A stretch of DNA of 64,000 nucleotides from NCBI GenBank assembly GCA_963726255.1, contig CAVSBL010000002.1, positions 576,001 through 640,000 of the forward strand. Reading direction: 5' to 3'. Below are positions 1-64,000 of the stretch, one piece after another. How positions within the stretch are numbered: position 1 is the stretch's first letter; each line of letters starts with the position of its first letter. Origin of the DNA: Candidatus Bathyarchaeota archaeon. GTDB taxonomy: Archaea; Thermoproteota; Bathyarchaeia; 40CM-2-53-6. The translations under genes were made by a program, and so were the position numbers. The notes under the pieces were generated by a model. That model was not told the origin of the DNA, did no database searches, and saw only the letters and a program-made list of their open reading frames with translations.

Positions 1-145
1 GGAACAGCCCGTGCTGGCCCCATCCTTTGTCCGCAGCTGGAAGTATTTTCTGGGTGCCGAAAATTGTTTCATTGAACCACCCGAACTTCAGTGCGCAAAC
101 CGTTAAAAGCTAAATGGTTCTCCTTTAGCCCGAAGGAAAATTTCT

Positions 146-2179
146 ATGAATACGAAAGCAGTAGCAAAATCTACCGCTGCGTTAGCCGTCATAGTGATAG
201 TTCTCGTTGCAGGACTGGCAGGCACGATCGTCTACTACAGCTCACGTGGACCGTCTGGGCCAACGACGCCTAGTGTTCCGACACCAGGCTTTGTCTCGTC
301 ATCAACAATGGTCAATGAAGGAGGAAACGAGTTTCAGTGGCTTGACCCGGCCGTTTCCTACTACCAATGGGATTACCAAATTCTGAACAACCAGTATGAG
401 ACGCTGCTCTGGTACAATGGCGCTAGTAGCACGGAGATCATACCATGGCTCGCAGATAGCTATACGCAAGTATCGCCGACTCAGTACACTTTCAAGCTAC
501 GCCAAGGAATCAACTTCCAAGACGGAACGCCATTCAATGCTCAGGCCGTCTGGTTCAGCCTGAACCGTCTTCTAATAATGGACGGTGGAAGCGGAACGGG
601 CGACCACGGAACACAGGCCGCTTGGATCGTAGAGCAGTTGCTTGACACAAGTCCGAACACGTTCGCCTACTTCGGTGCAAGTCCGGCTTATGATCCGACG
701 TGGGTTCAAACTGTTCTCGGCTTCAACTTCGTTCAAATAGTCGACCCATACACGATTAACATCAACATCAAGAATCCTACGACCCAATTTCCGTATCTGC
801 TGGCGAACGTATGGGCGGACATATTGTCGCCCTCTTTTGTCGTTTCGCATGACTTCCCATCAGCGTGCAAAACTACTGACTGCCCCTCAGACAGCATTGA
901 TTACACCGCCTACTTCAACCACATCGCCGGACACGGCGACGTATCCATGAACTACCTCAACCTGCCAACAACTGGCGCCAAGGCTGGTACAGGACCGTAT
1001 TACATCGACAGCGTGAACCCGACCACCTACGAGGTCGTCATGAAGGCCGCCCCAACCTACTGGGGTGGACCCAGCAACTGGAGCGGTCCTAAGATCAGTG
1101 TGTCAGTAAAGACCTTGGACTTCGTATACGTCCCTGACTTGTCCACACGAATACTCGATGCAAAGGCCGGGAAGGCAACTGAAATCGGTGTCTCTGCCGC
1201 AGACATTTATTCAGTCGCTGACAGAACTCAGTGGCTTTCAAACGGCAAGCTCATCTCAGTCATACCTGGAGTGTCACTCTATGGGCCGTATCCGCAATTC
1301 GTAACGACATGGTACAGTTACCTAACGAACGTGACAGATGCCACTGGAGCCATACGAAAGTTCCAGCCATTCGCCGACGTTCGATGGAGGCTTGCGGTTG
1401 CGGACTCCGTGAACATTACGGATGCAGACATCAACATCGCCAATAGACTGTGGACACCACCGAATCAAATGATCCCGATCGGAACAGCGCCCGATGGTTC
1501 GTACAACCCGGACACCACACCAATATACAGTTTCGACATCGCAAAGATGACCGCCCTAATCAAGGATGCCTGCGCTAACCCCTTGACCAGCTTCGTCGAC
1601 GTGAATGGTCACCCGTATCCGGCGGGCACAATTGATAACTCATGCAACCCCAAGAACCCACAGATCATACCGATGCAAGTGGGCACAGCAGACCAAACCA
1701 ACCAGCGCATAATGGCTGCAATGGCGGCCAACCTGAACAAAGTATCAACGGCACTCGGCGTGACCTTCACGATTGTTCCGGTTCCTGGAGGACAGTACTA
1801 CACCAACGCCGCGAAACACCAGATATACTTCTACAGAGCAGGATGGGTGGCTGACTACAACCATCTCCTCGACTGGCTGGGGCCAATGTTCTTGGCCAGC
1901 GGAGCATATCCAGCATGGCATAACATGAACTACACAGTACTCAACAACCTAGTCAACGACGCAATTGACGCAGACGCGAAGGGCGACGCTCAGAGACTGC
2001 TCAACGACAACAACCAGATACAGAACTATGCGAACCAGATCGTCGAATACATGTACATTGAGTACCCACTGAACTATTACGTGGAATCCTCATTCATACA
2101 AGGCTTCTACTACAACGCAGCGATGAACGTGGAATATTACGGTACGTGGACCTACACAACTACTCTGAGTTCCACTTAG
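146..2179 (+). CDS. ABC transporter substrate-binding protein, family 5 (oligo/dipeptide type)
   Basis: N-terminal TM anchor and Pro/Thr linker; family-5 signatures LDPA, YETLL, PWLADSY, YTFKLRQGINFQDGTPFNA and GTGPY; first gene of a dpp-like operon. Confidence 0.92.
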   Translation: MNTKAVAKSTAALAVIVIVLVAGLAGTIVYYSSRGPSGPTTPSVPTPGFVSSSTMVNEGGNEFQWLDPAVSYYQWDYQILNNQYETLLWYNGASSTEIIPWLADSYTQVSPTQYTFKLRQGINFQDGTPFNAQAVWFSLNRLLIMDGGSGTGDHGTQAAWIVEQLLDTSPNTFAYFGASPAYDPTWVQTVLGFNFVQIVDPYTININIKNPTTQFPYLLANVWADILSPSFVVSHDFPSACKTTDCPSDSIDYTAYFNHIAGHGDVSMNYLNLPTTGAKAGTGPYYIDSVNPTTYEVVMKAAPTYWGGPSNWSGPKISVSVKTLDFVYVPDLSTRILDAKAGKATEIGVSAADIYSVADRTQWLSNGKLISVIPGVSLYGPYPQFVTTWYSYLTNVTDATGAIRKFQPFADVRWRLAVADSVNITDADINIANRLWTPPNQMIPIGTAPDGSYNPDTTPIYSFDIAKMTALIKDACANPLTSFVDVNGHPYPAGTIDNSCNPKNPQIIPMQVGTADQTNQRIMAAMAANLNKVSTALGVTFTIVPVPGGQYYTNAAKHQIYFYRAGWVADYNHLLDWLGPMFLASGAYPAWHNMNYTVLNNLVNDAIDADAKGDAQRLLNDNNQIQNYANQIVEYMYIEYPLNYYVESSFIQGFYYNAAMNVEYYGTWTYTTTLSST

Positions 2180-2201
2180 AGGGCCATCGCAGCCCTCCCC
2201 C

Positions 2202-2214
2202 TTTCCCTTTTTTT
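2202..2214 (+). terminator. Oligo-T tract, archaeal-type terminator or attenuator after the SBP gene
   Basis: TTTCCCTTTTTTT about 20 nt after the stop codon. Confidence 0.5.
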
Positions 2215-2287
2215 GGTACCCACCGAAAGATATACAGGCGTGACTCGTTGCTCGTATGGCAAGAACTGACGCAAAGGTGTTTTCGCA

Positions 2288-3325
2288 TTGAAAATCTACG
2301 AGTACGTAATCAGACGACTGGCCTTGATGGTTTTCGTCTTATTCGGCGTAAGCGCAATAGTCTTTTACTTGGCCAGGGGATTCCCCTCAGCGTTCGCCCC
2401 TTGGGCGCAGTACATAACATTCAGGATGAAACCGGCCCAGATTGAAGCTGTAATCAAAGCCCACGGCTTCGACCAACCCCTCTACATTCAATACTGGTAC
2501 TGGTTGCAGGACGTGTTCCACGGCGACTGGGGGTACTCAAACTGGGCGAATGGTCTGCCAACATTCGAGGTGTTCGCCTCACGGTTTCCATTCACTATTG
2601 AGTTGACTATTGCCGCAACAATACTTACCGTCGCGATCGGCATTCCTCTTGGAATTCTTTCCGCCTTGAAGAATAACACAGCAGCAGACCACGCGTCTAG
2701 GATAATTGCCCTGACCGGCTACTCCACGCCGTCGTACTGGTTCGCCTACATCTTGCAGCTAGTTTTCTTCTACTATTTCTACACATGGGGTCTCCCGAAC
2801 CTACCCAGCGGAGGCGTAATCAGCCAGAACCTGTCCGGCGCCGTACCAGCAGTCACTGGCCTCCCAATCATTGACGGCATAATTGCTGGCAATCTGACTT
2901 ACACCGCCGACGCTTTTGCGCACGTAATCCTTCCCGCGTTCAATTTGGCTTTCATAAGCTTGGGATACCTTGCTCGAATCGTACGAGCGAGCATGCTCGA
3001 GGTTCTTCGACAAGATTACATAATTATGGCGCGCTCGAAAGGGCTGTCTGAGCGAATAGTGATTTACCGACACGCGCTTCGCAACGCGCTCATACCCGCA
3101 ATGACGCTTACGGGGCTCTTCTTCGCAGGTTTGCTTGGCGGTGCTATAATTACCGAAACTGTCTTCTCGTGGCCGGGGGTTGGCAACGTTTCATTGCGAG
3201 CCGTCTTTCAGGGGGACAGCAATTTCTTACTTCTTTACAGCTTAGTCACCGCATTGATCATCGTCGCGTCGAACTTGGTCGTGGATGTAATGTACGTTTT
3301 TCTGGACCCGAGGATAAAGTACTAG
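2288..3325 (+). CDS. dppB: Peptide ABC transporter permease
   Basis: YVIRRL N-terminus, DQPLYIQY, EAA-like loop ARSKGLSERIVIYRHALRNA, ETVFSWPG, LDPRIKY C-terminus. Confidence 0.93.
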   Translation: MKIYEYVIRRLALMVFVLFGVSAIVFYLARGFPSAFAPWAQYITFRMKPAQIEAVIKAHGFDQPLYIQYWYWLQDVFHGDWGYSNWANGLPTFEVFASRFPFTIELTIAATILTVAIGIPLGILSALKNNTAADHASRIIALTGYSTPSYWFAYILQLVFFYYFYTWGLPNLPSGGVISQNLSGAVPAVTGLPIIDGIIAGNLTYTADAFAHVILPAFNLAFISLGYLARIVRASMLEVLRQDYIIMARSKGLSERIVIYRHALRNALIPAMTLTGLFFAGLLGGAIITETVFSWPGVGNVSLRAVFQGDSNFLLLYSLVTALIIVASNLVVDVMYVFLDPRIKY

Positions 3326-4277
3326 GTGGCTGCAATGACTGTGGAAACTACGGTTACCGAGGTTAGAGAGAGCGAGACTAAAGCTAGGATTGCGGAGCTT
3401 AAGTATGCGATTTACTTGATGCGCCAGAACCCACTTGTCCTCGCCGGTTCAGTTCTGGTCATATTCTTCGTTTTTATCAGTCTTACCGCGACTCTCCTCG
3501 TGAGCCCCGACACTGCTGACCGGCTTATTTTTACGAGGAGTTACTGCTGGTCTAGCTCTGTTTTTTCGTGGACATCGCTTGCGGCAGTCTGCCCTGCTGG
3601 AACCTTCCTACCATTGGGAACGGACGGGTATGGAAGAAGCGTTCTAGACATGATCGTTCTTGCCATTCCGTTGGACCTATCGATCGCCTTCATAATTGTC
3701 ATAATATCGACCGCCTTCGGGATGGTCCTTGGGTCAGTAGCGGGTTGGATAGGTGGGAAATTCGACGAAGCCATTCTCAGAATCACTGACATATTCTTCG
3801 CATTTCCAGGCCTTGTCTTGGCCCTCGTATTTGCCGCACTTTTTGGACGAACGATTGAAACCCTCACCATCGCAGTCCTGCTGGTCTGGTGGCCAACGTA
3901 TGTCAGGTTATCGCGAGGCCAAGTCCTCGTTGAAAAGGAGAAAACATACGTAGAAGCACTGAAGGCGCTTGGAGTACACCCATCGAGGATTGTGCTGTTT
4001 CACGTTATACCGAACTCAATTTACCCCATAATCGTTCAAATGTCGCTTGACATAGGTGGCGTCATTCTGACCTTTTCGGCTCTGATGTTTCTAGGCTTCT
4101 CACCCAGCCCCGCACTTCCTGAACTAGGTAACCTCGCATCAGACGGCATCGGCCACGTCTTCACAGCGCCATGGCTTATCGTGTTCCCGGGACTTACAAT
4201 TCTCGTAATCGCGTCTGGCATTCAACCTGGTTGGGGACGGACTCAGGGACATTCTTGACCCAAGACTCAGGCGGTAA
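3326..4277 (+). CDS. dppC: Peptide ABC transporter permease; one extra base near 4214
   Basis: LGTDGYGR and HVIPN motifs; the conserved tail FNLVGDGLRDILDPRLRR* lies in another frame (4221-4277). Confidence 0.9.
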
Positions 4278-4281
4278 GCAT

Positions 4282-5370
4282 ATGGCCGCCAAGGGTGAGT
4301 CCCTCCTCGAAACCCGAGATCTAACGGTCAATTTTCACACGTACCGCGGCGAAGTAAAGGCGCTAGATCACGTCCAACTAAGTCTCTACCCACACGAAGT
4401 GCTCGCCCTGGTAGGAGAGTCGGGCTGCGGAAAATCCGTTACAGCCCTTACAATTCTCGGCCTCCTCCCAGGCAATGCTCACGTATTAGAAGGACAAGTC
4501 CTCTACAAGGGTGAGGACCTGCTCAAGAAGACCCCCGAACAAATGCGGGAAATCCGAGCGGAAGGGATCGCGGCAATCTTCCAGGATCCCATGACCTTTC
4601 TCAATCCTGTCCTCACGGTCGGCGTTCAACTGAAAGAAGCGTTCCTAGTTCAAAAGCACCTCTGGACGGCTCAGACACGCGACAAGTCAGCAACCGGAGC
4701 AGTAGATGCGCAAATTAAGGGATTCCTACTCGAAAAAGAAACCGAAAAGGAAGGTTCAAAGCGAGAATCCGGAAGGGAAAGGGAGAAAATGGCTGAAGAA
4801 CTCTCGAAAGATATACTGAAGCTCGTGCGGATTGCGGATCCTGAGCGAATATTGACTCAATACCCCCATGAATTGTCAGGTGGTATGCGCCAGCGGTGCA
4901 TGATCGCGATGGCTTTGGCGAGACGGCCTTCGATCATCGTTGCTGATGAAATCACAACTGCTCTCGATGTTACGGTACAAGCTCAGATACTGACTTTGCT
5001 TAAGGAGCTAAGAGATACCATTGACGCTTCTTCGATTCTCATAACCCATGACTTGTCGGTCGCTGCGGAAACAGCCGACAGAATCGCTGTGATGTACGCC
5101 GGCCACGTAGTGGAGGTGGCGTCCACAATTGAGTTGTTCAGAAAGCCCTTGCACCCATATACTCAGCTACTGATGAAATGCATCCCTGACGTTAGGAAAC
5201 CCGTAACGCACCTCGAATCAATCAGCGGTACCGTTCCCGACCTAATCGATCCACCTACGGGATGTAGGTTCCACCCCCGATGCCCATTTGCGATGGAGGT
5301 TTGCAGGACAACTAAGCCGGTCCTAAAGGACATAGGGAACGGCCACCTGGTGCACTGCCACCTATATTGA
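4282..5370 (+). CDS. dppD: Peptide ABC transporter ATP-binding subunit
   Basis: GESGCGKS Walker A, LSGGMRQR signature, C-terminal GCRFHPRC...CHLY; ATG at 4282 follows the corrected dppC stop. Confidence 0.93.
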   Translation: MAAKGESLLETRDLTVNFHTYRGEVKALDHVQLSLYPHEVLALVGESGCGKSVTALTILGLLPGNAHVLEGQVLYKGEDLLKKTPEQMREIRAEGIAAIFQDPMTFLNPVLTVGVQLKEAFLVQKHLWTAQTRDKSATGAVDAQIKGFLLEKETEKEGSKRESGREREKMAEELSKDILKLVRIADPERILTQYPHELSGGMRQRCMIAMALARRPSIIVADEITTALDVTVQAQILTLLKELRDTIDASSILITHDLSVAAETADRIAVMYAGHVVEVASTIELFRKPLHPYTQLLMKCIPDVRKPVTHLESISGTVPDLIDPPTGCRFHPRCPFAMEVCRTTKPVLKDIGNGHLVHCHLY

Positions 5371-5383
5371 GGATGAAAAAACC

Positions 5384-6403
5384 TTGCCAGACGAAATTCT
5401 AGTCGTGAAGGACCTAAAGACTTGGTTCCCAATCAAAGCCGGGTTACTTCAGAAAACCGTAGGCCATGTCCGGGCTGTAGACGGCGTCGACCTTGAAGTG
5501 AGAAAAGGCGAAACTTTCGGTTTAGTCGGCGAATCTGGTTCGGGGAAAACCACGCTTGGAAAGAGCGTCCTCAGACTGATCAAACCGACCGACGGTCAAG
5601 TATACTTCGACAGCATCGATGTAACGAAGGCCACGAAGAAGGAGCTTATGCTACTACGACGCCGCATGCAAATCATCTTCCAAGATCCCTATGCCTCCCT
5701 CGATCCTCGGCAGACCGTAGGCTCGACGCTTGTTGAGCCCATGAGATTACACAAACTAGTGTCAACGAAGTCAGAGGCCATGAAACGTGCCAAAGAACTC
5801 CTGCTTAGAGTAGGCCTCAACGAAGAACATCTTTTCCGGTTCCCTCATGAGTTTAGCGGAGGGCAGAGGCAGAGAATCGCAGTTGCGCGAGCATTGGCCG
5901 TTGACCCAGATTTTATTATACTGGATGAGCCCACATCATTCCTTGATGTCTCAGTGCAAGCCCAGGTCCTGGACTTGCTGAAACAATTACAGAAGGAACT
6001 AGGCCTTACCTACGTCTTCATTTCCCATAACCTAAGCGTTGTTCAGTACATGAGCGACCGAGTCGGCGTGATGTATTTGGGGAAACTTGTGGAGGACGCT
6101 GAACGTGATGTGCTTTACAAGTATCCTGAGCATCCCTACAGCTACTTCTTGATGGAAGCGATACCAGTACCCGACCCCGAATACAAGAAGGTTCCAAAGC
6201 TCCTATCAGGGGATGTCCCAAGCCCAGTCAACATACCCCCCGGATGCCGATTCAACCCCCGTTGCCCATATGCCACTGACAAATGTCGGTCAGGCGACAT
6301 GCCATTTTACACGGGGTCCGGAGGTAGCTACCACCGTGTGGCCTGCCACTACAAAGTCGATTTTGACAGCGGAAGCGAAGTCCTTAGGCCTCAAATGAAC
6401 TGA
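5384..6403 (+). CDS. dppF: Peptide ABC transporter ATP-binding subunit
   Basis: [31 protein letters not shown]. Confidence 0.93.
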
Positions 6404-6430
6404 TTGCGAATATTCCGACAAAGTGCCAAG

Positions 6431-6968
6431 CTAAGAGGCGGCTCTGCGAGAACGTCGGTAAGCTATCGCCATGAAGGTGGCGAAGGCCACGGCCAGAGTC
6501 GCGGCGCTTCCCCAGAGCAATGCCTGTGTAAGAGACTCTGTGTGGAAGTTAAGAAGCGCCAGTTGACTGAGATTCCAAGCCATGATGAGCGCGAAACGCG
6601 GTTGAAAGTACGTAGCCCCCTGTTCTTGGATTCGGCACCGTCCTCGCGAAGAGAACTATTGCGAGGGATGAAAGCAACTTCGCGGCGACGAAGACCGTCG
6701 GTCCTGTGCTCAAGACTAAGGGATTTATTTCGTAGTTCCAGCTTGCGATCGTAACCGAAGCATCTAGCGTGTTTAGAACGGCGGCTATCAAGCAGGATAG
6801 TCCTTTGGCTTGGCTGCCCACCCATCCTGCCCAGAGCATCGCGACGCCTATGAATACGACCAACAACCCTTCAAGGTGTCCAGCCACAGAGGCCCCGAAT
6901 CCCCCCACAACAAAGAGCAAGCCGAGGAGGACGAGCCCCACGGACATCGGCGCCATGACTCTTTCCAT
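6431..6968 (-). CDS. Small multi-TM membrane protein (D..T...E.NPL, DUF5658-like); one extra base near 6594-6596
   Basis: Hydrophobic ORF; removing one T continues it as FALIMAWNLSQ...AYRRSRRAAS* to 6431. Confidence 0.6.
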
Positions 6969-7114
6969 TGTTGAATGCGACTTGCCATCCCACTTTCATT
7001 AACTTGCCGTCCCCCCTACAGCAAAGAACCCAAAATTCCGTAACATGTCGAACCCAGTCGAGGTTTGAAATTGGTCGCCTTATATCGGGGGCCGCTCTTC
7101 AGTAAGTGAAAGGA

Positions 7115-7282
7115 ATGTCGCCCCTTTTGGCAAGTGACGACAAAATCAGGGACGAAAACGCGGTCCACCTAGAGTGGCGAGACTATGTCGCAATCACGAT
7201 CGCGACATTCGAAACGACACTATTGCCAATCCTAGTTACGGTTGCAGTGTTGATACTCGTCGTCTTGCTACTAAGGTGGTAG
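7115..7282 (+). CDS. 55-aa membrane microprotein (below the ORF-track cutoff)
   Basis: MSPLLASDDKIRDENAVHLEWRDYVAITIATFETTLLPILVTVAVLILVVLLLRW*; TTATAT box at ~7080. Confidence 0.55.
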   Translation: MSPLLASDDKIRDENAVHLEWRDYVAITIATFETTLLPILVTVAVLILVVLLLRW

Positions 7283-8539
7283 CATAAACTCAGACCCATT
7301 GGCAGCAGACTGTTGTAACTCTGAAGTACCAGGCTGTTGCGCCGGAGCCTTTTGGCGGAGAATTACTCTGCCCGCGTCAGGTATTACTGAAATAGTTGAC
7401 CCAAAGCCCAAGACGCGTTGGGCTGTCTGAAGAGCTGCGTTAACCGTTGGTGCGGCCTTCATACCGAAGATGTTCTCCACGTAGTAGTCGGGGATCGTTG
7501 AGACGAAGTATATTCGATGTGCAACAAGCGTTCTCCGAAGAAATGCTGCTTTAGAACCATTATAATTGAAGTGGTGTCGAAGCCTCGCCTCCAGATGGTG
7601 AGCCTCCCTCTTTTCCGCACACCACTGGTAGAACTCCGTGTCACCATGTCCTTTTCCGCACTCAGCCGCAACAATCAACGCCCCATTTCTCTTGAGAGCC
7701 TCAATTCCCACAGGGAATATCTCAATTGCTTCAAGGAGCGATTCGTCCTGGGGTATCCCGCCAACGCTCATGATTACAATGTCAGCGGCTTTCGCAACAT
7801 CTCTGCAACATGCAGTTTGCATTGCGTTGCCAAGGGTCAACATGGAATCCGATAGGGTTCCGAATGCGAGTTGGAGGGGGCTTCCTTCAGAACCGAGAAC
7901 CATCCCTAACGCGAAGACGTCGCCCGCTGAGGTAGTAATCTGCAGTCTTTCCTTACGGAGGTCCGACATTGAGAAGCCAGCACCTCTAGTTAGATGACTC
8001 TGTACAGATTTCTCAGAGGCTAAACCAGGAAAAACTATGTCACATAGCCCGGAATACTGGAGGTAAGGATGCGGTTTCAGTTCCCCTACTATGATTCTAA
8101 GGTCGGAAGTCATGTATTCTGAGTTAAGCTGAGGTGGGAAGTCACCGTTGAGGTTTTCGACGGGAGTCGTAGGTGACCCTTGTGGCTGATGATGCTCAAT
8201 CCTTGTTTCAGGGAACAAGTTCGGGTCTAATTCAGGCGCTCCTTTCGTACAGAGAATGGTGGTTGGTGCAAGTGAGTATTGTGCTAAGTTCTCATGCAGC
8301 GTTTTGACCAAGTCGATGGCCAATTGCCTATTACCGCAAGAGCCCAATGACACACATATCCTCTTTGCCTCCTTCACCTGGGTCTGGAAGCGTCCGTTCG
8401 TATCGATGAGTCTCCTCGTTTCGGCCAGAGGGTCCGGGACAGCTGTCGCTTCCGGAATGTTGAAGATTTCCACCAACCTCTCCTCAGGCACACGTAGGGG
8501 GATCTGGGAAGACCCGTACGGTAGCCAGACCTCCACCAC
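7271..8539 (-). CDS. Lactate racemase (LarA/DUF2088)-like protein with degenerate active-site motifs
   Basis: VWLPYG N-terminus, PHPYLQYSG...FPGLA, ADIVIMSVGGIPQD, LIVAAECGKGHG, ISVIPDAG. Confidence 0.75.
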   Translation of the reverse strand: MVEVWLPYGSSQIPLRVPEERLVEIFNIPEATAVPDPLAETRRLIDTNGRFQTQVKEAKRICVSLGSCGNRQLAIDLVKTLHENLAQYSLAPTTILCTKGAPELDPNLFPETRIEHHQPQGSPTTPVENLNGDFPPQLNSEYMTSDLRIIVGELKPHPYLQYSGLCDIVFPGLASEKSVQSHLTRGAGFSMSDLRKERLQITTSAGDVFALGMVLGSEGSPLQLAFGTLSDSMLTLGNAMQTACCRDVAKAADIVIMSVGGIPQDESLLEAIEIFPVGIEALKRNGALIVAAECGKGHGDTEFYQWCAEKREAHHLEARLRHHFNYNGSKAAFLRRTLVAHRIYFVSTIPDYYVENIFGMKAAPTVNAALQTAQRVLGFGSTISVIPDAGRVILRQKAPAQQPGTSELQQSAANGSEFMLPP

Positions 8540-8687
8540 GAAAAGACGCCTCGAAGGCAGCGTCGGAGTCGGGTCTGGTTAACGTTTCGGTCTCAACGAC
8601 GCTATGACACGACTTGGAATCGCTGGACGCTATTTGCAACAAAGAATAAACACATAGAATGGTGTTAGGAGAGCGGAGCAGTCAGAC

Positions 8688-9305
8688 GTGGACGCAAAGA
8701 ATCGCAGCGACAAGGAAGAACTATGTGACATTCTCCTAAGAACGGGGAGCCTGAAGTTCGGAACATTCAAGCTCGCGAGCGGTATCCTGAGCCCATATTA
8801 CGTTGACCTGCGAATTATCCCAAGCGACCCCGAAGCATTCCGAAGGGTGATTAACTACTACCTCGCCCTCGTTGAGCCGAACATGGTAAAACGTGTTCAG
8901 CGTTTGGCTGGCATACCAACTGCCGGCATCGCTTACGCGGCTGTGTTGGCGTTCAAACTCTCTAAGCCGTTCCTCTACGTTCGAAAGGAAGTGAAGGAAC
9001 ACGGACGTGAGCGAAGGATCGAAGGCCTTCTGCAACCAGGCGACAAGGTCCTAGTCTTAGATGATGTTGCGACTACGGGGAAGAATATCATAGAAGCTGC
9101 TGAGGCGATCCGAGCGGAGGGCGGAGTCGTTGAGGACGCCGTCGTGTTGCTGGATAGGCTGCAGGGAGGAGCGGTAAACCTTCGGAAGATTGACGTGAAG
9201 CTCCACGCTTTCACCACTATGAAACAAATCGCAGACAGGCTGGCGGCTTTGGGCACAATCGACGAAACTCAGCACAAGGCAATTGTCGGGCAGATCGTCA
9301 GCTAG
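8688..9305 (+). CDS. pyrE: Orotate phosphoribosyltransferase
   Basis: FGTFKLASG..SPYYVDLR, RKEVKEHG, PRPP motif VLVLDDVATTG. Confidence 0.95.
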   Translation: MDAKNRSDKEELCDILLRTGSLKFGTFKLASGILSPYYVDLRIIPSDPEAFRRVINYYLALVEPNMVKRVQRLAGIPTAGIAYAAVLAFKLSKPFLYVRKEVKEHGRERRIEGLLQPGDKVLVLDDVATTGKNIIEAAEAIRAEGGVVEDAVVLLDRLQGGAVNLRKIDVKLHAFTTMKQIADRLAALGTIDETQHKAIVGQIVS

Positions 9306-9371
9306 AAGCCAGATCGAGACGCGTGCTAACCAACGATCCGCACTTCGAACTCCGAATGGCTATGGCAAAAC

Positions 9372-11651
9372 CTAGGCCCAGTAGGTGACTGGCCACTCAG
9401 CATGGTTCGCCTGGCCGGAATCTCTCAACGCGGCTAAATCATATCCGAAGGGTAGTAGAAGGTTGACAGTTGAGGAAAGAAGCAGATCGACATACCTCTC
9501 TGAGTCGAAGACGGATCCTTCATCCATCAGCTCGGTGGGGAGAGCTCGGTTATGGTTTATTCTGGACTTGTCGTAGGTTAAGATGTAGTTGATTGTTTGC
9601 CCGGCGTGTACCTCCATGCCTTCCGCGGCGAGGTGCTTAGCCGCGATGGCTTGCGGAACCAGGTTTCTGTATTCGTTGGGATTCTTGCTGAGGTGTTTCT
9701 CGATCACGAGCTCTGCGACCGGAATGTTTCCGGTTCTGATTAGGTCAACGTATGACTTAACGACCGCCAGCACTTCGGGTATGAGCGCCATGAATTCCTC
9801 TGAATTGTTCGCCTTCGAGAGTGTGGTTAGCACATCCGTTTGACACCGCCTGACTATGCCGGCAGTGTCATGGCGGCGGAGGTCGATTCCTCTAACTTTG
9901 AGCTTGCCGTCCTGGAAGACTCCGTAGTACCGGTTGAGGACGGGGATTCGCGGGTCCGTTCGCGAGTTCAGGAACACAATCCACTTGTAGCGCCCCTCGA
10001 ACGCTATCGGGAAGTGCAGCTGCTCCTCTATCGTGCGGCATAGCTCCTCGTACTCATCTGGTGTTGCGTTAGGTTTCCAGAGCCACATCGAATCCACGAT
10101 GCCGTGTATGAGTTTGAAGCAATTGGATTCTGCAATCGCGACCGCTTCTCGCAGGATCTTCCGGGAGTAGGCACAGGTTGCGATGTGTGCGTCGATTCTC
10201 CCAAACCGCGCGTTCTTGAAGCCTAGGTATCCAATTGCCCGCCGCGTTCGAGGCGGCTATGAGCAGACTAGGATCCATTTGAGCGCGGCTTGGCGTTGAT
10301 CGTACCGCAACCTTGTAGGTGGGTCCATGGCTTCTTTTTTGTACTTCTTGTAAAGCGCACGTTTTCGGAGTAATATATCGAGCGACCTGGGTACTATGCC
10401 ATTCCATCTTTCACAAACATTCCACCCAAGCTCCGGTACTCGACTAACGGAGTCTGGGCAGCAGTTGCAGCGTATGGTTTCTCCGCTCAGGTTCATGTTG
10501 CGCATTATAGTTGGGTATAGGGAGGAGAAGTCGAGTTCGGCGACGGAGTCGTGTAGGCCGAATTTTGGTTCGTAAATGAAGCCACCGCGGTCCGCTAGTA
10601 TGAGTTCGTTTCCGTTCTTCCACTCCTCGGGCTCGTTCTTGTTCCAGGGGATTAATACGTCGGCTTTGACGGCGTGGTAGAGTTGGAGGGACGTCATGCT
10701 GGTGCCAATCGTCGTTCGCGAGGCCCTCTGCAATGGGATTATGCAGGTTCGGGCCACCTCGAAGAGACCTTCGAGGCCGCAGTCGCTGCTGATGAATCCA
10801 TTCGCCTCGTCCACATGCAACCGGCCCAGTAGTCTTGCGGCGGTTTGCTTGAAGAGTATCTTCCCGTACGAAAAGTAACTGTGGCCTTGCACTTCGTAAA
10901 CCCGAAGCGGCGAATCTTCCCTACCGAGAACCATTTTGTGGAGGATGTGGTGGTGTTGAGCACGCCTGGCCAAGTAGGGGAAAATGAAGGAGTCTCCGCC
11001 TTCCGTCAAGACTACATCCGGGTCAATCTCGCGGAAGGCTGTGACGAGTTTGTTGAGCTTGTCAAGTTCGCTGCCCGAGTCGAAAATTATGGTATCATTC
11101 TTGGTTTGGATTTTGATTAAGTCTAATTCATCTTCAAACCTTGAGATCCTGCAAGTCTTCTTAGTGCTGATTTCTAGCCGTATGTTTCGAAGTGTTGGCA
11201 GTTCGTAGTCGATTGTTTCACGGGAATCCTTGATGGTCCACTTAACGCGGCCATGAGATGCGTCAGCCTCGACGAACGCTAGGGGGAATAGGTCGTTGTG
11301 GTAGAGGTACATCTGAATTGATGGGATATCTACGTCGTAGAGCCTGAACTTCGAGTATCCACCATGCCGGAGGATCTTCCGTGCCAGAGTTTGGGCTTCT
11401 GATTCGTCGTTTACTTCAACTTCGAGAACGTTACTCTTAGTCTGGTCGCCTGCCCTCTCGAATTTCTCGACGAATGTGCATGATGGAATGAATGGTTGGA
11501 GGTTTAGGAGGTCGTCACGTTCTCCGCCAATGTGGATTCGCGGCTTCCAGCCGTCAACTAGCTTGACGCATGATCCGTCGCGCTGCTTGAGCCAGACAAC
11601 CATTTGGCTGGCTTTAGGGTAGAGATCCAAGATCCAGCCTTGATGTTTCAA
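9372..11651 (-). CDS. polB2: Family B DNA polymerase, PolB2 group; two exons (11651-10259 and 10234-9372), 751 aa after splicing
   Basis: ELDFSSLYPTIM (motif A); KWILVCS-[intron]-FGYLGFKNARFGRIDAH (motif B); HGIVDS in place of YGDTDS; NRYYG, KVRGIDLRRHD; the two track ORFs are in the same frame. Confidence 0.9.
10235..10258 (-). other. Putative 24-nt BHB pre-mRNA intron in polB2
   Basis: Sense GCUC-AU^A-GCCGC-CUCGAAC-GCGGC-GGGC-AA^U; removal gives TCA TTT GGA (S-F-G) and deletes the in-frame TAG. Confidence 0.85.
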
Positions 11652-11902
11652 AGGCCCCGCTCTTCGATTCGCTTCTCTAACTCGATGATTTTCTTGTGGT
11701 GCGCGAACAACATCGAAATAATCAGGGGCACCTGTTTTATTGGTGAGGCCATTACACTCGCCGCCGACGCTAGCAACTTACACTGATTCAACATATCTTC
11801 GAAAATGATTTTGTCTTCTTGCCTGAGAAATTCCTGAAACCTTTTCAATTTTTCAACCTCGGCCTCTACGACCATTCTCCATGACGGGATTGTTCGTCCC
11901 AT
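11648..11902 (-). CDS. PolB2-associated small alpha-helical protein (arCOG07300-like), 84 aa
   Basis: MGRTIPSWR...F..LR.ED...F..M motif; stop/start overlaps with the radA-like gene and polB2. Confidence 0.82.
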   Translation of the reverse strand: MGRTIPSWRMVVEAEVEKLKRFQEFLRQEDKIIFEDMLNQCKLLASAASVMASPIKQVPLIISMLFAHHKKIIELEKRIEERGL

Positions 11903-12651
11903 CACAGGTAACTCTCCAAAGTCTCTACCCCAAGCGAGGATGCTGTGGCGGTGCGTGGGGGAAGCCACGGATGTTTCAGTAGTGAAACTCGGGTCAGGCC
12001 GCCTTTTTCCTCGATTGTTGCGAAGACATGTACAGCCTGTGTAAGGATGCGATCCATTAGCGCGTTTCTTGATTCTATGTTCGTCGCAATTATCAGACAT
12101 TTTTGTTGTCGAGCGAGGCTTGCGAGATTTCTCGCGGCTTTCGCGAAAATGCGAAGTGCATCCTCTTTATCCTCGCCCCGTATATCCGGGTCGCAGTAGA
12201 GTTGCGTAATGTCGGAGACGACAACGAGTTTCGCCTTGAATTTCTTTATCGCAAGTTGGAGTTTGTCGGTTATGAGGCATGCGAGTTGGTGGTGGGTGAA
12301 AGCCCTACTGACATGCAGCCGTTCTAACACTGTCTCCGTGTCAAGGCCATGCTCAACTGAACGGTCTGAGATATAGTAAGGGTCGAAGAGGTTGCCGCCG
12401 TCAACGAATACCGTATCGCAGTCCGGACCCAATGGTTGCGGAAGTGTCGCCCTGACGCAGAGTAGCATAGAAAGGGCGTGTGCAGGTTTACCCTGAAACG
12501 TAGCAAACTGGCCGAAGTTGAGCCTCAAGATGCCGTCTAAGGCTTCCATGCCAGAGGTCAGATCAGGTTGCAACTGTTGACGCTTGCTTAGCAGAAGGTC
12601 GTTAACTTTGACGAAATTTTCGACAGCTACTTCACAATTCAATGGAGCCAT
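11902..12651 (-). CDS. RadA/RecA-fold protein lacking Walker A (PolB2-operon type)
   Basis: LTSGMEALDGIL, VFVDGGNLFDPY, LERLHVSRAFTHHQL, LVVVSDI; ATG at 12651 preferred over the track start. Confidence 0.82.
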   Translation of the reverse strand: MAPLNCEVAVENFVKVNDLLLSKRQQLQPDLTSGMEALDGILRLNFGQFATFQGKPAHALSMLLCVRATLPQPLGPDCDTVFVDGGNLFDPYYISDRSVEHGLDTETVLERLHVSRAFTHHQLACLITDKLQLAIKKFKAKLVVVSDITQLYCDPDIRGEDKEDALRIFAKAARNLASLARQQKCLIIATNIESRNALMDRILTQAVHVFATIEEKGGLTRVSLLKHPWLPPRTATASSLGVETLESYL

Positions 12652-12677
12652 AGAATTGCCGTGAAGAATGCAAGCAG

Positions 12678-12717
12678 ATAATCTGGGAGACCAGATTATG
12701 CGCATCTCTGTCAGAGA
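12678..12717. promoter_or_regulatory. Two palindromes upstream of the polB2 operon (candidate operator or 5' UTR hairpins)
   Basis: ATAATCTGG-gaga-CCAGATTAT (12678-12699) and TCTCTG-t-CAGAGA (12705-12717); minus-strand TTTACAT at ~12725-12731. Confidence 0.5.
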
Positions 12718-12793
12718 CACGTGAATGTAAAGCGTTCTGCATTTTGAGGCGTTCACTGAGGCTGGAAGTTGTTACGGAGTAAGGTGGTTCAAC

Positions 12794-13768
12794 CTACCGT
12801 CTTGCGAGTCGCTTATTGACTAACTTGCGGCCGGCAGAGTAAGGGTCGATTTTGTTCGCCGCTACCTGTTTCATGATTTTCCGGAATGTTTCTGACGATG
12901 CCATTTCCTTCAGCGATATGTCCTCAAAGTATTGCTGGGCTGCATCGAGCACTTCGGATCGCAACCAATTCTCATCTGCCCTGCGTGATCCAACTGATTC
13001 TTTTACGTACTTTGAGTGTTGGTTTATTGCTTCTATAAGCCCCGTAACTCCTTCTCCCGACCTTGCAATAGTCTTCAAGACGCGGGGTCGCCAACCGGTA
13101 ACCGGTTCGGCCATCATGACCATTTGGTGAATTTGCTGGGCCGCTCGTTCCGCATTTTCCATATCGGCCTTATTGACGACGAAGATGTCACCGATTTCCA
13201 TAATGCCCGCTTTTAATGCTTGAATCTCATCGCCTAACCCGGGTGCGGTTACGACGATTGTGGTATGGGCGAGTTCTTTTACGTCGACATCGGATTGGCC
13301 CGCTCCAGCTGTTTCAACGATAACGTAGTCCATTGCGGTTGCGTCTAAGATTCGAACCGCGTCTTCTGTTGCCCTGGCGATTCCGCCGAAATGGCCGCGA
13401 GTAGCCATGCTTCTAATGAACACTCGAGGATCTGCTGCTAGGTTTCCCATCCTAATTCGATCTCCCAGCAAGGCACCACCTGTTATCTGACTTGATGGGT
13501 CAACGGCTACGATTCCAACTCTGCTGCCAGCATCTCTGTATCGCTCTGCAAGTTGTGCGATGAGCGTGCTCTTTCCGCAGCCTGGGGGGCCCGTTATGCC
13601 GATAACCTGAGCCTTGCCCGCACGCCAATACAGGCTAGAAAGAATCACAATTCTTGAACGGGGATCATTCTCGGCTGTTGACATTAGCTGGGATATGGCA
13701 CGCCGGTCGCCGTGTACAGCTTTTTGAATTAGTCTTTCAACGGGTGATTTCGTATGCGGCTTGGGCAC
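12794..13768 (-). CDS. meaB: Methylmalonyl-CoA mutase-associated GTPase
   Basis: GITGPPGCGKST, AVDPSS..TGGALLGDRIRM, FIRSMATRG, ETAGAGQS, VVNKAD. Confidence 0.95.
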   Translation of the reverse strand: MPKPHTKSPVERLIQKAVHGDRRAISQLMSTAENDPRSRIVILSSLYWRAGKAQVIGITGPPGCGKSTLIAQLAERYRDAGSRVGIVAVDPSSQITGGALLGDRIRMGNLAADPRVFIRSMATRGHFGGIARATEDAVRILDATAMDYVIVETAGAGQSDVDVKELAHTTIVVTAPGLGDEIQALKAGIMEIGDIFVVNKADMENAERAAQQIHQMVMMAEPVTGWRPRVLKTIARSGEGVTGLIEAINQHSKYVKESVGSRRADENWLRSEVLDAAQQYFEDISLKEMASSETFRKIMKQVAANKIDPYSAGRKLVNKRLARR

Positions 13769-13792
13769 GAATGTGAGCGCCTCGTCATTTTC

Positions 13793-15381
13793 CTAGATGA
13801 TCGTCTTGGGATGGAACTCTCCATACTCTTCTCTTATGACATCGCTTATTTCGCCAGTAGTAGCCTTAGACCTCACGGCGTCGAATATCAAAGGTATTAC
13901 GTTGATGTTCCGCTCAAGAGCATTCTGAAGCTTTCTGAGGCTACGAAGCAGCTGAGTTTTCCGACGGTTTCGTCTGAAAGCTTCTGTGCGGGAAATCTGC
14001 CGACGTACTACCAGGGGGAGATCTTATGAATCTTGATTTGATACGGTTTCGGGTCAACATATACGTTGACCCCAACAATTTTGATTGCGCCAGATTCTAT
14101 TCCAATTTGCCTCTTGAAAGCGCTATCGCGAATCTGCTTTTGAATATACCCACTCTGAATCGCTTTAACAGATCCTCCCAGTTTTTCAACTCGACCTATT
14201 TCAGCCCGGGCCTCATTTTCCATCTGGCTCGTGAGGTATTCGAGGTAGTAGCTTCCGCCCAAGGCGTCAACTGTCTTCGTAACACCACTTTCGTGGGCAA
14301 TTATCTGCTGCGTTCGAAGGGCTATTTTCACGGCTTCTTCTGTAGGCAGGGATAACGCTTCGTCAAGGGAATTTGTGTGCAGCGACTGTGTTCCCCCTAA
14401 GACTGCCGCCAGAGCTTGGATGGCTACTCGGACGATGTTATTCTGCGGTTGCTGGGCAGTGAGCGTTTCTCCGCTGGTTTGCGTGTGGAAGCGTAATTTC
14501 ATCGCCTCCGGGTCATTTGCGTGAAATTCCTCTTTCATCATGTGTGCCCATATGCGGCGGGCTGCCCGGAATTTGGCTACTTCTTCTAGGAAATCGTTGT
14601 GGCATGCAAAAAAGAAGGACAGATGCGGCGCGAACTCGTCGATCTTCAACCCGCGTTGGATGCAAGCTCTCACGTACTCCTTTGCGTTCGCAAATGCGTA
14701 AGCGAGTTCTTGGACCGCGCTTGAGCCGCTTTCTCTGATGTGATATCCGCTTATGCTGATCGGGTGCCACATCGGCATTCTCTTGGCGCAAAATTCGATA
14801 ATGTCCACGGACAGCCTCAACGATTGCTCGGGAGGAAAGATGTAGGTATTGCGCGCTATGTACTCCTTGAGGATGTCATTCTGTGTCGTTCCACGCAGTC
14901 GTCCAAGCGGGACTCCCTGCGATGTTCCGACCGATGCGTACATTGCTAACATTATGGCAGCCGTGGCGTTGATGGTCATCGAAGTACTGATCCTTCCAAG
15001 GTCGATTCCCTGGAAGAGTAGTCTCATGTCATTCACAGAACTGATCGGTACTCCTACCCGACCGACTTCTCCTTCAGCCCGAGGGCTGTCGGAATCATAG
15101 CCCAATTGAGTTGGAAGGTCAAAGGCAACGCTAAGCCCCGTTTGTCCTTGTTTAATCAGGAATCTGAAACGCCGATTCGTAGCCTCGGCGCTGCCAAACC
15201 CGGAATATTGCCTCATCGTCCAAAGTCGGGAACGGTACATCTCGGAGTAGATTCCGCGCGTAAAGGGGAATTTCCCCGGTTCGCCCAAATTGCGTTCGAG
15301 GTACCGTGGGTCAGAATCCCTTTGGTCGTAGAACTTTTTCACTGCAAAGCCCGAAGCAGAGAAGATCCTTTCTTCTTTCAA
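13793..15381 (-). CDS. Methylmalonyl-CoA mutase large subunit; one base missing in a homopolymer at 14014-14018
   Basis: PFTRG, TMRQYSGF, QNDILKEYIARNTY, SISGYHIRE, GGTQSLHTN; the C-terminus ...ATTGEISDVIREEYGEFHPKTII* continues in another frame to 13793. Confidence 0.9.
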
Positions 15382-15491
15382 AGTTGGACGAACCTCCTAG
15401 TGGACCTAGCACGTATATGACTTTGAAGGGAAAAGCCCTCAAATCACCCAAAAGAACATTAACGCCCATCTTCTGAAGTTTCTAAGTTCGT

Positions 15492-17261
15492 GTGGAACAA
15501 ATGCCGCCGAAGAGAAAAATGAATTACTGGGCGAAGAAAGTTGAGCAAATAGTAGCCGCGAGAAAACGACAAGGCCCACTTTACGATCGCAAGCAGCTTC
15601 GTTCGATAGTTGAAAAACAGCGCAAATGGAAAGAAGGCACGCTAAAGAAATGGTTGGCGAAGGCGCCCGAGCGCAAGGAAGAATTCGAGAACCCGTCCGG
15701 AATCCCCCTAAGACGGATATACAGTCCTACGGACGTGTCGTACCAAGCTTATTCCGAGAACGTTGGACTCCCGGGCGAATTTCCATACACCCGCGGGGTC
15801 CACCCAACCATGTACCGGGGCCGGCTATGGACTATGCGAATGTTCTCCGGTTACGGTACTCCCGAGCAAACCAACGCACGACTCAAGTACCTTCTGAAGG
15901 AAGGCGAGACTGGACTGAGCATTGCTTTCGACATGCCGACTTTGTATGGCGTTGACGCAGACCATCCAAGGGCTGAGGGAGAGGTTGGCAAGTGCGGTGT
16001 TTCGGTATCCTCACTTAGAGACATGGAAGTGGTCCTCGATGGCATTCCGCTCGATGAAGTCAGCACTTCAATGACGATCAACGCGCCTGCTTCTGTTCTA
16101 ACCTGTATGTATGTTGCAGCCGCTGATGAACGCGGGATAGCGCCGAAGAAACTGCGCGGCACGGTGCAAACCGACATTCTCAAGGAGTATGCAGCCCAAA
16201 AGGAGTGGGTGTACCCACCCGAAGCTCACCTCAGAATCATCCGCGACATGATTCTGTACTCCACAAAGCACCTCCCACAATGGAACTACGTCAGCGTAAG
16301 CGGATACCATATTCGCGAAGCGGGTTCAAGTGCCCTACAGGAATTGGCTTTCACTTTGGCCGATGGGTTTGCCTACGTTGACCTAGGACTGCAAGCTGGG
16401 TTGAAAGTAGACGATTTCGTCCCCAGGCTATCCTTTTTCTTTAACTGTGGTATGGACTTCTTTGAAGAGATTGCGAAATTTCGGGCTGCCCGACGGGTTT
16501 GGTCTAAAGTTCTCAAAGAAAAATATAATGCGAGAAACCCCAGGTCAACGTTAATGCGGTTTCACACTCAGACCTCAGGCGTGTCTTTGACATGGCAACA
16601 ACCACTCAACAACATTGTAAGAACTACTATTGAGGCCTTAGCCGCAGTTTTGGGCGGAACACAATCATTGCACACGAATGCGTACGATGAGGCATGGGCT
16701 CTACCTACAGAGCAAGCCGCTCTAATTGCCCTGAGAAGCCAACAACTCTTGGCTGAAGAGACCGGGGTTGCTGACGTCATTGACCCCCTCGGTGGATCAT
16801 ACTATGTTGAATGGCTAACGGATGAAATGGAGCAGCGAACATACGAGTATCTTGCAAAAATCGAGGGCCTCGGCGGTATTCTGGCTGCCATCAAGACAGG
16901 TTTCATTCAGAGGGAAATCGCAGATACTTCATACAAGTATCAAAGGCAGATGGAAGAAGGCAAAAGGGTTATTGTGGGAGTTAACGCCCACCAAATGAAT
17001 GAAGCATCTCCTATTGAAACGCTAAGAATCGACGAAAAGATACGCAACAGCCAAGTCGAGAGGTTGAAAGAAGTCAAGAAAAACAGGGATGCTACAGCAG
17101 TGAAAAACTCTTTAGAAGAACTCCGCTTATCTTTCCTGGATCCTGATTCGAACTGCATCTACCCGATGCTTAAGGCCGTAAAATCCTATGCAACATTAGG
17201 AGAAATTGTGGACGTTGGAAGAAGGGTGTTCGGGGACTGGAAGGAGCCCTCGATACTGTGA
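15492..17261 (+). CDS. Acyl-CoA mutase large subunit with isobutyryl-CoA mutase (IcmA)-type specificity residues
   Basis: PYTRG, TMRMFSGY (Phe at the Tyr89-equivalent site), QTDILKEYAAQKEW (Gln at the Arg207-equivalent site), GGTQSLHTN. Confidence 0.88.
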   Translation: MEQMPPKRKMNYWAKKVEQIVAARKRQGPLYDRKQLRSIVEKQRKWKEGTLKKWLAKAPERKEEFENPSGIPLRRIYSPTDVSYQAYSENVGLPGEFPYTRGVHPTMYRGRLWTMRMFSGYGTPEQTNARLKYLLKEGETGLSIAFDMPTLYGVDADHPRAEGEVGKCGVSVSSLRDMEVVLDGIPLDEVSTSMTINAPASVLTCMYVAAADERGIAPKKLRGTVQTDILKEYAAQKEWVYPPEAHLRIIRDMILYSTKHLPQWNYVSVSGYHIREAGSSALQELAFTLADGFAYVDLGLQAGLKVDDFVPRLSFFFNCGMDFFEEIAKFRAARRVWSKVLKEKYNARNPRSTLMRFHTQTSGVSLTWQQPLNNIVRTTIEALAAVLGGTQSLHTNAYDEAWALPTEQAALIALRSQQLLAEETGVADVIDPLGGSYYVEWLTDEMEQRTYEYLAKIEGLGGILAAIKTGFIQREIADTSYKYQRQMEEGKRVIVGVNAHQMNEASPIETLRIDEKIRNSQVERLKEVKKNRDATAVKNSLEELRLSFLDPDSNCIYPMLKAVKSYATLGEIVDVGRRVFGDWKEPSIL

Positions 17262-17293
17262 AGTTTGGAGGTGGGACAATCTCGACAACACGG

Positions 17294-17736
17294 TTGACGA
17301 CCAAGAAAATTCAGCAGAGAAAGATTAGGGTGCTTGTGGCAAAGCCCGGGCTCGTGTGAATCAACGGCTAAACGGGCATGACCGTGGCGCCCTCGTCTTG
17401 TGTAGGGCCCTCCGAGATGCTGGTATGGAGGTCATCTACGCCGGACTCTTAGCCGGCCCAGAGCAAGTTGCTCAAATGGCCATAGACGAAGACGTTGACG
17501 TTGTTGCGATGAGCTTGCTCAACGGCGCACACATGACCGCCTTCCCGAAGGTCGCAAAGGCACTCAAGGAACATCAGGCAGGCGACATCCTGCTTGTAGG
17601 GGGCGGCATTATCCCTGAAGAGGATAAACCGAAACTCGAGAGATTGGGTATAACGGGGAATTTCGGCCCAGGCACCTCTCTGCAGACGATCATCAATCAC
17701 ATAGTAGGACGCGTTCGGAAGGAACGTTGGAAGTAG
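17294..17736 (+). CDS. Cobalamin-binding small subunit of acyl-CoA mutase; two exons (17294-17354 and 17372-17736), about 141 aa
   Basis: Spliced KIRVLVAKPGLDGHDRGA (DxHxxG), LRDAGMEVIY, SLLNGAH, GGGIIP, FGPGT; TTG start is inferred. Confidence 0.9.
17355..17371 (+). other. Putative 17-nt BHB pre-mRNA intron in the B12-binding subunit gene
   Basis: GCCCG-GGCU-CG^U-GUGAAUCAAC-GGCU-AA^A-CGGGC; removal gives CTC GAC GGG CAT (L-D-G-H). Confidence 0.87.
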
Positions 17737-18089
17737 CCGTTCTATTTAGCCCGTCAGCTTACCTTTTCGAGATGTTCAAATTCTAGCATGGAGCCAGTTC
17801 GATTTGATTTTTTGTTTGAAAACCACGTGCACTTCGTCGCCTACGGCGACTTGACCCTTTGTCTTGTGAACTATGCCGCCATGGGAGGGAAAACGGACCA
17901 GCGCGACTGTGACTGGTTCTGAGAGATTCGGATATGAGGGTATCTTTGAACGCTTTTCAGGTCTCGAGACAATCTCTTCCTGCGTAACCTCACGACTTCA
18001 ACGAGGTTCTGATAACTGGACAATAATCTTCATTATTGGCAACTAGCATTCGCAATGCGAACGCGCAGGGATTCGAGGATCAATTTAGA

Positions 18090-19262
18090 ATGACAGAACC
18101 TCTTGCTAGTATTGTTTCAGCGGGTGTTTCGAAGTTCGGTGTTCGCGAAGGGCTGTATAGCAGAGAGCTCTTCGCCGAGGCCGCGAGAGAAGCGTTCGAT
18201 GCTTGCCCCAAACTCGATCCCAAACGGGACATCCAAGCCCTCTTCGTTGGGATGATGAGCGAATCCTACGAACACCAAGCCCATGTCGCTCCCCTGCTCT
18301 TAGATTGGATTGGTTTGCTCCCGAATCCCGCTTTCAGAACGGAGGGGGCATGCGCATCCTCAAGCATCGCAATGCGAACTGCATTGTTTGCTATCGTCTC
18401 TGGCCTATACGAGGTGGTCCTTGTGGGGGGCGTAGAGAAGATGACCCATGTCAGCACCACCGGAGTAACTGAGATTCTAGCAATGGCATCAGACTTCCCC
18501 TTCGAACAGTGGCACGGAATCTCCTTTCCTGGTATCTTCGGTATGATGGCGGTAGACCACATGAACCGGTATGGGACCACAGAGGAACAGATGGCTAAGG
18601 TTGCGGTAAAGAATCATGAACACGGAGTCCTCAATCCGAAGGCGCATTTCCAAAAGCGCATAACAGTTGACGAAGTTCTATCATCGCGCCCCGTTGCGTG
18701 GCCCCTGAAACTGTACGATTGCTGCCCCCGATCGGATGGTGCCAGTTGCCTAGTACTTACCTCGCCTAAGATTGCGAGAAAATTCACTGATGCACCCGTG
18801 AACATAATTGGTTCAGGGCAAGCTCAGGACACGCTCGCTCTTTGCCAACGAGAGAATTTTAGCAGTATGAAGGTCACTAAGCTTGCGGCCCAACAAGCAT
18901 ACAAAATGGCCAAAGTCGGGCCGAGCGACATTGACGTGGCCGAATTACACGATTGCTTTACGATTGCGGAGATCATTGCCTACGAAGACTTGGGCTTCTG
19001 CGATCAAGGGAAGGGTGGAAAACTAATCGACGAAGGGGCAACCTACCTGGGGGGGAAGATTCCGGCGAATACTAGCGGGGGACTCAAAGCGAAGGGCCAT
19101 CCCGTCGGGGCGACAGGGACGGCACAAGCGTGTGAGATCTACTTCCAATTAACCAACCAGGCGGGGCGAAGGCAGGTTGCCGGAGCAGAAATTGGGCTCA
19201 CGGAGAACGTTGGTGGGTCAGCCTCAACCGGGGTTGTCCACATCTACAAACGTGGAGACTGA
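18090..19262 (+). CDS. Thiolase, archaeal/SCP2 type
   Basis: EGACASS, GVEKMT, ELHDCFTIAE, NTSGGLKAKGHPVGATG. Confidence 0.93.
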   Translation: MTEPLASIVSAGVSKFGVREGLYSRELFAEAAREAFDACPKLDPKRDIQALFVGMMSESYEHQAHVAPLLLDWIGLLPNPAFRTEGACASSSIAMRTALFAIVSGLYEVVLVGGVEKMTHVSTTGVTEILAMASDFPFEQWHGISFPGIFGMMAVDHMNRYGTTEEQMAKVAVKNHEHGVLNPKAHFQKRITVDEVLSSRPVAWPLKLYDCCPRSDGASCLVLTSPKIARKFTDAPVNIIGSGQAQDTLALCQRENFSSMKVTKLAAQQAYKMAKVGPSDIDVAELHDCFTIAEIIAYEDLGFCDQGKGGKLIDEGATYLGGKIPANTSGGLKAKGHPVGATGTAQACEIYFQLTNQAGRRQVAGAEIGLTENVGGSASTGVVHIYKRGD

Positions 19263-19276
19263 AGGAGACAGAAGAG

Positions 19277-19731
19277 ATGGGAGCATCAATAATGAAAACG
19301 CCCACCGAAAAACCTGGTTTCGTTCGGGACGAGAACGGATTCATAATGCCGACCGTAGAGAACTTCTACAAGTATTGTGGCGAACGGAAGCTCATGGGCG
19401 TCAAATGCAAGGGATGTGGTGAAATCCTTTGGCCCCCTCCGGCATATGCCCGAAATGTTTCTCTTACAAAGTTGAGTGGACGGAATTCAAGGGTAAGGGA
19501 AAGCTTCTAACATACACAATCATTCACTTTCCGCCAAGCCAATTCGTGGCGCTCGCCCCATACGCCGTTGGCATACTCAAGTTGGAAGAGGGCCCTCAGC
19601 TGCCGGGCATGATAAAGAACCTCAAGCTAGAAGACCTGCGGATTGGAATGAACCTTGAGGTCGATTTCGAAGGTTCCGTCCCTAAGGAATGGCCTCGTTG
19701 GCCGCGCTATTTCTTCAAGCCGGTGAGTTAG
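19277..19731 (+). CDS. Zn-ribbon/OB-fold DUF35 (ChsH2-like) thiolase partner; one base missing in the C-run 19433-19437
   Basis: KCKGCG...WPP in one frame; GICPKC...GKLLTYTII...PYAVG in the next. Confidence 0.88.
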
Positions 19732-19836
19732 ATCTACGCTGGGGATCGAAAAACATTATTCCTAATGGAATAATTCGAGGCCTAGAATATTAATGAAGGA
19801 ATATACCGGGCTGGAGGAATCTAACGCATTCACAGT

Positions 19837-20796
19837 GTGGTACTCGTGGTAGAAGCGGAGCTAACAGGGGTTTTCCCGCGTTCCGAGAAACTCGTAGAGG
19901 CAACACGGGCTGTGGCGCGCGGAAAAATCTCACAATCCGAGGTTGATGCGATCTCCGCCGAAGATACGAAATCGCTTGTTGAACTGGAGAAGGCCACATC
20001 CTTGGACGCCTTCGTAGACGGACAGTTGAACTGGCAAGACCTATTCAGACCCTTTTCAGAGTTGTTCACCGGCATTCACCCGGGCGCCCTGACCAGGTGG
20101 TTCGACAACAACACTTTCTACCGGAAACCAGTAATCGTTGAGAAAGTAACGTTTCGTGGCTCAAGAATAGATGAGTTCTTCCGCCATGACATGCTACCAA
20201 CCAACGCCCGTAAGAAAGCCATTCTTCCCGGGCCCTTTACGTTCGCGGCACTAGCAGAAAACTCCGCCTACCCGTCGCTCGTGGACCTTGCAGATGACCT
20301 CGCGCATGCCCTGCGAGAAACCGTGGCCAGCTTGCAGAGATCTGGTTACACTTACTTCCAATTCAATGAACCCGCTCTCGCTGCGGGCGGCGCAACGAAA
20401 CACTATCTCGAAGTCGCGAAACATGCATTCGAGGTTTGTGCAAGAGGCGTGGCGGGGCAAACCATGCTGCAAACATACTTCGGCGACGTCGAGCCTGTGA
20501 TTGACGACCTGTTAGATTATCCGGTGAACTGCATCGGGTTGGACTTCTATGCAACATCAATCGACTCACTGGCTCAGCATGATTTCAATAAAGCACTAGG
20601 GTGCGGCTGCGTCGACGGAAGAAACTCATTGCTTGAAACGGCAACCGATCTCAGCAAGTTTGTAGCAGAGGTCAAGAAACGGTTAGACCCTAAGGGCATA
20701 CGCCTTGGTCCTAACTGTGACTTAGACTTCCTCCCCGAAGTCGTGGCCGAGAAGAAGGTACGCCTTCTAGGCGAAACGGCAAAGTTGGTAACCTGA
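19837..20796 (+). CDS. Split cobalamin-independent methionine synthase, N-terminal-like half
   Basis: GVFPRSE, DGQLNWQD, RWFDNNTFYRKP, LPGPFT, GCVDGRN; Zn-ligand set incomplete. Confidence 0.8.
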   Translation: MVLVVEAELTGVFPRSEKLVEATRAVARGKISQSEVDAISAEDTKSLVELEKATSLDAFVDGQLNWQDLFRPFSELFTGIHPGALTRWFDNNTFYRKPVIVEKVTFRGSRIDEFFRHDMLPTNARKKAILPGPFTFAALAENSAYPSLVDLADDLAHALRETVASLQRSGYTYFQFNEPALAAGGATKHYLEVAKHAFEVCARGVAGQTMLQTYFGDVEPVIDDLLDYPVNCIGLDFYATSIDSLAQHDFNKALGCGCVDGRNSLLETATDLSKFVAEVKKRLDPKGIRLGPNCDLDFLPEVVAEKKVRLLGETAKLVT

Positions 20797-20797
20797 C

Positions 20798-21928
20798 TTG
20801 GGCAGCAGCCTATTCCCAGTGCAGGAAATTGGAAGCCTGCCGAAAGCCCCTTGGCTAATTGCATACCTGCGCGGAAGGAAATTTGAGCAATCCGATTTTG
20901 ACCATTTATCAAAGTGGTCAAAGATTACCGGGTTCGAAGGCGCAGAAGATGCCAAGTCTGTCCTCTCGCTTGCGAAGGCTCCTGAAACCGAAGAGCGAAT
21001 CAGACAACTAGCTTCATTGTTCGGCATCAGGTTTCTCGAATCCGCAGGCCTAGAGTACGTCTACGATGGTGAAGCAAATCGGATCGAAATGTATGAACAC
21101 CCGGTTAGGAACTCAGATGGATTCACATTTTACGGACACGTAAGATCCTTCGATAATAGATACTACAGAAAGGCCGCTTGCATACGTAAAGTAGGATTCC
21201 GAGAACCATACCACTTGAAAGAATTCGATTTTGTGAAACAGCATGCAAAACGGAAAATAAAAGTCCCCATTACCGGACCGTACACAATAGCAGAATGGTC
21301 CTTCAACGAATACTATCAAAAACAACTTGCGAAAAAATATGCGGACCCGCGGCAGCTTAAGTTTGAAGCAAAAAGAGAGTTTGTACTCGACATAGCGAAG
21401 GAAATCATACGGCCGAACCTTCAAGGCCTTGTCGAGGCGGGCGCAGAATGGATCCAAATAGACGAGCCGGCACTCACTACCAAGCCTGCGGAGGTGCCAT
21501 TCTTCGTTGAAGCGTTCAACGAATGCACAGAGGGGATTCAGTGCAAGTTCAGCGTACACGTTTGCTACAGCGACTACAGCCTACTCTACCCATACGTCAT
21601 GGAGCTAAAGAACTGTAGCCAGCTGGCCTTGGAATTCGCCAACCGCGACTACGGCAAAAGAGAAGCGTACGACCAACTCAAGCTCCTCAAGCAGTACGGC
21701 GACGAGAGAGAAATCGGTTTAGGAGTTGCCGACGTGCACATTGATGAGGTTGAAAGCCCCATACTTGTCCGAGACAGAATAGAATACGCGACCAAGATTC
21801 TCGGAGACCCGGGAAAAATCTACGTAAACCCGGATTGTGGCCTGCGAACACGGTCGTGGGACGTAGCGTACGCGAAACTCTGCAATATTGTAAAGGGCGC
21901 CGAGTTGGCAAAGCAATCCATGAGCTGA
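20798..21928 (+). CDS. metE: Split cobalamin-independent methionine synthase, catalytic half
   Basis: EIGSLPK, PITGPYT, IQIDEPA, Zn ligands HVC...E...NPDCGLRT. Confidence 0.87.
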   Translation: MGSSLFPVQEIGSLPKAPWLIAYLRGRKFEQSDFDHLSKWSKITGFEGAEDAKSVLSLAKAPETEERIRQLASLFGIRFLESAGLEYVYDGEANRIEMYEHPVRNSDGFTFYGHVRSFDNRYYRKAACIRKVGFREPYHLKEFDFVKQHAKRKIKVPITGPYTIAEWSFNEYYQKQLAKKYADPRQLKFEAKREFVLDIAKEIIRPNLQGLVEAGAEWIQIDEPALTTKPAEVPFFVEAFNECTEGIQCKFSVHVCYSDYSLLYPYVMELKNCSQLALEFANRDYGKREAYDQLKLLKQYGDEREIGLGVADVHIDEVESPILVRDRIEYATKILGDPGKIYVNPDCGLRTRSWDVAYAKLCNIVKGAELAKQSMS

Positions 21929-21941
21929 CCGTGGAAGCATA

Positions 21942-22838
21942 GTGGAAAGCGCTAGGTCAGAAGGCAAGCCAGCCATGAGAATTTCCGAAATGCTGAAGAC
22001 CAAAAGGCCAATCTTCTCATTGGAATTCTTTCCCCCCAAAACAGAGGAGGCGATGTCTCAGCTCTTTGAAACTCTGAAGGAGGTCAAGAACCTAAACCCT
22101 GGATATGTCTCTGTGACCTACGGTGCTGGCGGTGCAACACGAGACAAAACAATAGACATTGTCACGCGCGCGAAAAGGGAGATTGGCTTGGAGAGCATGG
22201 CGCATCTCACCTGCGTCGGGCATTCGAGGCAAGAGATCAGGGCCATCCTCGACAGATTAGTGGCTTCAGGGATTGAGAACGTTGTCGCCTTGCGCGGTGA
22301 CCCGCCACAAGGACAAACCAAGTTCACGGCCAACCCCGACGGGTTTAGGCACGCAAGCGAACTGGTATCGTTCATCCATGCCTCCTACCCGCTGTGCATC
22401 GCCGTCGCCGGGTACCCCGAAGGGCACATTGAAGCGGCGGACAAGGAGACAGATTGGAACTACCTTTGCCAGAAAGTGCGTGCCGGAGCCGATTTCGTGA
22501 TCACCCAGCTCTTCTTCGACAACAAGCACTTTTTCAGTTTCGAGAGAAGAATGCGGGAAAAAGGCGTAACCGTCCCGATTATTCCAGGCATAATGCCAAT
22601 CACAAACTTCAACCAAATCCTTAGGTTTACTCGCATCTGCGGAGCAACAATTCCACAAAAGCTTGTGACGGACCTAGAACGGATCAAAGATAACCCCGAA
22701 GCAGTTCACGAATATGGTGTCGAACAGGCAACCGGGCAATGCAAGGAACTCTTAGCCCATGGCGTTCCGGGAATTCACTTCTACACGCTAAACAAGTCTA
22801 CAGCAACCCGCGACATTATTCGAAGCCTAAGAAACTGA
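21942..22838 (+). CDS. metF: 5,10-methylenetetrahydrofolate reductase (start may be ATG 21975)
   Basis: SLEFFPPK, SVTYGAGG, AHLTC, ALRGDPP, AGYPEGH, ITQLFFD, HFYTLN. Confidence 0.95.
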   Translation: MESARSEGKPAMRISEMLKTKRPIFSLEFFPPKTEEAMSQLFETLKEVKNLNPGYVSVTYGAGGATRDKTIDIVTRAKREIGLESMAHLTCVGHSRQEIRAILDRLVASGIENVVALRGDPPQGQTKFTANPDGFRHASELVSFIHASYPLCIAVAGYPEGHIEAADKETDWNYLCQKVRAGADFVITQLFFDNKHFFSFERRMREKGVTVPIIPGIMPITNFNQILRFTRICGATIPQKLVTDLERIKDNPEAVHEYGVEQATGQCKELLAHGVPGIHFYTLNKSTATRDIIRSLRN

Positions 22839-22852
22839 AGCCTTGGCTTTTC

Positions 22853-23368
22853 TTACTGCACGATTACGAGGACGGCTTCTTTCTTAATTACTACGCCCTC
22901 TTCAATTAGAATCGATTTTACCTTACCTGCAACTGGTGAAACTATCTCATTTTGCATTTTCATCGCCTCAAGAATCAAAAGAGGGGTTCCAACATCCACA
23001 GACTCGCCTTCTTTCACAAGGATGCTAGTTATTCGGCCTGGCATGGGGGCGCAAATATCACCGCTTAGATGTGAACGCCCCATCCCCTGCGTCGGAATGG
23101 CATAACCCCCTGCTCCGATGGCTTGAACGGAGGCTTGAAAGGCTGTTCCAGCAAGCCAGACGTCCACTTTGTCAGTCGGCAGGACCCTTGTCTGTGCATT
23201 GATGCTGTCCTCGCCCGAACGTATTCGCCAAGTGGAGATATTGCCTTTTGTCAACGGCTCGCTTTCGAAAACCTCTCCGTCGACTGTAACCTGGAAGGCG
23301 CCGTCGCCCTTTTGGTCCACTGATGCGGTATACTCCCTGCCATTGATCTGAACTCTATACGTGCGCAT
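22853..23368 (-). CDS. Biotin carboxyl carrier protein
   Basis: APMPG...LEAMKMQNEI biotinylation motif. Confidence 0.93.
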   Translation of the reverse strand: MRTYRVQINGREYTASVDQKGDGAFQVTVDGEVFESEPLTKGNISTWRIRSGEDSINAQTRVLPTDKVDVWLAGTAFQASVQAIGAGGYAIPTQGMGRSHLSGDICAPMPGRITSILVKEGESVDVGTPLLILEAMKMQNEIVSPVAGKVKSILIEEGVVIKKEAVLVIVQ

Positions 23369-23370
23369 TT

Positions 23371-24867
23371 TTACCACCTTACCCTTTCCCTCATTTGTTC
23401 CGCCCTTGCAGCCATTCGCCACCTCAACGTGCCGCCGTTCCTATGTTCTATAGTGGTCGGGGGGTTCCTAATTCTGCTCGTAGAGGCCGCGACGGCCGCA
23501 AATTTCTCTAAGGTGAGAAAGTTCGCATTCATCCGTGGCAATACGCCGTTTAGATATGTTGTGTCAAAGGCTCCCGCAACGAAACCTTCGTCGCGCATGA
23601 GTAATCTGTGCAAAGGAATTGTCGTCGGCACACCAATTATCTCAATCTCATCGAGCGCGACCTTCATTCGTTGGATCGCTTCAGACCGGTCCCGTCCCGA
23701 TGTTGCAAGCTTTGCAACCAACGAATCATAGTACTCAGGGATCGTATACCCAGAGAACAACGCTGAATCAACACGAACACCTGGCCCTGTCGGCGGATGG
23801 TAATGAATCACGGTGCCCGGCGAGGGGGCGAAACTTCGCGGGTCTTCGGCGTTGATTCGGCAATTCATCGCCCACCCTTCCACCTGAACCTCATTCTGAG
23901 AAATTCCTAGGGAGGAGGTAGATGCTATCGTAATTTGCTCCTCTACGATGTCGATACCGGTTGTCATCTCGGTCACAAGATGCTCAACCTGAAGTCGCTT
24001 GTTGACCTCGAGAAAGTAGAATTCCCCGGTCTTATCGAGCAGAAACTCTACTGTCCCAGCATTTGTGTACCCTCCAGCCGACAATCCCTTTTTGGCTGCG
24101 TTAATCAGTTGTTGCCGGAGCTTTTCGTTCACTGCCACGGATGGTGCTTCTTCAAGGAGTTTCTGGTGCCTACGTTGTATGCTGCATTCACGTTCTCCGA
24201 GGCTGACAATCTTTCCATGCTTATCGCAGACTGCTTGAATCTCAACATGTCTAGGGCTGATCAATCTCTTTTCAATATAGACCTCTCCTCTTCCAAATGC
24301 GGAGAGCGATTCGAGTTTTGTCAATCGGAAGAATCGCCGGGCATCATCGCTCGTTTTTGCAATTCTCATTCCCCTTCCGCCACCGCCATAGACGGCCTTT
24401 AGTATGACTGGGTATCCGATTTTCTCTGCGACATCTGCCGCGTCATCCGCGTCCTTCACAGGTCCATCGGCAGGTATGATTGGAACTCCAGCTTCTTGCA
24501 TTGTTCTTCTGGCCGATAACTTATTGCCAAGTTTCTCCAGAGCGGCGCTTGAGGGGCCGATGAAGTTGAGGCCGTTCTCTTCACACGCCTGAACGAAGGA
24601 ACTCTCTTCAGCTAGGAAACCATATCCCGGATGAACTGCATCGCAACCGGTATCGAGGGCGGCGCGGACGAGCTTTTCCACATTCAAGTAACTCTCCGAT
24701 GGGGTCGCTCCCCCAAGGGCGTACTTTTCATCTGCGTAGCGTAGAGGTAGTGAATCTCGGTCTGGGTCCGAGTAAACTTGAACTGTGCGAACGCCGAGCT
24801 TACGGCACGTTCTGATAATCCTAAGCGCTATCTCGCCTCTGTTGGCAATGAGTAATTTCATCTTCAA
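23371..24867 (-). CDS. accC: Biotin carboxylase subunit of acyl-CoA carboxylase
   Basis: LIANRGEIA, HPGYGFLAE, GGGGRGMR, ERECSIQRRHQK, RLQVEH, YYDSLVAKL. Confidence 0.93.
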   Translation of the reverse strand: MKMKLLIANRGEIALRIIRTCRKLGVRTVQVYSDPDRDSLPLRYADEKYALGGATPSESYLNVEKLVRAALDTGCDAVHPGYGFLAEESSFVQACEENGLNFIGPSSAALEKLGNKLSARRTMQEAGVPIIPADGPVKDADDAADVAEKIGYPVILKAVYGGGGRGMRIAKTSDDARRFFRLTKLESLSAFGRGEVYIEKRLISPRHVEIQAVCDKHGKIVSLGERECSIQRRHQKLLEEAPSVAVNEKLRQQLINAAKKGLSAGGYTNAGTVEFLLDKTGEFYFLEVNKRLQVEHLVTEMTTGIDIVEEQITIASTSSLGISQNEVQVEGWAMNCRINAEDPRSFAPSPGTVIHYHPPTGPGVRVDSALFSGYTIPEYYDSLVAKLATSGRDRSEAIQRMKVALDEIEIIGVPTTIPLHRLLMRDEGFVAGAFDTTYLNGVLPRMNANFLTLEKFAAVAASTSRIRNPPTTIEHRNGGTLRWRMAARAEQMRERVRW

Positions 24868-24917
24868 AGGTCGAGCAGCCTCACTACTTGCGGATCTGTC
24901 GAAGATTGCATATTGAG

Positions 24918-26480
24918 TTAGAGGGGAGGGTTGCCATGCTTCTTGGGCGGCCTAAGTTCGCGTTTATTCAGCGACGCCTCCAAAGCTCGTATTAGCCTTG
25001 GACGTGTTTCTTGTGGTTCAATTACATCGTCAATATACCCACGTTCCGCAGCTACGTAAGGGTTGGCGAACCTTTCACGATAATCCTCCAATAACTTGCT
25101 GACTGCTCTCGGATCTGCGTCTTCAGCGATCTTTTTCCTGTGAATGATCTTGATGGCACTTTCAGGACCCATGACGGCTATTTCGGCGGTAGGCCATGCG
25201 AAATTGAAATCTGCCCGAATGTGCTTGCTTCCAAGGACATCGTATGCTCCCCCGTAGGCCTTGCGTATGATTAGCGTGAGCTTCGGAACTGTAGCTTCAC
25301 AATACGCGTACAGCAATTTAGCCCCGTTCTTGATTATGCCTGAATGCTCTTGATCGACGCCAGGAAGAAAACCTGGGACGTCGACGAACGTTAGAATTGG
25401 AATATTGAACGAGTCACAGAATCGTATGAATCGGGCTGCCTTCATAGAGGAGTTGTTATCCAATGCCCCGGCGTAGTGCTTGGGTTGGTTTGCAACTACA
25501 CCCGCGCTCCGACCGTCCAAGCGTCCGAATCCTATAACTATGTTCGGGGCCCACTGTGCGTGCACCTCCAAGAACGTTCCAGTATCAAGAACTCTCTGAA
25601 TGATTTCTTTCATGTCGTATGGGCGGTTGGGATCTGATGGGACAATTGAGGAAAGTTCATGGTCCATCCTGTTCGGATCATCGCCTGTCTTGACGATGGG
25701 TGGGTCTTCTAAGTTGTTTTGCGGTAGGTAGGAGAGCACTGCTTTGATCAATTGTATTGCTGCAGATTCATCAGCAGCGAAGAAGTGAGAAACACCCGAG
25801 ATTTGGCTGTGGGCAGACGCGCCGCCGAGGGCCTCAAAGGTAACATCCTCATTGAGCACAGACTTAACCACGTCTGGCCCAGTAACGAACATGTAACTGG
25901 TTTTGTCGACCATGATTACGAAGTCGGTCAGTGCCGGAGAGTAAACTGCCCCCCCAGCGCAAGGCCCCATTATCGCAGAGATTTGCGGAACCACCCCGCT
26001 AGCCAGCACGTTCCGCTGGAATATCTCTGCATAGCCACCAAGGCTCACTACCCCCTCCTGAATTCTGGCTCCGCCAGAATCGTTCAATCCGATTATGGGA
26101 ACTCCAACCTTCATGGCTTGGTCCATGACTTTACAGACCTTCATTGCGAAGGTTTCACCCAGTGATCCTCCGAATACTGTGAAATCGTGGGCAAATACAC
26201 AGACCGGGCGACCGTCTACCGTTCCGTGCCCAGTGACAACCCCATCTCCTAGAATTCTGCGGTCCTCCATTCCCGGTGCCACGTTCGGAGTCAAGGCGAA
26301 GCGGTCGAGTTCAACGAAACTGCCCTGGTCGAGGAGAAGGTCTATCCTTTCGCGTGCAGTGAGTTTTCCTTTCGCATGCTGCTGATCGATGCGTTCCTTC
26401 CCGCCCCCAAGGGCGGCTTTCTGCCTGAGTTCTCGCAGTTGATCGATTTTTGTTTTAATTTTGGAACCGGTTTCTTTCAA
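24918..26480 (-). CDS. pccB: Acyl-CoA (propionyl-CoA) carboxylase carboxyltransferase subunit
   Basis: KGKLTARERI, DSGGARIQEG, GPCAGGAVYSPA, VDVPGFLPG, KKHGNPPL. Confidence 0.92.
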   Translation of the reverse strand: MKETGSKIKTKIDQLRELRQKAALGGGKERIDQQHAKGKLTARERIDLLLDQGSFVELDRFALTPNVAPGMEDRRILGDGVVTGHGTVDGRPVCVFAHDFTVFGGSLGETFAMKVCKVMDQAMKVGVPIIGLNDSGGARIQEGVVSLGGYAEIFQRNVLASGVVPQISAIMGPCAGGAVYSPALTDFVIMVDKTSYMFVTGPDVVKSVLNEDVTFEALGGASAHSQISGVSHFFAADESAAIQLIKAVLSYLPQNNLEDPPIVKTGDDPNRMDHELSSIVPSDPNRPYDMKEIIQRVLDTGTFLEVHAQWAPNIVIGFGRLDGRSAGVVANQPKHYAGALDNNSSMKAARFIRFCDSFNIPILTFVDVPGFLPGVDQEHSGIIKNGAKLLYAYCEATVPKLTLIIRKAYGGAYDVLGSKHIRADFNFAWPTAEIAVMGPESAIKIIHRKKIAEDADPRAVSKLLEDYRERFANPYVAAERGYIDDVIEPQETRPRLIRALEASLNKRELRPPKKHGNPPL

Positions 26481-26605
26481 TGTTCGTCGACCAAGTTACA
26501 GTGCGGAGCTATTATTCAGCCCGCTTATCAAAGCGAGCGGAAAAACCCACGCTCTTCAAGGGTAGGATGAAAAGAGCCTTCAATCGTTAAAAGGGCAGCT
26601 GCAGT

Positions 26606-27427
26606 TCAGAAGTCTGGATACTCCACGCCGACCACGAAACCCGTTTCAATCTGACGATAGGATCCATAAACCGTTCTGATTCGAACTGTGGTGAATGATT
26701 CGTAGCCAGCCATGATTCCGGAGATTTCTTCGCCCTGAAGCTTGATTCTTACTTGCCTTCCACTTGAGCAATCTAGTTCCTGCAGCAACACTTTTGCATC
26801 GTTTAGGTTGGAGGATCCTAGCTCGTAGACGTTCTCTATTTCCATAAGGAGAAGGGCAATTATTGATCCCCTGTCGACGGGTGAGCCGAGAAGGTCCTCG
26901 AGTGAGGTCGCCTTTGAGCTTACCTCGCCTAGCACGGTTGAGTGAAAGTTGGCGTTGATTCCTACGCCTAGAAGTGCATATTCTACTTGGTTCCCTTTGA
27001 ACTTGGTTTCCACTAAGACGCCTGCGAGTTTACGGCCGCCAACAAAAATGTCGTTAGGCCATCGCACACGCGCCTTGACGCTTGGGCTGGAGTTGATGGT
27101 TTTGGCCGCAGCTAGCGCGGCGATTAATGGGAGGGCGTTCAAAGGGTCAAGTGTTGAAGGTGGACGAAGCAGGGTTGTCAACCAAATTCCGCCCCTTGGG
27201 GAAAGCCAAGTGCGGCCTTGGCGGCCACGGCCCGCGGTCTGTTCCTCAGCGAGGATAGTGTAACCGTGGGAGGCACCAGCGTTGGCGCGTTGTGCGACCA
27301 CATCGTTCGTCGACGTGCAACTGTCAAGAACCTCCAACGGCCGGCCTAACTGTTTCGTTCTCAGTTTTCTGAGGATTGAGTCACGGTCAAGGTTCGGAAT
27401 GGGTTTCAAGCGGCGCACTTCCCACAA
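26606..27427 (-). CDS. birA: Biotin-protein ligase
   Basis: STN, QTAGRGRQGRTWLSP, WPND, KLAGVL, GVGIN. Confidence 0.93.
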   Translation of the reverse strand: MWEVRRLKPIPNLDRDSILRKLRTKQLGRPLEVLDSCTSTNDVVAQRANAGASHGYTILAEEQTAGRGRQGRTWLSPRGGIWLTTLLRPPSTLDPLNALPLIAALAAAKTINSSPSVKARVRWPNDIFVGGRKLAGVLVETKFKGNQVEYALLGVGINANFHSTVLGEVSSKATSLEDLLGSPVDRGSIIALLLMEIENVYELGSSNLNDAKVLLQELDCSSGRQVRIKLQGEEISGIMAGYESFTTVRIRTVYGSYRQIETGFVVGVEYPDF

Positions 27428-27679
27428 GCCATCGTTGTTACCTAGCCTAACTAGGCATCTATCAAAGCAGGACGGAGGCGATAAGGTCCATGGTCAACGC
27501 CAAAGCCGATGAGCAGGTGACTCAGCATCTCGCCAACGAGAAAACCCTGCGAGTCTTGAAGAGGCTCTTAGAGTATGAGAGGAAGGAGGGCAAGAACCCC
27601 TTGCGCATATTGTCAGACAAGACTGCCGTCGAGATTGTGGCCGAGGGTAGGGAGTGATGGCATGCTACTTGGACACAAT

Positions 27680-27757
27680 ACCCAGCAAACGTCCAAGGAT
27701 TCATACTACACAAACTCTGGATGATGTTGGGCTAGGGCAGACAGACACGGCAAACAC
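27680..27757 (+). pseudogene. Degenerate copy of the 5' end of the gene at 29137
   Basis: PANVQGFILHKLWMM versus PAHIQGFILYKLWMM; near-identical nucleotides to 29150-29232, then an indel and stop. Confidence 0.75.
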
Positions 27758-27873
27758 TGATAGATGCGAAACCCGAAAGATACTCGGCGAGATCCCTCGC
27801 TTCATGTGGCCGCTGTTCTTCCAGATGCAGCAAGACGTAAATTGCAGCACACACATACACACACAGACCGACC

Positions 27874-28107
27874 ATGGGGACCAAGAACATAGCCGTTTCC
27901 GACGAGGCGTACCAGTTGCTCAAGGCGCTCAAGAGGCCTAGCGAAAGCTTCACGGACGTTATTGAGAGAATAACCGGAGGAAGCGCGGTTCTGGACCTGG
28001 CAGGAATTGTGTCCAAAACAGAGGCCAACAGCATCGAGAAACGCGTCAAGAAAATCAGAAGGCAAAGTTCTCAACGAATCCTTAGCACGGCTGAAGGGAT
28101 GAAGTAG
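27874..28107 (+). CDS. vapB: Antitoxin, DUF217/VapB family
   Basis: TKNIAVSDEAYQLLKALK...ESFTDVIER; directly upstream of a PIN gene. Confidence 0.88.
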   Translation: MGTKNIAVSDEAYQLLKALKRPSESFTDVIERITGGSAVLDLAGIVSKTEANSIEKRVKKIRRQSSQRILSTAEGMK

Positions 28108-28109
28108 AC

Positions 28110-28502
28110 TTGCTGGCCGACACGACATTCATAATTGATGTAATGAGGAACGACGCAAGTGCGGTTCGAAAAGCTGAGGATCTATCAGGCGTTTCAATCT
28201 CTATTTTGGTAGGAACACCGACCGTTTTTGAACTGTACGTCGGAGTGGGTTTGAGTGTGAGGTCCGCTGAGGAGAGGGAAAAGATACTTGGTATACTCAG
28301 GTCGCTCCCTCACTTATCCTTGGACGTCGCCTCGGCATCCAAAGCGGGAATGATTTACGCCCAACGTGTCAAAGAGAAAACTAAGATTGATCCCGAAGAC
28401 GCTATGCTGGCGGGTATTGCGATTCAAAACAATGAGCCTCTGCTAACTCGAAACAGAAAGGATTTCGCAGGAATACCTGAACTGAAGGTCGAAACGTACT
28501 AG
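28110..28502 (+). CDS. vapC: PIN-domain toxin
   Basis: DTTFIID, E, DAMLAGIA, LLTRNRKDF. Confidence 0.92.
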   Translation: MLADTTFIIDVMRNDASAVRKAEDLSGVSISILVGTPTVFELYVGVGLSVRSAEEREKILGILRSLPHLSLDVASASKAGMIYAQRVKEKTKIDPEDAMLAGIAIQNNEPLLTRNRKDFAGIPELKVETY

Positions 28503-28737
28503 GGAAAAAGAAAATCGTCAAGAAGTGGAAGCAGAGGAAACAGGAAACCGGCAAACACCAAGTCCACGCGATAAAAAGGGTACGCTCAATCATTATGGTC
28601 CAATGAATTCACCACGCCATCAACCGACTCAGCAGTCGCTTGACTCTCGGATTTCAACCGCAGACTTGACGTTACCGAATTCAGCAAGCCTCTAAAGAAA
28701 AACAGAGGACGACGAAAAAGGGAGAAAAGGAAGAGCT

Positions 28738-29049
28738 TTAACGTCTTCGCAACGGGGCTAACTGAGCCTTTCGAGCGAAGTGGATTAGGTCGTGCAGGTC
28801 GTTCTCCACATTGAACCTATAGGTTTGAGCGTTCCCGACCTTTCGGCTCTTTCTTACATATCCGCGTCTCTCAAGCCTTTTCAGCGATTTCTGGATAGTC
28901 TTATAGTCTAGGTTGGTCGAGTCAGCGAGCATGCGGACGGTTTGTTCCATGTTTCCAACTATAATTGATTGGTCGAGCACCTTTGCTATCGCTCTACCTT
29001 GCGGGTTTCCGAAGAGGCTAGTTAGTGGCCCGTCTAGTTGAGTTTTCAT
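28738..29049 (-). CDS. Winged-helix DNA-binding protein
   Basis: LADSTNLDYKTIQKSLKRLERRGYVRKSRKVGNAQTYRFN. Confidence 0.8.
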   Translation of the reverse strand: MKTQLDGPLTSLFGNPQGRAIAKVLDQSIIVGNMEQTVRMLADSTNLDYKTIQKSLKRLERRGYVRKSRKVGNAQTYRFNVENDLHDLIHFARKAQLAPLRRR

Positions 29050-29136
29050 TGACCTCTCTCCACGGTAAGATGTGCATATGATAGCGCATATAAAAGTTTG
29101 TATCTAAACCCATAGAGAGTGGATTAGATTCCAAAG

Positions 29137-29562
29137 TTGAAAGAGGGCGACCCAGCGCACATCCAAGGATTCATACTATACAAACTCTGGATGATGCGAT
29201 GCTGGGCTAGAGGAGGCAGACACGGTAAACACATCGACCTGGAAGACGATTTACACACAAACTACGACAAGAAGTTTAAGGGCGAAATCTTGTCACAGGC
29301 GAGAGAACTGCACACCCGTCAGCTTGTCAGTATTTTCAAATCTGAGGGCCGTGACGCAATAGCGGCCGTCTTACCCTCTGAATCTGTAATACGCGCTGCA
29401 TTGCCGGTGATAAATGCCTATCTCAGGGCGATAGGAGAAGACCCGTTAGAAGCAGACATTCGAGAGATTATCACGGGTAAGCGGTCAGAGAAGAAAACCC
29501 AACTAACGAATGAGGAACTTCGGAAATATGCGAGATTGCACCGACAAGCCCAGAACTGCTAA
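29137..29562 (+). CDS. Hypothetical protein, possibly wHTH fold (ILYKL...W...KH motif)
   Basis: Intact 141-aa ORF divergent from the wHTH gene; TATAAAAG upstream. Confidence 0.6.
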   Translation: MKEGDPAHIQGFILYKLWMMRCWARGGRHGKHIDLEDDLHTNYDKKFKGEILSQARELHTRQLVSIFKSEGRDAIAAVLPSESVIRAALPVINAYLRAIGEDPLEADIREIITGKRSEKKTQLTNEELRKYARLHRQAQNC

Positions 29563-29747
29563 CCCCCCACAAGTTACCAGGCCACGAAACCACCCACCCA
29601 AGTTAACAAAACCCGAGAAATGGGGAGGTGGAGTGAAGGTTCCGGGATCGGTTTGCTGAATGGTTCCGAGCCCCTTGCTTGCCATGCTTGCGTTTTTGTA
29701 GCGCCACACTTTTCTAACAGAAGACTCACAGAGGCGAGCAGAATTCC

Positions 29748-29990
29748 TTGGCCTCAGTACTGCAGGTTAAGCGAAGCGATTGGGAGGCTTTCATTAAAGA
29801 GTTCTCTGAGCTCGCCAAAAAGCATGAACTCCTCCTCAAGAGGTTGGATTTGGCTGAAGCGGAGCTTGAGGCGCAAGACCAGCGAGTGAGGCAGGAAGTG
29901 AAAAGGAGCAGGAACGCCATAATGCGGATTCAATCTGCCATCGACAAACTCTGTAAGGAGACGGAGGATGCGTTGCATGCCACAAGATGA
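29748..29990 (+). CDS. Short coiled-coil protein
   Basis: Heptad-rich; N-terminal VKRSDWEAF motif. Confidence 0.65.
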   Translation: MASVLQVKRSDWEAFIKEFSELAKKHELLLKRLDLAEAELEAQDQRVRQEVKRSRNAIMRIQSAIDKLCKETEDALHATR

Positions 29991-30339
29991 AGCGAAACCT
30001 AAAACCGAATTATCATTCACACGAGACGACTGGGAACGTCTCGTCTCCTCCCTAGAGCGATTGATGGTCCTCCAACGAAAAACGCTTCAGAGGTTGAAGG
30101 AATTGAACCGGCGAAACGAAGTGCTAGATCGCAAACTTCGAAGAGCCACTTCTGCGCCTATTGCTAAGGCTTCAAAACCCGTCCGGCAACACCGCATCAA
30201 ACTTACTGGTGAACTGAGGGCGGCGGGTGTCGGGCCTGTTCGAGAGGGAACAGCGAAAGGGTCGTTGTGTTCATGCGGACGGGAGTTGCCGGCTGAGGCT
30301 AAGTTCTGTGACCGCTGCGGCCGCGCAGTCTTGCCTTGA
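29980..30339 (+). CDS. Coiled-coil protein with C-terminal zinc ribbon
   Basis: FTRDDWERL plus coiled coil; CSCG...AKFCDRCG. Confidence 0.7.
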   Translation, partial: PQDEAKPKTELSFTRDDWERLVSSLERLMVLQRKTLQRLKELNRRNEVLDRKLRRATSAPIAKASKPVRQHRIKLTGELRAAGVGPVREGTAKGSLCSCGRELPAEAKFCDRCGRAVLP

Positions 30340-30340
30340 T

Positions 30341-30619
30341 TTACTTTGGCAGTCGCTTGTCCGTTTCCCGAATGAGACGAGTTATGGTCTCCCGCGTTTT
30401 CCGAAGCGACTCATCCATCTGGCGCGAACCAGCGGTGAGGCTTACCTCGACAGACTCGATTTTGGCTTTAGATGCTTGAAGTTCATCATGTAATTGCTTG
30501 TTAGCCTTGTCTAGTTCGTCGATTCTCTTGACGAGTTGCTGGCAGCGGTCCATGAGGGATTGGTTGTCGGCTAGGAAGGCTTCGAATTCTTTTCGGTCGA
30601 CTGTGATCCGTTCAGACAT
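30341..30619 (-). CDS. Short coiled-coil protein
   Basis: ERITVDRKEFEAF; paralog of the gene at 62969-63259. Confidence 0.75.
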   Translation of the reverse strand: MSERITVDRKEFEAFLADNQSLMDRCQQLVKRIDELDKANKQLHDELQASKAKIESVEVSLTAGSRQMDESLRKTRETITRLIRETDKRLPK

Positions 30620-30760
30620 GGGGAAGTCTCGGCATTTGATGATTGTCTGAGTATTTGAGCGATTTCGGTAATGTTGCGGGTTTGTGGTTGCCGGGGTGCG
30701 ATGATCAGAATTAGGAGGTAGAAGTTATATGTCGGATTGACTAGGTTCACTTACTGGTGA

Positions 30761-31051
30761 TTGGGCATGTATGTTCTAGAACAAAGGCCAGAGCCCAATA
30801 GAACTCGCGTTGAGATACTTGCGAAGATCCTACAGGTCGCGGGGAACAGGATACTCAAAACGCATATTATGTATCGGGCGAATCTGAGCCATCGCCAGCT
30901 TGAGAAATATCTGGCCTTGCTTCAGGAGAATGGGTTGCTTGAGCAGGTCGTCGGCGAGGACGGGATAATGTACCGGGCAACCGAGAAGGGTAATGAGTTC
31001 TTGAAGGATTATGTGAGGCTGAATAGCCACCTAGTACCAGTTGCTACCTGA
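30761..31051 (+). CDS. Winged-helix regulator (HTH_45/ArnR1-like)
   Basis: RTRVEILAKIL...KTHIMYRANLSHRQLEKYL...YRATEKG. Confidence 0.87.
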   Translation: MGMYVLEQRPEPNRTRVEILAKILQVAGNRILKTHIMYRANLSHRQLEKYLALLQENGLLEQVVGEDGIMYRATEKGNEFLKDYVRLNSHLVPVAT

Positions 31052-31143
31052 AAATGAGTGGGTTTTGCGAAGAAGCCGAGGCGAGGGATTTACACCGACC
31101 TGTCCATTGTGTTTGGGTTGTTGTGCGTTAATGTTAAGGATTA

Positions 31144-31170
31144 ATGTTCTAGAACATATGTTCACAACAT
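31144..31170. promoter_or_regulatory. Palindromic operator candidate
   Basis: ATGTTCTAGAACAT perfect palindrome followed by ATGTTCACAACAT; the same core TGTTCTAGAACA occurs at 30772-30783. Confidence 0.6.
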
Positions 31171-31177
31171 CCTTCAT

Positions 31178-31534
31178 ATGCCCAGGGACATCTGGCAATC
31201 GAGTCATGTGGCTGAAGCATTGAGCAAGCGCAAACGCCAGTACAGGGGACGCATCGAGATCACAGCGAACATACTCGAAATCGCCAAAGCCGGTTCACGG
31301 AAGACGAAGATAATGTACCAGGGCAACCTAAGCTTCGACCTGACCCAGAAGTACTTGAAACAACTCGAAGACTTCGAGCTCATCGACGTCAAGACGAGCA
31401 ACGGCGACAAAGTGTACACGGTCACCCCGAAAGGGGAACAGTTTCTTGCGGACTTTTACGAATTACAGAAGCACGCAGAAATCGCTGACAGCAAGAAACG
31501 AGTTCTCCAGGTTGCACTAAGCGCTCCAAGGTAG
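31178..31534 (+). CDS. Winged-helix regulator (HTH_45/ArnR1-like)
   Basis: YRGRIEITANIL...KTKIMYQGNLSF...YTVTPKG. Confidence 0.87.
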   Translation: MPRDIWQSSHVAEALSKRKRQYRGRIEITANILEIAKAGSRKTKIMYQGNLSFDLTQKYLKQLEDFELIDVKTSNGDKVYTVTPKGEQFLADFYELQKHAEIADSKKRVLQVALSAPR

Positions 31535-31738
31535 CCTAGCAGCCTACCGGCAGTGCGCGTACAGATGGATGCACCCCCCTAGGGGGCGGGGTCCTTTTTA
31601 GGGGTCAGGCGCGGCTGATTTTGCGGTTTCTTCGGAGTGGACCTGAAGGTTACGATCCTTGTATGAAGGACAGGTTTCATGCTGCCACGGTCGGCCAACA
31701 CGATTACCGCGGTGGGACCGGTGAAGATGAATTAGAAT

Positions 31739-33772
31739 ATGCCATGTGAGCCACAGGAACACCATACTTTAAGCCAACAAAACCCACGGACATGGAACAT
31801 GGAATTTGCGGCGAAGCTATCGCGTTGCGTCAGCGGAGTGAGCCTGGGGATAGGGCTACTAGTACTTTTGAATTCACTTGAAATTCCATTCTACCTATAC
31901 TATCCACATGTAACGCAGACGATCCTAACCTCAGCCGCCTACGACCTCTACTTCTTCCTCGCATCGAGTGTCTCCGTTCCGTGCATACTTATACTCAATA
32001 AATCGAAATTGCCCAGGCCGGGATTAATCGGGATTCTCGCTATGTGGGCGGCTGCGGTAACACTCACGGTTCTTGGCATAAATTATGCGGTCGTGATTCT
32101 CTACGCGACCGTTGCCTTCGGCGTCATTTTGAGCGTTTCAAAGTCTGAGGTGCGCGGAGTTGCAATCGGTGATGTGTTGGCTCCTACGCTGAGCATTTTC
32201 GTTCTCATAGAGGCGTCGCCCCTGTACTATTGGGCTGGTGCCGCGCTCAACCCACACGGACAAGTGGGGTTGTTATCTCAGGAGCTTGAACTCAACCTGA
32301 CCTTTTCGCTTTTTCCAATAGCTATTGGGCTGATGCTTCTGCTGCTCTTATCCTGGATACCCCTAACAATACGTTTTCCGCGCAAACCACTTGTTATTCG
32401 CTATGAACCAACCGCTAAGCCCACTAACATCAGACTGCTGGCTGCTTCGCTGGACCTATTCGCAATTCTAGCCATAATCATATTCTTCTACCCGTACCTG
32501 GCGGGGCAGGCATGGATTGTTGGAGTCGATTCCTACTGGAGGTACCTGAACCCGCTGAACGCCCTGGCCGGCCTCACAATGTACCAGGCGTTCGCTACGT
32601 CGTACACACACGGATTGTACGTTGCATTCCTTTACCTCATAGAACTCGCAACGCGCATGAGTATTTTCTCAGTCGTGAAATATGCTCCACTAATTCTCGC
32701 CTTTGCAACAGCCTCAACAGTCTTCCTGGCGATCCTTAAGGGAGGGTGGAATCAAGAACTTGCAATCCTTTCAGCAATATGCACCTTGCTTTGGTTGCCA
32801 ACGACGCTTGGGATCTACGCCGGCATTCAAGCCAACTGGGTTGCCTACTTGCTCTGGATGCTCTTTCTCTCACTTTACTTTCGAAGCGGGACTTGGAATG
32901 TGATAACCTTCGTTGTCGAAGGATTCATCTCGTTCGCTATTTTCGTAATTCATCCTTGGACTTGGGGAGTCTTTTTCACAACGCTGCTGATAACCATCCT
33001 CGTTTCCTGGCGTACTGCATGGAAGGATCGGTCAGTACGGGGTGCGCTGGCAGCGGTCATCATTGCTCTCCCGGTGGGTGCAGGAGCTTACGAGGTTCTT
33101 CCGAACTTAAGGTATGATATGATGAATGCCCTCGGCCTGTACGCCTCGCCAGTTATCCAGCCGAGTAGCTTGCTAACGTTTGGGAGTGCAATGCAAGAAC
33201 TATTCGTGAATTGGACTCCTTTCATTTCGCCCCTCCTCCTTCTCCTCTGCCTAGTCGGCGTCTACAGCCTTTCTGGAAGGCAGGGAGGGGCAAGAAACTA
33301 TTTGGTGGCCTGGATCGTTACTTGGTTTATTGGATCAATCCTCGTTGCCCCATCCGGATACAACCCGACCAATCCCGGGGTGAGCGAAACGGGCCTATGG
33401 CGGATGCTTTACGTTTCACCGCTCCCAATCCTCCTTGCCTTAGGCTTGGAGAAATGCCTGGACATTTCGAAGCGGTGGCAAATCCCTAGCTTAGGAGAGA
33501 ATTGGCCTCGGAAATCACACCTCACCTCTTTGGCGTTGATTGCCGTGAGTGCGGGCCTGTTCCTCTTCGAGGACCCACTTGTTAGATTAGCAATCTTAGC
33601 GGGCGTCGTTGTTGGGGTCATAGTGGTTGAATTCAAGTTTCCGAGGTATCAGACGGCTCGAAGCTTTCTTGCGGTGATTCTGATCCTCCTCTTGGTGAAC
33701 GCCGCCTTCCGCAGCCTTTACCCCTTGCTACTCGACCCCCACAGCCTTTTCGGGCCAGTGGGAGCACAGTAG
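31739..33772 (+). CDS. Large polytopic membrane protein (possibly GT-C-like)
   Basis: Many TM segments; GVDSYWRY loop; HPWTW motif. Confidence 0.7.
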   Translation: MPCEPQEHHTLSQQNPRTWNMEFAAKLSRCVSGVSLGIGLLVLLNSLEIPFYLYYPHVTQTILTSAAYDLYFFLASSVSVPCILILNKSKLPRPGLIGILAMWAAAVTLTVLGINYAVVILYATVAFGVILSVSKSEVRGVAIGDVLAPTLSIFVLIEASPLYYWAGAALNPHGQVGLLSQELELNLTFSLFPIAIGLMLLLLLSWIPLTIRFPRKPLVIRYEPTAKPTNIRLLAASLDLFAILAIIIFFYPYLAGQAWIVGVDSYWRYLNPLNALAGLTMYQAFATSYTHGLYVAFLYLIELATRMSIFSVVKYAPLILAFATASTVFLAILKGGWNQELAILSAICTLLWLPTTLGIYAGIQANWVAYLLWMLFLSLYFRSGTWNVITFVVEGFISFAIFVIHPWTWGVFFTTLLITILVSWRTAWKDRSVRGALAAVIIALPVGAGAYEVLPNLRYDMMNALGLYASPVIQPSSLLTFGSAMQELFVNWTPFISPLLLLLCLVGVYSLSGRQGGARNYLVAWIVTWFIGSILVAPSGYNPTNPGVSETGLWRMLYVSPLPILLALGLEKCLDISKRWQIPSLGENWPRKSHLTSLALIAVSAGLFLFEDPLVRLAILAGVVVGVIVVEFKFPRYQTARSFLAVILILLLVNAAFRSLYPLLLDPHSLFGPVGAQ

Positions 33773-33830
33773 GTCCCTGTTCTGTATCGAGCAACCATAT
33801 GCTATATATACCGAAGGTAAGGTTTATTTC

Positions 33831-34481
33831 ATGATGCCAATGCAGGCTTTGAAGCTAACCGCCATAGTTGCACTCGTACTTTTCGCACTGCCGATGGTCT
33901 CGGTATTCGGCGCGGGCTATGCGATATCCACACCAATCCTTGGAACCACAGGCGCTCCCGCTCTGGCGTCCCCAAGTCTCTACTCCGGTGTCTTGAGCGT
34001 CCTTTACGCGGATGGAGCACCAGTCGTGCTAGCCTCCAATCATATAACGCTGAACGTGTGTGGAACTACGGGTTGCGTGACGGTTGCCTCGACATTGAAG
34101 CAGACGGCTCCTGGAACGTACACTTACACGTTCACACCACCATCTCTCACCGGAACAATCACCATATACATTCAGTCGGGTAGCCTAGCCGATGACAATG
34201 GAAGAATCTTCCCGAGCGTCGATACTTCCATAGGTACTTACGCCTCTGCAGCTTCAAGCACGTCGAGTTCAGGTCAGTCGTCAAATCCTGTTCCAACTCA
34301 AACCCCAACTCAGACTCCCGCAGCACAACCACAATCCCCTGAGTCAACCCAGTTAACCAAGCAAGCTGTTTCCAGCACGGAACCTAACCAGCAATCACCC
34401 GTCTCAGAAGTCGTTTTGGCCTTGACTCTTCTCGCAGTTGCAGCCGTCGGCCTAGTCTTGTATCCATCGCGGCTCCTATGA
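33831..34481 (+). CDS. Secreted/surface protein with Ser/Thr/Pro linker and C-terminal TM anchor
   Basis: Signal peptide, beta-rich domain, PTQTPTQTP linker, C-terminal TM. Confidence 0.78.
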   Translation: MMPMQALKLTAIVALVLFALPMVSVFGAGYAISTPILGTTGAPALASPSLYSGVLSVLYADGAPVVLASNHITLNVCGTTGCVTVASTLKQTAPGTYTYTFTPPSLTGTITIYIQSGSLADDNGRIFPSVDTSIGTYASAASSTSSSGQSSNPVPTQTPTQTPAAQPQSPESTQLTKQAVSSTEPNQQSPVSEVVLALTLLAVAAVGLVLYPSRLL

Positions 34482-34606
34482 CTCGGTTGCCAGCGCCGTC
34501 CTCAGATTAACCAGAGTCTTTCTGCTCTGCACTATTCAGGGTGTGGGCTTCTAACCCCGCAAGTTAGTATCGAAAATACCTCAGAACCAGAGGAATTGCA
34601 GATAGT

Positions 34607-35908
34607 TCAACGTGCAACCTGAGGCACAACAGATAGCAGAAGGATGATTCCGTATACAGTTGCTGCTAGAAATATGCCAGCTAGGAATACGGCGGCGATA
34701 CGCAATCTCCGCCGGTTGATCAGCACACCGGTCCTACCATAGGCAGGCGCCAGGAGCTCTGAGCCTGTCAACAGGAAGATGGACATAACTGCCGCCCATA
34801 AACTCAGGCTGCCCAACGTCAACGGCAGAAATGGAACCGACTGCGCCAAAATCAAATTCAGTCCTCCCACCGGGTTAGTGGAAGTCTCAGAGTTCGGATG
34901 TGAATTATCATAGGTAGAATCGCGATAAATCATGGTCCACCCAAAGCGTTGACCCGCTAAGAGAGTTGTCCTAAACCCGACTCCAGGTCTCGAGCCCCCC
35001 ATAATACTAGGGTCGAGTGTCATCGCGCTGATACCGGCAATATCCAAGAACGTTGCCCCGGCTGGCAACGTAATATTAAATGAACCCGGCACAGAATGGT
35101 ATCCATCGCTGAAGGTTCCCCACGCCGATTCCTGCCAATTGAACACGAAAACTCCTCCATTCAATCCCCACAAACCATACACAAGGTCGAAACTCAACGC
35201 GAATCTATACCCGTCTGAGCGCGCAGCACCCAGATTAACCACAACTCGGCCGGTTTTATTGGACGCCACTACATCAAGCGCACGTTTCGAGGGGAATTCG
35301 TAGGCGGTAATGTTCGTTGCAAAAGGCAGATACACCAGGTAGGAGCTCCAAGTGCCATTGCTAGGGTGAATTGTAACCATCAAATCCCCATGGACACGAG
35401 GTGGCTCGGACTGTGTAACCTCGAACTTCCAATAGTCATCCTGCGTGATAATCGAGATGACTGAAAAATAGTCCGAGTAAAGATTGATACCGCCAGCCTG
35501 CAAAGTCAGTGTCCAAAGTCCGAACTTGGTTGCGGCGTCAGTGTACCTGACTGGGAAATAGTAGGTGAAAGTACAAGGTGAAACATCACAGTGGAGTTGT
35601 TGGGTCTGATTAAGAAACACTTGCCCACCTGGATCGATCCAGAGCCAAGTTACATTCGCATCAGCTAAAGCCGCAGTGAAATATGCTAAGACCGCAGAGT
35701 CATCCTGGGTGAAAGCTGAGGTTTTGTTGACTGCACCAAAGTGCCCCTTCTGAGTGTAAGTGATTTGCTTGGTTAAACCGTGATCATACACTACTATGGC
35801 TACAGCGGGAGTCGCGCCGGCGCGACTATCCACTGGTAACGCAACAGCCAACAGCGAAAGCAAAATTGCCAAAAGGCATTTTGTTGGGAGGACTAGGCGC
35901 GAGGCCAT
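34607..35908 (-). CDS. Exported beta-rich protein with C-terminal TM helices
   Basis: Signal peptide, many N-x-S/T sequons, two C-terminal TM segments. Confidence 0.72.
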   Translation of the reverse strand: MASRLVLPTKCLLAILLSLLAVALPVDSRAGATPAVAIVVYDHGLTKQITYTQKGHFGAVNKTSAFTQDDSAVLAYFTAALADANVTWLWIDPGGQVFLNQTQQLHCDVSPCTFTYYFPVRYTDAATKFGLWTLTLQAGGINLYSDYFSVISIITQDDYWKFEVTQSEPPRVHGDLMVTIHPSNGTWSSYLVYLPFATNITAYEFPSKRALDVVASNKTGRVVVNLGAARSDGYRFALSFDLVYGLWGLNGGVFVFNWQESAWGTFSDGYHSVPGSFNITLPAGATFLDIAGISAMTLDPSIMGGSRPGVGFRTTLLAGQRFGWTMIYRDSTYDNSHPNSETSTNPVGGLNLILAQSVPFLPLTLGSLSLWAAVMSIFLLTGSELLAPAYGRTGVLINRRRLRIAAVFLAGIFLAATVYGIILLLSVVPQVAR

Positions 35909-35919
35909 GGCGAACGTGC

Positions 35920-36957
35920 CTATAGCCTTGGTCGGTTCAGCAACTCATAAGTGGAATAGGTCGTCCTCTTGTCCGAGGACAATACGTCCTCCTCGAAAAG
36001 CACGGCCTTCCCTGAAGCAATCGCGAGAATGCATGCCAACGCGCTACACATAGGGCACCCAAGCCCGCACCGCCTGCTCGTTTCCCGTATTTCTCTACAG
36101 AAATCGGTATAAATTGAATCTACGAGTTTCAAGTCTACTCGGTCGCCTTTTACTTTAGCCTCGACATCGCGTACAATCTCAAGGTCCTCAACTAAGACCT
36201 TCGGCAGAGCTCGAAGAACCGTCTCCACTCCACAGTTTTTCAAGGTGAAACCCAGTTTCTTCTCAATCAAGCTGGCTAGCGCGAGACCAGGCGGCACTAC
36301 TAACATGCCTCGAGGGTCGTCGAGGAAGGTTTTGCCTTCAACCGCACTGCTCTCGGGTAGCCTTGAAAATGGCTCGAAAGGAACGAAGACAACAGCCTTC
36401 TCCTTTCCAGCCGGGATATATACCCCCTTCTCACGATAGCCCATTCCCATCATCATTTTATCAATGGTCTTCAATGATGAAACTGCAGTTGCATTCATCA
36501 AATCCGACTTCACGTATTTTTGCGGTTGAACGAAGAATGCAAGCATTCCCCAGAGTACTAATCCGAGGCCGATGAAGGTTAGGATTGTCGAGGTAATCAA
36601 GACTGAAGCTGTCAAAGTCACAAAACCAATTCCTAAGAGAAGATACCCTGCCAACCGAGAGACATTTTGCGATTTTCTAATCGCAGCTCCTATTGATGGT
36701 TCATGATCAAGTTGGGGGAGAGCTTCAGCTGTAGGGAGTTCGAGCACTGATTCATTTTGACCAACATCGCGATTCTCTACAGAAATTGCGCTGGGATCAG
36801 CCAATCCACTCAAACGTCGATCCATGTCGCTTGTCCTAGTTCTGGCAACTCGTAGAAGTGAAGAATATCTTTCGGAGCATTCTTCGCACAGAATATCTCC
36901 ACTCATCGACGGCCGTGTTCCGCAAACCTCACACTTAAGCTTCCGCAATCTTAACAA
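35920..36957 (-). CDS. Membrane protein with N-terminal CxxC...CxxC and C-terminal CPMCSALAC
   Basis: Two TM helices and Cys clusters. Confidence 0.7.
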   Translation of the reverse strand: MLRLRKLKCEVCGTRPSMSGDILCEECSERYSSLLRVARTRTSDMDRRLSGLADPSAISVENRDVGQNESVLELPTAEALPQLDHEPSIGAAIRKSQNVSRLAGYLLLGIGFVTLTASVLITSTILTFIGLGLVLWGMLAFFVQPQKYVKSDLMNATAVSSLKTIDKMMMGMGYREKGVYIPAGKEKAVVFVPFEPFSRLPESSAVEGKTFLDDPRGMLVVPPGLALASLIEKKLGFTLKNCGVETVLRALPKVLVEDLEIVRDVEAKVKGDRVDLKLVDSIYTDFCREIRETSRRCGLGCPMCSALACILAIASGKAVLFEEDVLSSDKRTTYSTYELLNRPRL

Positions 36958-37320
36958 CTATCCCCAATGAGCTGCGAACGTCTTAACCAAGTACTGCTCG
37001 CTTTAAGAATTGATGTGGCGCGAACAGCAACGCGTGCTGCCGCTACATCGCGTCCCTGGCTGAGAACCGCTGTTGCGTCGTTCTTCGACACATGCAAGCT
37101 AAAGTAACCTCCGTATCACCAATTTTCGTATCAATGCTGGTTGTGGGAGTAGCTTAGCCAAATTCAAACGACAGCGATGCGTAATGCCAACGCACTCTAA
37201 TAGGTAGAATGCTGGAGGTAACTAGAAATCAGTCGCGTTTGTTCTATGATGAACAACTAGTCATGTGATTCATAAAACTACTTAAACAATCACTCCAATT
37301 GTGAGAACGTTGACTAAGAA

Positions 37321-37755
37321 ATGCTGCCTGGACCTACCACAAAAGAATTCGAGATTTCATTAGGCTCATGGAAGTCATCGCGCGAACTGTTTTCGCGAAA
37401 GAAGCCATTTTTGACATTTGACATGTTATCCACATTGCGGCTCAGCAGTATTAGAAAGGGCAGCTGGGCGAAGTTAAGCTCTACTGAGAAAGCGCTGTTT
37501 CGATGCGCCCTCTGGGTCGCTCAAGTAAGGAAGCGCATAGTCAATGAGACGTTGGTGGCGCAAGTCTTGGACATAGCATGGCATCTCCTTGAAAGCATCC
37601 AGAACCGCATCACAGTCGTCGGTGAAAATAGAGCTAGGATTATGCTAGAGAAATACAGCAAGCCCGATGGAGTCTTCGATTGGGCTCCCCAAGTGAAAAA
37701 ATGGCTGTATGATATGACGTACGTTTTCTATCTGGGGGTAAACTCGCAACCATGA
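37321..37755 (+). CDS. Hypothetical protein
   Basis: RKGSWAKLS..EKAL and WAPQVKKWL...YVFYLG; ATGA overlap with the next gene. Confidence 0.65.
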   Translation: MLPGPTTKEFEISLGSWKSSRELFSRKKPFLTFDMLSTLRLSSIRKGSWAKLSSTEKALFRCALWVAQVRKRIVNETLVAQVLDIAWHLLESIQNRITVVGENRARIMLEKYSKPDGVFDWAPQVKKWLYDMTYVFYLGVNSQP

Positions 37756-38744
37756 TGATGGAAAGTTCAGAGAAGAACATCGAACGCCTAGAGGCCCCCC
37801 AAAGCAACGACACACTCATGTTCCATCTGTCAAGAATGGGTCTCATCAGAAACGTCACGCTGAGCGACGGAACGATAGAATATCAAGTGACCGCCCGAGG
37901 TCTCCAATATATAGCAGACTATGAAGCTATTCAACACGAATCAGAGTCGTCGAGTTACACAATCCCTCATTTGAACACGGTTCCATTTCCGCCAGAAAAT
38001 GGAATTGCTTTTTTGCGTGCCTGCAACAAATCTGAATTCAGCTTACAACTCGAATATACCAATATGACGCGGGTATCCTTACTGATTCCCACGCTACATG
38101 AAAAGAAGAACATTGGGAATCTCTTGAATAGCTTAGCAGAAAACGTCCCAGGGCTCAAAGAGATAATCGTTGTTGACGGAGGCGGAGATGGGACCGCCGA
38201 AGTCGCGGCTGCACTAGGCGTGCGGGTCATTCTCCAAGAAGCAGTTGGAAAGGGTGATGCCTTGCGGCAGGCATTTGCAAGCAATTTTAGCGGAGACGTC
38301 GTTGTAACCATTGATGCTGATGGGTCGAACCGACCTGAAGAAATTCCGCGACTTGTCAAAGCCGTGCAGAACGGAGCAAGCATTGCGAAAGGGTCTCGCT
38401 TCTTAAAGGGTGGCGGATCAACTGACCTAAGCCGAATTCGGAAAATCGGCAACTACCTGTTCGTCCACCTCGTGAATCTAATCTGGCCAGGAGATTACAC
38501 GGACCTTTGCTATGGGTTCGTTGCTTTTAGGAGAGATGCGTTGATGAAGCTCGCGCCATTATTGGAATCGAAGCACTTCGAGATAGAAACAGAAATCTGC
38601 ATCAAGGCACGGAAACTTAGACTGAAAGTAGTAGAGGTACCCAGTATCGAACTAAAGCGACGGCATGGGACCTCCAAGTTGCGAGGGGTTCATGACAGCG
38701 TGCGCATAATGAAGACCGTAATACGCGAACTATTTTCCACTTGA
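37752..38744 (+). CDS. GT2 glycosyltransferase (DPM synthase-like) with an N-terminal wHTH-like fragment
   Basis: IIVVDGG, GKGDAL, IDADGS, GSRF, TDLCYGF, FEIETE. Confidence 0.85.
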   Translation: MMMESSEKNIERLEAPQSNDTLMFHLSRMGLIRNVTLSDGTIEYQVTARGLQYIADYEAIQHESESSSYTIPHLNTVPFPPENGIAFLRACNKSEFSLQLEYTNMTRVSLLIPTLHEKKNIGNLLNSLAENVPGLKEIIVVDGGGDGTAEVAAALGVRVILQEAVGKGDALRQAFASNFSGDVVVTIDADGSNRPEEIPRLVKAVQNGASIAKGSRFLKGGGSTDLSRIRKIGNYLFVHLVNLIWPGDYTDLCYGFVAFRRDALMKLAPLLESKHFEIETEICIKARKLRLKVVEVPSIELKRRHGTSKLRGVHDSVRIMKTVIRELFST

Positions 38745-38934
38745 CTTATTGGGTATAGTGCCTAGAGAACTTAATGGTTCCTATGAACGGGCTATCGTTG
38801 CACTCAAATAGTGCATCAGTGTAGTCGGTTTCGGTTATGACGAACGCGAAAAGTAACCGAAGGCTTGCAATACCAAACCCATTCACACTGGGCGGATTCG
38901 TTGTGCTTATAGCCCTGGTGGAAAGTCATTCAGC

Positions 38935-39552
38935 TTGAATAGCGGAGAAACCGAGAATTCTGGCGCTGAGACCCAGAGCCTAGATGCCCAAGCGCTAGGC
39001 TATCTAAAGAAGAAGGGCACCCTAAGCGTCCCGGAACTATACGAGGAGCTCAGAACTGGAAACCCCTCCCTAACCAGATCTGAGACCACGGACTTGGTTT
39101 GGCATCTGGTTGAACAGGAACAGGTTGATGTTAAAGACCAGCCACCCCCAGCCAAATCGCTTTGGGAATATCTGCGATTTTGGGAGCGGAACATTTCCTT
39201 CTACGTGCCATTGGCGATCTCACTAGCGACTGTACTCGTGATCTACATGGTGCCGCCTGAGTTTCCTTGGGTGGTCTCACGTTGGGTGGTTGGCTCAGTG
39301 TTTGTGCTCTTCCTTCCAGGATATGTGACGGTAGAGGCACTCTTCCCGAAGGCGCGTGACTTGGATGGAATCGAGCGTTTCGCGCTGAGTGTTGGGCTTA
39401 GTTTGGCTCTGGTTCCGCTGGTTGGTCTGCTATTGAACTATACTCCATGGGGGATCAGACTGACCCCGATCGTGATCTCGCTGAGCATCCTCACGCTAGG
39501 AATCGCCATGGTCGGATTGGTAAGACAATATAGAATGAAAAGTGATCACTGA
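38935..39552 (+). CDS. DUF1616-type membrane protein with an N-terminal HTH-like segment
   Basis: FVLFLPGY...ALFP...LDGIERFALSVGLSLALVPLVGLLLNYTPWGI. Confidence 0.82.
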   Translation: MNSGETENSGAETQSLDAQALGYLKKKGTLSVPELYEELRTGNPSLTRSETTDLVWHLVEQEQVDVKDQPPPAKSLWEYLRFWERNISFYVPLAISLATVLVIYMVPPEFPWVVSRWVVGSVFVLFLPGYVTVEALFPKARDLDGIERFALSVGLSLALVPLVGLLLNYTPWGIRLTPIVISLSILTLGIAMVGLVRQYRMKSDH

Positions 39553-40605
39553 TTGCAAGATCTTGCACAGGAAAGCGTGGGCGTCCAAGTGAAGGTCAGT
39601 ATAGTTGGTCTGGGAAAGATGGGCTTGCTTCATGCAGGGATTGTCAATTCGCTGTCAGGCGCGACTGTGACCTCCGTATGCGAGAAGGATCTGTTCTTGT
39701 CGGCGGCTGCCAGAGCGATCTTACCGAAGAATGTAGTCGTGTACAGAGATGTCAGAAAGATGATTTCCGAGGAAGATTCAGACGCGGTTTTCGTGACCAC
39801 TCCCATTGACACTCATGTTTCCATAATACATGATTTACTCAAGGCAAAGACGGATCTCAGCGTGTTTGTGGAAAAACCCCTGGCGGTTTCTGACGAGCAA
39901 GCAAGGATTGCATGCGAAGTCACAAAGGGTTCACGAGGAGTGCACATGGTTGGATTCCAGAAGAGGTTCTCGCCAGTCTTTCAGAAAGCGCGGGAACTCC
40001 TGAAAGACACGGTTGAGGCGCCCATATTTTTCAGAGCATACTGTCTTTCTTCCGATGTGCTCCGCGAGGGAAGTGCGTGGCGATCAAAGAAGGGTTCTGG
40101 TGGGGTTCTGCTCGATTCGGCGCCTCACTTGTTGGATATTCTAATATGGTTTTTTGGAGAACCAACCTCCGTCATGGCGGTCAAAAAGCATGTGTACTCG
40201 CGTGCGGTTGAAGACTACGTTCACGCAATCTTTTCATTCGAATCGGGTTTGCAGGGGCACATAGATGCCTGTTGGAGCGTGAGCAATTATCGCCTTCCCG
40301 AATTCCTTCTTGAGATTCATGGAAGAAACGGGATGTTGACTGTAACCGATGATTTCGTCAAGTTTGCCACCGGAAAACAGGCAGGTGAGAAGGGAGGCGG
40401 GCGGGTGTATTACAGACAGTCCTTTCATACGAGAGTGCCTTTTCTCCTAACCGACGCAGAATACACGCTGGAGGACGTTGCTTTTCTAGACGCCATTCGA
40501 ACTCGAACCAAACCAGAAATGAATTTCGTTCAAGCTGCGAAAGTCAACGCCCTAATTGACAGAATTCTTCAGCACAGTGAACAAGGAGGGAGCAGATCAC
40601 GCTGA
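39553..40605 (+). CDS. Gfo/Idh/MocA oxidoreductase
   Basis: VGLGKMG, VTTP..H, VEKPLA, GGVLLD..H. Confidence 0.9.
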   Translation: MQDLAQESVGVQVKVSIVGLGKMGLLHAGIVNSLSGATVTSVCEKDLFLSAAARAILPKNVVVYRDVRKMISEEDSDAVFVTTPIDTHVSIIHDLLKAKTDLSVFVEKPLAVSDEQARIACEVTKGSRGVHMVGFQKRFSPVFQKARELLKDTVEAPIFFRAYCLSSDVLREGSAWRSKKGSGGVLLDSAPHLLDILIWFFGEPTSVMAVKKHVYSRAVEDYVHAIFSFESGLQGHIDACWSVSNYRLPEFLLEIHGRNGMLTVTDDFVKFATGKQAGEKGGGRVYYRQSFHTRVPFLLTDAEYTLEDVAFLDAIRTRTKPEMNFVQAAKVNALIDRILQHSEQGGSRSR

Positions 40606-41498
40606 AAACTCTGCTAATTGGAGACAATAGTTTCATCGGAGTAAGCCACCTGTCGCAGGAAAGAGCAAGAGAAAGAGCAGAAAAGCTCGATGTGAAATCA
40701 CTCGTCGAAATAGTTGAGACCGCTGTCTCATGCGGAGCGACAGGGTACACGTTCTCCACACATCCAGTAAATCTACGGATTTTGAAGGCATTGCAAAATT
40801 CATCGAAAATCAGGGATGAATTTGGCCTGTACCCAGTACTTCCATATGCTCAAGCCTATGTGAGACTTGCAAATGAGAAGGGAATGAGAGGCCTAATCGA
40901 CGACATCCTGTCTAGGCTATCGTTGCCCGACAAAGCGAAAGCCCTCTTCAAAAGTAGTTTCTCTGCGCTTCGACTAGACCCGCTCGGGCTCTTGAAGGCG
41001 TATGTAGACATGGAACTCGCGGGTTACCTCAGTGAGAAACCGGAAAATGCCACGCTTCGGAGTGTGCTGCTCCATGAAGTGGTTACGGATCTCTGCTTGG
41101 GGTTACGAGATGTTCAATTGTTGGATGCTTTTGCTCAGCACATACGAGAAAAGTATCATGCTAGCCCAGGGTTTGTGACCTACAATCTCGTGGGGCTAGT
41201 CGAGCTGCTGCGAAAAGCAGGACTTACCTTAGAAGACATGGTCATCATGACTCCTTTCAATAGTGCCGGATACCAAATGAGTCCCTCGAGGCAATTATGC
41301 GAAACATGTCTGTCAACCTTAGACGAAGCAGATGTCATCGCCATGAGCATCATAGCAGGAGGCTACCTGAAATTTGACGAAGCCTTTGACTACATTCGAA
41401 CATTGCCAAACCTTTCAGGAATAGCTGTTGGGGTTTCATCCAAAGAACATGCAAAAGAAACATTCACGAAGCTCGACGAACTCTTACCTAGAGACTGA
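40602..41498 (+). CDS. Hypothetical TIM-barrel/aldo-keto-reductase-like protein; real start probably CTG 40602
   Basis: Frame stays open upstream of the track start as LKTLLIGDNSFIGVSHLSQERAR; GGAGG upstream; IAMSIIAGG. Confidence 0.7.
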   Translation: MKTLLIGDNSFIGVSHLSQERARERAEKLDVKSLVEIVETAVSCGATGYTFSTHPVNLRILKALQNSSKIRDEFGLYPVLPYAQAYVRLANEKGMRGLIDDILSRLSLPDKAKALFKSSFSALRLDPLGLLKAYVDMELAGYLSEKPENATLRSVLLHEVVTDLCLGLRDVQLLDAFAQHIREKYHASPGFVTYNLVGLVELLRKAGLTLEDMVIMTPFNSAGYQMSPSRQLCETCLSTLDEADVIAMSIIAGGYLKFDEAFDYIRTLPNLSGIAVGVSSKEHAKETFTKLDELLPRD

Positions 41499-41602
41499 AC
41501 CTAACTTGTCGTGTTATCTTTCGGTCGACCTTGCTTAGCAAGATTCTAGGACTATTAATCAACGTAAGCACGCACTAATATTATGGTAGCCCTGAGAATG
41601 TC

Positions 41603-42239
41603 ATGGCGGCAGATTTGGCATATTCATTCGACGCATCATTCTTTCGTATGCTACTTGACCAAAAGAGCATTCAACCTAAACTTATTTTTGTTATTGGGTG
41701 CGGCAGCGCCGCGGACGAAGCATATCACGTTCAGCATGCAACCAACACGTTTGTAATTGGTGTTGATCTTGAGGGTCGTCAAGAGCGTCACAATTCTGAT
41801 GACTTGCAACTATTACGATGCAACGCTGAACAACTACTCTTCCGCAACTCTACCTTCAACGCAATCTACTCTTATCACACGCTTGAACGTGTCAAGGACG
41901 ATCAGACAATGCTCAAAGAGATGCAACGTGTGTTAGCCATAGGAGGTATCGCATATGTTGGGACTCCGAATAAACTGCGGCTAATAGGATACATAGCAGG
42001 AAGAGAACTTGGAGACGATCAGGGATGCCGGAACATTCTTCAGAAACAAGAACATGGAGGACTTGCGCAAGAAGATTCGTCTGCTTTTTTCGAAGGGAGA
42101 CATAGTGGAAGATCACAGAAAGAAGACTGTGGATCGAGTCACGGAGTTGTATTCGTGGGACACGATTGCAGATCATATGGAAAGCGTTTACTTGTCAGTG
42201 TTAAAAGAAGAATCCAGAAGGCTGGATCAGCAAGCCTGA
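41603..42239 (+). pseudogene. Chimera of a class I SAM methyltransferase fragment and a GT4 C-terminal fragment
   Basis: VIGCGS, IGVD, L.F.NSTFN..YS, GTPN up to ~42005; then ETIRDAG...YSWDTIADHMESVY in another frame. Confidence 0.65.
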
Positions 42240-42391
42240 GCGTTGGTCCTCTCAATAGAGAGCCCCTCACCCAGTCATATTCATAATACACCGGCTAAGC
42301 TGGTTCTTCAGATCAGCCTCGTTTTCCTTGACGCTTGTGCTTATATTGTCATTATCAAGAATCCAAAGGACGCTACAAAATGTGGTGATAC

Positions 42392-43348
42392 GTGATGCTA
42401 TTTGAGTCATTTGACGCCAAATCAGTGTTCATAACTGGAGGCACAGGGAGCTTCGGTCATCATATCGTAAGAGAGTTGCTCAAGACAAAAGTGGCGACAA
42501 TTACTATATTCAGCAGAGATGAGGAAAAACAATTGGAAATGAGCAGAGAATTTCCGGATGATCGCATCAAGTTTGTCATAGGTGATGTCAGAGACCGCGA
42601 AAGAGTGTTTGAGGTATTGAATGCAGATTACGTGTACCATGCAGCAGCGCTGAAGATCATTCCGACCTGCGAGGCAAATCCAACTGAGGCGTACAAGACC
42701 AACCTGGTAGGGACGCTGAACGTGCGTGATGCAGCCATCGCCAACAGGGTAAAAAGAGCGATTTTGATCAGCACCGATAAAGCAGTGAAGCCCGTTAATA
42801 CATATGGAATGTCAAAGGCGCTTGGTGAAAAACTCTGGTTGATACACGCTCCGCTGACAGTGTTGACAGTCGTACGGTATGGAAACGTACTCGGATCGAG
42901 AGGGTCGGTGGTCCCCTATTTCACGGAGTTGATCAAGCAAGGAAAGCCTATCCCGGTAACACATCCTTCCATGAGTAGGTTCTTTCTCACCTTACAGGAG
43001 GCCATAGAACTAGTATTCTATGCAACGACGACAGGTTCAGGTGGAGAGGTGTTCGTTAAGAGGAGTCCCGCCTGCAAGATCACCGACCTAGCGATAGCAA
43101 TGGTCGGTTCCGATTACCCGATTACCAACATTGGCATTCGACCTGGAGAGAAAATCGCTGAAGTTCTGATTTCAGAGGAAGAAATCAGAAGAACAGAGGA
43201 GCAGAACGAGTACTACGTTGTCCATCCCTATGATTCGTACCATTCTTCTATGAAAGAGGAATTTACGAGCGATATAGCAAGACAGCTCGACGTAAGTGAA
43301 ATCATTTCCTTGCTAAAGCAAGCTAACCTATTAACACCGCCTAGCTGA
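42392..43348 (+). CDS. UDP-GlcNAc 4,6-dehydratase family (PseB/FnlA/CapD-like)
   Basis: ITGGTGSFG, FSRDEEKQ, HAAALK, STDKAVKPVNTYGMSK, VRYGNVLGSRGSV, GIRPGEK. Confidence 0.9.
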   Translation: MMLFESFDAKSVFITGGTGSFGHHIVRELLKTKVATITIFSRDEEKQLEMSREFPDDRIKFVIGDVRDRERVFEVLNADYVYHAAALKIIPTCEANPTEAYKTNLVGTLNVRDAAIANRVKRAILISTDKAVKPVNTYGMSKALGEKLWLIHAPLTVLTVVRYGNVLGSRGSVVPYFTELIKQGKPIPVTHPSMSRFFLTLQEAIELVFYATTTGSGGEVFVKRSPACKITDLAIAMVGSDYPITNIGIRPGEKIAEVLISEEEIRRTEEQNEYYVVHPYDSYHSSMKEEFTSDIARQLDVSEIISLLKQANLLTPPS

Positions 43349-43470
43349 CTTCAGAATCATATATTATCAACCAATAGCAGCGCAGATAACAGATCGTATG
43401 CGAAATTCTCGGTACTCCATTCTCAAATGAACGCACCACAGATTGGACGCATAGCCAAACATACATACAG

Positions 43471-44220
43471 ATGTCCGTCATGACTGTTCTGATAACAGGA
43501 GGTAACGGCAACCTCGGCCGAGAGCTAATGAAGATCTACCCTACAAGTCTCCATCCTCTTCACAAGCAACTCGACATAACGAGTGAAAAATCGGTATTAG
43601 AATATACGAGCAAGCTGGCTGTAGATAGAGTGATCCACTGCGCAGCGCTTACCAGTATTAGACAATGCGAAGAGAACAGAGAGTGCGCGTATCGAACTAA
43701 CGTTGAAGGAACAAGAAATCTGATTAAAGGGGTTTCCAGATTTAATCCGGACTGCCTATTCGTGTACGTTTCCACTGCTTCAGTATTCTACGGAGATAAA
43801 GAACTCTACACTGAGTTAGATATTCCATACCCCAGAAATTTCTATAACTTGACTAAGCTCTTAGGAGAAATGGCCGTCTCTGAATCGGGTATAGCCAATT
43901 ATCTAGTAATCAGATCGAATTTTGCATCACGTAAGGAATGGCCTTATCCCAAGGCATTCACTGATAGATTTGGAACCTATCTATTTGCAGATGATTTAGC
44001 TCTGGCCATAAGAAAGGTTATCGATGAAGACCTTCGCGGCATCGTTCACGTCTGCGGGAAAGAGAAACTTTCGATGTTCGAATTCGCCAAAATCACCACG
44101 CCTGAGGTGTTGCCCATGACCATGAAGGAATATGTCGGACCTCCGTTACCTATAGACATGAGCCTGAGATCGGTAAGAATCCCGAGTTTCCCACTAACCA
44201 GAAAAATATCGAGGTCATGA
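43471..44220 (+). CDS. RmlD-like NDP-4-keto-sugar reductase
   Basis: ITGGNGNLG, LDIT, IHCAA, YVST, YNLTK..GE. Confidence 0.85.
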   Translation: MSVMTVLITGGNGNLGRELMKIYPTSLHPLHKQLDITSEKSVLEYTSKLAVDRVIHCAALTSIRQCEENRECAYRTNVEGTRNLIKGVSRFNPDCLFVYVSTASVFYGDKELYTELDIPYPRNFYNLTKLLGEMAVSESGIANYLVIRSNFASRKEWPYPKAFTDRFGTYLFADDLALAIRKVIDEDLRGIVHVCGKEKLSMFEFAKITTPEVLPMTMKEYVGPPLPIDMSLRSVRIPSFPLTRKISRS

Positions 44221-44503
44221 AAAAGTGGAAAAACGAAAGTTCGTTTTCACGAATTCATTCAATCCCCCATATCCCTTAGCAGGCGACGCCAATCATGTTC
44301 GATCGGATCTTGCTGAAGAAAAGATTATGTGATTATGATTGGTGGCAACGGCTCTAATCAAATATGTGAGCTTTTTTAGCCGATTCTTACGCTTAAGGTT
44401 CAGGATGCAGACATGGTCTAAGCAAGTCGGATGCTTCAGGCAAATGGCGAATAGAACAATGTGCATTGCGCGAAGCAATCGCGAAGACAGCCTAGAGATG
44501 TGA

Positions 44504-44740
<237 letters not shown>

Positions 44741-44933
44741 ATTGGGGGGGCGTGGTCTCGGAAATGGAAATTGGAGGCACTTGGACTTGGCAGAAAGCAC
44801 TTTTTCGATGTGCTCTGTGTGGGATAATCTTCAAACTCCATCTTGAACAATTCATCGCGCAATCACTCTATTACATAGCGATGCTCTAATCATGCGAGAC
44901 ATGTCTATCCGACATGGATGGGGAAGATTTGAT

Positions 44934-45085
44934 TGCGATGAGCATCTCGCGGGAAACTACTTGCGCTTCGATCAAGCCTTTGACTACATTCGATCATTAC
45001 CAGAGGTTTCAGGTGTGGCAGTCGGTGTTTCTTCCATAGCTCACGCCACGGGCATATTCACGAAACTCAATGTACTCTTAGTTGA
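44934..45085 (+). pseudogene. Remnant paralogous to the 3' end of the 40602 gene
   Basis: YLRFDQAFDYIRSLPEVSGVAVGVSS versus YLKFDEAFDYIRTLPNLSGIAVGVSS. Confidence 0.75.
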
Positions 45086-45106
45086 ACAACATGCAGAGGC
45101 CGGATA

Positions 45107-46288
45107 ATGGACGCGCTCTTAGTATTGATGCTTCTCCTCGTAGGCTTCCCCTTCGTGATCTTCGGTTTCTACGCAATGGTCCTGCTGTATTATGGCAAGA
45201 TTAACCCTGGAAAGAGGGCCAAAGACCATCATGCTAACCCGGTTCATTATACGACTTATGAGCCGACGGTGTCTGTCGTGATTCCAACTCATAATGAACA
45301 AGATGTCATTGCGAAACGCATCGACAACCTCCTTGCGTCCAACTACCCCAAGAGTAAGTTGGGGATTATTCTAGTGGATGACTCCACCGACTCCACGCCC
45401 AAGATTATAGAAGAATACACAAAGAAGTATCCTCAGATTGACTTAGTTCGATTCAATGAGCGCATGGGTTACAGTCCATGCCTTATTGCTGGCTGTAAAG
45501 CAGCGCGTGGAGAGATCGTGGTCTTGGCAGAAGCCAGTTCCCTCATGGATGCAGACGCGATAAGGTACTTGGTCAGCAATTTCGTGGACCCCAGCATTGG
45601 AGTAGTAACCGGGAAAGACATCATCCTCAACGCAAACGAGAAAGCAGGACGATCAGAAGGCTTCTACCTGAAACTGCTTGACTTCGTAAGAAAGGCAGAA
45701 AGTAATATGGATTCGACAATCTATATGAAAGGTGAGGCTGCGGCCGTTAAGCGAGATGTACTCCGCGATCTGAAAGAACTCGAAACATGTCCAGGAACTG
45801 CTGACACTGGAATAGCTATACTAGCAAGAAAAAGGGGATTCAGAGCGATCTACGATCCGCGCGTTCAATTCTTCGAGTACGCTCCATCCACTCACCGTGA
45901 ACGAATTCGCCAAAAAGTCACTCGGGGAGCGAACCTTATGAAAGTATTGTGGGAGTTCAGAAGCATGTTTCTCAACCCTACCTACGGGAAATTTGGCACT
46001 ATCACGTTGCCAATAAGCTTCATGATGCTTGCCATTGTTCCTCTCATGTTGCTTGCAGGAGTCACTGTGCTCGCTCTATTAACAGTCGCTAGCCCTGCCG
46101 TCTACCTTCCCATATGGACTCTTGGAATCTTCCTACTGGTGCCTGCTTTGATATTTTGGAGACCCGCCGTCTACGCAATCTTAGAATCCGAATATAGCCT
46201 TCTCAAAGGCCTGTATGACATCCTCATTTTAGGGAAGAGCCATGATAAGATAGACAAAGTCATGTCGACGCGGAGATTAGGTTCGTAG
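45107..46288 (+). CDS. GT2 membrane glycosyltransferase (CESA/PgaC-like)
   Basis: VSVVIPTHNE, VDDSTD, RQKVTRG (QxxRW-like), flanking TM helices. Confidence 0.82.
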   Translation: MDALLVLMLLLVGFPFVIFGFYAMVLLYYGKINPGKRAKDHHANPVHYTTYEPTVSVVIPTHNEQDVIAKRIDNLLASNYPKSKLGIILVDDSTDSTPKIIEEYTKKYPQIDLVRFNERMGYSPCLIAGCKAARGEIVVLAEASSLMDADAIRYLVSNFVDPSIGVVTGKDIILNANEKAGRSEGFYLKLLDFVRKAESNMDSTIYMKGEAAAVKRDVLRDLKELETCPGTADTGIAILARKRGFRAIYDPRVQFFEYAPSTHRERIRQKVTRGANLMKVLWEFRSMFLNPTYGKFGTITLPISFMMLAIVPLMLLAGVTVLALLTVASPAVYLPIWTLGIFLLVPALIFWRPAVYAILESEYSLLKGLYDILILGKSHDKIDKVMSTRRLGS

Positions 46289-46289
46289 A

Positions 46290-46385
46290 ATGTGGAAAAG
46301 CAGGCCTGTACTGGTCACAGGGAGAGCGTTCTTCATCGGCTGTCATTTACTCGATTCTCTAATTAGGAAAGGGGCGACTGCAAGG
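46290..46385 (+). pseudogene. Eroded epimerase N-terminus
   Basis: MWKSRPVLVTGRAFFIGCHLLDSLIRKGA (GxxGxxG degraded). Confidence 0.55.
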
Positions 46386-46497
46386 ATACCCACGCCCATT
46401 GTTCGCAGTTCCAAAACTCGACTTGGGCTGGAAAGGCAACAACGCAAGTGTTAATTGTCGCACGAAGGCATAAGAAAAATCCGGCTGAGTGTTCTGA

Positions 46498-47454
46498 ATG
46501 AAAATATTCGTTACTGGAGTCACGGGTTTTCTGGCCTACGCCTTGGCATCTGATCTCGCATTAGCTGGACACGACGTGGCCGGTTTGCTGAGAAGGGACT
46601 CGAAGCGCGAGACACAGATATTGGACGAACTGCCGATCTCGTTTTATTTCGGAGACATAAACGATCGGTCCGCCATAGGTTCTGCGCTTGGATCGTTCCG
46701 TCCCGACGTAATTTGTCATCTTGCAGCAAAGACGCGAGTTGCAGAGAGCTTTCATCGCCCATTGGAATATCTCCACGTTAACTTCGACGGAACAGTAAAC
46801 ATTGCAGAGATCGCCAGACAACAATGCCCGGAGTTGAAGAAGTTCATTTTTGCGGGCAGCGTTGAAGAGTATGGCAACCAGCCTGAAAGCAAGTATCCAC
46901 TAGGCGAGGAGTGCGAACTCATGCCAGACGCGCCATATGCCGTGGCCAAAGTCGGGGCTGAGAAGTACTTGGGCTTTCTTTCGAGATCGTACTCTTTCCC
47001 TGCAGTTCTTTTCCGTCAGACCAACTGCTACGGCCGGACCCGAGACACCTTCTTCGTGACCGAGGCTATTGCATCTCAGATGCTAAATTCGGACTCGATC
47101 AAGCTTGGTGATCCCACACCTGTTCGTGATTTTCTGCATGTAAATGATCTTATCGAAGCATACTCGAAGGTCATTGAAAGGGCGGAAGATCCGGCACTCA
47201 ATGGGCAAGTCTTCAACATATCGACTGGTATCGCCACGTCGATTTCTGAACTCGCAGAGCTTTTGGCATCGAAAATCGGCTGGCACGGAAAGATAGTCTG
47301 GAATACAAAAGTTATCCGCCCGGGTGAGGTCAAAAAGATTGTGTGCGACAGCTCGAAGTTCAGGCGTACACTGGGTTGGAAGCCGAAACACGATCTCTCA
47401 TCAGGGCTCGACCTAGTGATCGCGGGCCTGAGAAAAAAGCCTCCAAAAGCATGA
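46498..47454 (+). CDS. NDP-sugar epimerase/dehydratase (GDP-mannose 4,6-dehydratase-like)
   Basis: VTGVTGF, HLAA, SVEEYG, YAVAK, NCYG, RDFLHVND. Confidence 0.88.
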   Translation: MKIFVTGVTGFLAYALASDLALAGHDVAGLLRRDSKRETQILDELPISFYFGDINDRSAIGSALGSFRPDVICHLAAKTRVAESFHRPLEYLHVNFDGTVNIAEIARQQCPELKKFIFAGSVEEYGNQPESKYPLGEECELMPDAPYAVAKVGAEKYLGFLSRSYSFPAVLFRQTNCYGRTRDTFFVTEAIASQMLNSDSIKLGDPTPVRDFLHVNDLIEAYSKVIERAEDPALNGQVFNISTGIATSISELAELLASKIGWHGKIVWNTKVIRPGEVKKIVCDSSKFRRTLGWKPKHDLSSGLDLVIAGLRKKPPKA

Positions 47455-48072
47455 AATATCGGAACGAGCCAGGAGCCGGTTTCGGGAAATGTGTACTCGT
47501 CAGCGACATCTCAGAGAAGCTCAAGACAACCGGAGACGCTTTGACACAACCAAGCCTGGGGGGCAGCCGCTAAAGTTCGCAAACATCTCAAAGGCTAAAG
47601 AAAAAATCGGTTAGAGAAGGCAGTATCGCACTAGGCCTTCTAGGTCTGATAGGTGTTCTCATGTTTCACGCGAAGACCAGGCACATGCTCTTCTCGTTCG
47701 GCCTCTCCCAAATTGTGCTGGTGATCGCATCTGTTCGTTTGCTCGTCGCGAAGTATACCTTCATCAATACAGCGGCATCGACACGCAGACAGTTCTGATC
47801 GGGGGTCTGCAATGCAATAGCCATATTGCTATGGCGATCTACCCAGATCGAGATGAAGGTTCAGCAAACGCATGAGACCGCTCCTGTTTTGTGATTTCGA
47901 TCCTGCTTTTATTAGCGCATCCTTTAAACTTCTGGACAATATAGAAGAACGTGTCTTGATACCAAAGCAGAACTACAGACTCGGGAAATTTCCTTGAGCT
48001 GGCAACGAGATTTCACTCGGTCAGGTAGACGTTTCGCCGAAGGAAATTCTCTGAGCTACACTTATCCATCCG

Positions 48073-49248
48073 ATGACAGCCAAAAGAGTGTCGTCGCGAA
48101 GCGGAATGGAAATGAGAACTAACCGAAACCGTTCGGTGAAATTCCTAGTCGTCTGCGATTATCCACCCTCGTTGCTGGACCAACTGTTTCAGACGCTAGA
48201 ACAGAGCAGACTGGGTGAATACATCTTACTGAGAAAGTTGGTGAAGAGCAGAGTGCATTATCCTTTCACCGAGGTAGTCAACTTACCGCTGATCATGGCT
48301 TCGACATTAAATGAGGGAGACCCTCTCAAGCTCAGTACATGTTTATGGATTATCGCCTACTTAGTAACGGGGATAATTCTTGGAGTAATCTTGGTGCTGA
48401 GGCGTAGAGTGGATGGCATTCTGGGTGTGTTCGCAATTCCTCAGGGTTTAGTTGCTGCAATAGTGGCATGTCTGACTGGTCGCAAATTTGTCATTCTGAC
48501 AGATGGTGCAGATGTAGATGTGATTATGCATAACCCCGTTGTCAGATGTCTCGCTTTATGGCAGCTAGAAAACGCATTCGCAGTTACCGCTGAGAACAAT
48601 CTAAAGTCAGCTCAGCTGCACTCCATGGGAGTGAAGCGCCGCATAATCCGTGTAAGGCCCTACAGCGTCGATACATCACGTTTCGCTCCGGTCGCGCGAA
48701 AGGAAAAGCGAACGATTCTGTTTGTTGGACGGTTGGTACCTGAAAAATGTCCTCTAGTTTTGATTGAAACGCTCAGAATACTTTGTGAGCGAGGCATATC
48801 TGTGAAGCTTGTCATGGTCGGTGACGGACCGCTAAGGACACAGATTGAGATGACAGCGGCTTCTTTAGGGCTAAATGAACTGCTTACTCTGAAGGGTTAC
48901 GTACCTAATACTGAGGTACAAAAATTATACAAGGAAAGTGCGATCTTTGTCCTCCCGTCGCGGCGTGAAGGCATCTCATCTTCACTCTTAGAGGCAATGG
49001 CGAGTGGATGCGTCTGCATAGCATCTGATGTTGGAGGTAACTTGGAATTGATTCGCCCTATGTTCAACGGGTTGATTTTTCATTTAGGTGATGCGAAGGA
49101 CTTGGCCGACCGAATCTGCACTGCTCTCACTCTTCCCGACTCTGAAGTGGCTAAACTTACGTCCAACGCCAGACAGACTGTAGAGAGAACCTATTCAGTG
49201 CAGGTTGTGAGCAAAGTGTTGCGAGAAATACTATCTCAGTTAGCATAG
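48073..49248 (+). CDS. GT4 glycosyltransferase
   Basis: LFVGRL..EK, VGDGP, PSRREG...LEAMASG, SDVGG. Confidence 0.9.
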   Translation: MTAKRVSSRSGMEMRTNRNRSVKFLVVCDYPPSLLDQLFQTLEQSRLGEYILLRKLVKSRVHYPFTEVVNLPLIMASTLNEGDPLKLSTCLWIIAYLVTGIILGVILVLRRRVDGILGVFAIPQGLVAAIVACLTGRKFVILTDGADVDVIMHNPVVRCLALWQLENAFAVTAENNLKSAQLHSMGVKRRIIRVRPYSVDTSRFAPVARKEKRTILFVGRLVPEKCPLVLIETLRILCERGISVKLVMVGDGPLRTQIEMTAASLGLNELLTLKGYVPNTEVQKLYKESAIFVLPSRREGISSSLLEAMASGCVCIASDVGGNLELIRPMFNGLIFHLGDAKDLADRICTALTLPDSEVAKLTSNARQTVERTYSVQVVSKVLREILSQLA

Positions 49249-49338
49249 ACCTCTGAACCGCTTATAAGACAGGATTATCCTCTCGATATTGACTGACGAT
49301 CGGAACTGATATACAGACATGTTTTTCGCCAACCGAAC

Positions 49339-51210
49339 ATGACGCTGGATCGAATGCTCTTGTTTCTAGACCTACTGAAGGCAATAGCTTGGTCGCTTGG
49401 GACAGCACTTATTGTCCTAAACTATTATGGCGTCACAATTCTTGGAGGACCGTTATCGTTTCTGGCGTTTGGTTTGATTGCAGGGCCGGTGGTCCTCTCG
49501 ATAACCCAAGGGTTGGTCCGAGTAGAGAAAACGGGCAGAGCGTTCTATTGGATAGTCTTGATGAGCATTTCTCTCAGATTGATCGTCCCATTAAGCGAGG
49601 GACGCAATGCCTTCATGATTGGAGAAGATCCTATGTTTAACTTCCAAGTGGCGGGTATAATTGCGGAACGCGGACGTATAATTCTCGAACTGGCAACCGG
49701 TCGAGCCATTCAATACATCTTATTCCCCGGTTTACAAATCTTAACCGTGCAGATATCGACAGTGGGCAGTTTTTCACTTTATGACGTCGCACGTTTTCTT
49801 CCAGTAATCCTAACCATTGTGACTATCATGATGGTATTCAAAACCTATTCAAGGATGATGACTCCTCAAATGGCCCTTGCTGCGTGTTTCCTGTTTTCTG
49901 TTTGCTACAAATATAATTGGTTCGATGGATACTACCTTCCAGAGTCGCTTGGACTCATCTTCTTCGTCATGGCATTTTACGCCATGATGCAGAGGGCAAG
50001 AGGAACGGGAATATCAGTTTTCGTGATTTCTGTCTTGAGCATTTTGGTGATTATGGTGACACACTTCTTTTCGTCTCTCATGCTAAGCACTGCCTTAGGG
50101 CTCTGTTACGTTTTCTTTCGTCTGATGAAGCGCAATAATTGGGGCTGTCTCAGAATAGGATTGACTGACATTTTTGTTGCTCTAGTGCCCTTAACTGCCT
50201 GGCTGACCATCGGCGCGGCAGGGTACATGAACCAACTCACTTCGTACATCGCCTTCTACCAACAAACTCTGCTAGAATTCCTTTCGAACCCGTTTCATCA
50301 GCGGGGCTTTGTGTCAACGCAAGGTATCGAGGCGACAGGGATACATTTGACAGGCCTAACGGCGTCCATAGTGATTCTTGGAGTCCTATTTAGTGTAGGA
50401 GTAGGGCTCATAGGAATGGCACGGGCGATTCAGGATCTTAGAGGAACGGCAAGTCCCCACCTAAAAACAACCAGGGCACGTGTGATAATTTTCTGTGCAA
50501 TTGCCTTTGCATTTGGTGTGTTCACTGTCATGGGCGTTCTGACCCAAGCTAATTCTGTCGAATTGGCGGACATCGTGCCCCGCCTAATCCCTTTTATTTA
50601 TTTCTTCTTGTCTCCGGCATTTAGTGTCGGCATTCTTTTTGTTGGAAAGAAAATGCGCGGATTACGATTTGGAGTGGGCCACACCTTACTTCAGCGGAGA
50701 ACCGCCATGGCGTATCTGTGCGTTGGGATAGTATTGATCATGGCTGCCGCTTCTTGCTGGCTACTAATGCCATCTACAATCCAAGGTCGAGCCACATTAG
50801 ATGATGGCGAAGTAACGTCGCTGTCGTTTTGGCTGCGAACGAACGGAGACAAGAAAATAATCATGATAGGCGACGTAGTTATGCCACTATCAGTCGGAGC
50901 TCTTGCTAGGCAACCAATTTATGAGCAACCATTTAACGAATTCATGATGAACGACCCACTTTACTACGGGAGCAACATGTCGTTAAAGCTGTTACCTCAT
51001 TTGAGCCGTTCGAGCCCGCCCGTATACCTTCTGATCAATGAAGCTTACCTCCGCCATAAGTACTACCTAGTAACGCATATCTATGAGAGCAAACCGCCCC
51101 CCTCTGAGAAAGACATGGCAGCATCCCTCACTGAGTTCAATGCGTTCCCCATGTTAGATAGAGTATATTCCAGTTCGTCGCTGACTCTGTACGTTTCTGC
51201 TCACTCATGA
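49339..51210 (+). CDS. Polytopic membrane protein (possible GT-C or glycan polymerase)
   Basis: Many TMs; GEDP loop, Y..FPG, THFFS, DRVYSS tail. Confidence 0.7.
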   Translation: MTLDRMLLFLDLLKAIAWSLGTALIVLNYYGVTILGGPLSFLAFGLIAGPVVLSITQGLVRVEKTGRAFYWIVLMSISLRLIVPLSEGRNAFMIGEDPMFNFQVAGIIAERGRIILELATGRAIQYILFPGLQILTVQISTVGSFSLYDVARFLPVILTIVTIMMVFKTYSRMMTPQMALAACFLFSVCYKYNWFDGYYLPESLGLIFFVMAFYAMMQRARGTGISVFVISVLSILVIMVTHFFSSLMLSTALGLCYVFFRLMKRNNWGCLRIGLTDIFVALVPLTAWLTIGAAGYMNQLTSYIAFYQQTLLEFLSNPFHQRGFVSTQGIEATGIHLTGLTASIVILGVLFSVGVGLIGMARAIQDLRGTASPHLKTTRARVIIFCAIAFAFGVFTVMGVLTQANSVELADIVPRLIPFIYFFLSPAFSVGILFVGKKMRGLRFGVGHTLLQRRTAMAYLCVGIVLIMAAASCWLLMPSTIQGRATLDDGEVTSLSFWLRTNGDKKIIMIGDVVMPLSVGALARQPIYEQPFNEFMMNDPLYYGSNMSLKLLPHLSRSSPPVYLLINEAYLRHKYYLVTHIYESKPPPSEKDMAASLTEFNAFPMLDRVYSSSSLTLYVSAHS

Positions 51211-51334
51211 GACGTGAATATGGTCACAAGTAGTGATTCTTGATAGGTCTAAGTAATCTAATAGAGAATGTTTGGCTACGAACAAGCTATCTTAATTCTT
51301 ATGATAAAGTAATTCCAAGACCCATCACATAGTA

Positions 51335-52129
51335 TTGGACTCGATTTGCTTGACGATGCTGATCACAGGAGGCACAGGCAACCTTGGACGCGAACTGATC
51401 AAGGTTTTCCCGACCAGTCTGCACCCGACGCACAACGAACTCGACATCACCGATGAGAAGCATGTGCTAGAGTACATTCGTAAGGTTCGTCCAGACGCGC
51501 TAATTCACTCAGCTGCCCTAACGGGTATCAGACAATGTGACAACGACAGAAAGAAAGCCTATCTAACGAATGTTCAAGGAACTAGAAATCTGGTGAAAGC
51601 GACTGTCGAGTACAGCCCTACTTGTCTATTTGTGTATATGTCTACTGCCTCCATGTTTTCTGGCGACCAAGGAGGCTACACTGAGGGGGATGTCCCGAAT
51701 CCGAAGAATTTCTACAGCGTAACGAAACTTCTAGGCGAATATGTAGTCAGCGAGTCCCCTCTAGCCAAGCACCTTGTACTAAGAGTTAATTTTGCTCCCC
51801 GTCAGAAGTATCCGTATCCCAATGCATTCATTGATAGGTATGCCGCGTACCTGTTTTCAGATGACCTCGCAGCCGCAATCAAACGTGTTATTGATGATGG
51901 AATTCGAGGCACTGTACACATATGTGGCGAAGAGAGACTCTCTATGTTCGATTTCGCGAAGATAACTAACCCGGACACATTTGGAGTCACGTTCTCGCAC
52001 ACTGTCGAGAATTCCATACAAGATATTTCCGACCTCCCAAAATTGCTCGATTGGAGGAATCCCCGGTACAGCAATGAAAAGTGGTTGAGGCCGCGCCTCA
52101 CCACCATAGTGAAGTCAGTCCACGCATAA
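51335..52129 (+). CDS. Second RmlD-like reductase with an unrelated C-terminal tail (possibly truncated)
   Basis: Closely similar to 43471-44220 up to FAKIT.P, then diverges. Confidence 0.72.
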   Translation: MDSICLTMLITGGTGNLGRELIKVFPTSLHPTHNELDITDEKHVLEYIRKVRPDALIHSAALTGIRQCDNDRKKAYLTNVQGTRNLVKATVEYSPTCLFVYMSTASMFSGDQGGYTEGDVPNPKNFYSVTKLLGEYVVSESPLAKHLVLRVNFAPRQKYPYPNAFIDRYAAYLFSDDLAAAIKRVIDDGIRGTVHICGEERLSMFDFAKITNPDTFGVTFSHTVENSIQDISDLPKLLDWRNPRYSNEKWLRPRLTTIVKSVHA

Positions 52130-52358
52130 CCATGGTGTTTATGTGACACACATCTATACCACGGAGGGTATTCAGCAGCTCATTCTCTACTCGTTCTGAA
52201 GCAAACATGTTTGACTACAAGGTTATTCAGCAGATAGACGACTCGAAAGTGTTTTCCAGCAACAGTTCGCACAGAGATGCTCCATGATCCTTGACTCATC
52301 TGATGGCTCGTGAAATGTAGGTCGATAGTGAGACTTGTCAGGTCTCTGCCGTATAATT

Positions 52359-53003
52359 TTATGGTGGGGAAAGTGGGAGTGTCGGGTTTGTCATGTTGAA
52401 CCAGACCTGCAACCATGCAACTTGATGTTCGCTATTGGTGTTCCAGCCGAATTCGAATCCGTACCCGTCGGTTTGCCATGTCCAAAGTTCAAAAATAAGT
52501 CGGAAATTGTACCCGTTACTTGCCGACCAGTCCGAGACCTGATAGGTTTCATTGTTTATCTGCACCGTGAGAACACGGGTAGATCCGTCTATTGATGTTG
52601 CATTCGATATATTCCAAACGAATGCGAATTCCCAAGTCTCATTGTCCTGTAGAAATCTCGCGAAATCAGTGACAGCTGGAGCAGGTGACTCTAACGCTTG
52701 CTGGTCATTAGGAGGTTTGATTGTGGAGTTGCTAACCTTGACGCGGATCGAGACAAGTTGCACGGTACCCATGTTATTGCCGACTCCAAGATACCATTTC
52801 AGGGGTTCTCCAACTCGAATATCTGTATCGTTAGCTGGGTAGTAATTTGCAGCCAGGTGATTGCCGCCAAGCAGATAGAGCTGGAAGAACTGTTCGCTTG
52901 CCCTCGGCATACTGGCCGCATAAACTATCAGTTCGCAGACGATAAGCAGAGTAATGAAAACTGCGATGGCCGTTCTCGTATTTTGAGAAAAACCGAACCT
53001 CAT
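52359..53003 (-). CDS. DUF1616-related exported protein
   Basis: TM anchor, EQFFQLYLLG...A.NYYP, RLIFELW, WLQVWFN. Confidence 0.72.
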   Translation of the reverse strand: MRFGFSQNTRTAIAVFITLLIVCELIVYAASMPRASEQFFQLYLLGGNHLAANYYPANDTDIRVGEPLKWYLGVGNNMGTVQLVSIRVKVSNSTIKPPNDQQALESPAPAVTDFARFLQDNETWEFAFVWNISNATSIDGSTRVLTVQINNETYQVSDWSASNGYNFRLIFELWTWQTDGYGFEFGWNTNSEHQVAWLQVWFNMTNPTLPLSPP

Positions 53004-53476
53004 TTGCGGGTGACCCTCATTTGAAAGGTGCGTCGAATTCGATACTCCCGATAGATACGAACCGTAAATACGTAGAGTAGGGTTCCCAACATGGCGGCGA
53101 TCGCTCCCTCTACATATGCTAGGATTAGGTTGTTATACGACCTTTGAGAGGAGACGATCGTTAATTCCGCTGCCTGGGATTCAACCATCGCGAGTGTTTG
53201 ATCGACCTGAGAAGATAGCGCTGTTCTTTTTTGTGATTCGTCTGTCGTATTTAATTTGAGGGCTTCTCGGTTGAGATCGAGTGCCTTGTTAAGAAGCACT
53301 ATCAATCCGGCAACTTCGCTTGGTGTGGCGCCAGCTGACTGCGCATTTCGCACTGCTATGATTGCCTGGCTGAAGGCGGGCTCTAAGGGTCCGTTTGTCT
53401 GAGGCGTGACCAATGGTTGAAATGCAATGACAACCACAACTGCTAACATCAAAGGTGCTAGTAAGCTACGTGCCAT
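53000..53476 (-). CDS. Helical exported protein with C-terminal TM
   Basis: Signal peptide, AQSAGA...L...LN.AL, TM with basic tail; ATGA-coupled to the next gene. Confidence 0.68.
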   Translation of the reverse strand: MARSLLAPLMLAVVVVIAFQPLVTPQTNGPLEPAFSQAIIAVRNAQSAGATPSEVAGLIVLLNKALDLNREALKLNTTDESQKRTALSSQVDQTLAMVESQAAELTIVSSQRSYNNLILAYVEGAIAAMLGTLLYVFTVRIYREYRIRRTFQMRVTRK

Positions 53477-53680
53477 CTTGAAACCGTTTTAGTGGGACGC
53501 TTACATAAGATATAGCCATAGCGGATGCGGGCGTGCTAGTTGATTGAACATAAGAAACCTTGGTCGCCAATTTTCGACATGCCTGTAGTACCCCGATTCG
53601 GGACGCTGCATGGCGTACGTGGGGGTAGTGAAGAAATATTACGTTCCAGATGACTTCTTACACTTGCGGCGATTCCGAGC

Positions 53681-55459
53681 TTGTTCACTGTATGTGGGCG
53701 ACTATTACGAGAGTCCTTTATGGTGTTCATGATTGTTCTCATTATGACTGTACAAGGAGTTCAGATTGCTTCATCGAAGCCGACAGCGTCTCAGGTTGCA
53801 GCTTCTCTCACTGAGTGGACTGTGCCGACATCTGCAAGTGGCCCATGGGGATTGGCTCTGGATCAGTCAGGTACTTGCTGTTGGTTTGTGGAATATTACG
53901 GAAATAAGATCGCCCATTTTGATTCACGGGCGAGTTCTTTCGAGGAATGGGAGATTCCCACCTCCGACTCGAATCCTTACAGTATCGCGGTTACATCGGT
54001 CGGCGGCAATCCGATGGTGTGGGGAACGGAATTTTCCTCGGACAAGATTTTCGCCTTCTCGCCATCTTCAGGGAAATTCAGCGAATATTCACTTCCAGGC
54101 GGCTCAGAACCCGGGTACGTTTCTATTGAACCTCAAGCTGGGACGACGGCCAGAGTTTGGTTCACTGAAACGATTAGAAACGCTAACGGTGAATTCATTT
54201 ATGATTCAGCGTCCGGGAATGTTACGTTTTACGAGGACACATTTCCAGCGTCAGTAGGAGGGGGAGCTTATGGTGTGCAAGCAGGTTCAGGGTTCGTTTG
54301 GTTTGCGGGTTTCTCTGCACTGGTGAGGTGGGATCGGGCGTCAGCGCAGTATACGATCTGGCCATTGCCAAACCATGACTCGGCTGTGGCGCGTTCTATC
54401 ACCTTCGACTCTCGTGGGCAACCGTGGTACACTCAGGGTGTGGCTTATGGGACTAGTGACGACAACTTTGTTGGAGTCCTACGCGGAAATATGATTCAAC
54501 AATGGCGTATTCCTGGTGCGGGTTCAAACCCAAGAGGGATCAGCATTAATCCAATTACCCAGCAACCTTGGATTGCGGAGCAATCATCGCTGCAAGGCAA
54601 CGGAACTGTCGCTAATCTGAACGATTTTGGGAACGGTACACTCTCTTCATCGCCCCCTGTCACTGCGCCATCAGCGGGAACGGCGACTGTTCTTTCGCCA
54701 ACAATAAGTCACGTCTCGGAGTTTGTTCATACAGTGATCCCGACAACCCGCTCCATCGCGCCTTCGGAAGAAGGGCCGTTTGCTCAATACGTGTTGGGTC
54801 CCACATTGCCCAGTGATGTGATTGTCGATTCCTCTGGCAACGTATGGGTAAGTGAGCCTGGAGCGAATAAGATCGCCAGACTTTCCATTGTGAATTCGGA
54901 TTATGCTCTTAGCGTCTCTTCCCCATACCTCTCTTCAGCACAAGGAACGTCAGTCCCTCTCGCGGTAACTGGCAGTTCAGTTTCAGGGTATACGGGGAAG
55001 GTAACGTTCACTCCTGCTGACCTGCCTCCCGGGGTGATGTTATCAGGCTTCGACCCGAACCCAGTCCACATTCCAGCCGGAGGAAACGCTTCATCAAATT
55101 TCGCAATCAACATTGCTTCTAGTGCAACGCCGGGAACTGACTTGGTCGTCATCCGTGGCAGCGATGGTACAATTACCCATACCATCAGCATCATTATTAC
55201 GATTGCAAACAGCACGAGCCCCAATGGTGGCCCTCAGTGTCCCATTCCCGTCCCAACATACTTGTTGGATTTAGCTTTGCTCTCAAGTCTATTGGCAGAC
55301 GTGTTAATTGGAGGGTTCTACATTGGGCTACCAGTGGACGCGGTCAGTCGAAGAATTCACTTGCTAAGAGGTTTGAGTAGGAGAACCTGGTTGGTTATTT
55401 CTCTCGTGGGCCCAAGCGCACTTTTCGTAGCCAGCTTCCTAGCTCTGCTCTTCTGCTGA
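53681..55459 (+). CDS. Vgb-lyase-like beta-propeller surface protein with Ig-like domain and C-terminal TMs
   Basis: Repeated EW.(V/I)PT..S.P..(L/I)A...WF.E...NKI blades. Confidence 0.8.
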   Translation: MFTVCGRLLRESFMVFMIVLIMTVQGVQIASSKPTASQVAASLTEWTVPTSASGPWGLALDQSGTCCWFVEYYGNKIAHFDSRASSFEEWEIPTSDSNPYSIAVTSVGGNPMVWGTEFSSDKIFAFSPSSGKFSEYSLPGGSEPGYVSIEPQAGTTARVWFTETIRNANGEFIYDSASGNVTFYEDTFPASVGGGAYGVQAGSGFVWFAGFSALVRWDRASAQYTIWPLPNHDSAVARSITFDSRGQPWYTQGVAYGTSDDNFVGVLRGNMIQQWRIPGAGSNPRGISINPITQQPWIAEQSSLQGNGTVANLNDFGNGTLSSSPPVTAPSAGTATVLSPTISHVSEFVHTVIPTTRSIAPSEEGPFAQYVLGPTLPSDVIVDSSGNVWVSEPGANKIARLSIVNSDYALSVSSPYLSSAQGTSVPLAVTGSSVSGYTGKVTFTPADLPPGVMLSGFDPNPVHIPAGGNASSNFAINIASSATPGTDLVVIRGSDGTITHTISIIITIANSTSPNGGPQCPIPVPTYLLDLALLSSLLADVLIGGFYIGLPVDAVSRRIHLLRGLSRRTWLVISLVGPSALFVASFLALLFC

Positions 55460-55709
55460 AACTTAGTTTCAAATCAACGCAAGAAAATCAATCAGCTCAC
55501 TGCCCACTCGCACGCGTGCGCCTGCGACGCTCAGGTGGCAGTTTTCGTTCCCAATCAAGCTTTCAGAGCGGCTCTGGCTCCGATTTCGGTTTAGGCGAAA
55601 GTTTCGACTCGGATATCTTGAATGTCCATGCAACGCAGACGACTAAGGTTCGCTAGGTAATGTGGGGGTATTCGTTCATCTTAATGAAAAGTGGGGATGG
55701 ACGCGGCGT

Positions 55710-58700
55710 TTAGTCGCGTCTGTTTCTGCGTCGCAGGAGGTATAGTGAGGCTGCCAGTGCGGAGAAAGCTACGATTCCGATTGCGCTGAATTCTGGGACT
55801 GGAATGTTACTTTGCTCCAAGTACATGTTCTGGCCTGTTCCAACCTCGCCGGCAGTGACCGAGATTGAGTACGTTTGGGACGCGTAGCCTGGGCCGCTTA
55901 TCGTGAACGTATAGGTGCCCGGTGTTAGGTATGCTTCGTAGATGCCGTCGTATGTGTACTGGTGGAAGGTCCATTTACCGTCTGCGCTAGCTATCGTCAC
56001 GCTACCCCAGCTCAGCGGTCGGAACTCGTTACTCCACGTGAACGCGAGAGCGTTGCCGGTTACGAGGCCGTTCAAATCAACTTCGAAGGCTCCGCTTGCT
56101 TCACCGCTTAGGTGGGCGTTCGAGATCTGCCAGGCGCCTTCCTGTGAGTATGGGCCCAGGTGGTTCATGGCGAGTGTGTGTCCGATCAATTCGGGCTTGA
56201 GTGCATTATCCTCTGTGAAGCTTATTCCAGATGTGGCGGTTGTGGCGGGGATTATGTGGTAGGATTCACCCATCAATAAGCCACCTACGGGTGGGTAATA
56301 CTGAGGTAGACCGATAGGGAAGCATAGGAGTTGCTGTGGGTTAATGTCAAGGGCAATCACGGGTTGAATAGTTCCTATGCACGCACTGCCAGCTGTGTCG
56401 TTACTGTACCAGTTGACGAAATCCACTTCCGCCGTCCAACTTCCCGTGTAATCTGGGGCTCCTGAGATGCCTGTGTTCGGGAAGTAGCCCGGGACGCCAA
56501 CGCCCAAGCCGCTTCCTGGGCTCGTGTAACAGTCTACTTCGAAGCCGCATGTTGTTGTTGCAAATAGCGGGTCATTCAAGTAGACTCCTAGAGGGACGTG
56601 GCTTGCGATTGTTCCATCGTCAACTCCTGATGCGGGAACCTGCGGCAGGCCGGCCATGAGTACGTGTAGGAGGGTTATCCCTCCGGGAAGGTAATTGTAG
56701 CCGTTTAGCGGGTTGGGTACTGGTACAGCTGGGTGAAGTGGGCCGAACGGGTACTGGTCTGTTCCGTCGGCGGCCCTTGCAAAACCGTTCGCAGTCGTAT
56801 AGGTTCCTTCGCTTGACATCCATTCAGCAGCTAGGTTGCCCGAGTCGTCGAATAATCTGACTCGGGCGGACATGTTCGCGGAGGTTGGTGTTATGACATG
56901 TTCCTTTTTGAAGAGTATATCCAACGTCACGTTGACGCCTACTAGGAGGTTGATCTTAATGTCGGCGACTTCCGTTGTCAAGGCAGATACTGTGAAGCTC
57001 TTGTCCTGAACGTATCCGTACGTGAAACCTCTGAGGTCGTATTGGCCTGAGGGTATCGCTGACGGGTAAAGTGGTGTGTATCCTGTAACGGCTTGTTCAT
57101 ACGTTCCTCCGTCTGAGAGCGTTGTGGGGCTGAAGTGGGCGGGCGCAAACAACACCGACCGTGTCGAGAAGTATGATATGCCCCCCGTGTAACCTCCAAC
57201 AAAACCCAAGTCTCCAAGTTCCTGTCCGAAATATGCGTCCTGTGCGTTCCCCTGGTAGGGCATTAATGGCCCGTAGAGTGGACGGGCGAGCGGTTGCCAG
57301 CCGCCTCCACACATCTGGACGGATGAGTTGCTCTGGTTCTGGAAGAGGCAGCTCGTCAGTACGGTGTCCTGAAGGTTCGATGGGACATCGCCGATGAAAT
57401 CGATCAACGTGCCATTCGCGTAAACGCCGAGGTCGATCTCTTCTCCGACCATGTATATGCCGCCGACGTTGCGTGGATCCCCTGGGAAGCTAGGGTCGCT
57501 TCCTACGAAGGTTGGCATGCCAGTTGCTGTGTAGCCGACGGGGTTGCCCCACACCCAGTTTCTGTTAACGCGTGGTCGCTCCCAGTCAATGCTGTAGACG
57601 GTGATGTTGAATCCTACGCCGCGGTACATGTGGTCGCTTATGCTGATGGAGTTACCGCTGAGCGTCACACTCACTTGGTCCAGTGGGCCATGTTCAACGT
57701 AACCGAGAACGTAGACATGTGGGCTGTAGGTTCCACTCGGGATGCCATAATTCTCTCCTCCCCATGTGTCGTTCCATCCCCAGAACTGAATAGTTGCCAC
57801 TCCAGTCTCGATGGCGTTGGCGTTCAGCTTTGCCTTGTCAAGATCGTTGCGGTGCTGGAAAGTTGATGTGGACGAGAACGCGCCAGCGCCCCATCCTGAC
57901 TTAGCTCCGGATGAGTATAGGCCTTGGTAGCCAAGCAATGTTTGGTTGTAACTCCAAACCTGGCCGTTTGCGTCAACCAATACGCCGGACATTACTCCTG
58001 CACCGGTGTCAATTGGGTCGGTGCTTATCGTATTGGGAGTGTTGTGGAAGTGCACGGTCTTGTTGACCCAACTGCTCAACCGTAAGTCGATGGGTAAGGC
58101 CACGTCTCCAGCCCACTCCTGCGGAGTAATATCAAACGGGTATTCCTGGAATGTTGATCCGTCAAGCGCTGACTGGACGTAGCGGAATACCCAAGCGCGG
58201 GCGTAATATCTTCCAGGTGTAAGGCCGTTAACCCAAGTGGCGTAGACTTGCGGGACCATGCCGTCGAGGTCACGGGGTGCACCGTACTCTCCCTTAACGC
58301 CGAACTCGAAATGGAATGGTTGAGTGGTGCCGCCTTGAACGAACCAGTTTTGCGGTGGGCCTATCCCCATGGGATCCTGCGTTAGCTTCGCCGACTGACT
58401 TCCATCAGAGGCGCCGGTGGACACTTGGTAGAAGTCGAAAGCGGACGGGCTTGCGCCAGCAAAGTATCCGGTGCTTGGCACATATTCATGCCACGGGAAT
58501 GCGATTTCGCCGCCAAGCCGAGGATCATTACAATTACTCGCCGTATACTTGCCAGTGTAGTCCTGCTGTCCTCCTGCAACGCAAGGGAGCGGGGACCATG
58601 ACACTAGGTTAGCGCTTGAATCAGGTACGTGATTTAACGTTGGAGCGTCGTAGAGTTCAATCTTAACGTATGTGTTCTGCGGCCACGGCTCGTCACCAAA

Positions 58701-59942
58701 CTGGTGCTTACTGTAAACGTTTCCATGAATAACGGCCCCAGGCTGCAAGTAGCCGTCGTGGTGTAGTGATTGGCCTTTCAACACAGTGACGCCAGAAGCA
58801 ATAACGACCTCCGGGTAACCAGCGGCTGACGCGTAAATGTCGTAGACGCCTGGTGCTACGCCTTCGACCTCATAGTGGCCTTGGGCTGTGGCGTTGAAAT
58901 ATCCCACGGCATCAACTGTCGGCAAATTAGTCGTTTGCCCAGTGTAGGGGTCGAGGCGCGTTGTCATCTTCGCATAGACACGGCCAGCTTCCTGAATAGG
59001 TTGGCCGTATAGTGTCGTGTTGAAACCGGCGTACCGAATCGTTCCAGTTATAATGGCAGGGTCAACCTCGCCTTTCACAAGTAGGACTGGCCAATTCTCT
59101 GTGGGAATAAATTGGGAACAATTTTCGGGGCCTGGAAGGGGGCCTGCTCCAGTTCCAGTGCCTTCTTCTCCGCAAATTGAAGGTGTTCCACCTTCAAGGA
59201 GGACTTTGAAAAAGTATCGTCCAGCGACCGAGGGGGCAAGGACTCCATTGATTCGAATGTAATACCATTCGCTTAATGTAGTGAAATCAATGGCCTGGTG
59301 GTCATAGTAAGGAGTATTCCCGGGTGCGGTTGCATCCATGCCCGCGTCCGCTGCAACTTGAACAAGAGTCCAACCGGGTGCATACCGATCGTATGCGCTT
59401 ATTCGCGCTACTGCAATTGCTGAGTAATCATTCGTAATGGTTGAGACGACTTGCGCTTGGCTCGGCACACTAAATCCAGGTGGGATGAGAATGTCAACGG
59501 CTTGCCATCTTCCAAAGAACCCTACGGTCGCGTTGAGCGCAAAAATCAAGTCGCCCGTCGAACCGGTCAATACCGCTCCGAAGGGGGCGTATGCGTCGCC
59601 TTCAAGCTGGTACCAAGACTGGCTCGGGGCCCCAGGTGGGTTGCCGCCTGGGTAAGGTGATTGATAGCCGGGACCCAAATTCGCGGTCGCGACGTTCGGG
59701 AAACCGCTATAGGTGTTGAGGCCTCCGCCTGGCCACACGTACCCGATTACTCCGGGAACATGAGGGTCAAAATCATTTGTGTGGTAGCGATACGTGGCCG
59801 TTAGGTCTCCAAGGGTGAAATGAGCTTGAACAGGATTTGCTATCGCGACAATCCCAAACAGAAAAGTCAGAATCAGAACTATGGAAACAATCCTCTTTTC
59901 CAATGGACCTTCCTCAACCAGCCTCAGCAGACCTAAGCTCAA
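55710..59942 (-). CDS. 1410-aa cell-surface glycoprotein with PEF-CTERM sorting signal
   Basis: Signal peptide; CarboxypepD_reg-like segments (GVAPGVYDIYASAAGY, PGTYTFTISGPGY); VPEFS-TM-RRRNRR. Confidence 0.85.
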   Translation of the reverse strand: MSLGLLRLVEEGPLEKRIVSIVLILTFLFGIVAIANPVQAHFTLGDLTATYRYHTNDFDPHVPGVIGYVWPGGGLNTYSGFPNVATANLGPGYQSPYPGGNPPGAPSQSWYQLEGDAYAPFGAVLTGSTGDLIFALNATVGFFGRWQAVDILIPPGFSVPSQAQVVSTITNDYSAIAVARISAYDRYAPGWTLVQVAADAGMDATAPGNTPYYDHQAIDFTTLSEWYYIRINGVLAPSVAGRYFFKVLLEGGTPSICGEEGTGTGAGPLPGPENCSQFIPTENWPVLLVKGEVDPAIITGTIRYAGFNTTLYGQPIQEAGRVYAKMTTRLDPYTGQTTNLPTVDAVGYFNATAQGHYEVEGVAPGVYDIYASAAGYPEVVIASGVTVLKGQSLHHDGYLQPGAVIHGNVYSKHQFGDEPWPQNTYVKIELYDAPTLNHVPDSSANLVSWSPLPCVAGGQQDYTGKYTASNCNDPRLGGEIAFPWHEYVPSTGYFAGASPSAFDFYQVSTGASDGSQSAKLTQDPMGIGPPQNWFVQGGTTQPFHFEFGVKGEYGAPRDLDGMVPQVYATWVNGLTPGRYYARAWVFRYVQSALDGSTFQEYPFDITPQEWAGDVALPIDLRLSSWVNKTVHFHNTPNTISTDPIDTGAGVMSGVLVDANGQVWSYNQTLLGYQGLYSSGAKSGWGAGAFSSTSTFQHRNDLDKAKLNANAIETGVATIQFWGWNDTWGGENYGIPSGTYSPHVYVLGYVEHGPLDQVSVTLSGNSISISDHMYRGVGFNITVYSIDWERPRVNRNWVWGNPVGYTATGMPTFVGSDPSFPGDPRNVGGIYMVGEEIDLGVYANGTLIDFIGDVPSNLQDTVLTSCLFQNQSNSSVQMCGGGWQPLARPLYGPLMPYQGNAQDAYFGQELGDLGFVGGYTGGISYFSTRSVLFAPAHFSPTTLSDGGTYEQAVTGYTPLYPSAIPSGQYDLRGFTYGYVQDKSFTVSALTTEVADIKINLLVGVNVTLDILFKKEHVITPTSANMSARVRLFDDSGNLAAEWMSSEGTYTTANGFARAADGTDQYPFGPLHPAVPVPNPLNGYNYLPGGITLLHVLMAGLPQVPASGVDDGTIASHVPLGVYLNDPLFATTTCGFEVDCYTSPGSGLGVGVPGYFPNTGISGAPDYTGSWTAEVDFVNWYSNDTAGSACIGTIQPVIALDINPQQLLCFPIGLPQYYPPVGGLLMGESYHIIPATTATSGISFTEDNALKPELIGHTLAMNHLGPYSQEGAWQISNAHLSGEASGAFEVDLNGLVTGNALAFTWSNEFRPLSWGSVTIASADGKWTFHQYTYDGIYEAYLTPGTYTFTISGPGYASQTYSISVTAGEVGTGQNMYLEQSNIPVPEFSAIGIVAFSALAASLYLLRRRNRRD

Positions 59943-60097
59943 ACGTCCATGCGTGGCCTATTAGTATATAAGACGAATGCTTCAACCCGGAGTATTCGTT
60001 GTTCTTAGGGGAATCGGCCTGTTAGGAGCCTCAACTGCGCCTCAAGCGGTGTAAACCCTCTATTTTCTTCTCTCTATTTCAACGTACGCAACATTTT

Positions 60098-61726
60098 ATG
60101 CTTCTCGCGCCATTTGGGGGCGAACACATCTTTCGAGTCAGTGTACCAGAAATGTATTCTTCTCATCACCAATCTCCACAGACAGCCAGTCCTACGAACA
60201 ATTCACCCACGCCGAAGCTAGACTCTGCAGTTGAAGTTTCGCGGGGAGCCTCCTACCTGACCATCCAATTGCTGATCACCAGCGCTGCTCAAGTGTTGGC
60301 TTTCGCGGTTCTGGCGCGAATCGTAACCCCAAGAGAGATTGGCATTCTTGCCGTCGTGTCACTCGTGGCAGCACTGTGCGCAGCCGTTAACGGTGGGGCA
60401 TTCCAACAAGCAACTACGAAATTCATTGGAGAACTAGGAGAGGGACGAAAGGAAATTGCGCTCGGAGTATTTTACCAGGCCTTTCTGATCTCGCTTATGC
60501 TTTCGGTTCCGCTTGCCGCCTTCATCTTCTTTGGAGCACCGATTCTCGCTTCCGCACTGCTCGGTGAGGTGGCGCAAGCACAGCTCTTCAGAATTCTTGC
60601 AATCGATATGCTCTTCTATTCGGGTGCGTTGCCCGTGGCTCTGGGAGCTCTTCTGGGGTTCAAGAGATTCAAGGCGGCTGCTATCATTGGGTCTGCGGGT
60701 TCCATCCTGCGGCAGTGCTTAATCATTCTTCTAATACTCGCCTTGACGAATTTCATCGGTCTTGTGATTGCTTGGGCCGTTTCAGACCTCGTTTTAGTGG
60801 CAGCTTACACGGGGTATATCGTCTGGGTATTTGGTCGGTCGAAGGTTTGGTTTCCGTTTCGAAGAATGCTAAGATACTCGTGGCCTCTTAGTGTCGGGAA
60901 CATTGTGACCTTCGGTTATACCTGGTTCGATCGGGCACTATTGGTTGCGTTTGTTCCGCTCGCTGCTCTCGGCGTTTACAACGCAGCTCTGACGGCTTTC
61001 GGAGTGCTCGCCAGCGTTTCGGGTGCTGTGAATAACGCGATCCTCCCCACTTTCTCTAACATAGCCGGGCGGGGTGAACTTGAGAGTTGCAGGAGGGCTA
61101 CCTGGCTCGTTTCCCGATATACGAGTTTGATCATGATTCCTTTGAGCTTCGGGTTGCTGGCCACCGCTAAGCCAGCGATCTCTCTTTTTGTCGGCCAAGC
61201 TTACATAGAGGGTGTTGTGCCGCTCGCGATATTGTGCGGCGTCTTCGCATTGGTAGCATTTGGGTCAAGTCTGGGCCCAATGCTGTTGGCCCTGTCCCAC
61301 ACACGGGCAGTGATGCTGATTACTGCAGCATCCATCCTGATCGGCCTTGCGTCGGCCTTTTTCCTACTGCCGATTGCTGGAATTGTAGGAGCATCAATCG
61401 CCCGCGGCTTCGCGTTGGTTGGTTCTACCGCTTTGACAATTGTCGTTTTGTACCGAAGAAAGGCTGTGCGAATTGATTTCGAAGCGGCATGGAAAAGTGC
61501 CGTCGCCGGAGGGTCGATGGTTGCGGTCCTCGTACTTGCGCAAATGGGCGTCTACAATAAGTCCCTGCTTCCGGCTTACGTGGCGCTCGGGATAGCGGTC
61601 TACCTTATTGCGCTCCGCCAGTTGAAAGCGATACGTGAAGATGATGTGAATCTCATCCGCAGATATCTTGGGCCAAAATTTGGTTTCGCGGCAACAGTGC
61701 TGAACACGCTTCTGCTTCCAAAATGA
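60098..61726 (+). CDS. Oligosaccharide flippase (Wzx/MOP family)
   Basis: LARIV.P.EIG, YSWPL, DR.LL, LGVYNAA, GIVGASIA. Confidence 0.87.
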   Translation: MLLAPFGGEHIFRVSVPEMYSSHHQSPQTASPTNNSPTPKLDSAVEVSRGASYLTIQLLITSAAQVLAFAVLARIVTPREIGILAVVSLVAALCAAVNGGAFQQATTKFIGELGEGRKEIALGVFYQAFLISLMLSVPLAAFIFFGAPILASALLGEVAQAQLFRILAIDMLFYSGALPVALGALLGFKRFKAAAIIGSAGSILRQCLIILLILALTNFIGLVIAWAVSDLVLVAAYTGYIVWVFGRSKVWFPFRRMLRYSWPLSVGNIVTFGYTWFDRALLVAFVPLAALGVYNAALTAFGVLASVSGAVNNAILPTFSNIAGRGELESCRRATWLVSRYTSLIMIPLSFGLLATAKPAISLFVGQAYIEGVVPLAILCGVFALVAFGSSLGPMLLALSHTRAVMLITAASILIGLASAFFLLPIAGIVGASIARGFALVGSTALTIVVLYRRKAVRIDFEAAWKSAVAGGSMVAVLVLAQMGVYNKSLLPAYVALGIAVYLIALRQLKAIREDDVNLIRRYLGPKFGFAATVLNTLLLPK

Positions 61727-61751
61727 ACATTGAGCGTTAGGCCCGGCGTAC

Positions 61752-62507
61752 TCATTTTCTTCCCGCTGAATGACGACGCCTGGTCCTAGCCACGTACGCA
61801 ATAACGGCGATAGCTATCAGAAGTACTGCGATCAAAATGACAACAGTGTTGGAAGGCGAAGCATTAGCAGTCTGCTCGGTCTGCATAGAGGTCCGAAGCA
61901 CCTCTTGAGTTAGGGTCGAATAGGATGTGATTGTGGCCACGGCGGTAGTTGGTATGGTGAGGGTGGCGGTAAGTTGCGCGTTGACTGTTGAGTGGGATAG
62001 GTTGTTCACGACGAGCTCGTAAACTCCGGTGGTTGGAACGGGCGAGCTGAAGGTGTATTCTGTTTTACCCTGCTGAAGGATTAGCGGGCTCGGTGGGGCG
62101 CATATTCCACCTGCAACCACTTGGTGGCTCCAGGCCTGATAAGCAGTGTCGGTCATGACGTAGAGGTCGGCCTGATTATCCATTGTAAGGGTTCCAGAAA
62201 GTACCTCTCCGCTAGTTGCGTTGAATGCGTGAAAGAAGTAGATTCCGCAGACCCCATGAGTGGGCGGTAGAGTAAAGGGTCCGGAGAAAACTGTTAGCGC
62301 AGATCCGGTTGTTGTTGTGAGGGTCTGAGTCCCGATCCCCACTGTGGTGGTCTGGAGGCTTGTCGCGGTGTTCGTCATGGTGGTGTACTGTTGCCCGTTC
62401 ACCAGCTGAGTGCCAACCGCGAGCACAGAAAGAAGGAGGAGAAGAGTTGCGAATTCGCGTGGGGCCATCATAATCAGCTGAAATGATGGAAATCTGCTTA
62501 TTAGCAT
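61752..62507 (-). CDS. Thr-rich exported protein with a beta-sandwich domain and C-terminal TM
   Basis: Signal peptide, Thr-rich linkers, GVYELVVNN, TM followed by RRR. Confidence 0.72.
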   Translation of the reverse strand: MLISRFPSFQLIMMAPREFATLLLLLSVLAVGTQLVNGQQYTTMTNTATSLQTTTVGIGTQTLTTTTGSALTVFSGPFTLPPTHGVCGIYFFHAFNATSGEVLSGTLTMDNQADLYVMTDTAYQAWSHQVVAGGICAPPSPLILQQGKTEYTFSSPVPTTGVYELVVNNLSHSTVNAQLTATLTIPTTAVATITSYSTLTQEVLRTSMQTEQTANASPSNTVVILIAVLLIAIAVIAYVARTRRRHSAGRK

Positions 62508-62968
62508 TAACTCGGCTTCCCCGTAAACTCAAGGGTTACCGTGCGAGGTCAATGAGTCTCCATCCTCGTTCTGGACGTTTGCAGCGACTTTGCGCAACGG
62601 TAATTCGTATGGCATGGCACTGCACGCGCGAATCAGGCGTAAGAGGTGCACGTCTAGCTGCCGATCGTAGCCGTAGTGTGGTGTGGCATTGGCATCGAAT
62701 GTGTCGATGCTCCGAAGGCCGAGGCCGATTTCACGGTTTAAACGGGTTTCGCTGCAACTTGGTCTTCAAGCACGAGTTCCACAACCAGCAGAAGGCAGTT
62801 CACCTAGGCATTACTGGTTCCGGTGTTCGAGCTGTCACAGAATAGTCTCGAATTATAGTCACGGTTTCGAAGGTTTTCTTCCTTACCCGTTCTGCGAGTT
62901 CTTTTGGCAACTCAGGCAGCTAGAACACACTGTGCCGATCATAAACGGTGTTCGAGCCTAAGCTAGTT

Positions 62969-63259
62969 TCACGTATCCGGCTTTCGCTTGCCAACTTCGT
63001 CTAGCAGCTTCAATACGCTGGAGGTCCTTTCCCTCGCCTGTCGAAGCCCGTCGTCCGCTTGAGGGTTCTCACGGTCGAGGTTTGCCTTCAATGTTTTCAG
63101 GTTTTCCTGCGCGGCCTGTAGCTCTTGGCGAAGTTCGTGGTTAGCCTTTTCCAATGCCTCTATGGTTTGAATCATTTTCTCGGAACGTTCGAGCAGTGTT
63201 TGGTTCTCCTCGATGAAGGCTTCGAATTCCTTCCGGTCCAAAGTTATTCGTTCCGGCAA
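62969..63259 (-). CDS. Short coiled-coil protein, paralog of 30341-30619
   Basis: ERITLDRKEFEAFIEENQTL...LEKAN.EL..ELQA; TTG start at 63259 chosen by alignment. Confidence 0.72.
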   Translation of the reverse strand: MPERITLDRKEFEAFIEENQTLLERSEKMIQTIEALEKANHELRQELQAAQENLKTLKANLDRENPQADDGLRQARERTSSVLKLLDEVGKRKPDT

Positions 63260-63618
63260 CCAGGGGCGCCCAGCCATCATGCTGGGCTGGCCGTCTTATC
63301 TTCTTCTGAACCAGTTTCCCTACTCGGGCATTCGCTTGCCCGCATCGTTTGGCAAGTGCGGCACGCTCGACGCTCGTCGCGGCAAGATTCCTGCTGTTTG
63401 AGGGCCTCTCGGAAAAGGCGGATTTGCTTCTTCAGAAGTTCCACGAGGATGCCATCGAGCTGAAGGCACCTGGGCTTGAATTACCATATCGGGGCGAGAA
63501 AGCTCCCGAGTTTAGTCATGGAGATGAGTCGCTCTCCAACAGTGCTCCAGTAGAGATCGTGAATCGACGTCTAAGGATAAATGAGCAAGCCCTGTGAACG
63601 AACAGGATATATAGCGGA

Positions 63619-63636
63619 AGTAAGATATATCTTACT
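63619..63636. promoter_or_regulatory. Perfect 18-bp palindrome, likely AbrB autoregulatory operator
   Basis: AGTAAGATATATCTTACT between the TATATA box (~63608) and the start codon. Confidence 0.7.
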
Positions 63637-63638
63637 AA

Positions 63639-63915
63639 GTGAATCAGATGGCTCTTGAACTAACCAGGCTTTCACAAAAGGGGCAGGTTGTGATCCCGAC
63701 CCAAGTCAGGAGAAAGATGGGACTGAAAGAAGGGACCAAGTTTCTCGTTGTCGGGTTAGAAGACATTATCGTCCTGAGAAAGCTTCAATTCTCCGAAGAG
63801 AAATTGAAACTCAAGAAGCTTCTCGCTGAGGCCAGAATCTTCTGCCAAGACGCACGGCCTCTCAGAGAAGGAAATCGAGAGGCTCATCCACGCTGTTAGA
63901 AAGTCGCGTGAATGA
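63639..63915 (+). CDS. AbrB/MazE-family antitoxin; one extra base near 63836
   Basis: LSQKGQVVIP..VRRKMGLKEG; corrected tail ...SEKEIERLIHAVRKSRE* overlaps the next ATG. Confidence 0.82.
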
Positions 63916-64000
63916 GAATAATACTTGACACAAACGTATTGGTCTCCGCCTTCATTTCAAGGACAGGGAATTCAGCAAGAGTGTTGGACGTCGCCCTGAC
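63912..64000 (+). CDS. PIN-domain toxin, 5' part (runs off the window)
   Basis: MRIILDTNVLVSAFI. Confidence 0.8.
   Translation, partial: MRIILDTNVLVSAFISRTGNSARVLDVAL

What the first reader, a model, noticed from the sequence alone, without database searches (positions are those of the whole stretch)
10235..10258. 24-nt bulge-helix-bulge micro-intron splitting motif B of DNA polymerase PolB2
Seen: polB2 is split by a TAG at 10257-10259, and both halves are in the same frame. The sense strand reads ...CCUAGUCU GCUC AUA GCCGC CUCGAAC GCGGC GGGC AAU UGGAUAC CUAGG. GCUC pairs with GGGC (4-bp central helix, one G-U) and GCCGC/GCGGC forms an intron stem. AUA and AAU are 3-nt bulges, and exonic CCUAG/CUAGG gives an imperfect outer helix. 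Cutting after the second base of each bulge removes exactly 24 nt and joins TCA T|TT GGA, restoring KWILVCSFGYLGFKNARFG. Known: archaeal EndA cuts BHB motifs at these positions; the established mRNA substrate is crenarchaeal cbf5; motif B is also a recurrent intein site in PolB. Inference: this is a true pre-mRNA intron, so making the polymerase depends on the tRNA splicing machinery.
Basis: partly seen in the sequence, partly recalled or inferred. Interest (0 to 1): 0.92.

Follow-up and report, generated by a model that had tools for sequence, protein, structure and literature searches.

The report
Tiny RNA intron splitting polymerase gene
A 24-base insert that breaks a DNA polymerase gene of an uncultured soil archaeon folds into the shape cut by the tRNA-splicing enzyme, and relatives carry it in many lengths, so it is very probably an intron removed from the messenger RNA, which is known in archaea for only one other protein-coding sequence.

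Summary
A PolB2-type family B polymerase gene (minus strand, 11651..9372) is interrupted at 10258..10235 by 24 nt beginning with an in-frame TAG. [quoted passage not shown] Cutting after the second base of each bulge restores ...KWILVCSFGYLGFK..., the sequence of uninterrupted orthologues.

Comparative evidence is strong:
- 21 of 401 sampled Bathyarchaeia genomes, all in one family, and at least 120 metagenome contigs carry an insert at this codon.
- Insert lengths run from 20 to 33 nt; 76 of 120 are not multiples of three.
- All 88 distinct variants keep the 4-bp central helix.
- All five positions of the intron stem show compensatory changes (67 double-change cells against 24.5±3.3 in shuffles).
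- Both gene halves stay open and have dN/dS near 0.1.
- The genome encodes two EndA subunits of crenarchaeal type and one RtcB.
- Its cbf5 gene carries a 19-nt BHB intron, found in 29 of 30 relatives' loci.

No RNA data could be found, so splicing itself is inferred. I found no report of a polB BHB intron in print.

In relatives the same codon also hosts LAGLIDADG inteins, and in three genomes a conserved +1 frameshift.

Verdict: a real BHB pre-mRNA intron in a new host gene. Confidence about 0.88.

The parts
10259..11651 (-). polB2 exon 1. It holds the exonuclease-like domain, motif A (DFSSLYP) and the first part of motif B (...KWILVCS + T). The start codon TTG at 11651 is as listed by the ORF tool and is not verified.
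   Evidence: The upstream frame is open 460-609 codons in 64 of the 67 metagenome loci where a stop bounds it.
10235..10258 (-). 24-nt BHB intron: A GCCGC CUCGAAC GCGGC GGGC AA
   Evidence: Covariance model R1 scores this site at 53.3 bits, E 6e-11.
9372..10234 (-). polB2 exon 2. It starts with TT, completing the Phe codon, then reads GYLGFKNARFG..., the degenerate motif C HGIVDS, the thumb, and the stop codon at 9374-9372.
   Evidence: dN/dS about 0.1
10261..10264 (-). H5': exonic strand (GCUC) of the 4-bp central helix
   Evidence: It pairs with the 3' strand in 88 of 88 distinct variants and in 340 of 340 cells.
10258..10260 (-). 5' bulge AUA. The predicted cut is after 10259. With the next base it forms the in-frame stop UAG.
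   Evidence: The bulge is ATA in 88 of 88 variants. All 85 distinct inserts begin AG or AA.
10241..10257 (-). Intron stem-loop h': GCCGC / CUCGAAC / GCGGC
   Evidence: 5 of 5 stem pairs show changes on both sides.
10237..10240 (-). H3': intronic strand (GGGC) of the central helix
   Evidence: Variants are GGGC 46, GAGC 38, GAGT 3, GGGT 1, and all pair with GCTC.
10234..10236 (-). 3' bulge AAU. The predicted cut is after 10235. It is followed by a U-U mismatch.
   Evidence: Variants are AAT 72, AGT 15, ACT 1 of 88.
10222..10272 (-). Span of the exonic outer pairings: CCUAG 10272-10268 with CUAGG 10226-10222, and a proximal helix of 2-3 bp after one mismatch
   Evidence: The distal helix is paired in 100% of cells across 12 genome variants. 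The proximal 3 bp are paired in 92.5% of cells across 85 variants. These positions are also constrained by coding.
11902..12756 (-). Upstream Rad51/RadA-family gene with a degenerate P-loop, as expected in a PolB2 operon
   Evidence: PF08423 at 8.8e-11. RadA and Rad51 equivalogs score far below their cut-offs. The operon is described in PMC4104785 (passages).
11648..12100 (-). Small ORF between the RadA-like gene and polB2. It may be the small helical partner protein of PolB2 operons.
   Evidence: ORF listed. No family match, so the assignment is by position only.

Best explanation
The 24 nt at 10258..10235 are a bulge-helix-bulge intron in the pre-mRNA of a PolB2-type family B DNA polymerase of a Bathyarchaeia archaeon.

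Proposed mechanism:
1. In the transcript, the last bases of exon 1 (GCUC) pair with the 3' end of the intron (GGGC) to form the 4-bp central helix.
2. This helix is flanked by a 3-nt bulge (AUA) next to a 5-bp intron hairpin, and by a second bulge (AAU) next to a loose exonic helix.
3. The two-subunit, crenarchaeal-type splicing endonuclease EndA cuts after the second base of each bulge.
4. RtcB joins the exons. This creates the Phe codon UUU and restores motif B (KWILVCSFGYLGFK).
5. Unspliced mRNA terminates at the UAG that the 5' bulge creates, so full-length polymerase depends on the tRNA-splicing machinery.

Shown here: the structure, its conservation with covariation, the exact junction, selection on both exons, and the presence of the enzymes.

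Inferred: cleavage, ligation, and any regulatory use.
For: 1. Presence or absence at a single codon. Uninterrupted orthologues read ...TGC TC(A/G) TT(C/T) GG... (17 loci). Intron-bearing orthologues have 20, 21, 23, 24 or 26 nt inserted after TCAT.

2. Spread. The insert occurs in 21 of 401 sampled genomes of the class, all in family f1: genus g1 10 of 23 including the window's genome, g3 3 of 3, g15 8 of 10. There is one hit per genome and none with the reversed control pattern.

3. Lengths. Inserts are 20-33 nt, and 76 of 120 are not multiples of three. All 85 distinct inserts start AG or AA, which makes TAG or TAA in frame. Readthrough therefore cannot make the protein.

4. Structure.
- 88 of 88 distinct variants form all four central-helix pairs, against 2.8% of shuffled inserts.
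- 85 of 88 have at least 3 stem pairs abutting both the bulge and the helix, against about 3% of shuffles.
- On the 85-row alignment A2, 94.6% of cells pair. All 5 stem pairs change on both sides (for example C-G 44, G-C 29). There are 67 double-change cells against 24.5±3.3 in shuffles (0 of 500 reach it). Slid partners pair in 29-57% of cells.

5. Selection.
- Both exon frames are open in 114 of 120 metagenome loci.
- Median dN/dS is 0.107 for the N half (10 usable of 55 pairs) and 0.102 for the C half (11 of 55). The other pairs are saturated in dS.

6. Phylogeny. All 13 intron rows lie in one fully supported clade of 18, together with 4 uninterrupted rows and 1 intein row. This implies precise losses.

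7. Machinery.
- Two EndA paralogues. One is best matched by chains of two-subunit crenarchaeal enzymes: 3p1z_B at 7.7e-41, and also 3ajv_B, 2cv8 and 2zyz_B. The other is divergent.
- One RtcB.

8. Internal control. The same cut rule reproduces GTLDP in cbf5 in 28 of 29 relatives' loci, with inserts of 17-21 nt.
Against: - No RNA data: splicing, the excised intron and the joined mRNA were not observed.
- The fold of the single sequence is not significantly more stable than shuffles (z = -1.41).
- The 3' bulge is followed by a mismatch, so the motif is relaxed rather than strict.
- The exonic strand of the central helix never varies. That helix is therefore supported only by one-sided changes (U-G 45, U-A 40; G-C 81, G-U 4).
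- The fourth stem pair is unpaired in 24 of 85 variants.
- 6 of 120 metagenome loci have a broken exon frame.
- One genome (G003) has an extra base 70 nt upstream. This makes its 20-nt insert readable in frame if unspliced, which would be out of frame if spliced.
- Both surveys used an exon-anchored pattern, so distribution outside this family is unknown.
Confidence: 0.88

Rival explanations
1. Translational bypassing (ribosome hopping, as in phage T4 gene 60). The ribosome takes off at UCA before the UAG stop, skips the hairpin and lands near GCA/AUU. The insert length would not matter, and no RNA splicing would occur.
For: A stop codon directly follows the last sense codon in all 85 distinct inserts. 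A conserved hairpin starts right there. Frame-breaking lengths are tolerated.
Against: - The take-off codon UCA has no matching landing codon. The conserved 3' end is GCAA|U.
- A hop landing in the GYLG frame would give CS-I-G or CS-G, not the SFG of all 17 uninterrupted orthologues.
- Bypassing does not explain the geometry of a 4-bp helix plus two 3-nt bulges, which is kept in 88 of 88 variants.
- The same geometry and cut rule hold for cbf5 in the same organisms.
- Bypassing is not known in archaea (recalled).
Confidence: 0.03
2. The gene is broken. It is either a decaying pseudogene or a gene split into two separately translated polypeptides, and the hairpin is incidental or a remnant.
For: PolB2 proteins are widely regarded as catalytically degenerate (PMC4104785 passages). 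Split polB genes exist in other archaea (same passages). 6 of 120 loci have further frame breaks.
Against: - dN/dS is about 0.1 in both halves.
- Both halves are open in 114 of 120 loci.
- There is no start codon in the downstream frame until 45 codons past the junction.
- Covariation shows selection on the RNA structure itself.
- Uninterrupted genes nested in the intron clade show precise losses.
Confidence: 0.03
3. The structure is a conserved regulatory RNA element, such as a pause, attenuation or protein-binding hairpin. It makes most transcripts yield only the 464-aa N-terminal protein, and the C-terminal part is made rarely or by another route.
For: The in-frame stop is universal. The hairpin is strongly conserved.
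Against: The C-terminal half is as constrained as the N-terminal half and has no start of its own. The element's geometry and junction arithmetic fit EndA exactly.
Confidence: 0.04
4. TAG is decoded (pyrrolysine or a suppressor) and the 24 nt encode an 8-residue insertion in motif B.
For: In the window the insert is in frame and contains only the one TAG.
Against: 76 of 120 inserts are not multiples of three, and two variants have TAA. The eight codons are absent from all uninterrupted orthologues.
Confidence: 0.01

Closest known systems
BHB intron in cbf5 pre-mRNA of Crenarchaeota (Desulfurococcales, Sulfolobales)
   Same: - A short insert inside a coding sequence. Crenarchaeal cbf5 introns are 16-44 bp (PMC2738675 Table 1); the polB intron is 20-33 nt here.
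- A BHB, often relaxed, at the exon-intron borders.
- Host with a hetero-oligomeric EndA (PMC2738675 passages).
- Patchy gain and loss among relatives.
   Different: The host gene differs (a PolB2-type DNA polymerase, motif B) and so does the lineage (one family of Bathyarchaeia). Splicing has not been shown experimentally. The same genomes also carry a cbf5 intron, so this is a second, independent mRNA intron in one organism.
Archaeal tRNA and rRNA BHB introns cut by EndA and joined by RtcB
   Same: The recognition geometry is the same: a 4-bp helix between two 3-nt bulges, cut after the second bulge base. One tRNA of this genome gives the canonical 37/38 position under the same rule. The enzymes are encoded.
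   Different: The substrate is an mRNA and the exon junction must keep a reading frame. The outer helix is made of codons.
BHB intron in the 5' UTR of HVO_1309 mRNA in Haloferax volcanii
   Same: An mRNA processed by the splicing endonuclease (PMC7714728 passages).
   Different: That intron lies in the untranslated leader and does not interrupt a coding sequence.
HAC1/XBP1 unconventional splicing (IRE1 with a tRNA ligase or RtcB) in eukaryotes
   Same: Spliceosome-independent removal of a small mRNA intron by an endonuclease plus a tRNA-type ligase. The full-length protein is made only after splicing (established knowledge; PMC13149111 passages).
   Different: The endonuclease differs (IRE1, stem-loop sites), and that splicing is stress-regulated. 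No regulation is shown here.
Inteins in family B polymerases
   Same: They occupy the same place. LAGLIDADG inteins sit immediately before SFGYLG in orthologues, 4 nt from the intron site.
   Different: Inteins are removed at the protein level and are 400-500 residues long. The 24-nt insert cannot encode one.
Phage T4 gene 60 translational bypass
   Same: A stop codon directly after the last decoded codon, plus a hairpin at the start of the gap.
   Different: There are no matched take-off and landing codons. The geometry is that of a BHB. See the first rival explanation.

Membership tests
Archaeal BHB intron (EndA/RtcB-spliced) | 4-bp central helix between the two cleavage sites | tested here: met
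   GCUC/GGGC in the window. All four pairs form in 88 of 88 distinct variants, against 2.8% of shuffles.
Archaeal BHB intron (EndA/RtcB-spliced) | Two 3-nt bulges on opposite strands, each 3' of its helix strand | tested here: inconclusive
   The 5' bulge AUA is a clean 3-nt bulge between two helices. The 3' bulge AAU is followed by a U-U or U-C mismatch before a 2-3 bp outer helix. The motif is therefore relaxed. Relaxed motifs are accepted by two-subunit EndA (PMC5829648 abstract in the listing; PMC2738675 passages).
Archaeal BHB intron (EndA/RtcB-spliced) | Inner helix (h') maintained by compensatory change | tested here: met
   5 of 5 pairs have changes on both sides. There are 67 such cells against 24.5±3.3 in shuffles, with 0 of 500 reaching it.
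Archaeal BHB intron (EndA/RtcB-spliced) | Cuts at the canonical bulge positions give a functional junction | tested here: met
   Removal restores SFGYLG and the frame for every length from 20 to 33 nt. The same rule gives GTLDP in cbf5 in 28 of 29 loci.
Archaeal BHB intron (EndA/RtcB-spliced) | Host encodes the splicing endonuclease and RtcB ligase | tested here: met
   Two PF01974 hits above the cut-off. One PF01139 hit at 571 bits. PDB best matches are crenarchaeal two-subunit enzymes.
Archaeal BHB intron (EndA/RtcB-spliced) | Spliced RNA, excised intron, or in vitro cleavage observed | not testable with these tools
   No RNA holder was listed, and nothing was laid across the site.
PolB2 group of archaeal family B polymerases | Family B polymerase fold with replaced catalytic residues | tested here: met
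   DNA_pol_B and the exonuclease domain are found by Pfam. Motif C reads HGIVDS where Pyrococcus abyssi PolB has YIDTDG, in the alignment of the uninterrupted orthologue. The definition comes from PMC4104785 passages. NCBIfam models NF004416 and NF004418 match below their cut-offs.
PolB2 group of archaeal family B polymerases | Operon with an inactivated RadA-like gene and a small helical protein (arCOG07300) | tested here: inconclusive
   A Rad51-family ORF lies directly upstream (PF08423 at 8.8e-11), far below the RadA equivalog cut-offs. The small ORF between them has no family match, and no arCOG library was available.
Intein | Encodes a protein-splicing domain in frame with the host | tested here: not met
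   The insert is 24 nt with a stop codon. Inteins are present at the site in other genomes only.
Programmed translational bypass | Matched take-off and landing codons | tested here: not met
   The take-off codon is UCA. No UCA occurs at or near the 3' end of any of the 85 variants.

The most novel reading that the evidence does not exclude
This one codon of PolB2 motif B may be a contested site. Within a single archaeal family it is occupied by one of three things: a LAGLIDADG intein, a BHB micro-intron 4 nt away, or a single extra nucleotide that needs a +1 ribosomal slip (UUU_C).

The boldest reading not excluded is that the intron and the +1 insertion are repair scars of homing-endonuclease cuts. 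They would persist because they destroy the endonuclease's target while the cell can still make the protein, by tRNA-type splicing or by frameshifting. On this reading an RNA intron serves as immunity against an intein.

A related reading is that all three devices throttle the production of a potentially mutagenic polymerase.
Probability: 0.12. Interest if true: 0.9.

Novelty: new member of a known kind. Interest (0 to 1): 0.8.

Why it matters
For more than twenty years cbf5 has been the only archaeal coding sequence known to be interrupted by a BHB intron. PMC7714728 (passages) says so in 2020, and it adds only one BHB intron in an untranslated leader.

A second host gene, in a different and environmentally abundant lineage, matters in four ways:
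- It shows that mRNA splicing by the tRNA machinery is not a one-gene curiosity.
- It provides more than 85 natural sequence variants, which define what this EndA tolerates in an mRNA.
- It ties the production of a DNA polymerase to RNA-processing capacity.
- It warns annotators that "split" or "pseudogene" polB calls in Bathyarchaeia are artefacts of ignoring such introns.

The co-occurrence of intron, intein and frameshift at one codon makes the origin of archaeal mRNA introns directly testable.

Tried and rejected
RNA evidence. No RNA holder was listed for window 9900-10600. Laying four runs from the same studies put nothing across the site. Only two short contig pieces from a relative, in a probably-DNA run, were laid elsewhere on the stretch. 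This says nothing for or against expression.

tRNA control. I tried to calibrate the cut rule on the genome's tRNA introns with aragorn. Its intron boundaries agreed with the rule in 0 of 21 short-intron predictions. Many of its anticodon calls look wrong, so this control is uninformative. One tRNA does show a textbook hBHBh' motif that gives position 37/38.

Scan of the window's own genome for further mRNA introns.
- A BHB-plus-ORF-fusion script gave 569 candidates. It gave 36 with short inserts and long flanks, and 11 after a start-codon filter.
- polB ranks first and none of the others is convincing.
- The scan required a 4-bp inner stem and therefore missed cbf5, so it is not a census.
- Covariance model R1 finds only the polB site in the genome. 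The next hit scores 15.3 bits with E 2.7. The intron is therefore not a multi-copy element.

Other polB paralogues flagged with internal TAG in relatives. These are a point stop (L179), natural gene ends (L177, L178), a 1-nt frameshift (L180) and a gene fragment (L181). None is a BHB intron.

Rejected readings: pyrrolysine or readthrough, an intein, and an assembly artefact. The insert is present in at least 120 independent contigs and 21 genomes.

Literature. Searches found no report of a BHB intron in a polymerase gene or in Bathyarchaeia coding sequences. The library lacks most subscription journals, and supplements were closed, so such a report may exist unseen.
Full report
WHAT IS THERE. 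On the minus strand a gene runs from 11651 to 9372. Its translation meets a single TAG at 10259-10257 and then continues in the same frame for 294 codons. Both parts match Pfam DNA_pol_B: profile positions 41-159 before the stop and 282-450 after it. The first part also matches the exonuclease domain.

The minimum-free-energy fold contains the GCUC/GGGC helix, the GCCGC/GCGGC hairpin, the AUA bulge and the distal CCUAG/CUAGG helix. On the 3' side it draws a 4-nt bulge (AAUU) followed by 3 bp. The energy is not unusual: z = -1.41, and 20 of 200 shuffles fold as well.

THE ORGANISM AND THE GENE. Close relatives retrieved by protein are metagenome-assembled Bathyarchaeia. The window lies in a 2.42-Mb assembly of five contigs.

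An uninterrupted orthologue (76-80% identical, L010) aligns with Pyrococcus abyssi PolB over residues 299-735. Motif B aligns as KWILVCSFGYLGF against KILANSYYGYYGY. Motif C reads HGIVDS where the active enzyme has YIDTDG. NCBIfam's type B polymerase models match below their cut-offs.

Directly upstream lies a Rad51-family ORF that scores far below the RadA equivalog thresholds. Between the two lies a small ORF without any family. PMC4104785 (passages) describes this arrangement for PolB2: degenerate catalytic motifs, and an operon with an inactivated RadA and a small helical protein. No arCOG library was available to test the small protein.

THE COMPARATIVE TEST. A search of 41 related genomes with the C-terminal half found orthologues in three states at exactly this codon:
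- Uninterrupted (17 loci). These read ...TGC TC(A/G) TT(C/T) GG....
- Intein-bearing (L022, L023). The sequence ends ...HN immediately before SFGYLG. Pfam finds Intein_splicing and LAGLIDADG_3.
- Short insert after TCAT. Lengths are 20 nt (4 loci), 21 (1), 23 (1), 24 (window and relatives) or 26 (1), always with GCTC ATA G...C GRGC AAT.

A broader, exon-anchored pattern allowed any 16-40 nt at the site. It matched 21 of 401 genomes sampled across the class, all in the window's family: genus g1 10 of 23 including the window's genome, g3 3 of 3, g15 8 of 10, g2 0 of 22, g14 0 of 1. None of 343 genomes in other families matched. There was one match per genome, and none with the reversed control pattern. 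A narrower pattern had given 13 of 105 in the order. Because the pattern fixes the exon sequence, absence elsewhere is not shown.

An assembly artefact is therefore excluded.

LENGTHS AND FRAMES. In the 120 metagenome loci the insert lengths are:

| nt | 20 | 21 | 22 | 23 | 24 | 25 | 26 | 27 | 29 | 31 | 32 | 33 |
|---|---|---|---|---|---|---|---|---|---|---|---|---|
| loci | 14 | 13 | 11 | 2 | 25 | 13 | 4 | 4 | 1 | 3 | 28 | 2 |

So 76 of 120 are not multiples of three. All 85 distinct inserts begin AG or AA, so the exon-1 frame always meets TAG or TAA at once.

When the frames are taken as the splicing model predicts, both exons are open in 114 of 120 loci: at least 400 codons upstream and at least 250 downstream, or open to the contig end. 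The six exceptions are listed.

Among 11 of the 13 intron-bearing genome loci, median dN/dS is 0.107 for the N half (10 usable of 55 pairs) and 0.102 for the C half (11 of 55). L007 was left out because it is truncated, and L015 because it is frameshifted. The remaining pairs are saturated in dS, with dN of 0.13-0.34. A pseudogene, an 8-residue insertion read through a stop, and a merely incidental hairpin are all incompatible with these data.

THE RNA STRUCTURE. Taking the insert boundaries as given by the exons, 88 of 88 distinct variants form all four pairs of the central helix, against 2.8% of shuffled inserts. In addition, 85 of 88 have at least three consecutive stem pairs that abut both the 5' bulge and the helix, against about 3% of shuffles. 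The bulges are ATA (88 of 88) and AAT, AGT or ACT (72, 15 and 1).

The 85-row alignment A2 holds the window plus 84 metagenome variants. L113, whose insert equals the window's, was left out. On A2:
- 94.6% of cells pair.
- All five stem pairs show changes on both sides: pair 2 has C-G 44, G-C 29, U-G 7, U-A 2; pair 5 has C-G 41, U-A 23.
- There are 67 double-change cells against 24.5±3.3 in shuffles, with 0 of 500 reaching the observed value.
- Slid partners pair in only 29-57% of cells.

The central helix pairs in 340 of 340 cells, but its exonic strand is invariant, so only wobble-type changes support it. A proximal outer helix of three pairs, after one mismatch, is formed in 92.5% of cells. 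Those columns are codon positions, so I do not claim selection for it.

On 12 genome-derived variants alone the covariation was weak: one double-change pair, with 114 of 500 shuffles as high. The signal comes from the wider sample.

THE CUT RULE AND AN INTERNAL CONTROL. That EndA cuts after the second base of each 3-nt bulge is established knowledge, recalled and not read here. I checked the rule inside this clade.

The window's genome has its cbf5 gene in two pieces. At the break the DNA reads CCCU AGA GAC GUAACA GUC GGGG UAA. Cutting by the rule removes 19 nt and gives GTLDPKV.

In 30 relatives' loci across the whole order, 29 have a 17-21-nt insert between GTL and P. The rule reproduces GTLDP in 28 of those 29, with compensatory changes in both helices: CCCU/GGGG, CCUU/GAGG and CUCU/GGAG.

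cbf5 is the one archaeal coding sequence in which BHB splicing has been shown. This rests on PMC2738675 (abstract and passages) and PMC7714728 (passages). Crenarchaeal cbf5 introns are 16-44 bp (PMC2738675 Table 1). These organisms thus evidently depend on mRNA BHB splicing for an essential gene, and the polB insert obeys the same arithmetic.

THE MACHINERY. The genome has two tRNA_int_endo genes above the Pfam cut-off.
- The 188-aa product is closest to chains of the two-subunit crenarchaeal enzymes: 3p1z_B at 7.7e-41, and also 3ajv_B, 2cv8_A and 2zyz_B.
- The 187-aa product is divergent; its best match is at 7e-15.
- There is one RtcB, at 571 bits.

Only the two-subunit and epsilon-type enzymes cut non-canonical motifs (PMC5829648, abstract seen in the listing). 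The cbf5 authors linked mRNA introns to that enzyme type (PMC2738675 passages). That these two proteins form a heterotetramer is inferred from likeness.

HISTORY. A tree was built from 30 orthologues. L019 and L034 did not match the motif filter. The N halves of L015, L022, L023 and L031 were left out. The tree puts all 13 intron-bearing rows in one clade of 18 (SH-aLRT 100), together with 4 uninterrupted rows and 1 intein row. The intron state needs 4 changes, or at least 3 by starred branches alone. The simplest reading is one gain in this family followed by precise losses. This again points to an exactly defined junction. The root is not inferred, so gain and loss cannot be told apart formally.

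RIVALS. Ribosomal bypassing shares two features with this site: a stop after the last decoded codon, and a hairpin. It lacks matched take-off and landing codons, and it would give CS-I-G or CS-G instead of SFG. It also explains neither the BHB geometry nor the parallel in cbf5. A split gene has no start codon for the second half; the first one lies 45 codons downstream. I give these rivals together about 0.1.

WHAT SPEAKS AGAINST, OR REMAINS OPEN.
- There is no RNA evidence at all (no verdict either way).
- The 3' side of the motif is relaxed.
- One genome (G003) has an extra base 70 nt upstream of its 20-nt insert. Unspliced, this gives a continuous 772-aa frame; spliced, the gene would be out of frame. 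It may be an assembly error, a decaying gene, or a lineage that no longer splices.
- Six metagenome loci have broken frames.

AN UNEXPECTED NEIGHBOUR FINDING. In genus g2 of the same family, which has no intron, the orthologue takes one of three forms:
- Mostly uninterrupted. Open frames are 663-835 aa in 11 genomes. G059 and G058 were checked at the base level.
- Intein-bearing, in four genomes: G023, G042, G047 and G053.
- One extra nucleotide at this very codon, TGC TCC TTT C GGC TAC, in three genomes: G050, G044 and G054. Here the upstream frame is open for 460-462 codons and the downstream frame for 274-297 codons. The three differ from each other at synonymous sites.

A +1 slip of tRNA-Phe from UUU to UUC would give SFGYLG. 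The alternative is a context-specific assembly error; raw reads were not examined.

One codon therefore hosts an intron, an intein or a frameshift within one family. The intron lies 4 nt from the intein insertion point. This suggests, but does not show, that homing-endonuclease cutting or selection for throttled expression shapes the site.

NOVELTY. Seven full-text searches returned no report of a BHB intron in a polymerase gene or in a Bathyarchaeia coding sequence. PMC7714728 (passages) states that cbf5 was the only such case besides its own 5'-UTR example. PMC12397907 (2025) cites only the cbf5 papers for mRNA introns (reference-list passage). The library lacks most subscription journals, and supplements were closed.

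I file the finding as a new member of a known kind: the mechanism is the known BHB pathway, while the host gene and lineage are new. The intron is single-copy in the genome. A crude scan found no further convincing mRNA intron besides cbf5.

VERDICT. My confidence that the insert is removed from the mRNA by the EndA/RtcB pathway is about 0.88. The missing piece is a spliced read or an in vitro cut.

Noticed in passing
G000:C2:296359-297331 (L172 about 1470-1510); relatives L182-L211: The cbf5 gene of this genome is split at GTL|DPK by a 19-nt BHB insert. 29 of 30 relatives' loci across the order carry a 17-21-nt insert there, with compensatory changes. The canonical cut rule restores GTLDP in 28 of 29. 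The published cbf5 survey that I read (PMC2738675) lists introns only in Desulfurococcales and Sulfolobales. Whether the position is the same as in Crenarchaeota was not tested.
   Followed up: partly
L212-L214 and L218-L220 (G050, G044, G054; genus g2 of the same family): polB2 has one extra nucleotide at the intron codon (TGC TCC TTT C GGC). Both halves are open (460-462 and 274-297 codons), and the three genomes differ at synonymous sites. This is either a conserved +1 frameshift site (a UUU_C slip would give SFGYLG) or a context-specific assembly error.
   Followed up: partly
L022, L023, L215-L217 (G023, G040, G042, G053, G047): LAGLIDADG inteins are inserted immediately before SFGYLG, 4 nt from the intron site. 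G053 has a 1654-aa open frame, which suggests more than one intein.
   Followed up: partly
L015 (G003:C5, about 70 nt upstream of its 20-nt intron): A single extra base (GCGCAGTTA where relatives have GCGCGTTA), together with the 20-nt insert, makes a continuous 772-aa frame if unspliced. It would be out of frame if spliced.
   Followed up: partly
L179 (G006:C21:99300-102300, minus strand): Another family B polymerase paralogue, with an intact DTDS motif, has a single in-frame stop with no insertion (425 + 272 codons). It may be a point nonsense mutation, a sequencing error or recoding.
   Followed up: no
L031 (G036:C7), about 30 nt upstream of KW; L180 (G008:C18), about 740-800: One-nucleotide frameshifts in polB genes of two relatives. 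No BHB is nearby, so these are probably errors or decay.
   Followed up: partly
whole genome G000: aragorn finds only 35 tRNA genes and reports introns in 31 of them, several implausibly long. Anticodon assignments appear wrong where a BHB is present. One gene that it called Ser-GGA reads as Ile-GAU with a 15-nt intron at 37/38 under the BHB rule. The tRNA set is intron-rich and poorly handled by this tool.
   Followed up: partly
window 11648-12756, minus strand: The polymerase gene is preceded by a Rad51-family ORF with a degenerate P-loop and by a small ORF without any family. This is the arrangement described for PolB2 operons.
   Followed up: partly
G000 as a whole: The assembly is rated 98.5% complete with 9.3% contamination. 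Contigs C1 and C5 share identical stretches in the scan output.
   Followed up: no

What the first reader, a model, noticed from the sequence alone, without database searches (positions are those of the whole stretch)
9372..17736. Two independent mRNA BHB introns within ~7 kb suggest lineage-wide EndA splicing of protein-coding genes
Seen: two inserts unrelated in sequence (24 and 17 nt), on opposite strands, in unrelated genes. Both follow the same BHB geometry, sit after the first base of a codon in the most conserved motif, end in AA, and put a stop codon at or right after the 5' junction. The rest of each gene looks intact. Inference: at this density the genome may hold many such micro-introns, mis-annotated as pseudogenes or split genes. 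That would be an mRNA-splicing layer run by EndA and RtcB, acting either as an on/off switch (damage-tolerance polymerase, B12 mutases) or as introns spreading by reverse splicing. To my knowledge only cbf5 is firmly established; novelty needs a literature check.
Basis: inference. Interest (0 to 1): 0.95.

Follow-up and report, generated by a model that had tools for sequence, protein, structure and literature searches.

The report
Two conserved mini-introns in archaeal genes
Two very short inserts that break a DNA polymerase gene and a B12-dependent mutase gene of a Bathyarchaeia archaeon are most likely real introns cut out of the messenger RNA by the tRNA-splicing enzyme, a kind of intron so far firmly known in only one archaeal protein gene, but the genome holds a handful of them, not many.

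Summary
Both inserts exist exactly as described: 24 nt at window 10235-10258 (- strand, family-B DNA polymerase, motif B) and 17 nt at 17355-17371 (+ strand, B12-binding mutase subunit). Each fits the canonical bulge-helix-bulge geometry at the only boundaries that restore the protein.

They are not assembly errors or pseudogenes:
- The polymerase insert recurs at the same codon in 11 of 24 related genome loci and 23 of 36 metagenome loci, at 20-32 nt.
- The mutase insert recurs in 13 of 20 loci, at 16-23 nt.
- Loops vary while the helices are kept.
- The polymerase exons stay open, with dN/dS about 0.1.

The genome encodes a two-subunit EndA and RtcB. Its cbf5 gene carries the classical intron in the catalytic Asp codon, which I found in 30 of 30 loci read across the order, with strong covariation. 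Another genus has a 25-nt intron in an mtnA-like gene.

"Many micro-introns" is not supported. My surveys found three in this genome. About 20 other gene breaks are 1-2-nt frameshifts, and one inside the finding is a homopolymer error.

No spliced RNA was seen; the single RNA-library contig over the mutase site is unspliced. The regulatory and reverse-splicing ideas are untested.

The parts
10259..11651 (-). Family-B DNA polymerase, 5' exon (exonuclease domain and the first part of the polymerase domain). It ends with the first base of a Phe codon.
   Evidence: ORF. Pfam PF03104 and PF00136 positions 41-159. NCBIfam NF004418 positions 11-435 of 717.
10235..10258 (-). 24-nt BHB intron in polymerase motif B. 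Central helix 10264-10261 with 10240-10237. Inner helix 10257-10253 with 10245-10241. Bulges 10260-10258 and 10236-10234.
   Evidence: Sequence. The MFE contains the motif. Same-site inserts in 11 of 24 genome loci and 23 of 36 metagenome loci. Pair counts.
9372..10234 (-). Family-B DNA polymerase, 3' exon. It starts with the last two bases of the Phe codon and includes the stop codon.
   Evidence: Pfam PF00136 positions 282-450. NF004418 positions 438-703 of 717, contiguous with the 5' exon. Residue 1 aligns to residue 495/496 of solved archaeal B polymerases.
17258..17354 (+). B12-binding mutase small subunit, 5' exon. The start codon is not settled (GTG 17258 or TTG 17294). It ends with the first base of the Asp codon of the GLD-GHDRG motif.
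   Evidence: Sequence. The frame is continuous with the 3' exon after removal of 17 nt.
17355..17371 (+). 17-nt BHB intron. Outer helix 17344-17348 with 17373-17377. Central helix 17349-17352 with 17366-17369. Bulges 17353-17355 and 17370-17372.
   Evidence: Sequence. Same-site inserts of 16-23 nt in 13 of 20 loci. 97.2% of cells paired against 19-36% when slid.
17372..17736 (+). B12-binding mutase small subunit, 3' exon.
   Evidence: Pfam PF02310 positions 12-115 of 121. TIGR00640 positions 14-130 of 132.
13769..15381 (-). Second mutase large-subunit gene, lying between the two introns. It is broken at about 14012 by a 1-nt homopolymer (C5) error. This is not an intron.
   Evidence: Frame change seen. 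All 4 sequencing runs laid carry one extra base at 14012/14013 (table 4).

Best explanation
Both inserts are bulge-helix-bulge (BHB) introns in pre-mRNA.

Inferred mechanism, by analogy with the crenarchaeal cbf5 intron:
- The transcript folds locally into two 3-nt bulges separated by a 4-bp helix. That helix is built from the last exon bases and the 3' part of the intron, and it is stabilised by an inner helix (polymerase) or an outer helix (mutase).
- The two-subunit splicing endonuclease EndA cuts between the 2nd and 3rd base of each bulge.
- RtcB joins the exons. This restores a Phe codon in polymerase motif B and the Asp codon of the B12-binding motif.
- Unspliced message ends at a stop codon at the junction or one codon after it.

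Shown: the geometry, the conservation, selection on the exons, and the presence of the enzymes.

Not shown: cleavage, ligation and timing.

The introns are a small set. I found three in this genome, including cbf5. They are of different ages: cbf5 is order-wide, polB is found in part of one family, and the mutase intron is found in one genus.
For: (1) Geometry. Each insert has the canonical geometry at the only boundaries that restore the protein. The chance at a fixed site is 3.3e-4 and 1.6e-4.

(2) Mutase site.
- An insert of 16-23 nt sits at the same codon in 13 of 20 loci: G000 plus 12 same-genus genomes. It is absent from 2 same-genus and 5 other-genus loci.
- 97.2% of helix cells pair, against 19-36% when slid.
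- Intron-bearing genes keep CCC GGG at the synonymous sites that form the helices. Intron-less orthologues read CCT GGT, CCT GGA or CCA GGA there.

(3) Polymerase site.
- An insert of 20-26 nt is present in 11 of 24 genome loci. An insert of 22-32 nt is present in 23 of 36 metagenome loci, as 14 distinct sequences, all with a 4/4 central helix.
- Among the metagenome sequences, 95.2% of cells pair against 29-60% when slid. The covariation score is 0.153 against a shuffled mean of 0.082 (0 of 500 shuffles reach it). Five cells have changes on both sides.

(4) Not translatable. Lengths of 16, 17, 20, 23, 26, 29 and 32 nt are not multiples of 3, so the inserts cannot be read through.

(5) Selection.
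- 10 of 11 intron-bearing polB loci are open over 430+262 codons.
- dN/dS against G000 is 0.10/0.13 for G014 and 0.10/0.27 for G021.
- dS is saturated in the other 7 pairs computed.

(6) The exon halves hit contiguous profile positions, 11-435 and 438-703 of NF004418.

(7) Machinery.
- There are two PF01974 genes. One is over the EndA cut-off. The other is below it, with a weak hit to the beta subunit.
- There is one RtcB gene.

(8) Positive control. The genome's cbf5 gene has a 19-nt BHB insert between the 1st and 2nd base of the catalytic Asp codon. That is the position published for Crenarchaeota (PMC2738675, sections 7-8 read).
- It is present in 30 of 30 loci read, out of the 56 genomes that matched among 61 searched in the order.
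- 5 of 8 pairs have changes on both sides, and the covariation score is 0.332 against 0.121 (0 of 500).

(9) A 25-nt canonical BHB insert splits an mtnA-like gene in 3 of 3 genomes of another family.

(10) DNA contigs of two other studies carry both inserts.
Against: - No spliced RNA was seen. Of 21 runs listed, one is RNA. It has no cover at site 1. Its contig over site 2 (17233-17461) keeps the 17 nt with no gap. The same run also gives a 4.1-kb contig spanning genes on both strands, so DNA carry-over or precursor RNA cannot be told apart.
- Folding energies are not unusual. Site 2 has z = 0.40, and its canonical structure lies 3.4 kcal/mol above the local MFE.
- Covariation within the genus is thin. 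There are 0 pairs with changes on both sides at the mutase site and 1 such pair at the polymerase site among genomes. Relatedness inflates the conservation figures.
- The outer helix of the polymerase motif is weak, with 63% of cells paired in helix 2.
- One intron-bearing polB locus (G003) has 18 stops in the frame I read for the 5' exon.
Confidence: 0.85

Rival explanations
1. Split genes. Each gene is expressed as two separate polypeptides that assemble, or only one part is used. The insert is then just an intergenic spacer carrying a stop codon.
For: - A stop stands at the junction or one codon after it in 11 of 11 polB rows and 13 of 13 mutase rows.
- In G000 a GTG inside the 17-nt insert opens the downstream frame.
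- Split family-B polymerases are known in some archaea (recalled, not checked).
Against: - After the polB junction, the first ATG/GTG/TTG in frame lies 45 codons downstream, although conserved residues begin at the junction.
- The break sits inside motif B and inside the B12-binding motif. Neither is a domain border.
- The GTG is not kept in relatives; G014, for example, reads GCG TAA there.
- A spacer would not need to keep the BHB helices or the synonymous exon sites.
Confidence: 0.05
2. Pseudogenes. The inserts are old insertion scars in genes that no longer work.
For: - The MAG holds many broken genes. About 20 frameshift-like breaks appear against G039.
- One intron-bearing polB locus (G003) has a disrupted 5' exon frame.
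Against: - 10 of 11 polB loci are open over 692 codons, with dN/dS about 0.1 and saturated dS.
- The insert is kept at one codon while its length and loop sequence change.
- The same kind of insert sits in the essential cbf5 gene in 30 of 30 loci read.
Confidence: 0.03
3. Translational recoding. The ribosome either hops over the insert, as in phage T4 gene 60, or reads the TAG of the in-frame 24-nt insert as an amino acid.
For: - A stop codon right after the junction next to a hairpin recalls the gene 60 bypass (recalled).
- In G000 a CTA lies near the 3' end of the mutase insert.
- 24 nt is a multiple of 3.
- Three other in-frame stops seen in conserved genes are all TAG.
Against: - No matched take-off and landing codons are kept. 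10 of 13 mutase inserts have GCC, not a Leu codon, before the 3' AAACGG. No TCA follows the polB insert.
- A hop would give Asn, not Asp.
- polB inserts of 20, 21, 23 and 26 nt cannot be read in frame.
- No PylS hit over the cut-off exists in the genome; the best hit is 28 bits against a cut-off of 178.
Confidence: 0.02
4. Assembly or sequencing artefact of this long-contig MAG.
For: - The assembly has 1-nt errors. At window 14012 all four runs laid carry an extra base.
- About 20 frameshift-like breaks appear elsewhere.
Against: - Contigs of independent DNA runs carry both inserts without gaps: X2 covers 8600-10286 and 17317-17645, and X4 covers 9835-10286 and 14755-17390.
- The inserts recur in many other genomes and metagenome contigs.
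Confidence: 0.005

Closest known systems
cbf5 pre-mRNA intron of Crenarchaeota (Watanabe 2002, recalled from citations; Yokobori 2009, PMC2738675: abstract and sections 7-8 read)
   Same: - A short ORF-less intron in a coding sequence.
- A BHB or relaxed BHB motif formed partly by exon bases.
- Cuts between the 2nd and 3rd bulge residues.
- A host with a hetero-oligomeric EndA.
- Lies inside a catalytic motif, after the 1st base of a codon.
- Patchy gain and loss among relatives.
   Different: - Different host genes: a family-B DNA polymerase and a B12-binding mutase subunit, plus an mtnA-like gene in another genus.
- A different lineage: Bathyarchaeia.
- A conserved stop at the junction or one codon after it, which cbf5 inserts of this order lack in 14 of the 30 stretches read.
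- Splicing has not been shown experimentally here.
BHB intron in the 5' UTR of HVO_1309 mRNA, Haloferax volcanii (Schwarz 2020, PMC7714728: passages read)
   Same: An mRNA that is a substrate of the tRNA splicing endonuclease outside tRNA and rRNA.
   Different: That intron lies in an untranslated leader. The ones here interrupt codons, so splicing is needed to make the protein at all.
Archaeal tRNA introns at non-canonical positions, and the rRNA-processing BHB
   Same: The same motif and, presumably, the same enzymes. The sizes fall within the range quoted for tRNA introns (11-175 nt, PMC2738675).
   Different: - The substrate is a translated message.
- Exon bases in the helices are also under codon constraint.
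- No second copy of any of the three intron sequences was found in the genome.
Inteins and homing introns in family-B polymerase motifs
   Same: They interrupt the most conserved motif. In G023 and G040 an intein with a LAGLIDADG domain ends 4 nt upstream of the BHB-intron site in the same polB clade.
   Different: - An intein is removed from the protein, not from the RNA.
- The BHB introns here carry no ORF and show no sign of a homing enzyme.

Membership tests
Archaeal BHB intron (EndA substrate) | Two 3-nt bulges on opposite strands, separated by a 4-bp helix | tested here: met
   Both sites have 4 of 4 central pairs. These pairs are kept in 100% of cells at both sites.
Archaeal BHB intron (EndA substrate) | Cuts between the 2nd and 3rd bulge bases give exactly the junction that restores the reading frame and the motif | tested here: met
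   The boundaries fixed by the protein alignment coincide with the bulge positions. The cut rule is taken from PMC2738675, section 8.
Archaeal BHB intron (EndA substrate) | At least one flanking helix (h or h') | tested here: met
   Site 1 has an inner helix of 5 bp. Site 2 has an outer helix of 5 bp. In each case the other helix is weak.
Archaeal BHB intron (EndA substrate) | Structure kept by compensatory change among homologues | tested here: inconclusive
   - polB: covariation 0.153 against 0.082 shuffled (0 of 500), but only 1 pair has changes on both sides.
- Mutase: 0 pairs with changes on both sides.
- cbf5 control: 5 of 8 pairs.
Archaeal BHB intron (EndA substrate) | Host encodes the splicing endonuclease and an RtcB-type ligase | tested here: met
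   Two PF01974 genes and one RtcB gene.
Archaeal BHB intron (EndA substrate) | Spliced RNA or circular intron observed | tested here: not met
   No joint was seen at either site in the one RNA-library run. Its contig over site 2 is unspliced, and there is no cover at site 1. Contigs drop rare forms, and DNA carry-over is possible.
Archaeal BHB intron (EndA substrate) | Cleavage by purified EndA in vitro | not testable with these tools
   This needs bench work.
cbf5-type pre-mRNA intron | Located between the 1st and 2nd base of the catalytic Asp codon of cbf5 | tested here: not met
   The two inserts of the finding are in other genes. The genome's own cbf5 does meet this feature.
Programmed translational bypass (T4 gene 60 type) | Matched take-off and landing codons kept across homologues | tested here: not met
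   No such pair is kept.
Self-splicing group I / group II intron | A ribozyme core of hundreds of nucleotides | tested here: not met
   The inserts are 16-32 nt. The size requirement comes from general knowledge.

The most novel reading that the evidence does not exclude
BHB mini-introns in this archaeal order behave as a slowly mobile class of element. They settle in the most conserved codons of essential or catalytic motifs: cbf5 Asp, polymerase motif B, the B12-binding Asp, and the THCN motif of mtnA. These are the same kind of site that inteins use. In one polB clade, sister lineages carry either an intein or a BHB intron 4 nt apart. On this reading the introns spread by reverse splicing or recombination and are lost precisely. 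In the younger introns, selection adds an in-frame stop at the junction as a fail-safe, or as a handle that makes protein output depend on EndA/RtcB activity.
Probability: 0.2. Interest if true: 0.8.

Novelty: new member of a known kind. Interest (0 to 1): 0.62.

Why it matters
Papers from 2020 and 2025 still cite cbf5 as the only archaeal coding sequence with an endonuclease-spliced intron (PMC7714728 passages; PMC12397907 reference list). Six full-text searches found nothing further.

What this finding adds:
- Three more host genes: polB, a mutase small subunit, and an mtnA-like gene.
- The cbf5 intron in Bathyarchaeia, at the same codon as in Crenarchaeota.

What follows if the reading is right:
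- mRNA splicing by the tRNA machinery recurs in archaea with two-subunit EndA. It is not a one-gene oddity.
- There are now comparative series of 13 to 30 sequences on which to test substrate rules.
- Such genes will be mis-called as split genes or pseudogenes in MAG annotation.

It also gives a caution. In long-read MAGs most 'broken genes' are indel errors, so claims about introns need conservation evidence.

Tried and rejected
1. ORF-only genome scan for BHB motifs that join open frames. There was no excess over four shifted-cut decoy geometries. With at least 100 open codons on each side, the true geometry gave 1984 hits against 1992-2019 for the decoys. The background is too high for the scan to say anything.

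2. The same scan with a codon-usage filter.
- It gave 95 hits against 78-88 for the decoys, and it missed all three known introns.
- I picked 15 of the 95 hits by eye and tested 10 of those with Pfam.
- In 7, the two sides belong to different families, so they are ordinary neighbouring genes. One had a hit on one side only. Two had no hits.
- 0 of 10 were split genes. The remaining 5 were fetched but not tested.

3. Third break inside the finding (mutase large subunit, about 14008). No BHB fits, and it is a 1-nt C-run error.

4. Comparison with the whole G039 genome.
- Candidates at C2:1299290 (HflX-like), 1460790 (IDH-like), 1336480, 2361950 and 2351760 were examined.
- The HflX-like break is a 1-nt deletion relative to G004, G014 and G015.
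- The others have no convincing motif and fit frameshifts or variable regions.
- G039 candidates at C1:537450, C5:18567 and C1:417298 look like gene boundaries or fusions.

5. G015:C2:1-400000 against G000. No insertion of 10 nt or more appeared in either direction.

6. Search among conserved neighbouring ORF pairs for introns shared by both genomes. Of 150 pairs in G000, 41 had some BHB-like join. Only cbf5 gave a conserved motif across the junction. The rest showed stop, ribosome-binding-site and start patterns, judged by eye.

7. Limits of items 4-6.
- Genes without a G039 or G015 counterpart are not covered.
- Exons under 80 codons are not covered. The mutase 5' exon is itself that short.
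- The count of three introns is therefore a lower bound.

8. RNA evidence. No spliced joint was seen. Site 1 has no RNA cover, which carries no weight either way.

9. Search for second copies of the intron sequences in the genome. There were only chance-level matches; the best was 15 nt at E = 0.044.

10. ARAGORN with the intron option on the genome. It called 35 tRNAs, 31 of them with introns, some implausibly long. I did not rely on it. The window itself has 0 tRNAs.

11. Pyrrolysine as the reading of in-frame TAG codons. There is no PylS hit over the cut-off.

Supplementary files of papers were not opened. The intron-size table of PMC2738675 (Additional file 1) may bear on the comparison with cbf5.

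Full report
WHAT IS THERE

The window comes from a 2.42-Mb, 5-contig genome. Its close relatives are titled Candidatus Bathyarchaeia MAGs.

On the - strand, a family-B DNA polymerase is read as two ORFs, 10257-11651 and 9372-10097. The sequence shows that they lie in one frame, interrupted by 24 nt at window 10258-10235.
- The 5' exon ends ...TGC TCA T.
- The insert begins AG, which makes TAG across the junction, and ends AA.
- The 3' exon continues TT GGA TAC.
- Taking the 24 nt out gives ...LVCS-F-GYLGFKN.
- The two halves hit NF004418 at positions 11-435 and 438-703 of 717.
- The first residue after the junction aligns to residue 495/496 of solved archaeal B polymerases. That places it in motif B (motif name recalled).

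On the + strand, the B12-binding small subunit of a methylmalonyl-CoA-mutase-type enzyme is interrupted by 17 nt at 17355-17371.
- The exon ends CTC G, a TGA stands one codon later, and the insert ends AA.
- Removal gives GLDGHDRG.

Both splits fall after the first base of a codon. All details of the observation are confirmed.

GEOMETRY

The published rule is that EndA cuts between the 2nd and 3rd base of each 3-nt bulge (PMC2738675, section 8). Under that rule, the protein-dictated boundaries coincide with a canonical bulge-helix-bulge at both sites.
- Polymerase site: central helix GCUC/GGGC, inner helix of 5 bp.
- Mutase site: outer helix GCCCG/CGGGC, central helix GGCU/GGCU.

At a fixed position and length in this genome, such a motif with a flanking helix of at least 5 bp occurs with frequency 3.3e-4 (24 nt) and 1.6e-4 (17 nt).

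Folding energy alone is not remarkable.
- The polymerase MFE contains the motif, but z is only -1.20.
- The mutase MFE does not contain it (z = 0.40). The canonical structure there scores -12.4 against -15.8 kcal/mol.

CONSERVATION: MUTASE SITE

A search of 41 genomes, G000 included, found the subunit in 25 of them. I read 20 loci.
- Thirteen loci carry an insert at the same codon: G000 and 12 same-genus genomes. The lengths are 16 nt (2 loci), 17 nt (8), 18 nt (2) and 23 nt (1).
- Seven loci have none: 2 from the same genus and 5 from other genera.
- The loop varies, but the helices are kept. 97.2% of cells pair, against 19-36% when the partner is slid.
- No pair shows a change on both sides.
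- Intron-bearing genes fix the synonymous sites that build the helices (CCC GGG). Intron-less orthologues read CCT GGT, CCT GGA or CCA GGA there.
- All 13 have a stop exactly one codon after the junction: TAA in 8, TGA in 3, TAG in 2.

CONSERVATION: POLYMERASE SITE

All 41 genomes had a polymerase match. Of the 25 loci fetched, 24 aligned from the first residue.
- Eleven carry an insert of 20-26 nt at the same codon: ten from the genus and one from a second genus.
- Eleven have none.
- Two carry an intein that ends 4 nt upstream (Pfam Intein_splicing and LAGLIDADG_3).

Among 42 metagenome loci I read the 36 whose match began at the first residue. Of these, 23 have an insert of 22-32 nt. There are 14 distinct sequences, all with a 4/4 central helix.

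On those sequences:
- 95.2% of cells pair, against 29-60% when slid.
- The covariation score is 0.153 against 0.082 shuffled (0 of 500 shuffles reach it).
- One pair changes on both sides, in five cells.
- Among genomes alone the support is thinner.

Selection on the exons:
- Ten of eleven intron-bearing loci are open over 430+262 codons. G003 is not.
- dN/dS against G000 is 0.10/0.13 for G014 and 0.10/0.27 for G021.
- dS is saturated in the other seven pairs computed.

On a tree of 24 C-terminal exons, all intron-bearing genes fall in one 16-row clade (support 100/99). Four intron-less genes and one intein-bearing gene fall in the same clade. The intron label needs 4 changes, and well-supported branches force at least 2. 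So there has been gain and loss, as reported for cbf5.

MACHINERY AND POSITIVE CONTROLS

The genome has two EndA-family genes.
- One is over the TIGR00324 cut-off.
- The other is below it, with a weak hit to the beta subunit.
- This fits a two-subunit enzyme of the kind that accepts relaxed motifs (the type assignment is inferred).

It has one RtcB gene.

Its cbf5 gene is split in GHGGTL-D-PKVTG by 19 nt with a canonical motif: central helix CCCU/GGGG and inner helix GAC/GUC.
- The split lies between the 1st and 2nd base of the catalytic Asp codon. That is exactly the published crenarchaeal position (PMC2738675, section 7).
- Across the order, 56 of 61 genomes matched.
- All 30 loci I read have a 17-21-nt insert there.
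- 5 of 8 pairs change on both sides. Covariation is 0.332 against 0.121 (0 of 500), and 0.069 or less when slid.

Since cbf5 cannot work without its Asp codon, this lineage must splice mRNA in this way.

A fourth case turned up without any motif search. G039 belongs to another family in the same order. In it, a 25-nt insert splits THCN-AG of an mtnA-like gene, with central helix CUGC/GCAG and an inner helix of 6 bp. The insert is kept in 3 of 3 genomes of that family. It is absent from G000.

HOW MANY?

I compared G000 with the whole of G039. 1,040 of 2,262 G039 ORFs had hits in G000, and 1,563 of 8,232 G000 ORFs had hits in G039.
- polB was the only intron-like insertion in G000.
- About 20 breaks of 1-2 nt also appeared.
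- The HflX-like candidate is a 1-nt deletion.

The break in the mutase large-subunit gene between the two introns is a C-run error. All four runs laid carry the missing base.

400 kb of a same-genus genome showed no insertion of 10 nt or more in either direction.

A test aimed at introns shared by both genomes recovered only cbf5 among 150 conserved neighbouring ORF pairs.

ORF-plus-motif scans had no excess over decoys, and 0 of 10 tested candidates were split genes.

The count of three introns in G000 is a lower bound. Genes without counterparts and very short exons were not covered.

RNA

Of 21 runs listed, one is an RNA library, a Nanopore metatranscriptome kept as contigs.
- It has no cover at the polymerase site.
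- Its contig over the mutase site keeps the insert.
- The run also gives a 4.1-kb contig across genes on both strands.
- So this is weak evidence at most, but there is no positive evidence of splicing.

RIVALS
- Read-through of TAG is excluded by polB insert lengths of 20, 21, 23 and 26 nt, and by the lack of PylS.
- Ribosomal hopping lacks conserved take-off and landing codons.
- Separate translation of the halves lacks a start codon after the polB junction, and does not explain why the helices are kept.
- Pseudogenes are excluded by selection on the exons.
- An assembly artefact is excluded by independent contigs.

NOVELTY

A 2020 paper states that only cbf5 has such an intron in a coding sequence, with one further case in a 5' UTR (PMC7714728, passages read). 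A 2025 structural paper cites only the cbf5 papers for mRNA (PMC12397907, reference list seen). Six searches found no report for polymerase, mutase, mtnA or Bathyarchaeia. Subscription journals are mostly not in the library.

I therefore file the two inserts as new members of a known kind.

OPEN POINTS
- Why all four intron sites lie in the most conserved motifs. Only the mtnA case was found without looking at motifs.
- Why the two younger introns keep an immediate stop, when cbf5 inserts lack one in 14 of the 30 stretches read.
- Whether the intein/intron pairing at polB motif B is more than coincidence.
- Whether splicing is regulated.

The label 'damage-tolerance polymerase' was not tested. 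The nearest solved structures are ordinary archaeal family-B polymerases, at E about 1e-18.

Noticed in passing
G000 C2:296552-296570 (L182 1480-1498), + strand: The genome's cbf5 gene carries a 19-nt BHB insert between the 1st and 2nd base of the catalytic Asp codon. This is the same position as the published crenarchaeal cbf5 intron. A 17-21-nt insert was present there in 30 of 30 loci read across the order, with strong covariation. The paper I read scored Thermoproteales, Cenarchaeum, Nitrosopumilus and Korarchaeum as lacking it.
   Followed up: yes
G039 C1:123783-123807 (L065 3783-3807), + strand: A 25-nt canonical BHB insert splits the THCN-AG motif of an mtnA/eIF-2B-like gene. It is kept in 3 of 3 genomes of that family and absent from the G000 orthologue (C2:1450232-1451284, - strand).
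   Followed up: yes
L037 (G023) 1486-3834, - strand; L038 (G040) 3-2126, + strand: In two relatives the same polB motif B holds an intein with a LAGLIDADG domain, ending ...HN just before SFGYLG. That is 4 nt upstream of the BHB-intron site. Two metagenome loci (L265, L267) also read ...HN before CF-GY. I did not look at those further.
   Followed up: partly
window 14012-14013; also about 20 other places in G000 (for example C2:342000, 531100, 918350, 2053810): The assembly has many breaks of 1-2 nt in conserved genes. The one at 14012, in a C5 run in the mutase large subunit, is corrected by an extra base in all 4 runs laid. These are probably long-read indel errors. They should not be counted as pseudogenes or introns.
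   Followed up: partly
G000 C2:805305 (+), C2:382760 (-), C2:1742923 (+): Three in-frame stops inside well-aligned conserved genes (an epimerase-like gene, a CBS-domain gene and a small phosphatase-like gene) are all TAG. No PylS hit over the cut-off exists in the genome. The cause is unknown.
   Followed up: partly
G000 C2:1451462-1452022 (+), next to C2:1450232-1451284 (-): The beta-like EndA subunit gene lies directly beside the mtnA-like gene, which in another genus carries a BHB intron. This is probably coincidence.
   Followed up: no
G000 C2:728876, + strand: A strong BHB-like join (outer helix 7 bp, 36 nt) lies beside a sequence that looks like the 3' end of 16S rRNA (recalled). It is presumably the rRNA-processing stem rather than part of a gene.
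   Followed up: no
window 4653-4852 (C2:580653-580852), + strand: An ABC-type gene has about 123 nt more than its G039 counterpart between two aligned blocks. This is a multiple of 3, and I did not examine it.
   Followed up: no
G000 contigs C1, C3, C5: The small contigs repeat parts of C2 or of each other. C1:6000 and C5:5000 show the same break. C3:8603 shows the same junction as C2:1157107. This fits the 9.3% contamination/duplication figure given for the genome.
   Followed up: no

What the first reader, a model, noticed from the sequence alone, without database searches (positions are those of the whole stretch)
17355..17371. 17-nt BHB micro-intron inside the DxHxxG cobalamin-binding motif of the mutase small subunit
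Seen: KIRVLVAKPGL runs directly into GTG TGA, and GHDRGA resumes in another frame. The RNA reads GCCCG GGCU CGU GUGAAUCAAC GGCU AAA CGGGC. It has a perfect 5-bp exon-exon helix (17344-48/17373-77), a 4-bp central helix (GGCU/GGCU, two G-U), two 3-nt bulges (CGU, AAA) and a short GU/AC intron stem. Canonical cuts CG^U and AA^A remove 17 nt and recreate the GAC Asp codon, giving PGLDGHDRG. Known: this Asp/His loop ligates cobalamin in base-off mutases. Inference: this is a spliced mRNA intron. A sequencing error would not create a 17-nt insert whose ends coincide with both BHB cut sites.
Basis: partly seen in the sequence, partly recalled or inferred. Interest (0 to 1): 0.92.

Follow-up and report, generated by a model that had tools for sequence, protein, structure and literature searches.

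The report
Micro-intron splitting an archaeal B12-mutase gene
A 17-base insert that breaks the cobalamin-binding subunit gene of a mutase in an uncultured archaeon has the shape of the tRNA-type (bulge-helix-bulge) introns and is kept in 15 related lineages, so it is most likely a spliced mRNA intron, a kind so far described inside only one other archaeal protein gene.

Summary
Window 17355-17371 (17 nt) splits the only B12-binding (PF02310) gene of this genome inside DxHxxG. Removing it joins CTC G|AC GGG to give KPGLDGHDRG.

The insert is not a one-off error:
- 13 of 15 same-genus orthologs, plus 2 metagenome contigs, carry a 15-23 nt insert at the same site.
- All 15 fold into 5'helix / 4-bp helix / two 3-nt bulges / short inner helix. 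The canonical cuts restore LDGHDRG in every case.
- The 4-bp helix is paired in 60 of 60 cells. RNAalifold predicts the same motif independently.
- Helix-forming synonymous sites are frozen (CCC GGG in 13/13), while flanking codons and the bulge base vary.
- dN/dS is about 0.04.
- 92 other orthologs are contiguous.

The genome encodes a two-subunit EndA (crenarchaeal type) and RtcB, and has tRNA introns of 15 and 18 nt with the same geometry.

Frameshifting, ribosome hopping, a split protein and a pseudogene each fail specific tests.

Weak points: splicing is not shown. The single RNA-library contig that covers the site is unspliced, and covariation statistics are weak.

Verdict: a probable BHB pre-mRNA intron, and a new member of a kind known in print only from crenarchaeal cbf5. 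Confidence is about 0.82.

The parts
17258..17354 (+). Exon 1 of the mutase small (B12-binding) subunit. A putative GTG start overlaps the TGA stop of the large subunit (GTGA). It encodes 32 aa ending ...KIRVLVAKPGL, plus the first base (G) of the Asp codon.
   Evidence: IRVLVAKPGL is kept at protein level with free synonymous change in 13 species.
17355..17371 (+). 17-nt putative BHB intron (U GUGAAUCAAC GGCU AA). It carries an in-frame TGA at 17357-59.
17372..17736 (+). Exon 2. It holds the last two bases of the Asp codon, then GHDRG... for 120 aa, then the stop.
   Evidence: Pfam B12-binding, profile 12-115 of 121, E 1.5e-20. It aligns to residues 28-138 of PDB 4r3u_C.
17344..17348 (+). Outer helix h, 5' strand (GCCCG), exon 1. 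It pairs with 17373-17377.
   Evidence: (93% of cells paired).
17349..17352 (+). Central 4-bp helix H, 5' strand (GGCU), exon 1. It pairs with 17366-17369.
   Evidence: 60 of 60 cells paired. Only GC<->GU and UG<->UA changes are seen.
17353..17355 (+). 5' bulge (CGU). The predicted cut is between 17354 and 17355.
   Evidence: The first bulge base (third position of the Leu codon) varies C/A/T.
17356..17365 (+). Inner helix h' (GU/AC, 2 bp) with a 6-nt loop.
   Evidence: 30 of 30 cells paired, with one U-A to C-G double change (L136). It extends to 5 bp, GUAAG/CUUAC, in the 23-nt intron of G020.
17366..17369 (+). Central helix H, 3' strand (GGCU), intron.
17370..17372 (+). 3' bulge (AAA). The predicted cut is between 17371 and 17372.
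   Evidence: AAA in 12 of 15; AUA, UAA and AGA once each.
17373..17377 (+). Outer helix h, 3' strand (CGGGC), exon 2.
15492..17261 (+). Mutase large (catalytic) subunit, 589 aa, directly upstream and overlapping exon 1 by 4 nt.
   Evidence: Pfam MM_CoA_mutase E 1.4e-218.

Best explanation
The 17 nt at 17355-17371 are a bulge-helix-bulge (hBHBh') intron in the pre-mRNA of the cobalamin-binding small subunit of a methylmalonyl-CoA-mutase-type enzyme.

Proposed mechanism. In the transcript, exon bases GCCCG/CGGGC form the outer helix. Exon GGCU pairs with intron GGCU as the 4-bp central helix. CGU and AAA bulge out on opposite strands, and GU/AC closes the intron loop. The archaeal splicing endonuclease (a two-subunit, crenarchaeal-type EndA encoded at G000:C2:748279-748530 and C2:1451759-1451998) cuts after the second base of each bulge. 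RtcB (C2:1172995-1174305) joins the exons. This recreates the GAC codon, so the mRNA encodes a 153-aa protein with an intact DxHxxG loop.

Unspliced mRNA ends translation one codon into the intron, at a stop found at that place in 14 of 15 lineages.

The intron arose once in an ancestor of this family-level clade and was lost precisely at least twice.

Shown here: the anatomy, its conservation, selection on both exons and on the pairing bases, and the presence of the enzymes. Inferred: cleavage, ligation and their efficiency.
For: 1. Same-site inserts of 16, 17, 18 or 23 nt occur in 13 of 15 same-genus orthologs. Inserts of 15 and 19 nt occur in 2 metagenome contigs whose exon 2 is 72% and 81% identical.
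2. Excision at the canonical BHB cuts gives ...KPGLDGHDRG with no stop in 13 of 13. The same register holds in L136 and L153.
3. Structure: 97% of 165 cells are paired against 19-36% when the partner is slid. The central helix is 60/60 paired and the inner helix 30/30, with one compensatory U-A to C-G change. RNAalifold predicts the same helices and both 3-nt bulges without being told.
4. Synonymous sites that pair are frozen in the 13 genus intron-bearers: Pro CCC 13/13, Gly GGG 13/13, Asp GAC 13/13, Gly GGG 12/13. The unpaired third base of Leu and all flanking codons vary.
5. Among 88 intronless orthologs, CCC-GGG occurs in 4 and the full CCCGGGCT..ACGGG signature in 0.
6. Purifying selection: median dN/dS is 0.04, maximum 0.11, over the pairs with usable dS among 78 pairs. 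dS is saturated in over half of them.
7. This is the only PF02310 match in a genome 98.5% complete. It sits beside two MM_CoA_mutase catalytic genes.
8. Machinery: there are two tRNA_int_endo paralogs. One is 143 bits to PDB 3p1z_B over its full length, including the FAIYEHGPGIDHAPF stretch; the other is divergent. There is one RtcB, E 8.5e-172.
9. The same genome has strict hBHBh' tRNA introns of 15 and 18 nt with a 5-bp outer and a 2-bp inner helix. 15 of 17 tRNA matches over cut-off are 90-126 nt long.
10. All other orthologs examined are contiguous: 80 of 80 from genome contigs, 4 of 4 order-level, and G023 and G024 of the same family.
Against: 1. No spliced RNA was seen. In the one RNA-library run found (nanopore metatranscriptome, Logan contigs), a 229-nt contig of depth 3.5 covers 17233-17461 with 0 gaps, so it is unspliced, and no joint is listed. 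It may be pre-mRNA or DNA carry-over. Contigs drop minor forms.
2. Covariation is statistically weak: one double change, and 91 of 500 shuffles reach the observed score. The 5' strands are coding and cannot vary freely.
3. The single-sequence fold is not exceptional, z = -1.34.
4. The inner helix is only 2-3 bp in 14 of 15.
5. A genome-wide screen for other BHB-fused ORFs gave no excess over decoy geometries, so there is no sign that mRNA splicing is common in this organism.
6. cbf5, the known intron host gene, is uninterrupted here.
Confidence: 0.82

Rival explanations
1. Translational recoding: the ribosome frameshifts or hops over the insert (as in phage T4 gene 60), so no RNA splicing is needed.
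For: In G000 the take-off Leu codon CTC has a possible landing codon CTA at 17368-70, followed by AAC GGG. This would give KPGL-N-GHDRG. A stop codon directly follows the take-off region, as in known bypass sites (recalled). One relative (L020) has N at that place natively.
Against: Insert lengths are 15, 16, 17, 18, 19 and 23 nt, covering all three residues mod 3, so no single frameshift fits. The codon at the landing place is CTA in only 3 of 15; it is CCA in 11 and CCT in 1. Hopping would lose the Asp, which is kept in 87 of the 88 contiguous orthologs. It also does not explain frozen pairing bases with a free bulge base.
Confidence: 0.04
2. Split protein: the N-terminal 33-34 aa peptide and a separately initiated C-terminal fragment assemble without covalent joining.
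For: G000 has an in-frame GTG at 17356, and the ORF finder calls a 126-aa ORF from it.
Against: A start codon (ATG/GTG/TTG) in the downstream frame between the previous stop and GHDRG exists in only 2 of 15 lineages, G000 and L136. The Asp codon is split across the insert and would be lost. No relative encodes the two parts as separate genes: 92 contiguous orthologs.
Confidence: 0.03
3. Decaying pseudogene or assembly artefact: the insert is junk, and the BHB likeness is chance.
For: This assembly does hold at least one plain frameshift: a 1-nt deletion by a C5 run in the neighbouring mutase paralog, which is intact in the 97%-identical relative. The RNA-library contig is unspliced.
Against: The insert is present in 13 independent species assemblies plus 2 metagenome contigs. 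dN/dS is 0.04 on both sides of it. Exon 1 is kept in a frame that is useful only if joined. No second B12-binding domain is in the genome. A pairing register is kept while the loop sequence and length change.
Confidence: 0.03
4. The BHB is cut by EndA but not religated efficiently. The site would work mainly as an endonucleolytic off-switch or degradation signal for the small-subunit mRNA, or splicing would be conditional.
For: The unspliced form is present in an RNA library. A stop codon is kept right after the 5' cut in 14 of 15, so unspliced mRNA is harmlessly terminated. EndA-dependent processing of a BHB in a 5' UTR that affects expression is described for Haloferax HVO_1309 (PMC7714728, passages read).
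Against: Exon 1 and exon 2 are both under purifying selection and are the organism's only source of a B12-binding subunit. Productive joining must therefore occur at some level. This rival is a refinement of the main explanation, not an exclusion of it.
Confidence: 0.08

Closest known systems
BHB intron in the cbf5 (pseudouridine synthase) pre-mRNA of Crenarchaeota (Watanabe 2002; Yoshinari 2006; Yokobori 2009, PMC2738675)
   Same: - A tRNA-type BHB intron inside a protein-coding ORF.
- A host with a hetero-oligomeric EndA.
- A small size, within the tRNA-intron range.
- A patchy distribution with gain and loss among relatives (abstract and passages of PMC2738675; tree).
   Different: - A different gene: a metabolic B12-binding subunit, not an RNA-modification enzyme.
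- A different lineage: same-order genomes' copies of this gene cluster with MAGs labelled Bathyarchaeota, and the nearest named orthologs of its own copy are labelled Thaumarchaeota/Nitrososphaerales.
- cbf5 itself is uninterrupted here.
- Splicing of cbf5 was shown by experiment. Here it is not shown.
BHB intron in the 5' UTR of Haloferax volcanii HVO_1309 mRNA (Schwarz et al. 2020, PMC7714728)
   Same: An mRNA substrate of the archaeal splicing endonuclease outside tRNA and rRNA.
   Different: That one lies in the untranslated leader and does not interrupt the reading frame. Its host has a different EndA type (recalled).
Archaeal tRNA micro-introns (hBHBh', 11-175 nt; PMC2738675 passage; PMC5829648 passage for the 3-nt/4-bp definition)
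   Same: Identical geometry and size. Two tRNA introns of the same genome (15 and 18 nt) have the same 5-bp outer helix, 4-bp central helix and 2-bp inner helix, and an AAA or AAC 3' bulge.
   Different: The exons are codons, not tRNA. There is no mature-domain context. Both exon strands of the helices must also encode Pro-Gly-Leu-Asp-Gly.
IRE1/RtcB unconventional splicing of HAC1/XBP1 mRNA in eukaryotes (PMC13149111, passages read)
   Same: A spliceosome-independent, endonuclease-plus-RtcB excision of a short intron that changes the reading frame of an mRNA.
   Different: A different nuclease and recognition motif (paired stem-loops, recalled). It is regulated by ER stress. There is no homology of the targets.

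Membership tests
Archaeal BHB (hBHBh') intron, substrate of splicing endonuclease EndA | Two 3-nt bulges on opposite strands separated by a 4-bp helix at the exon-intron borders (definition: PMC5829648 passage) | tested here: met
   The motif is present in 15 of 15, and the central helix is 60/60 cells paired.
Archaeal BHB (hBHBh') intron, substrate of splicing endonuclease EndA | Flanking helices h and h' on both sides of the BHB core | tested here: met
   The outer helix is 3-5 bp (93% of cells paired). The inner helix is 2-3 bp, and 5 bp in G020. The inner helix is short but equals that of this genome's tRNA introns.
Archaeal BHB (hBHBh') intron, substrate of splicing endonuclease EndA | Cuts in the bulges leave exons whose ligation gives the functional product | tested here: met
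   In silico only. LDGHDRG and an open 153-codon frame are restored in 13 of 13. The same register holds in L136 and L153. The cut rule was validated on two tRNAs of the genome.
Archaeal BHB (hBHBh') intron, substrate of splicing endonuclease EndA | Excision seen in RNA (spliced junction or released/circular intron) | tested here: inconclusive
   One RNA-library run was available, as contigs only. The contig across the site is unspliced and no joint is listed.
Archaeal BHB (hBHBh') intron, substrate of splicing endonuclease EndA | Host encodes EndA and an RtcB-type ligase | tested here: met
   Two PF01974 paralogs and one PF01139. The best PDB matches are chains of tRNA-splicing endonucleases 3p1z_B/3ajv_B.
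Archaeal pre-mRNA intron of the cbf5 type | Located in the cbf5 gene | tested here: not met
   The TruB_N matches at C2:296573-296866 lie in one open frame of 260 aa. The intron is in a different gene.
B12-binding small subunit of methylmalonyl-CoA-mutase-type enzymes (PF02310, DxHxxG) | B12-binding domain over Pfam cut-off, next to a mutase catalytic subunit | tested here: met
   73.7 bits against a cut-off of 32.1. MM_CoA_mutase lies directly upstream. PDB 4r3u_C and 2yxb_A match.
B12-binding small subunit of methylmalonyl-CoA-mutase-type enzymes (PF02310, DxHxxG) | Contiguous DxHxxG motif in the gene | tested here: not met
   In the DNA the Asp codon is split G|..17 nt..|AC. It is met only after the proposed excision.
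Programmed ribosomal frameshift / translational bypass | A constant frame change, or matched take-off and landing codons, kept among relatives | tested here: not met
   Lengths mod 3 are 0, 1 and 2. The landing codon matches Leu in 3 of 15.

The most novel reading that the evidence does not exclude
This is the first BHB intron inside a metabolic-enzyme ORF, and the first ORF-interrupting one outside the classical Crenarchaeota. It is old (family-level, with at least 2 precise losses) and is kept as a gate. Production of the cell's only cobalamin-binding mutase subunit would depend on tRNA-splicing capacity. A conserved stop one codon into the intron would make unspliced mRNA harmless. That would be an archaeal counterpart of IRE1/XBP1-type regulated frame-switch splicing.
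Probability: 0.2. Interest if true: 0.9.

Novelty: new member of a known kind. Interest (0 to 1): 0.8.

Why it matters
According to the passages read, only one archaeal protein gene (cbf5, in Crenarchaeota) has been described with a BHB intron in its reading frame since 2002. A 2020 paper states that cbf5 is the only additional BHB intron reported (PMC7714728). My six full-text searches found nothing on this gene.

A second, independent case in a different gene and lineage would matter in four ways:
- It would show that the tRNA-splicing machinery can be recruited to mRNAs more than once.
- It gives a natural series of 15 variants for studying how coding sequence and RNA structure co-constrain each other.
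- It warns annotators that such genes are called as truncated or pseudogenes in MAGs. Here that would wrongly remove the B12-dependent mutase step from metabolic reconstructions.
- It offers a tiny (15-23 nt) natural splicing cassette.

Tried and rejected
Genome-wide screens for further BHB-interrupted ORFs
- One search used a 3-bp outer helix and lengths 12-80. On the + strand the true geometry gave 1300 candidates, against 1197-1331 for nine decoy bulge geometries. The script hit its time limit after the first minus-strand row.
- One search was stricter: a 4-bp outer helix, lengths 12-45 and a coding-score filter. It gave 19 candidates (11 + 8) for the true geometry, against 21-34 for six decoys.
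- There was no excess. The strict version even missed the mutase site itself because of its coding-score threshold (one search shows that the ORF criteria were met). The screen therefore has little power.
- The 19 candidates look like chance and were not followed up.

Second mutase paralog. No strict BHB fuses its frames. It is a 1-nt deletion.

aragorn intron calls. Most do not coincide with a strict BHB, and the isotype labels are unreliable.

RNA evidence. One run only, as contigs. It gave no joint and no support for splicing. Parts without cover (17668-17900) say nothing.

Metagenome pattern scan. Of the 80 loci held:
- 52 were contiguous (gap 0) orthologs, mostly about 50% identical;
- 26 gapped hits were chance matches in unrelated frames;
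- 2 were real.

Small-subunit tree (120 columns). It places five intronless rows (L011, L013, L032, L033, L178) inside the genus. With so few columns I do not rely on that placement beyond 'at least two losses or equivalent'.

Supplements of papers were not opened. The cbf5 papers' supplements, and Watanabe 2002 and Yoshinari 2006 (seen only in reference lists), may hold further intron hosts that I could not see.

Full report
**What is in the sequence.**
- A mutase large-subunit gene (15492-17261, MM_CoA_mutase, E 1.4e-218) is followed by a 33-aa ORF with a 4-nt GTGA overlap. That ORF is 17258-17359 and ends ...KIRVLVAKPGLV*.
- A second ORF in another frame (17356-17736) reads GHDRGALVL... from 17374 on. 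It is a B12-binding domain covering Pfam profile positions 12-115 of 121. It also aligns to residues 28-138 of the solved small subunit 4r3u_C.
- The first ~11 profile positions and the Asp of DxHxxG are therefore missing from exon 2. They lie in the upstream ORF.
- Removing 17355-17371 joins CTC G to AC GGG and gives a 153-codon frame with KPGLDGHDRG.
- The RNA around it can be drawn as: outer helix GCCCG/CGGGC, central helix GGCU/GGCU, bulges CGU and AAA, inner helix GU/AC.
- This layout (central-helix strand, then bulge, on both strands) is the one found at tRNA position 37/38.
- I checked the cut rule on this genome's own tRNAs. Cutting after the second bulge base in the two strict BHB tRNA introns printed leaves 7-nt anticodon loops CU-GAU-AA and CU-CAC-AC (my reading of that output). 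The cut rule used here is therefore the one that makes correct tRNAs in this organism.

**Is it more than chance or error?**
- On its own the hairpin is unremarkable: z = -1.34.
- A strict BHB turns up about 1.6e-4 times per given position and length in this genome.
- The decisive evidence is comparative. The genus holds 23 genomes, and 15 have the ortholog.
- 13 of the 15 carry an insert at exactly this site. The lengths are 16 (two genomes), 17 (eight), 18 (two) and 23 nt (one).
- A pattern scan of metagenome contigs added two more distant carriers. Their inserts are 15 and 19 nt, and exon 2 is 72% and 81% identical.
- Every other ortholog examined is contiguous:
  - 2 in the genus;
  - 2 from other genera of the family;
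  - 4 at order level;
  - 80 of 80 from the genome collection;
  - all 52 gap-0 pattern matches among the metagenome loci.
- Thirteen independent species assemblies exclude a sequencing artefact.
- The same window gives a contrast. The second mutase paralog on the minus strand is broken by a 1-nt deletion beside a C5 run. That break is absent from the 97%-identical relative and has no BHB. That is what an ordinary error or fresh pseudogene looks like.

**Structure and selection.**
- In the 15-sequence alignment A2, 97% of pair cells are standard pairs, against 19-36% when partners are slid.
- The central helix is paired in 60 of 60 cells and changes only by GC<->GU and UG<->UA.
- The inner helix is paired in 30 of 30 cells and includes one U-A to C-G double change.
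- RNAalifold, given only the alignment, returns the same helices with both 3-nt bulges.
- The 23-nt intron lengthens the inner helix to 5 bp (GUAAG/CUUAC). Loop sequence and length otherwise drift freely.
- Formal covariation is weak: 91 of 500 shuffles reach the score. Three of the four helix strands are codons and cannot vary freely.
- The codons carry the signal instead. Among the 13 genus carriers, Pro is CCC 13/13, Gly is GGG 13/13, Asp is GAC 13/13 and the next Gly is GGG 12/13.
- The Leu third base, which sits in the bulge, is C, A or T. Neighbouring four-fold sites use up to four codons.
- Among 88 intronless orthologs, CCC-GGG occurs 4 times and the full border signature never. L136 and L153 were found with that signature and are not counted here.
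- Both exons are under purifying selection. Median dN/dS is 0.04 and the maximum 0.11, with dS saturated in over half of the 78 pairs. Exon 1's IRVLVAKPGL is kept through synonymous change.
- The genome has no other B12-binding domain: 1 match, 12 candidates scored, 98.5% completeness.

**Machinery and context.**
- The genome encodes two tRNA_int_endo paralogs of 187-188 aa.
- One matches the PDB chains 3p1z_B and 3ajv_B over its full length at 143 bits. The match includes the Tyr/His stretch and a loop region aligned to theirs. The other paralog is divergent and lacks that His context.
- This fits the two-subunit (alpha-beta)2 enzyme of TACK archaea. The literature links that enzyme to relaxed and non-tRNA substrates and to cbf5 pre-mRNA splicing (PMC5829648 passages; the Yoshinari 2006 title seen in a reference list). 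That 3p1z and 3ajv are the Aeropyrum heterotetramer is recalled, not shown by a call.
- One RtcB is present.
- tRNA genes are heavily interrupted. 15 of 17 Rfam matches over cut-off are 90-126 nt long, and only 18 matches were found at all.
- The lineage is unnamed. Same-order genomes' copies of this gene cluster with MAGs labelled Bathyarchaeota. The nearest named orthologs of its own copy are labelled Thaumarchaeota/Nitrososphaerales. I infer a TACK archaeon of wetland or soil type and go no further.

**Rivals.**
- Frameshifting fails because insert lengths cover all residues mod 3.
- Hopping fails because the would-be landing codon is Leu in only 3 of 15, and because the Asp would be lost.
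- A two-piece protein fails because 13 of 15 have no start codon for the second piece (all).
- A pseudogene fails on selection and on the lack of a substitute.
- A refinement remains open: inefficient or conditional splicing. In 14 of 15 a stop codon (TAA, TGA or TAG) lies exactly one codon into the intron. Unspliced mRNA would then yield only a short peptide. The exception, L136, has an in-frame 15-nt insert without a stop.

**History.**
- On the locus tree the two intronless genus members form one clade (100/100), but their position is unresolved.
- On the small-subunit tree all 15 carriers and 7 intronless rows share a clade (97/99), which needs 3 changes, for example one gain and two losses.
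- L178 is intronless yet keeps CCCGGGCTCGACGGGC. That is what a recent precise loss would leave. This last point is speculation.

**What is missing.**
- Splicing itself is not shown. The one RNA-library run served (a nanopore metatranscriptome, contigs only) holds a related strain at 95-99% identity.
- Its 229-nt contig across the site keeps the insert, and no joint was reported.
- This neither proves nor excludes splicing. Depth is 3.5, contigs drop minor forms, and DNA carry-over is possible. It is the only direct RNA datum and it does not help the hypothesis.

**Literature.**
- The passages read state that a BHB motif was found in one mRNA. They also state that cbf5 is the only additional BHB intron reported besides the HVO_1309 leader (PMC7714728).
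- Yokobori 2009 (PMC2738675; abstract start and passages) describes gain and loss of the cbf5 intron.
- Searches for this gene together with BHB, for Thaumarchaeota or Bathyarchaeota with BHB introns, and for interrupted protein genes found nothing relevant. The library lacks most subscription journals.

**Verdict.** This is a real, conserved, structured 15-23 nt interruption. It is best explained as a BHB pre-mRNA intron, a new member of a very small known kind, and it awaits RNA or enzymatic proof.

Noticed in passing
window 13793-15381 (- strand), break near 14008-14023: A second MM_CoA_mutase paralog (457 aa, Pfam profile 3-449 of 512) is cut short. Its last 76 aa continue in another frame. 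Compared with the 97%-identical relative G021 (open frame 562 aa), G000 lacks one base beside a C5 run. It is a plain frameshift (assembly error or recent pseudogene), and no BHB fits.
   Followed up: yes
G000:C2:103018-103110 and C2:1225067-1225161 (- strand): aragorn labels both as tRNA-Ser. After excision of their strict BHB introns (15 and 18 nt) the anticodon loops read CU-GAU-AA and CU-CAC-AC, which are Ile(GAU) and Val(CAC). Only 18 tRNA matches were found by Rfam, and 15 of the 17 over cut-off are 90-126 nt long. The tRNA set is heavily interrupted and under-detected.
   Followed up: partly
intron bases 3-5 in 14 of 15 orthologs (window 17357-17359 = TGA): A stop codon in the exon-1 frame lies exactly one codon after the 5' cut in 14 of 15 lineages. 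It may be a fail-safe for unspliced mRNA, or a by-product of the GU stem plus a purine-rich loop.
   Followed up: partly
L136:2499-2539 (- strand): This metagenome ortholog has a 15-nt insert that is in frame and has no stop. Read through, it would give KPGL-VHAQPN-GHDRG without the Asp. It still folds as a BHB and carries the one compensatory C-G pair in the inner helix.
   Followed up: partly
L178:4812-4837 (- strand): An intronless ortholog (71% identical) keeps the helix-forming codons CCC GGG CTC GAC GGG C, as if the intron had been lost precisely and recently.
   Followed up: no
L020 (G024:C103), start of the match: An ortholog from another genus of the family reads KPGLNGHDRG, with Asn in place of the Asp of DxHxxG. 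The contig is cut short, so it may be a paralog or a variant.
   Followed up: no
window 18036-21928 (+ strand): Downstream lie a thiolase-like gene, an OB-fold (ChsH2_C/DUF35-type) gene and two cobalamin-independent methionine-synthase-like genes (Meth_synt_1/2). This is an ordinary archaeal context.
   Followed up: partly
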